Shown here: positions 1 through 11,100 of the stretch, piece by piece
How positions within the stretch are numbered: the stretch's first letter is position 1
How the letters are laid out: each line of letters begins with the position of its first letter
Origin: a virus
Length of the DNA: 11,100 nucleotides
UHGV virus genome: UHGV-0074791
Strand: one strand, 5' to 3'
Position numbers and translations under genes: made by a program
The notes under the pieces: model-generated
What the model was told of the DNA's origin: nothing
Seen by the model: the letters and a program-made list of their open reading frames with translations, nothing else
Database searches by the model: none

Positions 1-417
1 TCAGCAGCCACCCTTGGCACCGTTGGCTGATTTTTTCGCGGCTGCCGTATTCTGTGCAACCGCGGAGGCGTTACGTGACACCTCTTCCACCATCTGCTCA
101 AAGCGGCGCAGTGCCTCCGGTCGGACATCATCCTCCGTCATGGCACCGAGAAAATCATTCAGCGTACCTGGTCTGGAACCTTCATAGACGGTAATGGTCC
201 CGGCATGTGATGGCGGGAATCCCTCCACCAACAGACTGACGCTGTACTGACCATACTCGACGTCCATTGTGTAACGCCCGGCTTCATCCGGGTTTTCTGA
301 GGCCACTGTGTTCACCACCACCGTGGTGCTGTTGCGCCTGGCCTTTAGCTGAATGGTGCAGTTTTGTATCGGCTTACCTGCGCCATCTTTCAGTACACCT
401 GAAATCCGTACTGCCAT
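1..417 (-). CDS. stf: Lambda-like side tail fibre protein (Stf), N-terminal 138 aa; gene continues beyond the left edge of the window
   Basis: ATG is the reverse complement of 415-417 and the frame stays open to position 1. The N-terminus MAVRISGVLKDGAGKPIQNCTIQLKA...YGQYSVSLLVEGFPPSHAGTITVY matches my recollection of the phage lambda Stf N-terminus almost residue for residue. It sits immediately downstream of lom on the same strand, as in the lambda order J-lom-stf. Confidence 0.85.
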   Translation of the reverse strand: MAVRISGVLKDGAGKPIQNCTIQLKARRNSTTVVVNTVASENPDEAGRYTMDVEYGQYSVSLLVEGFPPSHAGTITVYEGSRPGTLNDFLGAMTEDDVRPEALRRFEQMVEEVSRNASAVAQNTAAAKKSANGAKGGC

Positions 418-426
418 ATTCCCCCC

Positions 427-455
427 ACAAAAAAGCCCGCCTGAACCGGCGGGCT
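427..455 (-). terminator. Intrinsic terminator downstream of lom (minus-strand sense)
   Basis: Perfect 7-bp GC-rich stem (435-441 gcccgcc, 448-454 ggcgggc) with loop tgaacc; plus-strand A-run at 429-434 gives a T-run directly after the hairpin on the minus strand. Lies between the lom stop (482) and the stf start (417). Confidence 0.5.
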
Positions 456-481
456 GTCATAACACTGTGTTACCTGGCTAA

Positions 482-1081
482 TCAGAATTTATAACCGACA
501 CCCATGATGAAACCGTCAGTGCGCCAGTCGCCACTGCCGGAGCCTTCATAAGCAATATCAATGGCCACGGATTCGGTCGGGTTAAACTGCACGCCAGCTC
601 CCCACGCCAGAGACGTGTTGCTGTGGCGACCGTCATCACTTCCGGTCAGCACGTCGTGCGTTTTCCCCTTGTTGTCAGTTACGCGGAGATAATCCCCGGA
701 GAAAGTCGACACACGGCTGTAAGCCACACCCGCCATCGCATACGCGCTGAACCATTCATTCACGCGCACAGACGGCCCCGCCATCACGCTGAACCAGCGG
801 TTACGCACGGAATCTTCATGCCAGCGGGTATCGCTGTAATGGGTCAGCTGGCGATTCTTGTCTCCTGCATAGCTGAATGACGTCACCATCCCCAGTGTGT
901 CCGTAAACTCATAACGGTATTTCACGTTAATCCCGTTCAGATCATCACTGCCGGGAACGTTGGTCCGGGCATGAAGATACCCCGCGCTCAGCGTGGACTG
1001 ATGTTCAGATGCCCATGCAGGCGCACCGGATACGGCCAGACAAATGGCTGCGGACAAAATGGCGGCATAAAGTTTACGCAT
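482..1081 (-). CDS. lom: Lom/Ail family outer-membrane beta-barrel protein (lambda Lom-like moron)
   Basis: 199 aa. Signal peptide MRKLYAAILSAAICLAVSGAPAWA followed by the beta-barrel body; C-terminus ...IDIAYEGSGSGDWRTDGFIMGVGYKF is essentially the C-terminus I recall for lambda Lom and the Ail/OmpX/PagC family, ending in the terminal Phe. Positioned between the J-like gene and stf. Confidence 0.9.
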   Translation of the reverse strand: MRKLYAAILSAAICLAVSGAPAWASEHQSTLSAGYLHARTNVPGSDDLNGINVKYRYEFTDTLGMVTSFSYAGDKNRQLTHYSDTRWHEDSVRNRWFSVMAGPSVRVNEWFSAYAMAGVAYSRVSTFSGDYLRVTDNKGKTHDVLTGSDDGRHSNTSLAWGAGVQFNPTESVAIDIAYEGSGSGDWRTDGFIMGVGYKF

Positions 1082-1103
1082 AATTACCTCTCGCTTTTCT
1101 GCA

Positions 1104-1129
1104 ATAAAAAAGGCACCATTTCTGGTGCC
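1104..1129 (-). terminator. Intrinsic terminator between the J-like ORF and lom (minus-strand sense)
   Basis: Stem 1112-1118 ggcacca pairs with 1123-1129 tggtgcc, loop tttc; plus-strand A-run 1106-1111 gives a T-run after the hairpin on the minus strand. Confidence 0.45.
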
Positions 1130-1150
1130 CTTATATGGGTTATAACAATT

Positions 1151-1894
1151 TCAACGAATACTGATGCCGGAAGCGGCTTTTTTGGTCACAATCACCGTAC
1201 AGTCGGTGATATTGCCTGCCCCCTGATTGCCTTTCTGGAAAATCTTAAACTCCAGAGTGACGCTTCCCCTGCCACTCGGCATATCAATAACTGCACTGTA
1301 ACTACCGGGAATGGCCCCTTTAGTTTCTCTGGATGCGATTAATACGCCGTTTTTGCGAACTTCAAAACCATAACCCGTGTATCGCGTGCCTCCTGGGTTA
1401 TTTCCGCTCCCCGGATCGTCATACGCTATACCGTTAAAAATAATGGGCGGAATAATAATCTGGCGGTCAAAGTTATGATCATCGCTGATGGTGACTGTAA
1501 CCGTACCGTTTGGTGTTTCCGTGTTACCCCACGTACCGACTTTTTTCGGGAAGGCTTTTGATACAGCTTTAACGAAATCTCCTCTGACCTGGGTCGCCTC
1601 CAGCATGCCCTTAATCGTACAGTTCTGGTTAATCGTGACATTGTTGAGCGTTCCTGAGTTCGCATTCACACTGCCACTGATATCCGCATTTTTCGCCGTC
1701 AGTCTCCCGTCTGATGTCAGGGAAAATGCCGGAGGATTACCGCCGCTGGTAATGGTGGGGGCCGTCAGGCGTTTCAGGAACACTTCATTCATGAATATCT
1801 GATCGCCCTGACCAACAAACATCGGCTTTGTGTTGCCATTCGCAGGATTAATCATCGCAATCCTGTCTGCTGCCAGCAGCACCTGACTCTGCAT
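1151..1894 (-). CDS. Phage tail protein, probably the C-terminal part of a host-specificity (J-like) central tail fibre; likely a 5'-truncated remnant
   Basis: 247-aa ORF directly upstream of lom on the same strand, the position J occupies in lambdoid phages. Gly, Asn and Thr-rich beta-type sequence ([14 protein letters not shown]..., [10 protein letters not shown]) typical of tail-fibre distal domains. Far too short for a complete J (over 1000 aa), and the next genes upstream are early-region genes on the other strand. Confidence 0.5.
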
Positions 1895-1969
1895 GCCGTC
1901 AGGGGTATTCTCAATACCGGCACCGATATTCCCGCTCCACTGAAACGCCTTCTTCCTGACTATAAACGG

Positions 1970-2230
1970 ATGGAAGAAAAAATAGACGCCGTAATCCGTG
2001 AGAAATACGGGTTACCCCCGGTTATGAGCACGCCCGTGAAATATGCCGATCTCATCATGCTGGCAACTGAACGCCGCGATCTCGGGCTTGATGATGGCTC
2101 TTTCTGGCCTGTACTGGAAGGTATCCCGGCAACAGATATGTTCAAAGTTATTCCACTGGCACCGGGCCATGCCTATGGGATGTTTATGGAACGTTTTAAC
2201 GAGTTATCGGAGTTACGCAAATGCGCATGA
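1970..2230 (+). CDS. Small hypothetical phage early-region protein (86 aa)
   Basis: ATG at 1970. The frame is open upstream to a stop at 1712-1714 but contains no ATG, GTG or TTG before 1970. Its stop overlaps the start of the next gene within atgcgcATGA at 2221-2230. No family recognised. Confidence 0.45.
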
Positions 2231-2583
2231 ATGTTTTCGAAATGGAAGGGTTTCTTCGCGGGAAATGTGTACCGCGAGATCTGAAAGTGAACGAAACAAA
2301 TGCTGAGTACCTGGTACGTAAATTCGACGCGCTTGAAGCTAAATGTGCGGCACTGGAAAACAAAATAATACCAGTGTCAGCTGAACTGCCACCTGCAAAT
2401 GAAAGTGTTCTGTTATTTGATGCTAACGGAGAAGGCTGGCTAATTGGCTGGCGTTCTCTCTGGTACACCTGGGGACAAAAAGAAACCGGAGAATGGCAGT
2501 GGACATTTCAGGTCGGGGACCTTGAAAACGTCAATATCACTCACTGGGCAGTAATGCCGAAAGCACCGGAGAATAAGAAATGA
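2221..2583 (+). CDS. DUF551-family phage protein (true start may be the ATG at 2227)
   Basis: Sequence ...IIPVSAELPPANESVLLFDANGEGWLIGW...ITHWAVMPKAPE fits the DUF551 pattern as I recall it (conserved P-E, a Trp-rich core, and THW-x-x-P-x-x-P near the C-terminus), common in the int-proximal region of enterobacterial prophages. Coupled to the upstream gene by an ATGA overlap. Confidence 0.7.
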   Translation: MRMNVFEMEGFLRGKCVPRDLKVNETNAEYLVRKFDALEAKCAALENKIIPVSAELPPANESVLLFDANGEGWLIGWRSLWYTWGQKETGEWQWTFQVGDLENVNITHWAVMPKAPENKK

Positions 2584-2795
2584 GCGTGATAAAAACTCAT
2601 ACAGGAATTGTTATTACCCGAAACGGTCCGCAGGTAAAAAAACTGCACCAGACAAAGCGGATGTGGGTCGTCGGAAAAAACGAGTTTTACCACAAAGAAA
2701 CCGGACGCCGCCACTTTGCAGAAAATACGCGCCGCCGACTGCTCCTGGACAGCATCAGGCCAATTAAACAGGTAGCAACCAGAGAACAAAATTAA
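2580..2795 (+). CDS. Small basic hypothetical phage protein (71 aa)
   Basis: ORF starts at the ATG overlapping the stop of the DUF551 gene (2580-2583) and continues the same-strand gene string towards xis-int. No family recognised. Confidence 0.45.
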   Translation: MSVIKTHTGIVITRNGPQVKKLHQTKRMWVVGKNEFYHKETGRRHFAENTRRRLLLDSIRPIKQVATREQN

Positions 2796-2842
2796 TTATC
2801 AGGACTGAAATTTGATATTACTGCCCGTGTGCAGCGGGCTAA

Positions 2843-3061
2843 GTGGAGAAACATATGCTGAACCTCGATTGTGTTCCTATCTCAACTTATTGCAAAGAAA
2901 CTGGCGAAACTCCTGAAGCAATAAACAAACGTGTACAGCGCGGTGTTTGGCGTGAAGGTGTTCAGGTTTTAAAGGTTGAAGGCGTTAAGGAGAGGTGGAT
3001 TGATCTTAGTGAGGTTGCAAAATGGGCCAGACAAAACTGCTCAAACTACCGCGCGGCGTAA
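2843..3061 (+). CDS. xis: Excisionase-like protein (recombination directionality factor)
   Basis: 72-aa protein immediately upstream of, and overlapping by 40 bp, the tyrosine integrase gene, the classic xis-int arrangement. AGGAGA-like ribosome-binding site at about 2829-2834. Small basic protein with a helix-rich DNA-binding character (KETGETPEAINKRVQRGVW). Confidence 0.6.
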   Translation: MEKHMLNLDCVPISTYCKETGETPEAINKRVQRGVWREGVQVLKVEGVKERWIDLSEVAKWARQNCSNYRAA

Positions 3062-4191
3062 CAATCAGAAAACACCGTCAGGGAGAAACGATCAATATAA
3101 CTTTCACCTACAAAGGAGTTAAATGTCGTGAGCCACTTTCCAATCTGGAAGTAACACCAAAGAACATTAAATACGCCGAGCGTACACTCGGCGAAATTCA
3201 TAATAAGATCGAAAGGGGAACATTCATTTATGCGGAATATTTTCCCCGTTCTGCTCGTTTGAAAATTTTTGGTAATGCTGCTGCAGGCAAAACGGTAAAA
3301 ATGTACCTGGACGAATACCTTGAAATCTGCGAAACGAGAAAACTTTCACCATCTACGATTGGTGGTTATAAAAAATGCCGTAGTGCGTTAGCCTCACTCC
3401 ACATTTGCCCTGCAAGTGAATTAACACCAGCAATCCTGAAAGCGTGGATTCAAAGCCAGAAAACGACCTTAAAAACAATTCGCAACCAGTTATCTTTCCT
3501 GCGGTCAGCACTTGATGAAGCCGTAACCGATGGGGTACTTCAAATTAACCCCGTATCGTTGGTAACTGCTTCGCGCTACCAAAGTGATAAGTCAGAAGCA
3601 GAAAGCAGCTACGTGGTTGATCCGCTATCACCAGCAGAAGTTGATGCATTACTAGCAGCAGCCGGAAACAAACAATGGGAGAATCTGTTCCGGTTCGCTA
3701 TACATACAGGCCTGCGTAGTTCTGAATTATGTGCCCTTCGATGGCGTGATATCGACTTTGTTGGAAAAACTGCCCATGTCCAGAGCGCAAGTGTTGTCGG
3801 TGTTATCAAAGGAACAAAGACAAAAGCCGGTACTCGTAAAGTCGAACTGACAGAAGATGCAATGTTGGCGCTGATAAATCAGAAGCCATTTACATTCATG
3901 AAGGATGCTACAGTCTTTGAAGATCCAAAGACCAATAAGCCTTGGGCAAGTGCTGATGCAATTAGAAAAAAAGCATGGGTGCCAACATTGCGAAAAGCAG
4001 GTATTCGTTACAGAAACCCATATCAAACCAGACATACATTCGCCACCAGCCATATCAGCCGGGGAGCAAACCTGTTTTGGCTTGCGGTTCAAATGGGTCA
4101 TAAAGGACCAGAGATGTTATTTAGACATTATGGCTCATACCTCAAAGAATATGATGGAAATACATCTTTAAATAGAAAAAATAGATATTAG
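3022..4191 (+). CDS. int: Lambda-family tyrosine integrase (site-specific recombinase)
   Basis: 389 aa. N-terminal arm-binding-like region, then a catalytic domain with R (LRSSEL), H-x-x-R (RHTFATSHISRG), a later His (MGHKG) and the Tyr nucleophile (RHYGSYL). Overlaps xis as in lambda. Confidence 0.9.
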   Translation: MGQTKLLKLPRGVTIRKHRQGETINITFTYKGVKCREPLSNLEVTPKNIKYAERTLGEIHNKIERGTFIYAEYFPRSARLKIFGNAAAGKTVKMYLDEYLEICETRKLSPSTIGGYKKCRSALASLHICPASELTPAILKAWIQSQKTTLKTIRNQLSFLRSALDEAVTDGVLQINPVSLVTASRYQSDKSEAESSYVVDPLSPAEVDALLAAAGNKQWENLFRFAIHTGLRSSELCALRWRDIDFVGKTAHVQSASVVGVIKGTKTKAGTRKVELTEDAMLALINQKPFTFMKDATVFEDPKTNKPWASADAIRKKAWVPTLRKAGIRYRNPYQTRHTFATSHISRGANLFWLAVQMGHKGPEMLFRHYGSYLKEYDGNTSLNRKNRY

Positions 4192-4196
4192 TTTAG

Positions 4197-4221
4197 ATAA
4201 AAATGGCCTTTACAGGCCATT
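4197..4221 (-). terminator. Hairpin terminator downstream of the DarT-like operon, between convergent genes
   Basis: Perfect 8-bp stem 4202-4209 aatggcct pairs with 4214-4221 aggccatt, loop ttac; plus-strand A-run 4197-4201 gives a T-run after the hairpin on the minus strand. Sits between the int stop (4191) and the stop of the 4224-4913 gene. Confidence 0.45.
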
Positions 4222-4223
4222 AT

Positions 4224-4913
4224 TCATATCAATGTATGTTGAATAGAATAATTTTCAACACCATAATGAGATGCTAATTTTGATAAAAAACCATCCTTTG
4301 AAGATAAAACATCATCTAACATATTTCGTCTTACTAAAGAGACAAAAAGTGCAGCTGCTCTGGCTTGGCAATTAATAGATTTCGCTGGATTAAATTCAAT
4401 ATCAGTAAACCCATCAAAATTTAATAGATGGAGTGCTAGATTTTTGTTTTGATTGAGCGCACTCAAATATAACCAATCATAAAAAGCAGTCCTGGGGACA
4501 ATGGGCCATATTGTATTATAAAATTTGAAGTTAACTAATCCCCCAGATTCCTTTAATCTCATATCTTTTTTTGCTTCTATCGAGCTTTTATCTAAGATAT
4601 CGACATATGGTCCTCCCATTTCAAATACTTTACTTGCTTGAAATGCAGATTCAACTGTAAACTCTTTCCCAAGTCTTTTCGTCTTTATTCTTAGATTAAA
4701 TGCACTAAGTGCTACCCCCAGCGCATCTTCGGATTTACTAGAAATTTCCAACAAAGAGTTCAATCCCTGCTCATTCGCTGCTGTATGTAACGCCCTGATC
4801 GATTTTTGCTTTTGCGTTTTAGACATACCAGGAGCCCAAGGAAAATCCACATCCTTCGTGATCGATAGTAAGTTCCCTGCGTTTGTAGGGACGAAAACAG
4901 GTCTAACAGCCAT
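4224..4913 (-). CDS. Hypothetical 229-aa protein, second gene of the DarT-like operon; candidate antitoxin or ADP-ribose-removing partner of unrecognised family
   Basis: ATG (reverse complement of 4911-4913) lies 3 nt after the stop of the upstream DarT-like gene, with a ribosome-binding site (AGGA) embedded in that gene's 3' end. I see no macrodomain signature (no GGGV-type glycine loop) and no clear NADAR-like motifs. AT-rich codon usage matches its partner. Confidence 0.6.
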   Translation of the reverse strand: MAVRPVFVPTNAGNLLSITKDVDFPWAPGMSKTQKQKSIRALHTAANEQGLNSLLEISSKSEDALGVALSAFNLRIKTKRLGKEFTVESAFQASKVFEMGGPYVDILDKSSIEAKKDMRLKESGGLVNFKFYNTIWPIVPRTAFYDWLYLSALNQNKNLALHLLNFDGFTDIEFNPAKSINCQARAAALFVSLVRRNMLDDVLSSKDGFLSKLASHYGVENYSIQHTLI

Positions 4914-4916
4914 AAC

Positions 4917-5540
4917 TTATCCTAAATAATAATGCCTCTGAGAATAAAGTGTTCTAGCATTAAGATTATCATAATATCTCTGTATTGTCTGTGGATATAA
5001 TCTCTTGAAATGTTCAGCAGATTCTTTGTTAGGGTGAAAAGTGCTTATAATATATGAGGGAGGAATTTTTTCAAATACCAGTATTTCAGCTTGAACATCC
5101 GTCGTATACTCACTTGGAAGGTTTACATCTCTCTGAATCCCAAAAACATTCTCTGAAAACAAAGCACTAAATGCCTCAGCTCCTTTCATCAAATCAAGAT
5201 TTATAAAACGAACGTTATTCGAAGCTGCGTTGGTAGGATAAAAAGCGCAATCCTTAGCCCAAAGAACAGATGGATTGATTTCTAATATAACCCAGTCCCC
5301 AGGCTTTAAACATCTATATTTATAAAACATTTTTGCATTAGGGTAACTTACGGACAAACAAATCGCATCTGGATGACCATCAATCCTTTCTTCATCATTA
5401 CAATTATATTCATTATTTTCATTATCAAGTTCTGAACGAGACATAAGGCCATTATCTAAAATGGAAGTTAGATTATCGCTATGTGTAAAATGAAACAAGC
5501 TACGAATATTACGTTGCTGAATTATTTCCTGTATTGTCAT
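4917..5540 (-). CDS. DarT-like (DUF4433) ADP-ribosyltransferase, putative DNA-targeting toxin
   Basis: 207 aa. N-terminal LFHFTHSDNLTSILDNGL resembles the DarT hallmark (YHFTH-x-NL-x-SIL); a C-proximal QAEILV segment fits the catalytic-glutamate motif of the DarT ART fold. Size is right for DarT, and it is the first gene of a tightly coupled two-gene operon. Confidence 0.6.
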   Translation of the reverse strand: MTIQEIIQQRNIRSLFHFTHSDNLTSILDNGLMSRSELDNENNEYNCNDEERIDGHPDAICLSVSYPNAKMFYKYRCLKPGDWVILEINPSVLWAKDCAFYPTNAASNNVRFINLDLMKGAEAFSALFSENVFGIQRDVNLPSEYTTDVQAEILVFEKIPPSYIISTFHPNKESAEHFKRLYPQTIQRYYDNLNARTLYSQRHYYLG

Positions 5541-5565
5541 AAAACATCCATTTACTTCATGTAAA

Positions 5566-5589
5566 TATATGTTTTATATATAACATATA
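5566..5589. promoter_or_regulatory. Palindromic candidate operator in the promoter region of the DarT-like operon
   Basis: tatatgtt (5566-5573), an 8-bp AT spacer, then aacatata (5582-5589): a perfect 8-bp inverted repeat about 26 bp upstream of the DarT-like start codon at 5540. Confidence 0.3.
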
Positions 5590-5668
5590 CCTCAAGTATC
5601 CACAAAGGATACGCATGTGATCTACTTCAAATAAAAGCTATAAATTACAGTTATTTACCATTAATAGA

Positions 5669-5698
5669 ACGCGGGTTCAACTCCCGCCAGCTCCACCA
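5669..5698 (+). other. att core: 30-bp copy of the 3' end of tmRNA (ssrA), ending in CCA; not a full tmRNA gene
   Basis: acgcgggttcaactcccgccagctccacca matches the 3' terminus of E. coli tmRNA (...GGACGCGGGUUCAACUCCCGCCAGCUCCACCA). Sequence upstream of 5669 has no resemblance to the tmRNA body, so this is an integration-site repeat rather than the gene. Confidence 0.8.
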
Positions 5699-5734
5699 AA
5701 TATTGATGTACTGAAGTTCAGTAAAGTCTACTAA

Positions 5735-5766
5735 GCCCGCACAGCACAAGCTCTGCGGGCTTTTTT
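5735..5766 (+). terminator. Intrinsic terminator downstream of the ssrA-derived att core
   Basis: Stem 5735-5741 gcccgca pairs with 5754-5760 tgcgggc, followed directly by tttttt at 5761-5766. Confidence 0.55.
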
Positions 5767-5823
5767 ACGTCTATTGTAGTCTAGTGAGAATTGCTGAGAA
5801 CTACGAGTTATGGCACCCTGAAT

Positions 5824-5860
5824 GGGACCCACGAAGATGGGTCCTAAAATCGAGGGTCCC
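5824..5860. promoter_or_regulatory. Three copies of a palindromic GGGWCC(C) element at exact 15-bp spacing in the leader of the P4-type integrase
   Basis: gggaccc at 5824-5830, gggtcc at 5839-5844 and gggtccc at 5854-5860, ending 5 bp before the integrase ATG. Confidence 0.3.
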
Positions 5861-5864
5861 AAAC

Positions 5865-7094
5865 ATGGCCAAAATCGCTAAGAAGCTCACTGACACTGAA
5901 ATCAAAAGCACCAAACCTGCCGAAAAAGAGGTTAACCTTTTTGACGGCGATGGTTTGCTGTTGCGAATCGCTCCCCTGGCGAAGGGAGGGAAGAAAAATT
6001 GGTATTTCAGATATGCAGTGCCTGTGACCAAAAAGCGAACTAAGGTGAGCTTAGGAACCTATCCTCACCTTACACTTGCGAAGGCACGAGCTTTACGTGA
6101 TGAATACTTGTCGTTGCTTACAAATGGTATAGACCCCCAAGTTCATAACAACCAAAAAGCCAATGCACTGAAAGATGCCACGGAACATACATTTCAAGCA
6201 GTAGCCAAGAAGTGGCTTGATGAGAAAGTCAAAACGTCAGGCATCTCCCAAGATCATGCTAACGACATCTGGCGAAGCCTAGAGAGAAATATCTTTTCCA
6301 CATTGGGTGATACCCCAATTAAGGAGATTCGCCCTAAAATGCTTAAACAGCATTTAGAACCCATAGAAAAACGAGGTGTCCTTGAAACACTTCGCCGCAT
6401 CATATCCCGCCTGAATGAAATTTTCCGCTATGCAGCAACAGAAGAACTCATAGAATTCAACCCGGCAGACAACCTGGGGCAACGGTTCAGCAAGCCAAAA
6501 AAACAGAATATGCCAGCATTACCCCCTTCCGAACTCCCTCGCTTCTTGGTTGCTCTAAACAATGCTTCTATCCGTTTGGAAACAAGGCTACTGATTGAGT
6601 GGCAACTTCTCACATGGGTTCGCCCAGGTGAAGCTGTTCGCACAAGATGGTCAGATATTGATATTGAAACTGGCATGTGGAACATCCCGGCGGAGTTTAT
6701 GAAAATGAAGAAGCCTCACAAAGTTCCACTGAGCAAAGAAGCTTTGCGAGTTTTGGATTTAATGAAAGTCATCAGCGGGCATAGAGAGTGGGTGTTCCCC
6801 AGTATCAAAGCTCCACTCAATCACATGCATGAACAAACAGCTAATGCGGCCATAATCCGTATGGGTTTCGGAGGTGAGCTTGTAGCTCACGGTATGCGAT
6901 CCATTGCTAGAACGGCTGCTGAGGAGTCTGGCAAGTTTAGGACTGATGTCTTAGAAGCCGCCCTTGCCCACTCGAAGAAAGATGAAATAATTGCAGCCTA
7001 CAATCGTGCAGAGTATCTCACTGAACGGGTGGTTCTCATGCAATGGTGGAGTGACTATGTTTCGTCTCAAAAATGCAAAGTTATTGCCGCATAA
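5865..7094 (+). CDS. int: P4-type tyrosine integrase (N-terminal arm-binding domain plus phage-integrase catalytic domain)
   Basis: Start chosen at the MAKIAKKLTDTEIKSTKP... ATG (5865), typical of P4-family integrases, rather than the upstream ATG at 5784. Contains F-DGDGL, H-x-x-R (AHGMRSIART) and a Tyr nucleophile region (AAYNRAEYL). Lies directly downstream of the tmRNA 3'-end repeat, as CP4-57 intA does in E. coli K-12. Confidence 0.9.
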   Translation: MAKIAKKLTDTEIKSTKPAEKEVNLFDGDGLLLRIAPLAKGGKKNWYFRYAVPVTKKRTKVSLGTYPHLTLAKARALRDEYLSLLTNGIDPQVHNNQKANALKDATEHTFQAVAKKWLDEKVKTSGISQDHANDIWRSLERNIFSTLGDTPIKEIRPKMLKQHLEPIEKRGVLETLRRIISRLNEIFRYAATEELIEFNPADNLGQRFSKPKKQNMPALPPSELPRFLVALNNASIRLETRLLIEWQLLTWVRPGEAVRTRWSDIDIETGMWNIPAEFMKMKKPHKVPLSKEALRVLDLMKVISGHREWVFPSIKAPLNHMHEQTANAAIIRMGFGGELVAHGMRSIARTAAEESGKFRTDVLEAALAHSKKDEIIAAYNRAEYLTERVVLMQWWSDYVSSQKCKVIAA

Positions 7095-7156
7095 CTCTCC
7101 CATGATGGATTAACTATCTTGATTTAGTTAAAGAATTAATAATCACACCATTAACC

Positions 7157-7206
7157 TATGTGGACTAAGCATAGCCATTTACAAATGGGGACATTGAGTC
7201 CACATA
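7157..7206. repeat. 50-bp imperfect palindrome with a nested central palindrome; candidate recombinase or regulator binding site
   Basis: Outer arms tatgtggact (7157-7166) and agtccacata (7197-7206) are a perfect 10-bp inverted repeat; 18 of 25 positions are symmetric overall; the centre ccatttacaaatgg is itself palindromic. No T-run follows, so it does not look like a terminator. Confidence 0.35.
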
Positions 7207-7376
7207 ACGAAAGCTGTCGGTCATATCAGCTAAATAATTCACATCTCTTCTCGATTATCATACACCTCGAAGATCTACCAAATTCGCTCTAATCAATGAT
7301 AAAACAGTTGAATTCGGTTGAAATTTGATCAATTTTATCCACTACATTGTATTGAATCATCCATGAGGTTTCGTGC

Positions 7377-8933
7377 ATGGCTAGCGAAAATGACAAAAAT
7401 CATAGAGTTAGGGTCGCGCAGTACTTGAGGATGTCTACCGACCATCAGCAATATTCTTTACATAATCAGTCCGAATATATCAAAGATTATGCTGAAAAGA
7501 ACAATATGGAAATCGCTTATACCTACGATGATGCAGGTAAGAGCGGAGTCAGTATCATAGGCCGGCATTCTTTGCAGCAGTTACTTAGTGATGTAGAACA
7601 AAAGAAAATAGATATACAGGCTGTATTATTTTATGATGTGAGCCGTTTTGGTCGTTTTCAAAATAGTGATGAAGCGGCATATTATTCCTTTCTATTTGAG
7701 AGAAATGGTGTAGATCTTATATATTGTTCCGAACCTATACCCACTAAAGATTTCCCTTTAGAGTCCTCTGTTATACTGAATATAAAAAGATCTAGTGCTG
7801 CATATCACAGCAGGAATCTATCTGATAAGGTATTTATAGGGCAAGTAAATTTAATAAAGCTTGGTTATCATCAAGGCGGTATGGCTGGTTATGGGCTGAG
7901 ACGTCTTTTAGTAGACGAAAATGGCATAGCTAAAGAAATATTGAGTTTCCGCAAAAGAAAGAGTATTCAAACAGATAGGGTAATATTAATTCCGGGACCA
8001 AAAAATGAAATAAAAATTGTAAATAGAATATATGATCTCTTTATAGATAATAACGTCCCAGAATTCATTATTGCTGAGAGATTAAATGAACAGAACATAC
8101 CTGCAGAAAATGGAACATTATGGACTCGTGCAAAAATACATCAAATTTTGACAAATGAAAAATATATTGGAAACAACATATATAACAAAACCTCATCTAA
8201 ATTAAAAAGTAGGCTTGTAAAAAACCCCAAACATGAATGGGTTAGATGTGACAAGGCATATAAACCTATTATTTCAAAGAAAAAATACAATAAAGCTCAA
8301 GAAATAATTCAGCTCCGATCCATTCATTTGACTAATGAAGATCTATTAGAAAAACTAAAACAAAAATTAGAATCTAATGGAAAACTATCAGGCTTTATCA
8401 TTGATGAAGATGATACAGGCCCTTCATCTTCTGTTTATAGAACCCGATTTGGTGGTCTTTTAAGAGCATATACTTTGATTGGTTATAAGCCAGAACATGA
8501 TTACAGCTATATCCAAATAAATGAAGCACTAAGATCATTTTACTCAGGCATAATTGAGGATTTTAAGGGGGAAATTTTAAAAAGCAACTGCTATATAGAC
8601 GAATATAAATATGCACCAATGCTTTACATCAATGATGAGTTTTTAATTTCCGTCCTTATTACTAAATGCACACATATGAAATCGGGTAAACTCAGATGGA
8701 AAGTCCGGTTTGATAACTCACAGAAAGCAGACATAACAATTGTTATACGAATGGATTCACAAAATATTTCACCACTTGATTTTTATATCATACCAAAGAT
8801 TGAAAACGAATATAGTAAAATGTGGATGACGGAAACAAACAACATTCGATTAGATCTCTATAGATTTGATAATCTGGATAAACTTCTACAAATTATTACT
8901 CGCATGAAAGTGAGGGAACTATATGCTGCCTGA
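7377..8933 (+). CDS. Large serine recombinase (resolvase/invertase-type catalytic domain plus recombinase domain)
   Basis: 518 aa. N-terminal VAQYLRMSTDHQ holds the serine-recombinase catalytic Ser motif (Y-x-R-x-S-T-x-x-Q), followed by DDAGKSG and LFYDVSRFGR motifs of the resolvase domain, then a recombinase-domain-like region (IKIVNRIYDLF..., W-x-x-x-KI-x-QILTNEKYIG). GAGG ribosome-binding site 8 nt before the ATG. Strongly AT-rich. Confidence 0.85.
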   Translation: MASENDKNHRVRVAQYLRMSTDHQQYSLHNQSEYIKDYAEKNNMEIAYTYDDAGKSGVSIIGRHSLQQLLSDVEQKKIDIQAVLFYDVSRFGRFQNSDEAAYYSFLFERNGVDLIYCSEPIPTKDFPLESSVILNIKRSSAAYHSRNLSDKVFIGQVNLIKLGYHQGGMAGYGLRRLLVDENGIAKEILSFRKRKSIQTDRVILIPGPKNEIKIVNRIYDLFIDNNVPEFIIAERLNEQNIPAENGTLWTRAKIHQILTNEKYIGNNIYNKTSSKLKSRLVKNPKHEWVRCDKAYKPIISKKKYNKAQEIIQLRSIHLTNEDLLEKLKQKLESNGKLSGFIIDEDDTGPSSSVYRTRFGGLLRAYTLIGYKPEHDYSYIQINEALRSFYSGIIEDFKGEILKSNCYIDEYKYAPMLYINDEFLISVLITKCTHMKSGKLRWKVRFDNSQKADITIVIRMDSQNISPLDFYIIPKIENEYSKMWMTETNNIRLDLYRFDNLDKLLQIITRMKVRELYAA

Positions 8934-9819
8934 AAAAAATGAATTCTCAATAATTCAAATTGAGATTGCAAAAATAAAATTTCTTAACCCACGAACAAGA
9001 AATAAGGTAGTGCATGAAGAAATAAAGGAAAGCATAAAAAAAAGAGGATTAAGCAAGCCAATAAGCGTAATAGCTATTGATGAAGGCGATTTCAAATATG
9101 CTTTAATTTGTGGTCAAGGGAGAATAGAGGCTCTCGTTGCATTAGGTGAAACTATTATTCCAGCAATTATAAGAGATGTATCAGAAGAAGATGCTTACGT
9201 TATGAGTTTAGTTGAAAACATTGCAAGGAGAAGACCACGTTCTAATGAGTTATTACAGGTGATTAAAGACATGAAAATCAGAGGACTTTCAGACTCCGAA
9301 ATAAGTGAGATTACTGGATATTCATCGAACTGGGTGAGCAGTATTAATATGCTACTTGATAAGGGAGAGCATAAACTTCTCTCAGCAGTCGAACGGGGTA
9401 ATTTGCCTCTGTATCTCGCAGTGCAATTTGCAAGATGTGAAACTGAGGAAGCACAAGATATTCTTACCGAAGCATATGATAAAAAATTAATAAAAAGTCG
9501 GGACATTATAAAGATAAAACACATTCTAAATCAAAGAACAGTTGGGAATAAAGGTGCAAAAGCAGCCGGATTTTATTATCACAAACCATCAAAAAGGATG
9601 ACTGCAGAGGAGTTGATTGAGCTTTATGAAAATAGTATCGCTGAACATAAATCTGTTTATAACAACTCAAAATTCATAAAAACCAACCTACTAATAGTAA
9701 ATGAGATTTTTAACATCATAATGATGAATAAAAGCTTTCAACATATACTTGAACAAGAGAATCTTTCAGAACTACCATCTCAGATATTAACCCCAGTAAA
9801 CAAAGAGGTATTAAAATGA
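8923..9819 (+). CDS. ParB/Srx-fold N-terminal domain protein (ParB-like), paralogue 1
   Basis: 298 aa. ISVIAIDEGDFKYALICGQGRIEALVALGETIIPAIIRDV...SLVENIARRRPRS follows the ParB N-terminal domain pattern (Pfam ParBc, PF02195) with arginine-rich box-III-like ENIARRR, but box II is GQGR rather than canonical GERR. Start overlaps the recombinase stop by 11 bp; GAGGG ribosome-binding site upstream. Confidence 0.75.
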   Translation: MLPEKNEFSIIQIEIAKIKFLNPRTRNKVVHEEIKESIKKRGLSKPISVIAIDEGDFKYALICGQGRIEALVALGETIIPAIIRDVSEEDAYVMSLVENIARRRPRSNELLQVIKDMKIRGLSDSEISEITGYSSNWVSSINMLLDKGEHKLLSAVERGNLPLYLAVQFARCETEEAQDILTEAYDKKLIKSRDIIKIKHILNQRTVGNKGAKAAGFYYHKPSKRMTAEELIELYENSIAEHKSVYNNSKFIKTNLLIVNEIFNIIMMNKSFQHILEQENLSELPSQILTPVNKEVLK

Positions 9820-10712
9820 TTCAGATACGTTTTGGCGATAATTTTATTTACCTGGAAACTAATAAGTTAATTCCATCTAAGGAATTATTAGAAAACGTAA
9901 AGCGAAGCCATAAATATCATCAAATAGTTACCTCTATCGAAAGCTTAGGTATTATTGAACCAATAATAGTATTCTATGACAAAGATAAAGATGTCACTAA
10001 GATACTTGATGGCCATTTAAGGGTTGAGGCTTTAAAAGACTTAGGTATAGAAAAAGCTCCATGTATACTTTCGAGCATAGATGATGCTTTCACTCCTAAC
10101 AAACAAGTGAATCATATAAATGTAGTTGAAGAACATAGAATGATAATTAAGTCTCTGGCAAAAGTATCAATTGAAAAACTTAGTGCTGCTTTGGGCATAT
10201 CTGTTGATGCCATAAAAGATAAAGCTAATGTAATGAACGGTATAGATCCAAGTGTGATTGCGAAACTTTCTGATAAACCTATACCTAAGGCTACATTTGA
10301 TGTTTTGAGGAAAATGAAACCAATTCGTCAAATTGAAGCAGTCGGTACAATGATTAATTTTGATAATTATAGTAAAAAATTTGCAATGAGCATCTTGGAT
10401 GCAACACCGGCATCAATGATAGTAAATAAAGGGAAAAACACTCCCTATAAAAAGGACATAAAAAAAACCATACTTCGTCTGGAACAAGAAATGGCAACAA
10501 CTTCGGAAGAAACGAAAAAGCTTCAAACCGAGTATGGTTCAGATATGTTGAAATTCGTTATAATCCAGTCATATATTAATAAATTACTTGGCAATTCTAA
10601 AGTTCTTCATTGGTTCTTAGAAAACGAGGTTGATTATCTTAATGAGTTAAAAAGAATTTCTAGAATAAATTCTTTGGATGATAAGACTCTTACTGAAAAC
10701 AGCAAGTCATAG
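9816..10712 (+). CDS. ParB-like domain protein, paralogue 2 (more divergent)
   Basis: 298 aa, same length as paralogue 1. IESLGIIEPIIVFYDKDKDVTKILDGHLRVEALKDLGIEKAPCIL resembles the ParB N-terminal domain with DGHLR in place of GERR, followed by a helix-turn-helix-like segment (LSAALGISVDAIKDKA). ATGA start-stop overlap with the upstream gene and an AGAGG ribosome-binding site. Confidence 0.65.
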   Translation: MIQIRFGDNFIYLETNKLIPSKELLENVKRSHKYHQIVTSIESLGIIEPIIVFYDKDKDVTKILDGHLRVEALKDLGIEKAPCILSSIDDAFTPNKQVNHINVVEEHRMIIKSLAKVSIEKLSAALGISVDAIKDKANVMNGIDPSVIAKLSDKPIPKATFDVLRKMKPIRQIEAVGTMINFDNYSKKFAMSILDATPASMIVNKGKNTPYKKDIKKTILRLEQEMATTSEETKKLQTEYGSDMLKFVIIQSYINKLLGNSKVLHWFLENEVDYLNELKRISRINSLDDKTLTENSKS

Positions 10713-10954
10713 TCATGGTTTTATATAGCCTAAATAAACCAAGAAGTATACTTACACAACGACCTTCACGCCGAAGAAGCTGTCAGATACGCCAGCAACC
10801 AAAGCATTACGTTTAAGTGTCAGTCATTGATACGAAGGGATAACTGCGTATCAGCAGCCGGACATTGAGTCGAATAAAGGCTGGTAGAGAGGGACAGTTC
10901 TGTGTCACCGGGAGATTCGTCAGAAACATCAGCGGCAGAACAGATGAACCAGCA

Positions 10955-11100
10955 GGTAATGGTCCCAACTTATTGATAGTGTTTTATGTTCAGATAATGC
11001 CCGATGACTTTGTCATGCAGCTCCACCGATTTTGAGAACGACAGCGACTTCCGTCCCAGCCTTGCCAGATGTTGTCTCAGATTCAGATTATGTCGCTCAA
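10955..11100 (-). mobile_element. IS1 insertion sequence, right end (terminal inverted repeat and 3' part of insB); element continues past the right edge
   Basis: Minus-strand sequence from 10990 down to 10955 reads aacataaaacactatcaataagttgggaccattacc, matching the IS1 terminus as I recall it (...CACTATCAATAAGTTGGAGTCATTACC) apart from 2-3 mismatches. The adjacent frame encodes the InsB C-terminus. Confidence 0.85.
10970..11100 (-). CDS. insB: IS1 transposase InsB, C-terminal 43 codons (5' part lies outside the window)
   Basis: Minus-strand translation ...[42 protein letters not shown]-stop is the InsB C-terminus; the stop codon is the reverse complement of 10970-10972. Confidence 0.85.

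Follow-up and report, generated by a model that had tools for sequence, protein, structure and literature searches.

A displaced ssrA 3' end as the probable right junction of a lambdoid prophage remnant in front of a P4-type island in Escherichia coli

The 30-bp copy of the tmRNA gene end at positions 5669-5698 of the DNA analyzed here (UHGV virus genome UHGV-0074791, 11,100 nucleotides; hereafter the window) is very probably the attR core of an LLS-type lambdoid prophage, which would have integrated into the T-arm and acceptor end of ssrA while a P4-type island resided downstream of this gene. By its alignments, the window is assigned to the smpB-ssrA region of the E. coli chromosome. The repeat, the position of the junction, both integrase families, empty and singly occupied sites in comparator genomes and the attP structure of phage LLS can be read directly from the sequences. 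Both the lambdoid and the P4-type element are decayed, and their features are listed in Table 1.

Table 1. Features of the window and the arm segments compared with it (positions refer to the window unless another record is named).
Feature	Position	Strand	Basis
Side tail fibre gene (stf), 5' part	1..417	-	annotated 'phage tail protein' in PSS-10
lom (Ail/Lom outer-membrane protein)	482..1081	-	~96% DNA identity to lambdoid phages; PSS-10 annotation
Tail tip gene J, C-terminal 247 codons	1151..1894	-	Pfam Phage_Tail_Tip, Ig_GpJ_C
yfdR (5'-deoxynucleotidase), 3' fragment	1925..2230	+	E. coli 042 homology starts at 1925, inside full-length yfdR
Two small early-left-operon genes (DUF551 protein, 2221-2583; hypothetical, 2580-2795)	2221..2795	+	reading towards xis and int
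Excisionase-like gene, overlaps int start	2843..3061	+	88% identical to LLS gp33, annotated 'putative excisionase'
Tyrosine integrase, LLS-type lambdoid family, full length	3022..4191	+	Pfam Arm-DNA-bind_2 + Phage_int_SAM_5 + Phage_integrase
NADAR antitoxin of DarT1	4224-4913	-	Pfam NADAR-DarT1 1.4e-89
DarT1 ADP-ribosyltransferase toxin	4917-5540	-	Pfam DarT 6.8e-24; PADLOC DarT
Phage-side arm (P arm) of the right junction, AT-rich, unrelated to tmRNA	5541..5668	+	alignment
Displaced ssrA 3' end (T-arm, 3' acceptor strand, CCA); probable attR core of the lambdoid element	5669..5698	+	comparator alignments
Left end of the P4-type island with Rho-independent terminator	5699..5766	+	comparator alignment, fold, consensus scan
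P4-type (CP4-57 IntA-like) tyrosine integrase	5865..7094 (ATG 5865)	+	Pfam Arm-DNA-bind_3 + Phage_int_M + Phage_integrase
Island cargo: large serine recombinase (7377-8933), ParB/RepB-like proteins (8923-9819, 9816-10712)	7377..10712	+	domain searches
End of an IS1 copy, cutting the island short	10955..11100	.	comparator genomes
ssrA-downstream-like arm or native region compared	L002 11355-11525; L007 4001-4170; L010 9101-9260; L005 23487-23650		

The repeat (ACGCGGGTTCAACTCCCGCCAGCTCCACCA) agrees at every position with the final 30 nt of E. coli ssrA; the gene annotations of three complete genomes served as reference, and their 363-nt ssrA sequences do not differ from one another. About 2e-14 matches to a given 30-mer are expected by chance on both strands of 11.1 kb (2 x 11,100 / 4^30). 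Identity to ssrA extends by one further base to the right (A at 5699) and stops abruptly at 5669 on the left, where the AT-rich 128 bp in front of the repeat gave no alignment with the tmRNA body. ARAGORN detected no tmRNA or tRNA gene in the window, and the Rfam tmRNA model (RF00023) produced a partial match at 5618-5698 that stayed below threshold (22.6 bits, gathering score 47); the full tRNA-like domain, the pseudoknots and the tag reading frame of a tmRNA gene were found by neither of them in the window. Further pieces of at least 11 nt from the last 60 nt of ssrA were likewise absent elsewhere in the window. The ssrA alignment, ARAGORN and Rfam thus agree with the original prediction of an exact 30-bp tmRNA 3' end, including CCA, that has no tmRNA body upstream. 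In every oriented comparator locus, the copy has the direction of ssrA, and such a displaced fragment is one part of the Islander-type signature of an integrated element; another part, a full-length tyrosine integrase gene within the interval, is present to the left of the repeat.

This integrase reads towards the repeat and combines the Arm-DNA-bind_2 and Phage_integrase domains, which confirms the lambda-family integrase proposed for this side. It is 87% identical to the Int of the plaque-forming lambdoid phage LLS, and together with the Xis similarity given in Table 1 this places the element among the LLS-type ssrA-integrating lambdoid phages, although the excisionase-like product itself matched no Pfam or NCBIfam family. 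Kinship to LLS Int and the ssrA 3' end in the LLS attP predict that ssrA is the target of the left integrase. Of 5426 complete E. coli genomes, 396-412 carry the xis-int module, UTI89, CFT073, JJ1886, ATCC 11775 and 042 among them.

The early genes, xis and int are oriented towards attR, and J, lom and stf towards attL; this gene order and orientation fit a lambdoid prophage. What is left of the phage comprises the 5' part of stf, lom, the C-terminus of J, the 3' fragment of yfdR, two small genes, xis and int, and what is gone includes the rest of J, all immunity, replication, lysis and head genes and most tail genes. The element is a remnant, roughly 13-14 kb long, of an LLS-type phage and not a phage. 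The predicted lambdoid element is therefore upheld as an integrant at ssrA but not as a whole prophage, since J has been joined to yfdR by deletion. Similarity to the J genes of phages reaches as far as 1935 and yfdR similarity sets in at 1925, which defines an internal deletion junction at 1925-1935, and the J remnant is annotated in PSS-10 as 'phage tail tip protein, missing N-terminus'. The J and yfdR similarities share ~11 bp, and the junction may have arisen by microhomology-mediated deletion. The lambdoid element of E. coli 042 is far more complete and keeps cI/Cro-like, Q and lysis genes. Among the tail genes, the Lom product is identical to that of metagenome scaffold L011, in which the Pfam domain Ail_Lom was detected. 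The stf reading frame is truncated at 138 codons by a stop at window positions 1-3. The first ~24 bases of the window, which lie within the Ala-rich repeat region of stf, differ from PSS-10, 042 and L011 and give rise to this stop; this divergence of positions 1-24 could reflect repeat-mediated variation or a further rearrangement left of the window.

The genome of phage LLS (PQ299149) explains how such an element can end in a tmRNA fragment. Its gene order runs from a yfdR-like gene through xis, int and one cargo gene to a 39-bp annotated 'tmRNA pseudogene', which is followed by ~170 bp that resemble the DNA downstream of ssrA and contain a terminator, then by a BRO-N gene, an HTH/ImmA pair and further genes up to an invertase and a tail fibre. 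Opening the LLS circle at the ssrA fragment gives the order that is found between ssrA and the repeat in E. coli PSS-10, i.e. the two are circular permutations. LLS was described as containing 29 bp of the ssrA 3' end, where it should integrate, and CP4-57 as using the same gene with an unrelated integrase that is only 17% identical to that of LLS (PMC12315714). The ~170 bp of the LLS-type attP are 86-100% identical to the native E. coli region downstream of ssrA, terminator included. Because the attP copies both the ssrA end and these ~170 bp, prophages in lambdoid-only lysogens should be flanked by direct repeats of ~200 bp, compared with only 30-31 bp in the tandem state of the window.

To the right of the repeat, a 12-pair hairpin (5733-5762) and a subsequent T-run form a terminator that spans 5733-5766. 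Folding of 5669-5775 yielded -36.1 kcal/mol (z = -4.4), none of 200 shuffled sequences folded equally well, and the same hairpin was picked out by a consensus terminator scan. The integrase behind it scores 444.6 bits against NCBIfam NF007246 (cut-off 434) and is 48% identical to K-12 IntA, while the two integrases of the window share only ~25% identity over 133 aa. The fold, the consensus scan and the Pfam domains bear out the expected succession of a terminator and a P4-type integrase after the repeat. In island-only genomes the same terminator is located directly 3' of ssrA, and related terminators occupy this position in K-12 CP4-57 and in the P4-like satellite of strain AR_0369. In strain ECCWS199, the integrase of P4-type architecture directly follows ssrA and is co-oriented with it.

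The terminator segment also matched the model of the small RNA IsrM (RF02763, 329 nt) at 5712-5766 with 47.9 bits (E = 6.4e-11), far below the gathering score of 376. The alignment is near-perfect and confined to the last ~55 nt, comprising a small hairpin and the terminator after the repeat. According to Rfam, IsrM is an sRNA of a Salmonella island whose gene lies between STM2762 and STM2763, and it has been placed just upstream of STM2763 in the same orientation (PMC2330248). Judged from the match on the terminator and from the position and orientation of IsrM at STM2763, IsrM probably ends at a homologous terminator upstream of STM2763, and STM2763 may be the equivalent island integrase.

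The cargo of the P4-type island is a conserved three-gene module with overlapping frames, which encodes a 518-aa serine recombinase (Resolvase + Recombinase) and two 298-aa ParB_N/RepB-like proteins; in 042, a type I R-M system comes after this module. PADLOC assigned the three proteins to no defence system and returned only weak methyltransferase-like matches. IS1 truncates the island, and the displaced ssrA fragment that would mark its right end, as psaA does in K-12, has been lost. A third ssrA fragment as a mark of this right end was considered and dropped, since beyond the island neither the window nor PSS-10 nor ECCWS199 contains a piece of the ssrA tail of at least 11 nt.

In complete E. 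coli genomes, ssrA was encountered in four states, namely empty, with just a P4-type island, with just a lambdoid element, or with both in tandem, so that loci lacking one or both elements were available for comparison. At the empty site of C288, ~160 bp (ATCATGATTGG..., with a terminator at the end) separate ssrA from ypjA, and at that of the ST131 strain CU568-3 the same ~160 bp separate it from glaH. The sequence beginning with ATCATGATTGG directly follows ssrA in 2527 of 5426 genomes and is therefore regarded as the ancestral chromosomal DNA downstream of ssrA; in the two of these genomes that were inspected for an empty site, C288 and the ST131 strain, no inserted element was present at ssrA.

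The island-only genomes ECCWS199, LR-27, 2017.11.01CC and JSMCR1 match the window from precisely 5669 to 11100 with 99.3% identity, and their intact ssrA ends where the repeat ends. In genomes without the lambdoid element, homology to the window thus breaks precisely at the repeat, and fully empty sites exist in addition. The DNA right of the repeat therefore followed ssrA before the lambdoid element arrived, and the exact start of the island-only match at 5669 supports the repeat as the right junction of that element. Of the proposed 'original ssrA downstream context', one part holds, namely that the DNA of a resident island followed ssrA before the lambdoid integration; the empty sites identify this DNA as the left end of the island and not as ancestral chromosome.

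K-12 is a further island-only case, in which intA of CP4-57 lies directly downstream of ssrA, as stated in the original prediction, and psaA, a 14-bp right-end fragment that lacks T357, is followed by native downstream DNA. An alternative reading of K-12, a P4 island followed by a lambdoid remnant, was suggested by the 167 bp after psaA, which are 86-91% identical to the LLS/PSS-10 arm; it was rejected because this sequence directly follows ssrA in the 2527 genomes and is native DNA. Likewise rejected was pinH of K-12 as a remnant of an LLS-like Fin invertase, as no DNA similarity extends beyond the 167 bp. CFT073 represents the lambdoid-only state, with the same xis-int module, a different two-gene cargo, the displaced copy ACaCGGGTTCAACTCCCGCCAGCTCCACCA, native downstream DNA and glaH.

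In all four genomes of the tandem state (PSS-10, CFSAN061772, 042 and AR_0369), the order is ssrA, a lambdoid element, a displaced copy and a P4-type element, which leaves the lambdoid element next to ssrA; in AR_0369 the second position is occupied by a genuine P4-like satellite that contains psu, delta and icd-like genes. PSS-10 is the closest complete genome (99.4% identity over window positions 15-11100) and contains one extra IS5 just right of the J-yfdR junction that the window lacks. Its intact ssrA lies 7.1 kb left of the position corresponding to the window start, which is where an intact gene had been predicted, and the interval between ssrA and the repeat is occupied by the same remnant prophage. 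An intact ssrA at the near end is also present in CFSAN061772. Metagenome scaffold L011, the nearest one but not the contig of the window, is 99.56% identical to the window and ends inside the tail-fibre gene stf and thus before ssrA.

These comparators also refute the idea that the repeat is no integration junction but the last trace of a second tmRNA gene that decayed after duplication or as a pseudogene, a reading that we consider to have virtually no probability. It would account for the weak partial tmRNA match of Rfam that reaches upstream of the repeat, but decay would not spare 30 perfect bases beside zero similarity, as is observed at 5669, where upstream DNA becomes unalignable with the tmRNA body. 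Moreover, similarity to island-only genomes stops at this same breakpoint, and the same fragment is carried in the attP of a free phage.

The order of arrival was addressed by the same genomes, and the predicted integration of the lambdoid element after the island is favoured by them. The same IS1-truncated island is found without a lambdoid element in some genomes and behind various lambdoid elements in others. Lacking its right end, it cannot have entered as one piece in this form, an argument for the island as the earlier arrival. In addition, about half of the complete genomes match part of the segment from the repeat to the P4-type integrase, as opposed to ~7% with the lambdoid xis-int. 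The reverse order, an entry of the P4-type island into the displaced 30-bp ssrA copy at the right junction of an already resident lambdoid prophage, would result in the same layout and is unlikely but conceivable. The 14 bp of K-12 psaA correspond to the last 15 nt of ssrA minus T357 and fall wholly inside the 30-bp copy, and therefore a P4-type core would be present in the displaced fragment; furthermore, the middle copy of AR_0369 lacks T357 like psaA and precedes a genuine P4-like satellite. Against this order, the truncated island directly follows intact ssrA with 99.3% identity in several genomes that have no lambdoid element, the lambdoid elements in front of the window's island vary widely in content and cargo, as fits repeated arrivals before an old island, and the frequencies of about half and ~7% speak against it. 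It is even less probable that the tandem block was imported as a whole from another strain, by homologous recombination or transduction via flanking core genes. Both flanks, smpB-ssrA and glaH-gabP, consist of conserved core DNA, and the region is mosaic among strains, which speaks for such a transfer; however, it would leave the identity of the repeat unchanged and merely move the integration to the donor lineage.

On the favoured reading of an island followed by a phage, the order of events, the exact crossover and any remaining ability of the remnant to excise are inferred from the sequences, as follows. The host chromosome would already have carried a P4-type, CP4-57-like island directly 3' of ssrA when the phage arrived, and the phage attP with its ssrA end would have recombined with ssrA by tyrosine-integrase site-specific recombination. 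At the left junction, ssrA would have been rebuilt from the host 5' DNA and the phage's own 3' copy, and this junction would also have gained the phage arm with the ~170-bp copy of the native ssrA downstream region and its terminator. The right junction would consist of the other phage arm, the core and the previous ssrA-downstream DNA, i.e. AATATTGATG..., the terminator and the P4-type int. In this way the old gene end, the island terminator and the integrase would have been pushed to the far side of the prophage, which is their position in the window, and the ancestral downstream DNA, as imitated by the phage attP, would now adjoin the intact ssrA outside the window. A later internal deletion would have removed roughly 30 kb or more of the prophage and joined J to yfdR, with xis, int, both junctions, a few tail-fibre genes and the DarT1/NADAR cargo being kept, and the island would have been cut short by IS1.

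The position of strand exchange can be narrowed by polymorphisms. Displaced copies carry phage-derived mismatches at -28 (T in 042, A in CFT073), the LLS attP has a mismatch at -30, and the first difference between the arms falls on position +2 behind CCA. Strand exchange is therefore likely bounded to window positions 5672-5699, which correspond to the T-loop, the 3' T-stem or the acceptor strand. The repeat of CP4-57 comprises only the last ~15 nt of ssrA, and thus the two integrase families have different identity blocks in the same gene end.

The consequences of excision would differ between the elements. Excision of CP4-57 in K-12 deletes T357 and thereby inactivates tmRNA (PMC10107115). 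Excision of the remnant, in contrast, would restore a wild-type ssrA because the displaced copy of the window is perfect. T357 is missing from the displaced copy of AR_0369 (L004 ~9170-9200) as it is from K-12 psaA (L005 23473-23486; CCAGC-CCACCA). For some crossover points, lambdoid excision in AR_0369 could leave behind the same T357 deletion that inactivates tmRNA when CP4-57 excises.

The phage-side arm contains AAAGGATACGC at 5604-5614, a candidate arm-type integrase site. A shared k-mer search found no 7-mer common to the four phage-side arms of the window, 042, LLS and CFT073. The motif AAAGG(A/G)NNCG(C/T) is located ~69-80 bp left of the core in the otherwise unrelated arms of the window, 042 and LLS; the scan of the CFT073 arm was negative, and looser variants resembling AAAAGTTCCGC and AAAGAGCCGCG were seen by eye in roughly the same region. 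Two further copies are found in the host-like arm, at +115 and +126. The three matches in the window against 1.27 expected by chance are not significant, and the assignment of these copies as arm-type integrase sites is possible and suggestive only. Arm-type sites of LLS-type integrases may accordingly sit in host-mimicking DNA.

The slot between int and the repeat is filled in the window by the toxin-antitoxin pair DarT1/NADAR (4224-5540), which the original prediction had passed over. The same pair is found between int and core in PSS-10, CFSAN061772 and AR_0369. The slot carries an AAA ATPase and a methylase with a PD-Lambda-5_B match (5.8e-124) in 042 (L008 21323-24035), two genes of no assigned function in CFT073 (L016 8365-9553) and the single gene gp31 in LLS (L007 3126-3941). 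From this variety, the int-attP slot of the LLS-type family looks like a site for swapping defence cargo. A remnant of int, xis, cargo and att that has lost its phage functions may persist as a still-excisable mini defence island. That the LLS-type family combines host-mimicking arm sites, a defence-cargo swap slot and an excisable mini island, and in this sense goes beyond a simple ssrA integrator, is a tentative proposal that we regard as rather doubtful in its entirety.

For annotation, the analysis provides an exact right boundary of the prophage remnant (5669-5698) and the left boundary of the P4-type island, and it explains why a tmRNA fragment and an orphan terminator lie between a DarT toxin gene and an integrase. 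Multiple occupancy of ssrA and tandem arrays at tRNA and tmRNA genes are established biology, and the arrangement is ordinary and already known in kind; tandem integrative elements at these genes were reportedly treated by Williams in 2003 under the title 'Traffic at the tmRNA gene'. E. coli strains sample every occupancy state of ssrA. In the Islander survey, tmRNA genes were the most enriched target, and 125 tandem arrays were counted (PMC4383910). The window resembles the Islander/TIGER tandem arrays in its succession of a target gene predicted to be intact, an element, a displaced 3' fragment and a second element with its own integrase, and it departs from the strict Islander criterion in that its second island lacks a displaced fragment of its own.

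Among individual systems, LLS and the CFT073 prophage share with the window element an int, a variable cargo slot, the core and, beyond it, an arm of ~170 bp that resembles the DNA downstream of ssrA and contains a terminator, followed by a BRO-N gene, as well as the tail genes J, lom and stf. Different from LLS, the window element lacks all genes between J and yfdR and carries DarT1/NADAR instead of gp31, and different from both LLS and CFT073, its right junction adjoins a P4-type island and not native chromosome. The identity block with ssrA is 30 bp long in the window, 29 bp in LLS and 27 bp in 042 and CFT073. The right element resembles CP4-57 of K-12 in having a P4-type integrase of the same domain architecture just 3' of ssrA and co-oriented with it and, in front of the integrase, a related terminator that the island supplies. 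In contrast to CP4-57, its integrase is only 48% identical, its cargo is a serine recombinase and two ParB-like proteins without alpA, and its right end with the ssrA fragment has been lost to IS1; the displaced copy in the window is perfect, whereas that of K-12 lacks T357. A third use of the same site is found in P2-like temperate phages (SopEPhi, RE2010, SEN8, ESSI-2 and Klebsiella phages), which carry an exact match of at least 32 bases to window 5669-5700 in their attP. These belong to a different phage type, with no DNA similarity to the int region of the window in those records and no representative in the window itself. Thus, three unrelated integrase lineages, LLS-type lambdoid, P4-type and P2-like, reuse the same ~30 bases of ssrA.

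Follow-up and report, generated by a model that had tools for sequence, protein, structure and literature searches.

A three-gene cassette of a serine recombinase and two ParB-like proteins at the edge of genomic islands

What does a serine recombinase do in an operon with two ParB-like proteins? The question is raised by an 11,100-nt stretch of viral DNA (UHGV virus genome UHGV-0074791), referred to here as the window, in which three genes for such proteins, named SR, PA, and PB, follow a P4-type integrase gene (Table 1). An earlier note on this DNA proposed either an integrative element with its own maintenance functions or a defence or exclusion system carried as cargo. Here, the proteins, their surroundings, and their homologues in other genomes are compared, and the possible functions are weighed.

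The operon and its flanks in the window

Table 1. Features of the trio operon and of its flanks, in window coordinates.
Feature	Position	Strand	Basis
ssrA (tmRNA) 3′-end copy	5669..5700	+	...GCGGGTTCAACTCCCGCCAGCTCCACCA matches the tmRNA end in loci L087 and L001
P4-type tyrosine integrase of ssrA island	5784..7094	+	Pfam Arm-DNA-bind_3, Phage_int_M, Phage_integrase
Non-coding operon leader	7095..7376	+	Inverted-repeat search
SR, 518-aa serine recombinase	7377..8933	+	ORF call
PA, 298-aa ParB-like protein	8923..9819	+	Pfam ParB_N and RepB; TIGR00180
PB, 298-aa divergent ParB/Noc-like protein	9816..10712	+	Pfam RepB and weak ParB_N
Conserved non-coding tail, first 242 nt	10713..10954	+	Block comparison

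The three open reading frames are intact. They had been described as coupled and equipped with ribosome-binding sites, in a tract more AT-rich than the integrase gene, and both descriptions hold. SR and PA overlap by 11 nt and PA and PB by 4 nt (ATGA), with Shine-Dalgarno-like sequences before each start (GAGG before 7377, GAGGG before 8923, and AGAGG before 9816), and the G+C content is 0.27–0.37 over the trio versus 0.44–0.475 in the integrase gene. The leader contains a 50-nt imperfect palindrome at 7157–7206 and, 55 nt upstream of the SR start, a GATC-centred palindrome, AATTTGATCAATTT, at 7322–7335, which is a candidate operator or candidate ParB loading site. With at most one mismatch, AAATTGATCAATTT precedes the start of SR by 37–56 nt in five of the approximately 11 enterobacterial lineages examined; these five are mutually diverged at the protein level, and the motif occurs essentially nowhere else within their 11–21-kb loci. 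In other genomes, the tail extends for 795 nt; here it is cut off by an IS1 element starting at 10955. The tail showed neither an Rfam match nor an ORF exceeding 73 aa.

Positions 5669–10954 are conserved as a single block in E. coli, Enterobacter, Phytobacter, Leclercia, and Kluyvera. In locus L087, a block (5493–11692) with 97–100% identity across genera ends sharply, with differing cargo beyond. The P4-type integrase is always co-inherited with the trio in this lineage, and ssrA lies directly upstream of the integrase in L001 and L087; judged by its sequence, the ssrA copy in the window is probably the att repeat between the lambdoid prophage on the left and the trio-bearing island. Because integrase, trio, and 795-nt tail form a constant block in the E. 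coli island, with cargo starting only beyond it, the earlier description of the trio as cargo is wrong for that island: the trio behaves as a constant part of it, beside the integrase.

SR, PA, and PB and their relatives

The serine-recombinase motifs noticed in the first frame were confirmed by Pfam matches to Resolvase (PF00239, 2.7e-21) and Recombinase (PF07508, 5.2e-22) and by the invariance of R18, S20, D87, R90, and R93 among 20–32 homologues. With a catalytic domain, the nucleophilic serine, and the Arg/Asp residues all present, SR belongs to the serine recombinase superfamily, and, all catalytic residues being kept, it is under catalytic constraint. Structural alignment showed the N-terminal and recombinase domains to fold like those of serine integrases, with approximately 330 columns aligned to the SPbeta, Bxb1, and PhiC31 integrases, and a Recombinase domain follows the catalytic domain and long helix E, as in large serine integrases. 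The C-terminal 190 aa were unmatched by any integrase structure. This C-terminal domain, of approximately 200 aa, starts with a divergent HNH_repeat-like unit (a homing-endonuclease-associated repeat) and ends in a beta-rich fold for which no structural match was obtained. The Pfam search returned no zinc ribbon (PF13408), and the homologue alignment no conserved cysteine cluster, only C117 and C431 being conserved. The label of large serine recombinase therefore suits the catalytic and Recombinase domains of SR and needs a qualifier, the zinc-ribbon/coiled-coil domain being absent. Assignment to the CcrA/B/C recombinases of SCCmec was rejected, with scores far under the equivalog cut-offs of 900 bits for both the best NCBIfam match, CcrB (64.3 bits), and CcrC (40.8 bits).

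ParB-type domains had been assigned to the second and third frames, and Pfam agrees, with a weak ParB_N match in the third. PA matches ParB_N (3.7e-12), RepB (8.6e-8), and TIGR00180 and carries an HTH region; its nearest solved relatives are Spo0J and Myxococcus ParB with CTP/CDP bound. GQGR of PA aligns with GERR of Spo0J, and VENIARR with VENLQRE (the ENLQR motif), and 60 homologues show conservation of the patterns 'nPR.R', 'CGqGR.Ea', and 'SL.EN.ARr'. PA thus has the ParB N-terminal fold and a complete set of CTP-pocket motifs (GxxR and ENxxR). PB matches RepB (2.2e-24) and, slightly below the cut-off, ParB_N (1.1e-5), and carries an HTH and a long helical C-terminus covered by the RepB model. 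A profile search against the PDB matched Noc, and the AF2 model (pLDDT 77) resembles ParB-CTP, Noc, and KorB. 'LDGHLR.EA' and N95 are invariant in the homologue alignment, and a search for PB relatives yielded more than 1384 homologues. Because the ENxxR glutamate is absent despite the DGHLR motif and the conserved N95, PB shows only part of the ParB nucleotide pocket and is degenerate. The two proteins may still be called paralogous, as had been proposed, but only very distantly so (30% identity over 63 aa, E 7e-4), and they form two separate orthologous groups throughout the whole family. Identity with RepB of repABC replicons was rejected (29.5 bits against TIGR03454, cut-off 201.5; 17.3 against PRK13866, cut-off 522); no repA or repC adjoins the trio in the annotated neighbourhoods.

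Distribution, polarity, and genomic contexts of the trio

A neighbourhood survey had been suggested to see whether the three genes belong together. They do: SR, PA, and PB are strictly co-conserved, in one order and with tight linkage, at approximately 75 loci in Enterobacterales, Alpha- and Betaproteobacteria, and others. This synteny covers every surveyed locus with a contig reaching far enough upstream, with the exception of L027, and the recurrence of the same three-gene order is far beyond chance. No other gene family recurs beside the trio across the surveyed loci. An intact trio is found in approximately 11% of complete E. coli genomes, including E. coli B/BL21, and another on pAtC58 of Agrobacterium (A. 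fabrum C58). In PADLOC-DB 2.0, SR matched 0 families, and PA and PB gave only weak 'MTase_II' matches over the ParB_N region, which are spurious; a literature search found no paper describing the trio. The trio, which the earlier note did not recognise as a named system, is apparently an undescribed, widespread three-gene cassette. Nor is it a described plasmid or ICE partition-resolution cassette, since it has no adjacent ParA and its carrier plasmids have their own Rep and ParA, located elsewhere on the replicon in the case of a 30-kb Paraburkholderia plasmid. A ParABS partition system was rejected, the annotated neighbourhoods showing no adjacent ParA and the flanks a single candidate palindrome and no parS repeat array.

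Across 57 non-redundant loci, the cassette is polar, with host genes or an integrase on the SR side and variable, often defence, cargo on the PB side. The 102 SR-side ORFs include 11 tyrosine integrases, along with housekeeping genes for, e.g., transporters, LysR regulators, ThyA, fumarase, and AcrB. PB-side ORFs encode helicases, methylases, WYL and DUF6119 proteins, and transposases, and some match PADLOC models strongly (ZacC, 8e-266; GajB, 8e-202; DpdE; DrmD), with 353 PADLOC families matched there versus 109 on the SR side. The place of the trio is at the outer border of defence islands linked to tRNA or tmRNA genes.

In the 14 Rhodobacteraceae loci inspected, SR is preceded at a distance of 0.35–1.4 kb by a tRNA-Ser 3′-end repeat, and the host flank is often shared between loci; these repeats are short and degenerate (approximately 14–30 nt), and such words are not rare in G+C-rich DNA. 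At L072, the order is host, repeat, ParDE-HTH-trio, perfect 38-nt tRNA-Ser repeat, tyrosine integrase island, and tRNA-Ser. The trio element there, flanked by two tRNA-Ser repeats and with SR as its sole recombinase, is therefore its own unit in a tandem array, in which SR holds the same place as the integrase of the neighbouring island. At L050, the entire tRNA-Ser island consists of the trio and a second serine recombinase fragment, and at L028 the trio directly follows tRNA-Arg without an integrase.

Discrete blocks that share their ends recur in differing surroundings: one of 4.15 kb lies in an ICE tra cluster and at three other sites (94–98% identity), one of 5.0 kb in Rhodobacteraceae, and one of 3.7 kb at tRNA-Arg, with an integrase present or absent. 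The limits of the shared blocks vary by lineage (−77 to −1400 upstream; 0 to +795 downstream) and look like those of a shuffled cassette rather than of an element with fixed ends. The 4.15-kb block may be an IS-mobilised passenger, because it contains an IS256 transposase fragment and is flanked by an inverted motif that we take to resemble IS256-type ends. The loci examined yielded no att site, crossover point, excised circle, or empty site, and repeat and palindrome searches gave nothing consistent across lineages, including no consistent dyad.

Possible functions and known systems

Rather than ordinary cargo, the trio is most likely a means of recombining or maintaining the islands. Our preferred explanation, held tentatively at a probability of roughly 0.4, is an island integration or recombination module with ParB-type accessory proteins. 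What is directly seen is the gene content, the conservation of the catalytic residues and of those in the nucleotide pocket, strict synteny, polarity, adjacency to tRNA-derived repeats, and islands with no other recombinase; we infer that integration or excision of the islands is the work of SR, with PA and PB as its partners on DNA and CTP as the switch. On this view, the trio would provide site-specific recombination on its own, both for small genomic islands and for cassettes nested in other mobile elements. SR would be the catalytic recombinase, with the chemistry and N-terminal architecture of large serine integrases, and would have lost the zinc-ribbon/coiled-coil domain, which normally reads the outer att half-sites and controls synapsis. 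Translational coupling would yield PA, PB, and SR in fixed proportion, and PA (CTP-competent) and PB (degenerate) may form a hetero-oligomeric DNA-binding or clamping partner that loads at a site in the conserved flanks and supplies site recognition, synapsis, or directionality control, or keeps the excised circle. The module would sit at the island boundary with SR outward, and cargo, often anti-phage genes, would build up on the PB side. A bolder version, in which a serine recombinase without zinc ribbon is targeted and switched by a heteromeric ParB-type CTP clamp of an active and a degenerate subunit and moves or seeds the small tRNA- and tmRNA-linked islands and nested cassettes that gather anti-phage systems, would amount to a new class of machine, and we consider it rather doubtful. 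Against a recombination module stand the searches that yielded no att site or recombination product, the varying block limits, the short and degenerate repeats, and the possible IS-mobilised origin of the 4.15-kb block. In addition, five loci carry SR broken by frameshifts, and SR is dispensable for integration in Enterobacterales because a P4-type integrase is already present at the tRNA/tmRNA. Overall, both readings of the earlier note found partial support, and the integrative element fared better than defence because of the island-edge position, the adjacent tRNA-Ser repeats, and the elements with SR as the only recombinase.

Defence is nevertheless a serious rival, if an unlikely one. The trio would then be a new anti-phage or anti-plasmid defence or exclusion system, with the ParB-like pair sensing or loading on invading DNA and SR as an effector that cuts or scrambles it via covalent double-strand break chemistry. 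The company kept by the trio is consistent with this: type I RM, UvrA-like plus ThiF plus methylase, or HNH genes just downstream in E. coli-type islands, AbiEii and Fic adjoining it on pAtC58, Abi, TA, and type I RM genes around it on a 30-kb plasmid, and Zorya, Gabija, Dpd, and DISARM components among its neighbours. The position of the trio, right behind the integrase, is taken by Gabija in a sister ssrA island (L104 versus L103). A compact, AT-rich, co-translated operon with its own leader, moving as a cassette, lying within the cargo region of an ICE, and present in some single genomes as two diverged copies, would also suit a defence system. However, the trio is constant where the defence genes are variable, its constant orientation and edge position are unexpected for a cargo cassette, and the PADLOC search yielded no family for SR and only the spurious methyltransferase matches for PA and PB. 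To our knowledge, no defence system has a serine recombinase effector, and none was found in the literature.

The domain content, a resolvase-type enzyme with ParB/RepB proteins, would also fit a maintenance cassette of an excised or plasmid form, in which SR resolves multimers and the ParB-like pair positions or retains the circle, or silences genes, without a dedicated ParA. Multimer resolution has precedents in ParA of RK2, ResG of SGI1-type islands, and Cre of P1; PB resembles KorB and Noc, which act without a classical partition complex; homologues occur on 90 plasmids, mainly large alphaproteobacterial replicons; and a ParDE-like toxin-antitoxin pair, identified by reading ORF translations, adjoins the trio in Rhodobacteraceae. 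We regard maintenance as improbable, since no annotated neighbourhood has a ParA beside the trio, the plasmids that carry it encode Rep and ParA at separate loci, chromosomal copies predominate and lie in islands without a nearby replication gene, and the flanks showed no centromere-like repeat array. A smaller chance still is given to a boundary regulator, in which ParB-type sliding clamps, once loaded close to the island edge, would spread over the adjacent cargo and, like KorB, silence or insulate it, with SR flipping or deleting the loading site. The cargo always lies on the side to which the operon points, the leader holds the conserved palindromic candidate loading site in five enterobacterial lineages, and PB is structurally similar to KorB. 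Yet hundreds of E. coli copies showed no inverted or alternative flank orientations, IS insertions aside, and the idea is drawn solely by analogy.

If SR truly depends on a ParB-type nucleotide switch, recombination control would join segregation, nucleoid occlusion, and gene silencing among the roles of ParB CTPases. No earlier case would connect a ParB CTP switch with DNA recombination, and the cassette is carried by E. coli B/BL21. SR would then represent a serine-recombinase lineage achieving site recognition and synapsis without a zinc-ribbon/coiled-coil domain, of interest for recombinase engineering; were the trio a defence system instead, a recombinase effector would itself be new. The trio is a candidate driver of how defence-rich islands get built and, because it marks the constant edge of islands with a defence-rich variable part in many Proteobacteria, a practical flag for new defence cargo. 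It is experimentally accessible in E. coli B derivatives and on pAtC58 of A. fabrum C58.

Large serine integrases (SPbeta SprA, Bxb1, PhiC31, A118, and TP901-1) have a zinc ribbon and a coiled-coil motif, and SR has neither. They are encoded by a lone gene with a small separate directionality factor, whereas SR is translationally coupled to two ParB-like genes, and they use attP/attB sites of approximately 40–50 bp with a central dinucleotide, at which the element ends. For SR, tRNA-Ser repeats adjoin the gene in Rhodobacteraceae and bracket the element at L072, and the searches resolved no crossover site. With the CTP-dependent clamps ParB, Noc, and KorB, PA and PB share the ParB N-terminal fold and HTH, and PA keeps GxxR and ENxxR, a predicted CTP pocket; the trio differs in having two very different side-by-side paralogues coupled to a recombinase, one with a degenerate pocket, and neither a ParA partner nor a recognisable parS array. 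The RepB model, PF07506, derived from repABC RepB, matches the C-terminal two-thirds of PA and PB, but a repABC operon has RepA and RepC, and the trio lies outside such an operon.

In RK2 parCBA/parDE and SGI1-type resG, too, a serine recombinase occurs on mobile DNA together with stability functions, and a ParDE-like pair adjoins the trio in Rhodobacteraceae. RK2 ParB, though, is a nuclease of another fold, the RK2 and SGI1-type resolvases are small or stand-alone, and inverted-repeat searches found no res-type site array in the trio flanks. SCCmec CcrA/CcrB are also serine recombinases moving a cargo-carrying island; the trio lacks a second recombinase, and we know of no ParB partner in SCC. 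The Dehalococcoides ssrA island integration module, with the serine recombinases DsiB/DsiA and a ParB-domain gene, resembles the trio in its serine recombinase, adjacent ssrA repeat, ParB-domain protein, island-edge position, and variable cargo behind (McMurdie et al., 2011; PMC3146451). That module comprises six genes, including those for a 540-aa CcrB-like recombinase, a small second recombinase, RecF-like and Mom-like proteins, and a 210-aa ParBc protein (PMC3146451). Judged by these descriptions, the trio is set apart by its three genes, its two 300-aa ParB/RepB proteins, and a different recombinase C-terminus.

The operon and its setting at ssrA

The serine recombinase (SR) and the two ParB-like proteins (PA and PB), together the trio, are encoded by open reading frames that overlap by 11 nt and then by 4 nt (ATGA), with a purine-rich ribosome-binding sequence ahead of all three starts and a G+C content of 0.27-0.37, as against 0.44-0.475 in the neighboring P4-type integrase gene. 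The ORF coordinates, overlaps, and base composition bear out the earlier note, which had described three coupled AT-rich ORFs, and its domain calls were confirmed by HMM searches of the kind it had proposed. Its description of PA and PB as paralogous holds only in a remote sense, the two proteins sharing 30% identity over 63 residues (E 7e-4). A GATC-centred palindrome, AATTTGATCAATTT, lies ahead of SR, and a palindrome with this center is found 37-56 nt before the SR start in 5 of the approximately 11 enterobacterial lineages examined; it is a candidate for an operator or a loading site. A scan for promoter and terminator consensus sequences gave no excess over shuffled expectation.

The DarT/NADAR pair between the prophage integrase and the ssrA repeat is a toxin-antitoxin/defence moron at the prophage end. 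The copy of the ssrA 3′ end indicates that prophage and trio island sit in tandem, both integrated at the tmRNA gene; strains that lack the prophage have the gene order smpB-ssrA-int-SR-PA-PB. No further ssrA repeats bracketing the trio as a tandem element of its own were found in E. coli. IS1 cuts the conserved non-coding stretch that follows PB (the tail, 795 nt elsewhere) and stands in place of the downstream cargo of other strains.

Features of the window and of other surveyed loci (L-numbers)
Feature	Coordinates	Strand	Remarks
Lambdoid prophage end: Stf, Lom, J	within 1-4191	-	left part of window
Prophage xis	2843-3061		left part of window
Prophage int	3022-4191		left part of window
DarT (PF14487) and DarT1-associated NADAR antitoxin (PF22397, 1.4e-89)	4224-5540	-	AT-rich
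Copy of ssrA 3′ end	5669-5700		
P4-type tyrosine integrase	5784-7094	+	neighbor of trio; Pfam
GATC-centred palindrome	7322-7335		candidate operator or loading site
SR	7377-8933	+	518 aa; Pfam Resolvase + Recombinase
PA	8923-9819	+	298 aa; Pfam ParB_N + RepB
PB	9816-10712	+	298 aa; Pfam ParB_N + RepB
IS1	10955-11100		inserted 242 nt past PB stop
Tail	L087 10898-11692		795 nt, AT-rich, no ORF >73 aa, conserved across genera
Palindrome in tail	L087 11553-11572		perfect, 20 bp
Alternative cargo	L083 12633-19979		after int and trio
Hxs sets	L103 13662-18685; L104 11432-13411; L030 9047-13867		radical-SAM
P4-type integrase 3′ fragments	L005 8947-9231; L006 4337-4624; L103 13218-13499; L032 9114-9566		pseudogene, right after trio
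MC4- and CTD8-domain genes	L108 56-1781		PF20290, PF20284

Conservation and island contexts

Of 5426 complete E. coli genomes, 619 carry the trio; in each of them it is chromosomal and located at ssrA, and E. coli B derivatives (T7Express, BL21) are among these carriers. More than 1384 homologues of PB were found, and homologues of the trio are carried by 90 plasmids, among them pAtC58 of A. fabrum C58; the trio DNA itself showed no similarity to phage and plasmid collections. Scanning of one genome per species gave 360 confirmed loci. Among the best 80 of these, distributed over Enterobacterales, Alpha- and Betaproteobacteria, one Acidobacteria MAG, and other hosts, SR, PA, and PB follow one another in one fixed order, tightly linked, wherever the contig extends far enough upstream, locus L027 excepted. 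The possibility, raised earlier, that the three genes are not co-conserved is clearly contradicted by this order and linkage. When flanking ORFs were clustered, the three trio families were the only recurrent ones, followed by tyrosine integrases, in 13 loci. In two cases (L041/L069 and L060/L071), separate contigs of one metagenome-assembled genome carry two diverged trios (83-88% identity) in different contexts. In L004, L036, L042, L049, and L073, SR is broken into two ORFs by a frameshift or stop beside intact PA and PB, which suggests that decay starts with the recombinase in some islands.

The surroundings of the trio are polar. In a set of 57 non-redundant loci, integrases and ordinary housekeeping proteins are encoded on the SR side, and helicases, methylases, WYL and DUF6119 proteins, and transposases on the PB side, where there are also many strong matches to defence components. 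Thus, the trio is a cassette on the border of variable DNA, and SR points from that border inward.

In the E. coli-type islands, the ssrA end, int, the trio, and the 795 nt that follow make up a block with 97-100% identity across five genera. Beyond the sharp end of this block the cargo varies: type I RM; UvrA-like/2xThiF/methylase/DUF4928; or HNH_5/DUF5677/DUF6602. The second of these resembles a defence-type set that is as yet uncharacterised; in L083 its members are a UvrA-like ABC ATPase, two ThiF-family proteins, a DNA cytosine methylase, and DUF4928. Between ssrA and hsdM of the E. coli island, tmRNA was the sole Rfam match. The tail in L087 contains a perfect palindrome, CTTCGCTTGTACAAGCGAAG, and, close to its sharp end, three copies of a AGAAGCAAGGG-like motif. 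The sharp right edge (L087 11692) was rejected as a recombination site: homology stops at the 3′ side of a hairpin rather than at its center, and IS3 remnants come next.

Among the other enterobacterial lineages, the order tRNA-int-trio recurs in L015, L030/L032, and L031, and likewise, with a Fic gene interposed, in L111-L113; the trio and integrase lie at opposite island ends in L022 and L097, and in L028 the trio directly follows tRNA-Arg without an integrase. In E. coli, Pantoea, and Erwinia, sets of Hxs (His-Xaa-Ser) radical-SAM genes recur as cargo farther inside P4-integrase islands. A TIGR04141/DUF6119 protein stands beside the Hxs genes in L103 and L030, and Gabija takes that place in L104; the integrase-adjacent slot is taken by either Gabija or the trio.

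Because displaced 3′ fragments of P4-type integrase genes follow the trio in L005, L006, L103, and L032, a model was considered in which the trio inserts into such 3′ ends and brings a replacement. The fragments occur in two independent lineages, with the E. coli-type junction exactly 48 nt past the PB stop. The model is unsupported: no integrase fragment lies within 10-20 kb in the common E. coli form, the displaced fragment is from yet another, third integrase lineage, and an empty site was not seen. The fragments are explained equally well by islands in tandem and a subsequent deletion.

Rhodobacteraceae elements and recurring blocks

In Rhodobacteraceae, a 5.0-kb block recurs in several contexts, with its two ends unchanged from one context to another. 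It is made up of a tRNA-Ser 3′ fragment, ParDE, an HTH gene, the trio, and a last part of 213 nt that terminates in a hairpin. A tRNA-Ser-like repeat was found 0.35-1.4 kb upstream of SR in every inspected Rhodobacteraceae locus, often with the same host flank ahead of it; extension of this finding to other G+C-rich clades by an 8-mer was abandoned, chance matches being too many. In L072, the order is host, repeat, trio element, tRNA-Ser repeat (perfect, 38 nt, E 2e-17), inward tyrosine integrase, cargo, and tRNA-Ser. The trio element here is one unit of a tandem array and SR is its only recombinase, standing where the next unit has its integrase. The L050 island between repeat and tRNA-Ser contains the trio and a fragment of another serine recombinase, and nothing else.

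A second block, of 4.15 kb (400 nt, the trio, and 415 nt with an IS256 transposase fragment), is found at 94-98% identity in four contexts, one lying between traC and traU of an ICE and the other three at unrelated sites, with an inverted GTCCGCT(C/G)(T/C) motif at both ends in all four. This motif could represent attB-like half-sites or the ends of an IS256-family element, which it resembles. In L108, from Enterobacter hormaechei, the block adjoins MC4- and CTD8-domain genes. A search of leader and tail for common direct or inverted repeats (att or res candidates) gave short ones at chance level only, no palindrome occupies a consistent position across 21 lineages, and no att site, junction, or circle was found. 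The limits of the trio block vary from lineage to lineage, which is the main argument for a shuffled cassette over an element with fixed ends.

The proteins, their possible roles, and known systems

The serine-recombinase catalytic residues are all kept in SR (R18, S20, D87, R90, R93, and others are invariant), and the SR model can be superposed on the SPbeta, Bxb1, PhiC31, and A118 integrases over approximately 330 residues, which make up its catalytic and recombinase domains. The zinc-ribbon/coiled-coil domain of large serine integrases normally serves outer half-site binding and synapsis control. The other 190 residues of SR match no zinc ribbon, lack a conserved cysteine cluster, and form a C-terminal domain with conserved motifs of its own (G.LSG.IIDE....PSSS.Y..RFG.L..AY), which defines 1363 clusters at 50% identity and gave no informative match in a structure search. 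Thus, SR is a relative of the large serine recombinases in which the outer-half-site/synapsis domain has been exchanged. Related recombinases contain the first 55 residues of this domain 4-7 times in tandem, and Pfam identifies the unit there as the homing-endonuclease-associated repeat; in the SR relatives P0308, P0337, and P0352, Resolvase and Recombinase domains are followed by several PF18780 repeats where the zinc ribbon would be. These architectures point to a broader lineage of large serine recombinases, in which the DNA-binding tail is built from repeats.

PA is a regular ParB that aligns to Spo0J and to CTP-bound Myxococcus ParB, with G-x-G-R and E-N-x-x-R kept. PB is nearest to Noc and KorB by both sequence profile and fold; D-G-H-L-R is present and the glutamate of the second motif is absent.

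The best-supported reading, with a probability of about 0.4, is that the trio is an island recombination module. The recombination chemistry would be done by SR, and PA and PB, translationally coupled to it, may supply the recognition, bridging, or switching lost with the zinc-ribbon/coiled-coil domain; alternatively, they might serve to retain the excised circle. The main rival, a new defence or exclusion system, is rather unlikely. It is favored by the abundance of defence genes around the trio and by Gabija filling the slot of the trio in a sister ssrA island; the constant orientation would not be expected of a randomly placed cargo cassette. Weaker again, a maintenance cassette is improbable: no ParA was found beside the trio in any annotated neighborhood, and a 30-kb Paraburkholderia plasmid with the trio has Rep and ParA at a separate locus. 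A boundary regulator, at the edge of variable DNA where the trio lies, is very improbable. Against the RepB, CcrB, and Noc equivalog models the trio scores far under the cut-offs, it is not represented among the PADLOC models, PHROGs includes both ParB families solely as "unknown function," and literature searches, including by RefSeq protein accessions, found no description.

Overall, the trio is real and common, and is undescribed in the libraries and literature that were available. The nearest precedent is provided by the Dehalococcoides ssrA islands, whose serine-recombinase integration module has six genes, one of them a ParB-domain gene; in the trio, known parts are combined in a new way.

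Follow-up and report, generated by a model that had tools for sequence, protein, structure and literature searches.

A serine recombinase and two ParB-like proteins form a widespread cassette

In the window, that is, the whole stretch of 11,100 nucleotides that was analysed, a large serine recombinase gene and the genes for two ParB-like proteins, ParB-A and ParB-B, make up one translationally coupled operon, a self-contained three-gene cassette which is widespread but apparently undescribed. We propose, with about an even chance of being right, that ParB-A and ParB-B are a nucleotide-switched, hydrolysis-poor clamp that controls or assists the recombinase, the operon being a cassette of islands, megaplasmids and transposons. 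A literature search for a recombinase-ParB-ParB cassette found nothing and, to our knowledge, no serine recombinase is known to use ParB-type proteins. The three genes are the following:

7377..8933, + strand, large serine recombinase gene (518 aa), first gene of the operon
8923..9819, + strand, ParB-A gene (298 aa), its start overlapping the recombinase stop by 11 nt
9816..10712, + strand, ParB-B gene (298 aa), its start overlapping the ParB-A stop by 4 nt (ATGA)

The same gene order, recombinase-A-B, was found in Salmonella, Geobacter and Dickeya. More than 531 species matches were obtained, and 80 species loci were sampled for gene order. In 75 of these 80 loci the ParB genes are preceded, on the same strand, by a recombinase match, and a ParB-A match is present in 78; the exceptions are mostly contig ends, with loci L018, L026 and L066 being decayed or truncated copies. 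The junctions between the cassette genes are mostly of -1 or -4 nt. The three proteins co-evolve, and both linkage and co-evolution persist from one class of Proteobacteria to another, with completely different genes on either side. The distance matrices of recombinase, ParB-A and ParB-B correlate with r = 0.96-0.98, a value of about 0.97 being equally expected from plain co-inheritance of adjacent genes.

When E. coli was considered, at least 80% of the ParB-B query was found in 612 of 5,426 complete genomes, in most of them at 95-99+% identity, so that about 11% of complete E. coli genomes carry the cassette. It is also carried by E. coli B/BL21, which makes the hypotheses put forward here directly testable.

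The recombinase has an intact catalytic set and a novel C-terminal region

The product of the first gene matches the Pfam families Resolvase (PF00239, E 2.7e-21) and Recombinase (PF07508, E 5.2e-22). It is a large serine recombinase in that a catalytic domain with the Ser nucleophile and the Arg set is followed by a Recombinase domain. Residues Y16, R18, S20, T21, Q24, D87, R90 and R93 are invariant in 66 homologues and, judged from sequence, the catalytic set is intact. The C-terminal 204 aa match no Pfam family, and no conserved Cys cluster was found in the 66 homologues. This region of about 200 aa is uncharacterised and novel, yet conserved; a homologue search with it returned only fragments. 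A weak similarity of the recombinase to CcrB was observed.

The enzyme shares the Resolvase catalytic and Recombinase domains with the large serine recombinases but, unlike them, is predicted to have no zinc-ribbon/coiled-coil domain. In large serine recombinases, site binding and the control of directionality normally depend on this domain. Large serine recombinases that work with accessory factors include the phiC31 and Bxb1 integrases with their RDFs, CcrAB and TnpX, and some small serine recombinases depend on architectural proteins, Sin/beta on Hbsu and Hin/Gin on Fis. As a general principle, the direction or the topology of serine recombination is determined by accessory DNA-binding proteins.

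ParB-A and ParB-B are divergent clamp-type ParB proteins

An earlier note on this DNA had described two 298-aa proteins with a ParB fold and a non-canonical box II, a description which open reading frames, domain matches and structure matches all confirm. The note had overlooked that the pair is constantly accompanied by the large serine recombinase encoded upstream. ParB-A matches ParB_N (PF02195; E 3.7e-12, 46.5 bits versus a cut-off of 26.3) and RepB (PF07506; E 8.6e-8, 32.9 bits versus a cut-off of 30). ParB-B matches RepB PF07506 (E 2.2e-24, 87.0 bits versus a cut-off of 30), and its ParB_N match (PF02195; E 1.1e-5, 25.8 bits) lies just below the cut-off of 26.3. Both proteins therefore pass the PF07506 gathering score of 30 bits, membership in PF07506 denoting a sequence family only.

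ParB-A comprises a ParB/Srx nucleotide-binding domain, an HTH and then a C-terminal long-helix domain, and ParB-B has the same order of domains with a divergent ParB/Srx domain. Mean pLDDT of the AF2 models is 81.7 for ParB-A and 84.1 for ParB-B. With Foldseek, the ParB-A model matches Noc, MxParB-CDP, BsParB-CDP and KorB at E values of 1e-8 to 1e-11, and the best match of the ParB-B model is MxParB Q52A-CTPgammaS (E 4e-10 over 201 columns). The ParB/Srx fold of ParB-B is further confirmed by Foldseek matches to MxParB, Noc and sulfiredoxin and by hhalign to the ParB-A family. Both models fit ParB, Noc and KorB over about 200 columns, which correspond to the nucleotide-binding domain plus the HTH, and no HNH or other nuclease family was matched by either protein. 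The models thus point to clamp-type rather than nuclease-type ParB proteins, against the earlier suggestion of a nuclease-type ParB domain. ParB-like nucleases, which stand alone or are fused (GmrSD DUF262-HNH, for example), are marked by a nuclease domain or by a minimal Srx-only architecture, neither of which is seen in ParB-A or ParB-B with their HTH and C-terminal domains.

The two proteins, which had been taken for paralogues, are detectably though distantly homologous: BLASTP aligns 63 aa at 30% identity (E 7e-4), and profile-profile comparison gives a probability of 95.7% (E 9.5e-9, 132 columns, 21% identity). So distant a homology indicates ancient paralogues and not a recent duplication. 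The ParB motifs are located as follows:

8986..9000, + strand, NPRTR in ParB-A, equivalent of the ParB motif NPxQPR (Spo0J alignment)
9109..9123, + strand, CGQGR in ParB-A, box II (P motif)
9214..9234, + strand, ENIARRR in ParB-A, box III, equivalent of ENLQR
10008..10022, + strand, DGHLR in ParB-B, box II

HMMER alignments to solved ParBs place GQGR of ParB-A and DGHLR of ParB-B at the GERR position and ENIARRR at the ENLQR position, as had been read from the sequence before. In particular, T. thermophilus Spo0J and M. xanthus ParB have GERR opposite GQGR of ParB-A and ENLQRE opposite its ENIARR, while GHLR of ParB-B aligns with GERR of Noc and GHHR of SerK. Within NPRTR the arginine is kept (R26) and the catalytic Gln is replaced by T25, which varies in the family; N22, P23, R24 and R26 are family invariants. 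In box II of ParB-A, G64 and R67 fit GxxR, Q65 replaces the catalytic Glu and G66 the first Arg; in box III, E98, N99 and R102 do not vary, and at least 90% of the family alignment of 41 sequences conserves R103. In box II of ParB-B, D65, G66 and R69 are invariant, and the Glu and the first Arg have given way to H67 and L68.

The asymmetry that had been suspected between the two proteins is borne out by these alignments. ParB-A retains NPRxR, GLxxP, GxxR and ENxxR. ParB-B shows neither NPxQPR nor ENxxR in the alignments; of the ParB motifs it keeps only D-G-x-x-R, to which it adds invariant residues of its own that include, in both family alignments, K33, Q36, E48, C83 and N95. An active subunit with a divergent partner is a possible arrangement.

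The P motif GxxR is present in both proteins, as G64-x-x-R67 in ParB-A and G66-x-x-R69 in ParB-B. In MxParB, Q52 and E93 are catalytic and R95 is required for CTP binding; the alignment puts T25, Q65 and R67 of ParB-A at these three positions. ParB-A thus has neither of the residues that catalyse CTP hydrolysis in canonical ParB. More generally, ParB-A and ParB-B both miss the hydrolysis residues (equivalents of MxParB Q52 and E93) and both retain the GxxR arginine that matters most for nucleotide binding (equivalent of MxParB R95). GxxR is a conserved P motif whose R-to-A mutant is a standard non-binding control, and nucleotide specificity is not predictable from sequence or AF3 (PMC12704722). 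VirB, with a single catalytic residue, still binds CTP and clamps DNA and is a weak CTPase, and its R93A mutation, which affects the equivalent of the first Arg, cuts CTP affinity about 100-fold (PMC10770331). As neither ParB-A nor ParB-B has kept the first Arg of GERR, binding could be weak or use another nucleotide.

Alignments of 41, 62 and 66 homologues, which reach down to about 35% identity, show the motifs CGQGR, ENIARR and DGxxR to be invariant or nearly so, and in 66 loci the ParB-A and ParB-B open reading frames are intact and keep a constant length (283-316 aa). The box motifs are under purifying selection rather than decaying. The earlier view that one or both proteins are degenerate fails on this conservation and on the GxxR arginine kept in both. 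That one or both genes are decaying, non-functional paralogues, a reading suggested by the non-canonical box II of both proteins and by the loss of box III and of the N-terminal motif in ParB-B, is hardly credible in view of the intact frames, the invariant motifs, the co-evolution with the partners and the 612 E. coli genomes that carry ParB-B.

Partition models do not describe the two proteins

RefSeq names both proteins 'ParB/RepB/Spo0J family partition protein', and homologues are common on rhizobial megaplasmids. Together with the matches to Pfam RepB and to TIGR00180, this would fit ordinary partition proteins, either ParB or the RepB of repABC, of a plasmid or an excised island. All curated partition models nevertheless score the two proteins below cut-off: TIGR00180 gives 57.1 for ParB-A and 34.7 for ParB-B versus 58.45; repABC RepB TIGR03454 gives 29.5 and 12.1 versus 201.5; and the Noc, PRTRC ParB and PRK13832 models remain far under their cut-offs. 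A ParA gene was absent from the window (ORF list and domain search) and from the 25 commonest families in each of the upstream and downstream neighbour censuses. In E. coli genomes, all 633 places are on the chromosome, GERR and the catalytic residues are replaced, and the invariant neighbour is a recombinase. We consider a partition role very improbable. As to RepB of repABC (TIGR03454/PRK13866), PF07506 is shared, but scores are far below the TIGR03454 cut-off and no repA or repC genes lie nearby. 'RepB' appears to be a misnomer for this family, and the names 'partition protein' and 'RepB' probably mislead as to thousands of genes annotated in databases.

A palindrome lies in the likely promoter region of the operon

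7321..7336, no strand assigned, 16-bp near-palindrome AAATTTGATCAATTTT, 41-56 nt upstream of the recombinase ATG and containing GATC

The sequence AAATTTGATCAATTTT is one mismatch off the perfect palindrome AAAATTGATCAATTTT, which occurs at the same position (-57..-42) in loci L009, L015, L016 and L024; near copies are present in L007 and L021. Conservation of the palindrome is limited to the Enterobacterales. Located in the likely promoter region of the operon, it may be an operator or a parS-like loading site, bound by ParB-A or ParB-B. Alphaproteobacterial versions of the cassette have a putative structured RNA motif of about 132 nt, which a covariance-model search did not find in the window, Enterobacterales, Geobacter, pAt or pSymA; an Rfam search of the window and related loci gave no family.

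Taking these features together, we suggest the following mechanism. ParB-A and ParB-B would bind a nucleoside triphosphate through the retained GxxR arginine and, having other residues in place of the catalytic Gln and Glu of canonical ParB, would hydrolyse it slowly or not at all. They probably assemble via their C-terminal helices into an asymmetric A-B clamp, which would load at the short palindrome by the operon promoter and act as an accessory or regulatory partner of the zinc-ribbon-less recombinase. The output would be control of a site-specific recombination event in which the host element takes part (excision/integration, multimer resolution or cargo exchange), along with autoregulation. 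A more specific version is tentative and, in our opinion, rather doubtful: a heterodimeric nucleotide-gated clamp with one ParB-like and one degenerate site would license or direct the recombinase, so that site-specific recombination would be under the control of a ParB-type NTP switch, the alphaproteobacterial versions using their dedicated RNA of about 132 nt.

A different role, in which ParB-A and ParB-B are mainly KorB/VirB-like regulators, that is, nucleotide-gated clamps that silence or anti-silence island genes and autoregulate, with the recombinase independent and merely co-transcribed, we regard as unlikely. KorB is among the best structural matches of both proteins, the likely promoter and the palindrome overlap, the cassette is directly followed by variable cargo, and weak-CTPase clamps that regulate transcription exist, VirB being an example (PMC10770331). 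Pure regulators would, however, be unlikely to stay with one recombinase family, with overlapping codons and r = 0.96-0.98, while the flanks change, and many loci, among them many non-enterobacterial versions, already have a separate regulator, a divergent HTH gene upstream of the cassette.

Comparison with known systems

KorB of plasmid RK2 resembles ParB-A and ParB-B in its ParB/Srx nucleotide-binding domain and HTH. It is a CTP-dependent sliding clamp borne by a mobile genetic element, binds a short palindrome in promoters and regulates with its partner KorA; it keeps GERR, is a homodimer and is encoded with a ParA homologue, IncC. The cassette, by contrast, combines two distinct ParB-like subunits with an obligatory serine recombinase and has no ParA. 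Canonical ParB/Spo0J and Noc have the same domain order, their boxes I-III can be aligned in ParB-A, and Foldseek E values range from 1e-8 to 1e-11; in contrast, ParB-A and ParB-B have no ParA, replace the Gln, the Glu and the first Arg of GERR, and score below cut-offs, and ParB-B has no box III.

VirB of Shigella is an orphan ParB relative missing part of the catalytic dyad that binds CTP and clamps (PMC10770331), the behaviour predicted for ParB-A. VirB nevertheless retains the two arginines of GxRR and acts, as a single protein, as an anti-silencer, whereas ParB-A and ParB-B keep the last arginine only and are paired and accompanied by a recombinase. The survey of orphan ParB-CTPase-fold proteins by Kaljevic et al. 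(2025; PMC12704722) describes proteins that are likewise ParA-less, linked to mobile elements, provided with a GxxR P motif and possibly using a nucleotide other than CTP; its text makes no mention of recombinases, RepB/PF07506 or heteromeric pairs.

The outputs known for ParB-type CTP switches are segregation (ParB), nucleoid occlusion (Noc) and transcription control (KorB, VirB). If our proposal is true, a ParB pair wired to a site-specific recombinase represents a new output and the first heteromeric version of the switch, and suggests a new mode of control for serine recombinases, which are important genome-engineering tools.

Genomic setting and boundaries of the cassette

The cassette is found on genomic islands, plasmids including megaplasmids, and transposons in many Proteobacteria. 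It occurs directly after a P4-like integrase at ssrA, directly after TnsABC-TniQ in a Tn7-like element, and also on pAtC58 and pSymA. In some loci it adjoins AbiE and type I R-M genes, and DarT1-NADAR lies near it in the window. The neighbour census shows variable cargo downstream, several families of which are of defence type (ResIII, SNF2, WYL, McrBC), and housekeeping genes upstream, which suggests that the cassette often sits at an island edge.

These defence-hotspot positions and downstream families are what would be expected if the cassette served anti-phage or anti-plasmid defence or exclusion, in which the ParB-like proteins would sense foreign DNA or load onto it and the recombinase would be the effector. 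We find this reading quite improbable. In a PADLOC-DB 2.0 search no defence system was matched: ParB-A and ParB-B gave only weak matches, through their ParB domain, to MTase_II methyltransferases that contain such a domain (E 0.0077 and 2.2e-7) and the recombinase had no match at all. The cassette contains no nuclease or toxin domain, the upstream housekeeping genes suggest the island-edge position, and adjacency to defence genes is equally expected for a mobility or maintenance module of a defence-carrying island.

10713..10761, + strand, 3' tail of the cassette; E. coli islands that differ in cargo cease to be homologous at ...TATACTTACACAAC (10761)

The match of the window to loci L008 and L009 by blastn ends at 10760-10763, and E. 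coli genome variants exist that cover it only to about 10761-10764. We looked for recombination sites, empty sites and rearrangement polymorphism attributable to the recombinase, and found none.

Several candidate features were rejected. The 12-nt direct repeat GGACATTGAGTC at 7189 and 10860 is compatible with chance (BLAST E of about 4), and its orientation is wrong for serine-recombinase att half-sites. Nothing convincing was seen as to tRNA-derived direct repeats flanking the cassette in L016, L019, L034, L036 and L057. A phage origin has a single unverified 7.5-kb 'phage' record behind it. In E. coli, as in S. meliloti, the cassette keeps to a single, stable locus; multi-copy occurrence or recent transposition in S. 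meliloti megaplasmids was discarded, the full cassette occupying one conserved locus and the extra 'places' being short fragments. That the cassette is an element of about 4 kb inserted into the P4-like integrase gene is opposed by the lack of an empty site among E. coli genomes and by 80%-identical integrase homologues without a mosaic breakpoint. In L008 and L009, the integrase 3' end is repeated about 100 bp beyond ParB-B as a 244-bp copy of about 80% identity, which is more simply explained as a relic of tandem islands.

Organization and conservation of the operon

The window is a stretch of E. coli chromosome in which the end of a lambdoid prophage, a DarT1/NADAR pair, a P4-like integrase, the recombinase-A-B cassette and an IS1 copy follow one another. 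Its features are:

4224-5540 (-), toxin-antitoxin pair of DarT (207 aa) and DarT1-associated NADAR antitoxin (229 aa)
5784-7094, P4-like tyrosine integrase, which directly adjoins ssrA in other genomes
7377-8933 (+), large serine recombinase, 518 aa
8923-9819 (+), ParB-A, 298 aa
9816-10712 (+), ParB-B, 298 aa
10955-11100, IS1 copy, which cuts the island off about 240 bp past ParB-B

The three cassette genes are co-directional and overlap, the recombinase and ParB-A genes by 11 nt and the ParB-A and ParB-B genes by 4 nt. The G+C content of the cassette segment is 29-37%, as against 46-57% in the prophage part. The DarT/NADAR pair lies between the prophage integrase (3022-4191) and the P4-like integrase, so that three mobile or defence modules are stacked at one locus. 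The junction between IS1 and the island (about 10955) is common to many E. coli genomes, E. coli B among these.

The recombinase-A-B order is also found in Salmonella, Geobacter sulfurreducens and Dickeya. When one genome per species was scanned, relatives of ParB-B were detected in more than 531 species, and 80 species loci were retained. ParB-A matches lie upstream of ParB-B on the same strand in 78 of these 80 loci, and recombinase matches upstream of ParB-A, again on the same strand, in 75. Most of the loci lacking the full order are cut by a contig end, and L018, L026 and L066 hold copies that have decayed or been truncated. Within 66 complete cassettes the gene junctions are mostly of -1 or -4 nt, and the pairwise-distance matrices of the proteins correlate closely (r = 0.967 for recombinase/A, 0.958 for recombinase/B and 0.981 for A/B). 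The catalytic residues R18, S20, D87, R90 and R93 are intact in the recombinase, which shows neither a conserved cysteine cluster nor a Pfam-detectable zinc ribbon; its C-terminal part of about 200 aa is conserved and does not match any Pfam family. It is thus firmly established that a serine recombinase devoid of a zinc ribbon and two different clamp-type ParB proteins form a conserved operon. Neither the literature searched nor PADLOC yielded a heterotypic ParB pair bound in this obligatory way to a serine recombinase; mobile elements carrying orphan ParB-fold proteins are already known (PMC12704722).

A small HTH gene, divergently oriented just upstream of the recombinase gene, was observed as a fourth conserved gene in about 49 of the 80 species loci (for instance L089:6996-7514 (-) and L002:6109-6366 (-)) and in Geobacter, where it is of the Cro/C1 type. 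It is absent from the window, where 7095-7376 consists only of 282 bp of non-coding DNA.

Homology and predicted structure of ParB-A and ParB-B

Both proteins combine a ParB_N domain with PF07506 (RepB). The earlier note had described them as ParB-like paralogues in which GQGR (ParB-A) and DGHLR (ParB-B) replace the canonical GERR of box II. HMMER alignments with solved structures bear this out: residues 6-189 of ParB-A, a span that takes in the HTH domain, align with Thermus thermophilus Spo0J and Myxococcus xanthus ParB, GQGR matching GERR and ENIARR matching ENLQRE (box III), and GHLR of ParB-B occupies the position taken by GERR in Noc and by GHHR in the serine kinase SerK. The two proteins are indeed homologous to each other, albeit very distantly, as detected both by BLASTP (E value of 7e-4 over 63 aa) and by profile-profile comparison (probability of 95.7%, E value of 9.5e-9, 21% identity over 132 columns).

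AlphaFold2 models obtained from the family alignments were confident (mean pLDDT of 81.7 for ParB-A and 84.1 for ParB-B). The best structural matches of both models are clamp-type ParBs, over about 200 columns and with E values from 1e-8 to 1e-11; these include M. xanthus ParB with CDP or CTPgammaS, B. subtilis ParB-CDP, Noc, KorB and Caulobacter crescentus ParB. Enzymes having only the Srx fold gave far lower structural scores. Both models end in a helix of 40-48 residues followed by short helices, a C-terminal region that could correspond to a dimerisation domain. That ParB-A and ParB-B are ordinary partition proteins appears very improbable: neither reached any of the curated partition-protein models tried, and no ParA or RepA gene is present in the window or among the 25 commonest families of each neighbour census.

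Conservation of the motifs and the predicted nucleotide site

An alignment of 41 non-redundant relatives of ParB-A, down to 36% identity, shows no variation at R24, R26, G42, L43, P46, C63, G64, G66, R67, E69, S95, L96, E98, N99 and R102; Q65 and R103 are each shared by at least 90% of the sequences. Among 62 relatives of ParB-B the invariant residues are S31, K33, Q36, E48, D65, G66, R69, E71, C83 and N95. A separate set of 66 loci drawn from genomes gave essentially the same picture for both proteins. The non-canonical motifs are hence firmly to be considered under selection, and the degeneracy suggested in the earlier note is not upheld; that one or both proteins are decaying paralogues is contradicted by this conservation and can scarcely be entertained.

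GxxR is the common P motif of the ParB-CTPase fold, and its R-to-A mutant has been used as a non-binding control (PMC12704722). CTP binding by M. xanthus ParB requires R95, the last arginine of GERR, and its catalytic residues are Q52 (NPxQPR motif) and E93 (GERR); proteins mutated at Q52 or E93 keep CTP binding and clamp closure and reside much longer on DNA (bioRxiv 10.1101/2021.05.05.442810). The ParB-A counterpart of R95 is kept (R67), and those of Q52 and E93 are both changed (T25 and Q65). ParB-B keeps R69, has H67 and lacks both NPxQPR and ENxxR. The first arginine of GERR is absent from both proteins; its equivalent in VirB is R93, and the R93A substitution reduces CTP affinity about 100-fold (PMC10770331). 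VirB, which has one of the two catalytic residues and is a weak CTPase, nevertheless forms a working CTP-loaded clamp (PMC10770331). VirB is the best precedent for the predicted behaviour of ParB-A. That ParB-A and ParB-B are solely regulators of the KorB/VirB type is unlikely.

A candidate DNA site, a second palindrome and the proposed mechanism

The recombinase start is preceded in Enterobacterales, at a distance of 42-57 nt, by a 16-bp palindrome (AAAATTGATCAATTTT), which four loci (L009, L015, L016 and L024) carry in perfect form. A second, imperfect palindrome was found farther upstream. In the window they correspond to:

7157-7206, 50-bp imperfect palindrome TATGTGGACT...AGTCCACATA, with inner CCATTT-AC-AAATGG, 170-220 nt upstream of the recombinase
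7321-7336, copy of the 16-bp palindrome with one mismatch to the above sequence

By its size and position, the 16-bp palindrome fits a candidate operator or parS-like site. When window-type islands are compared with L009-type islands, the left half of the 50-bp palindrome is identical and the right half is sharply different.

The most economical mechanism is one in which ParB-A and ParB-B would act together, probably as a hetero-oligomer, forming a nucleotide-switched DNA clamp with slow hydrolysis, whose role would be to control or assist the recombinase and to autoregulate the operon. Neither att sites nor empty sites nor rearrangement variants were found in the E. coli genomes, in Sinorhizobium meliloti or in the flanks of five sampled loci (L016, L019, L034, L036 and L057).

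Genomic settings of the cassette

The cassette is present in 612-627 of 5,426 complete E. coli genomes, E. coli B/BL21 included, always on the chromosome and together with an integrase of at least 90% identity. The integrase homologues of 80% identity come from islands that do not carry the cassette, and their homology breaks off near the integrase stop codon. At the other end, the homology shared by islands with unlike cargo stops at 10761, 49 nt past the ParB-B stop codon. In PLSDB the cassette occurs on 90 plasmids, and from phage records it is essentially absent. S. meliloti pSymA carries it at one fixed locus, and in pAtC58 it is flanked by AbiEii and Fic genes. In Piscinibacter gummiphilus plasmid NZ_CP136338.1 (L092) it opens the cargo of a Tn7-like element, directly behind TnsA-TnsB-TniB-TniQ, and a VgrG/AHH toxin cluster follows; in Salmonella the cassette adjoins a VgrG3-like gene.

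A census of two genes per side showed heterogeneous, mostly housekeeping upstream neighbours, and several defence-type families downstream (ResIII, SNF2, WYL, McrBC and DUF6119). From this asymmetry, the cassette tends to separate the border with host or mobility genes from variable cargo. We consider it rather improbable that the three genes are themselves a defence system.

The integrase and cassette of Enterobacter chinensis (L011) and Leclercia tamurae (L012) share 97-100% identity with the E. coli copy, indicating that the island has recently passed between genera. In some E. coli islands (L008:12911-13154 and L009:12911-13154) the 3' end of the P4-like integrase (window 6852-7095) recurs about 100 bp past ParB-B as a 244-bp copy of about 80% identity, probably a relic of tandem islands; TIGR04141, HxsABCD genes and a relaxase gene come next.

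A probable structured RNA next to alphaproteobacterial-type cassettes

In cassettes of the alphaproteobacterial type, the ParB-B stop codon is followed, after a few nucleotides at most, by an element of about 132 nt. It was observed in 52-55 of 93 loci (for instance L089:10903-11033 and L033:5915-6046); a covariance-model search did not find it in the window, Enterobacterales, Geobacter, pAtC58 or pSymA, and Rfam gave no match. The element is more conserved than the cassette genes. Its consensus structure comprises 35 base pairs in six helices, 97.1% of the cells being paired, compared with 27-45% when the partners were slid, and compensatory changes occur at 12 of the 35 pairs. It has the appearance of a hitherto undescribed structured RNA that is specific to the cassette. 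Among metagenome copies retrieved by sequence alone, ParB-B ends just upstream in 95 of the 105 having enough upstream sequence.
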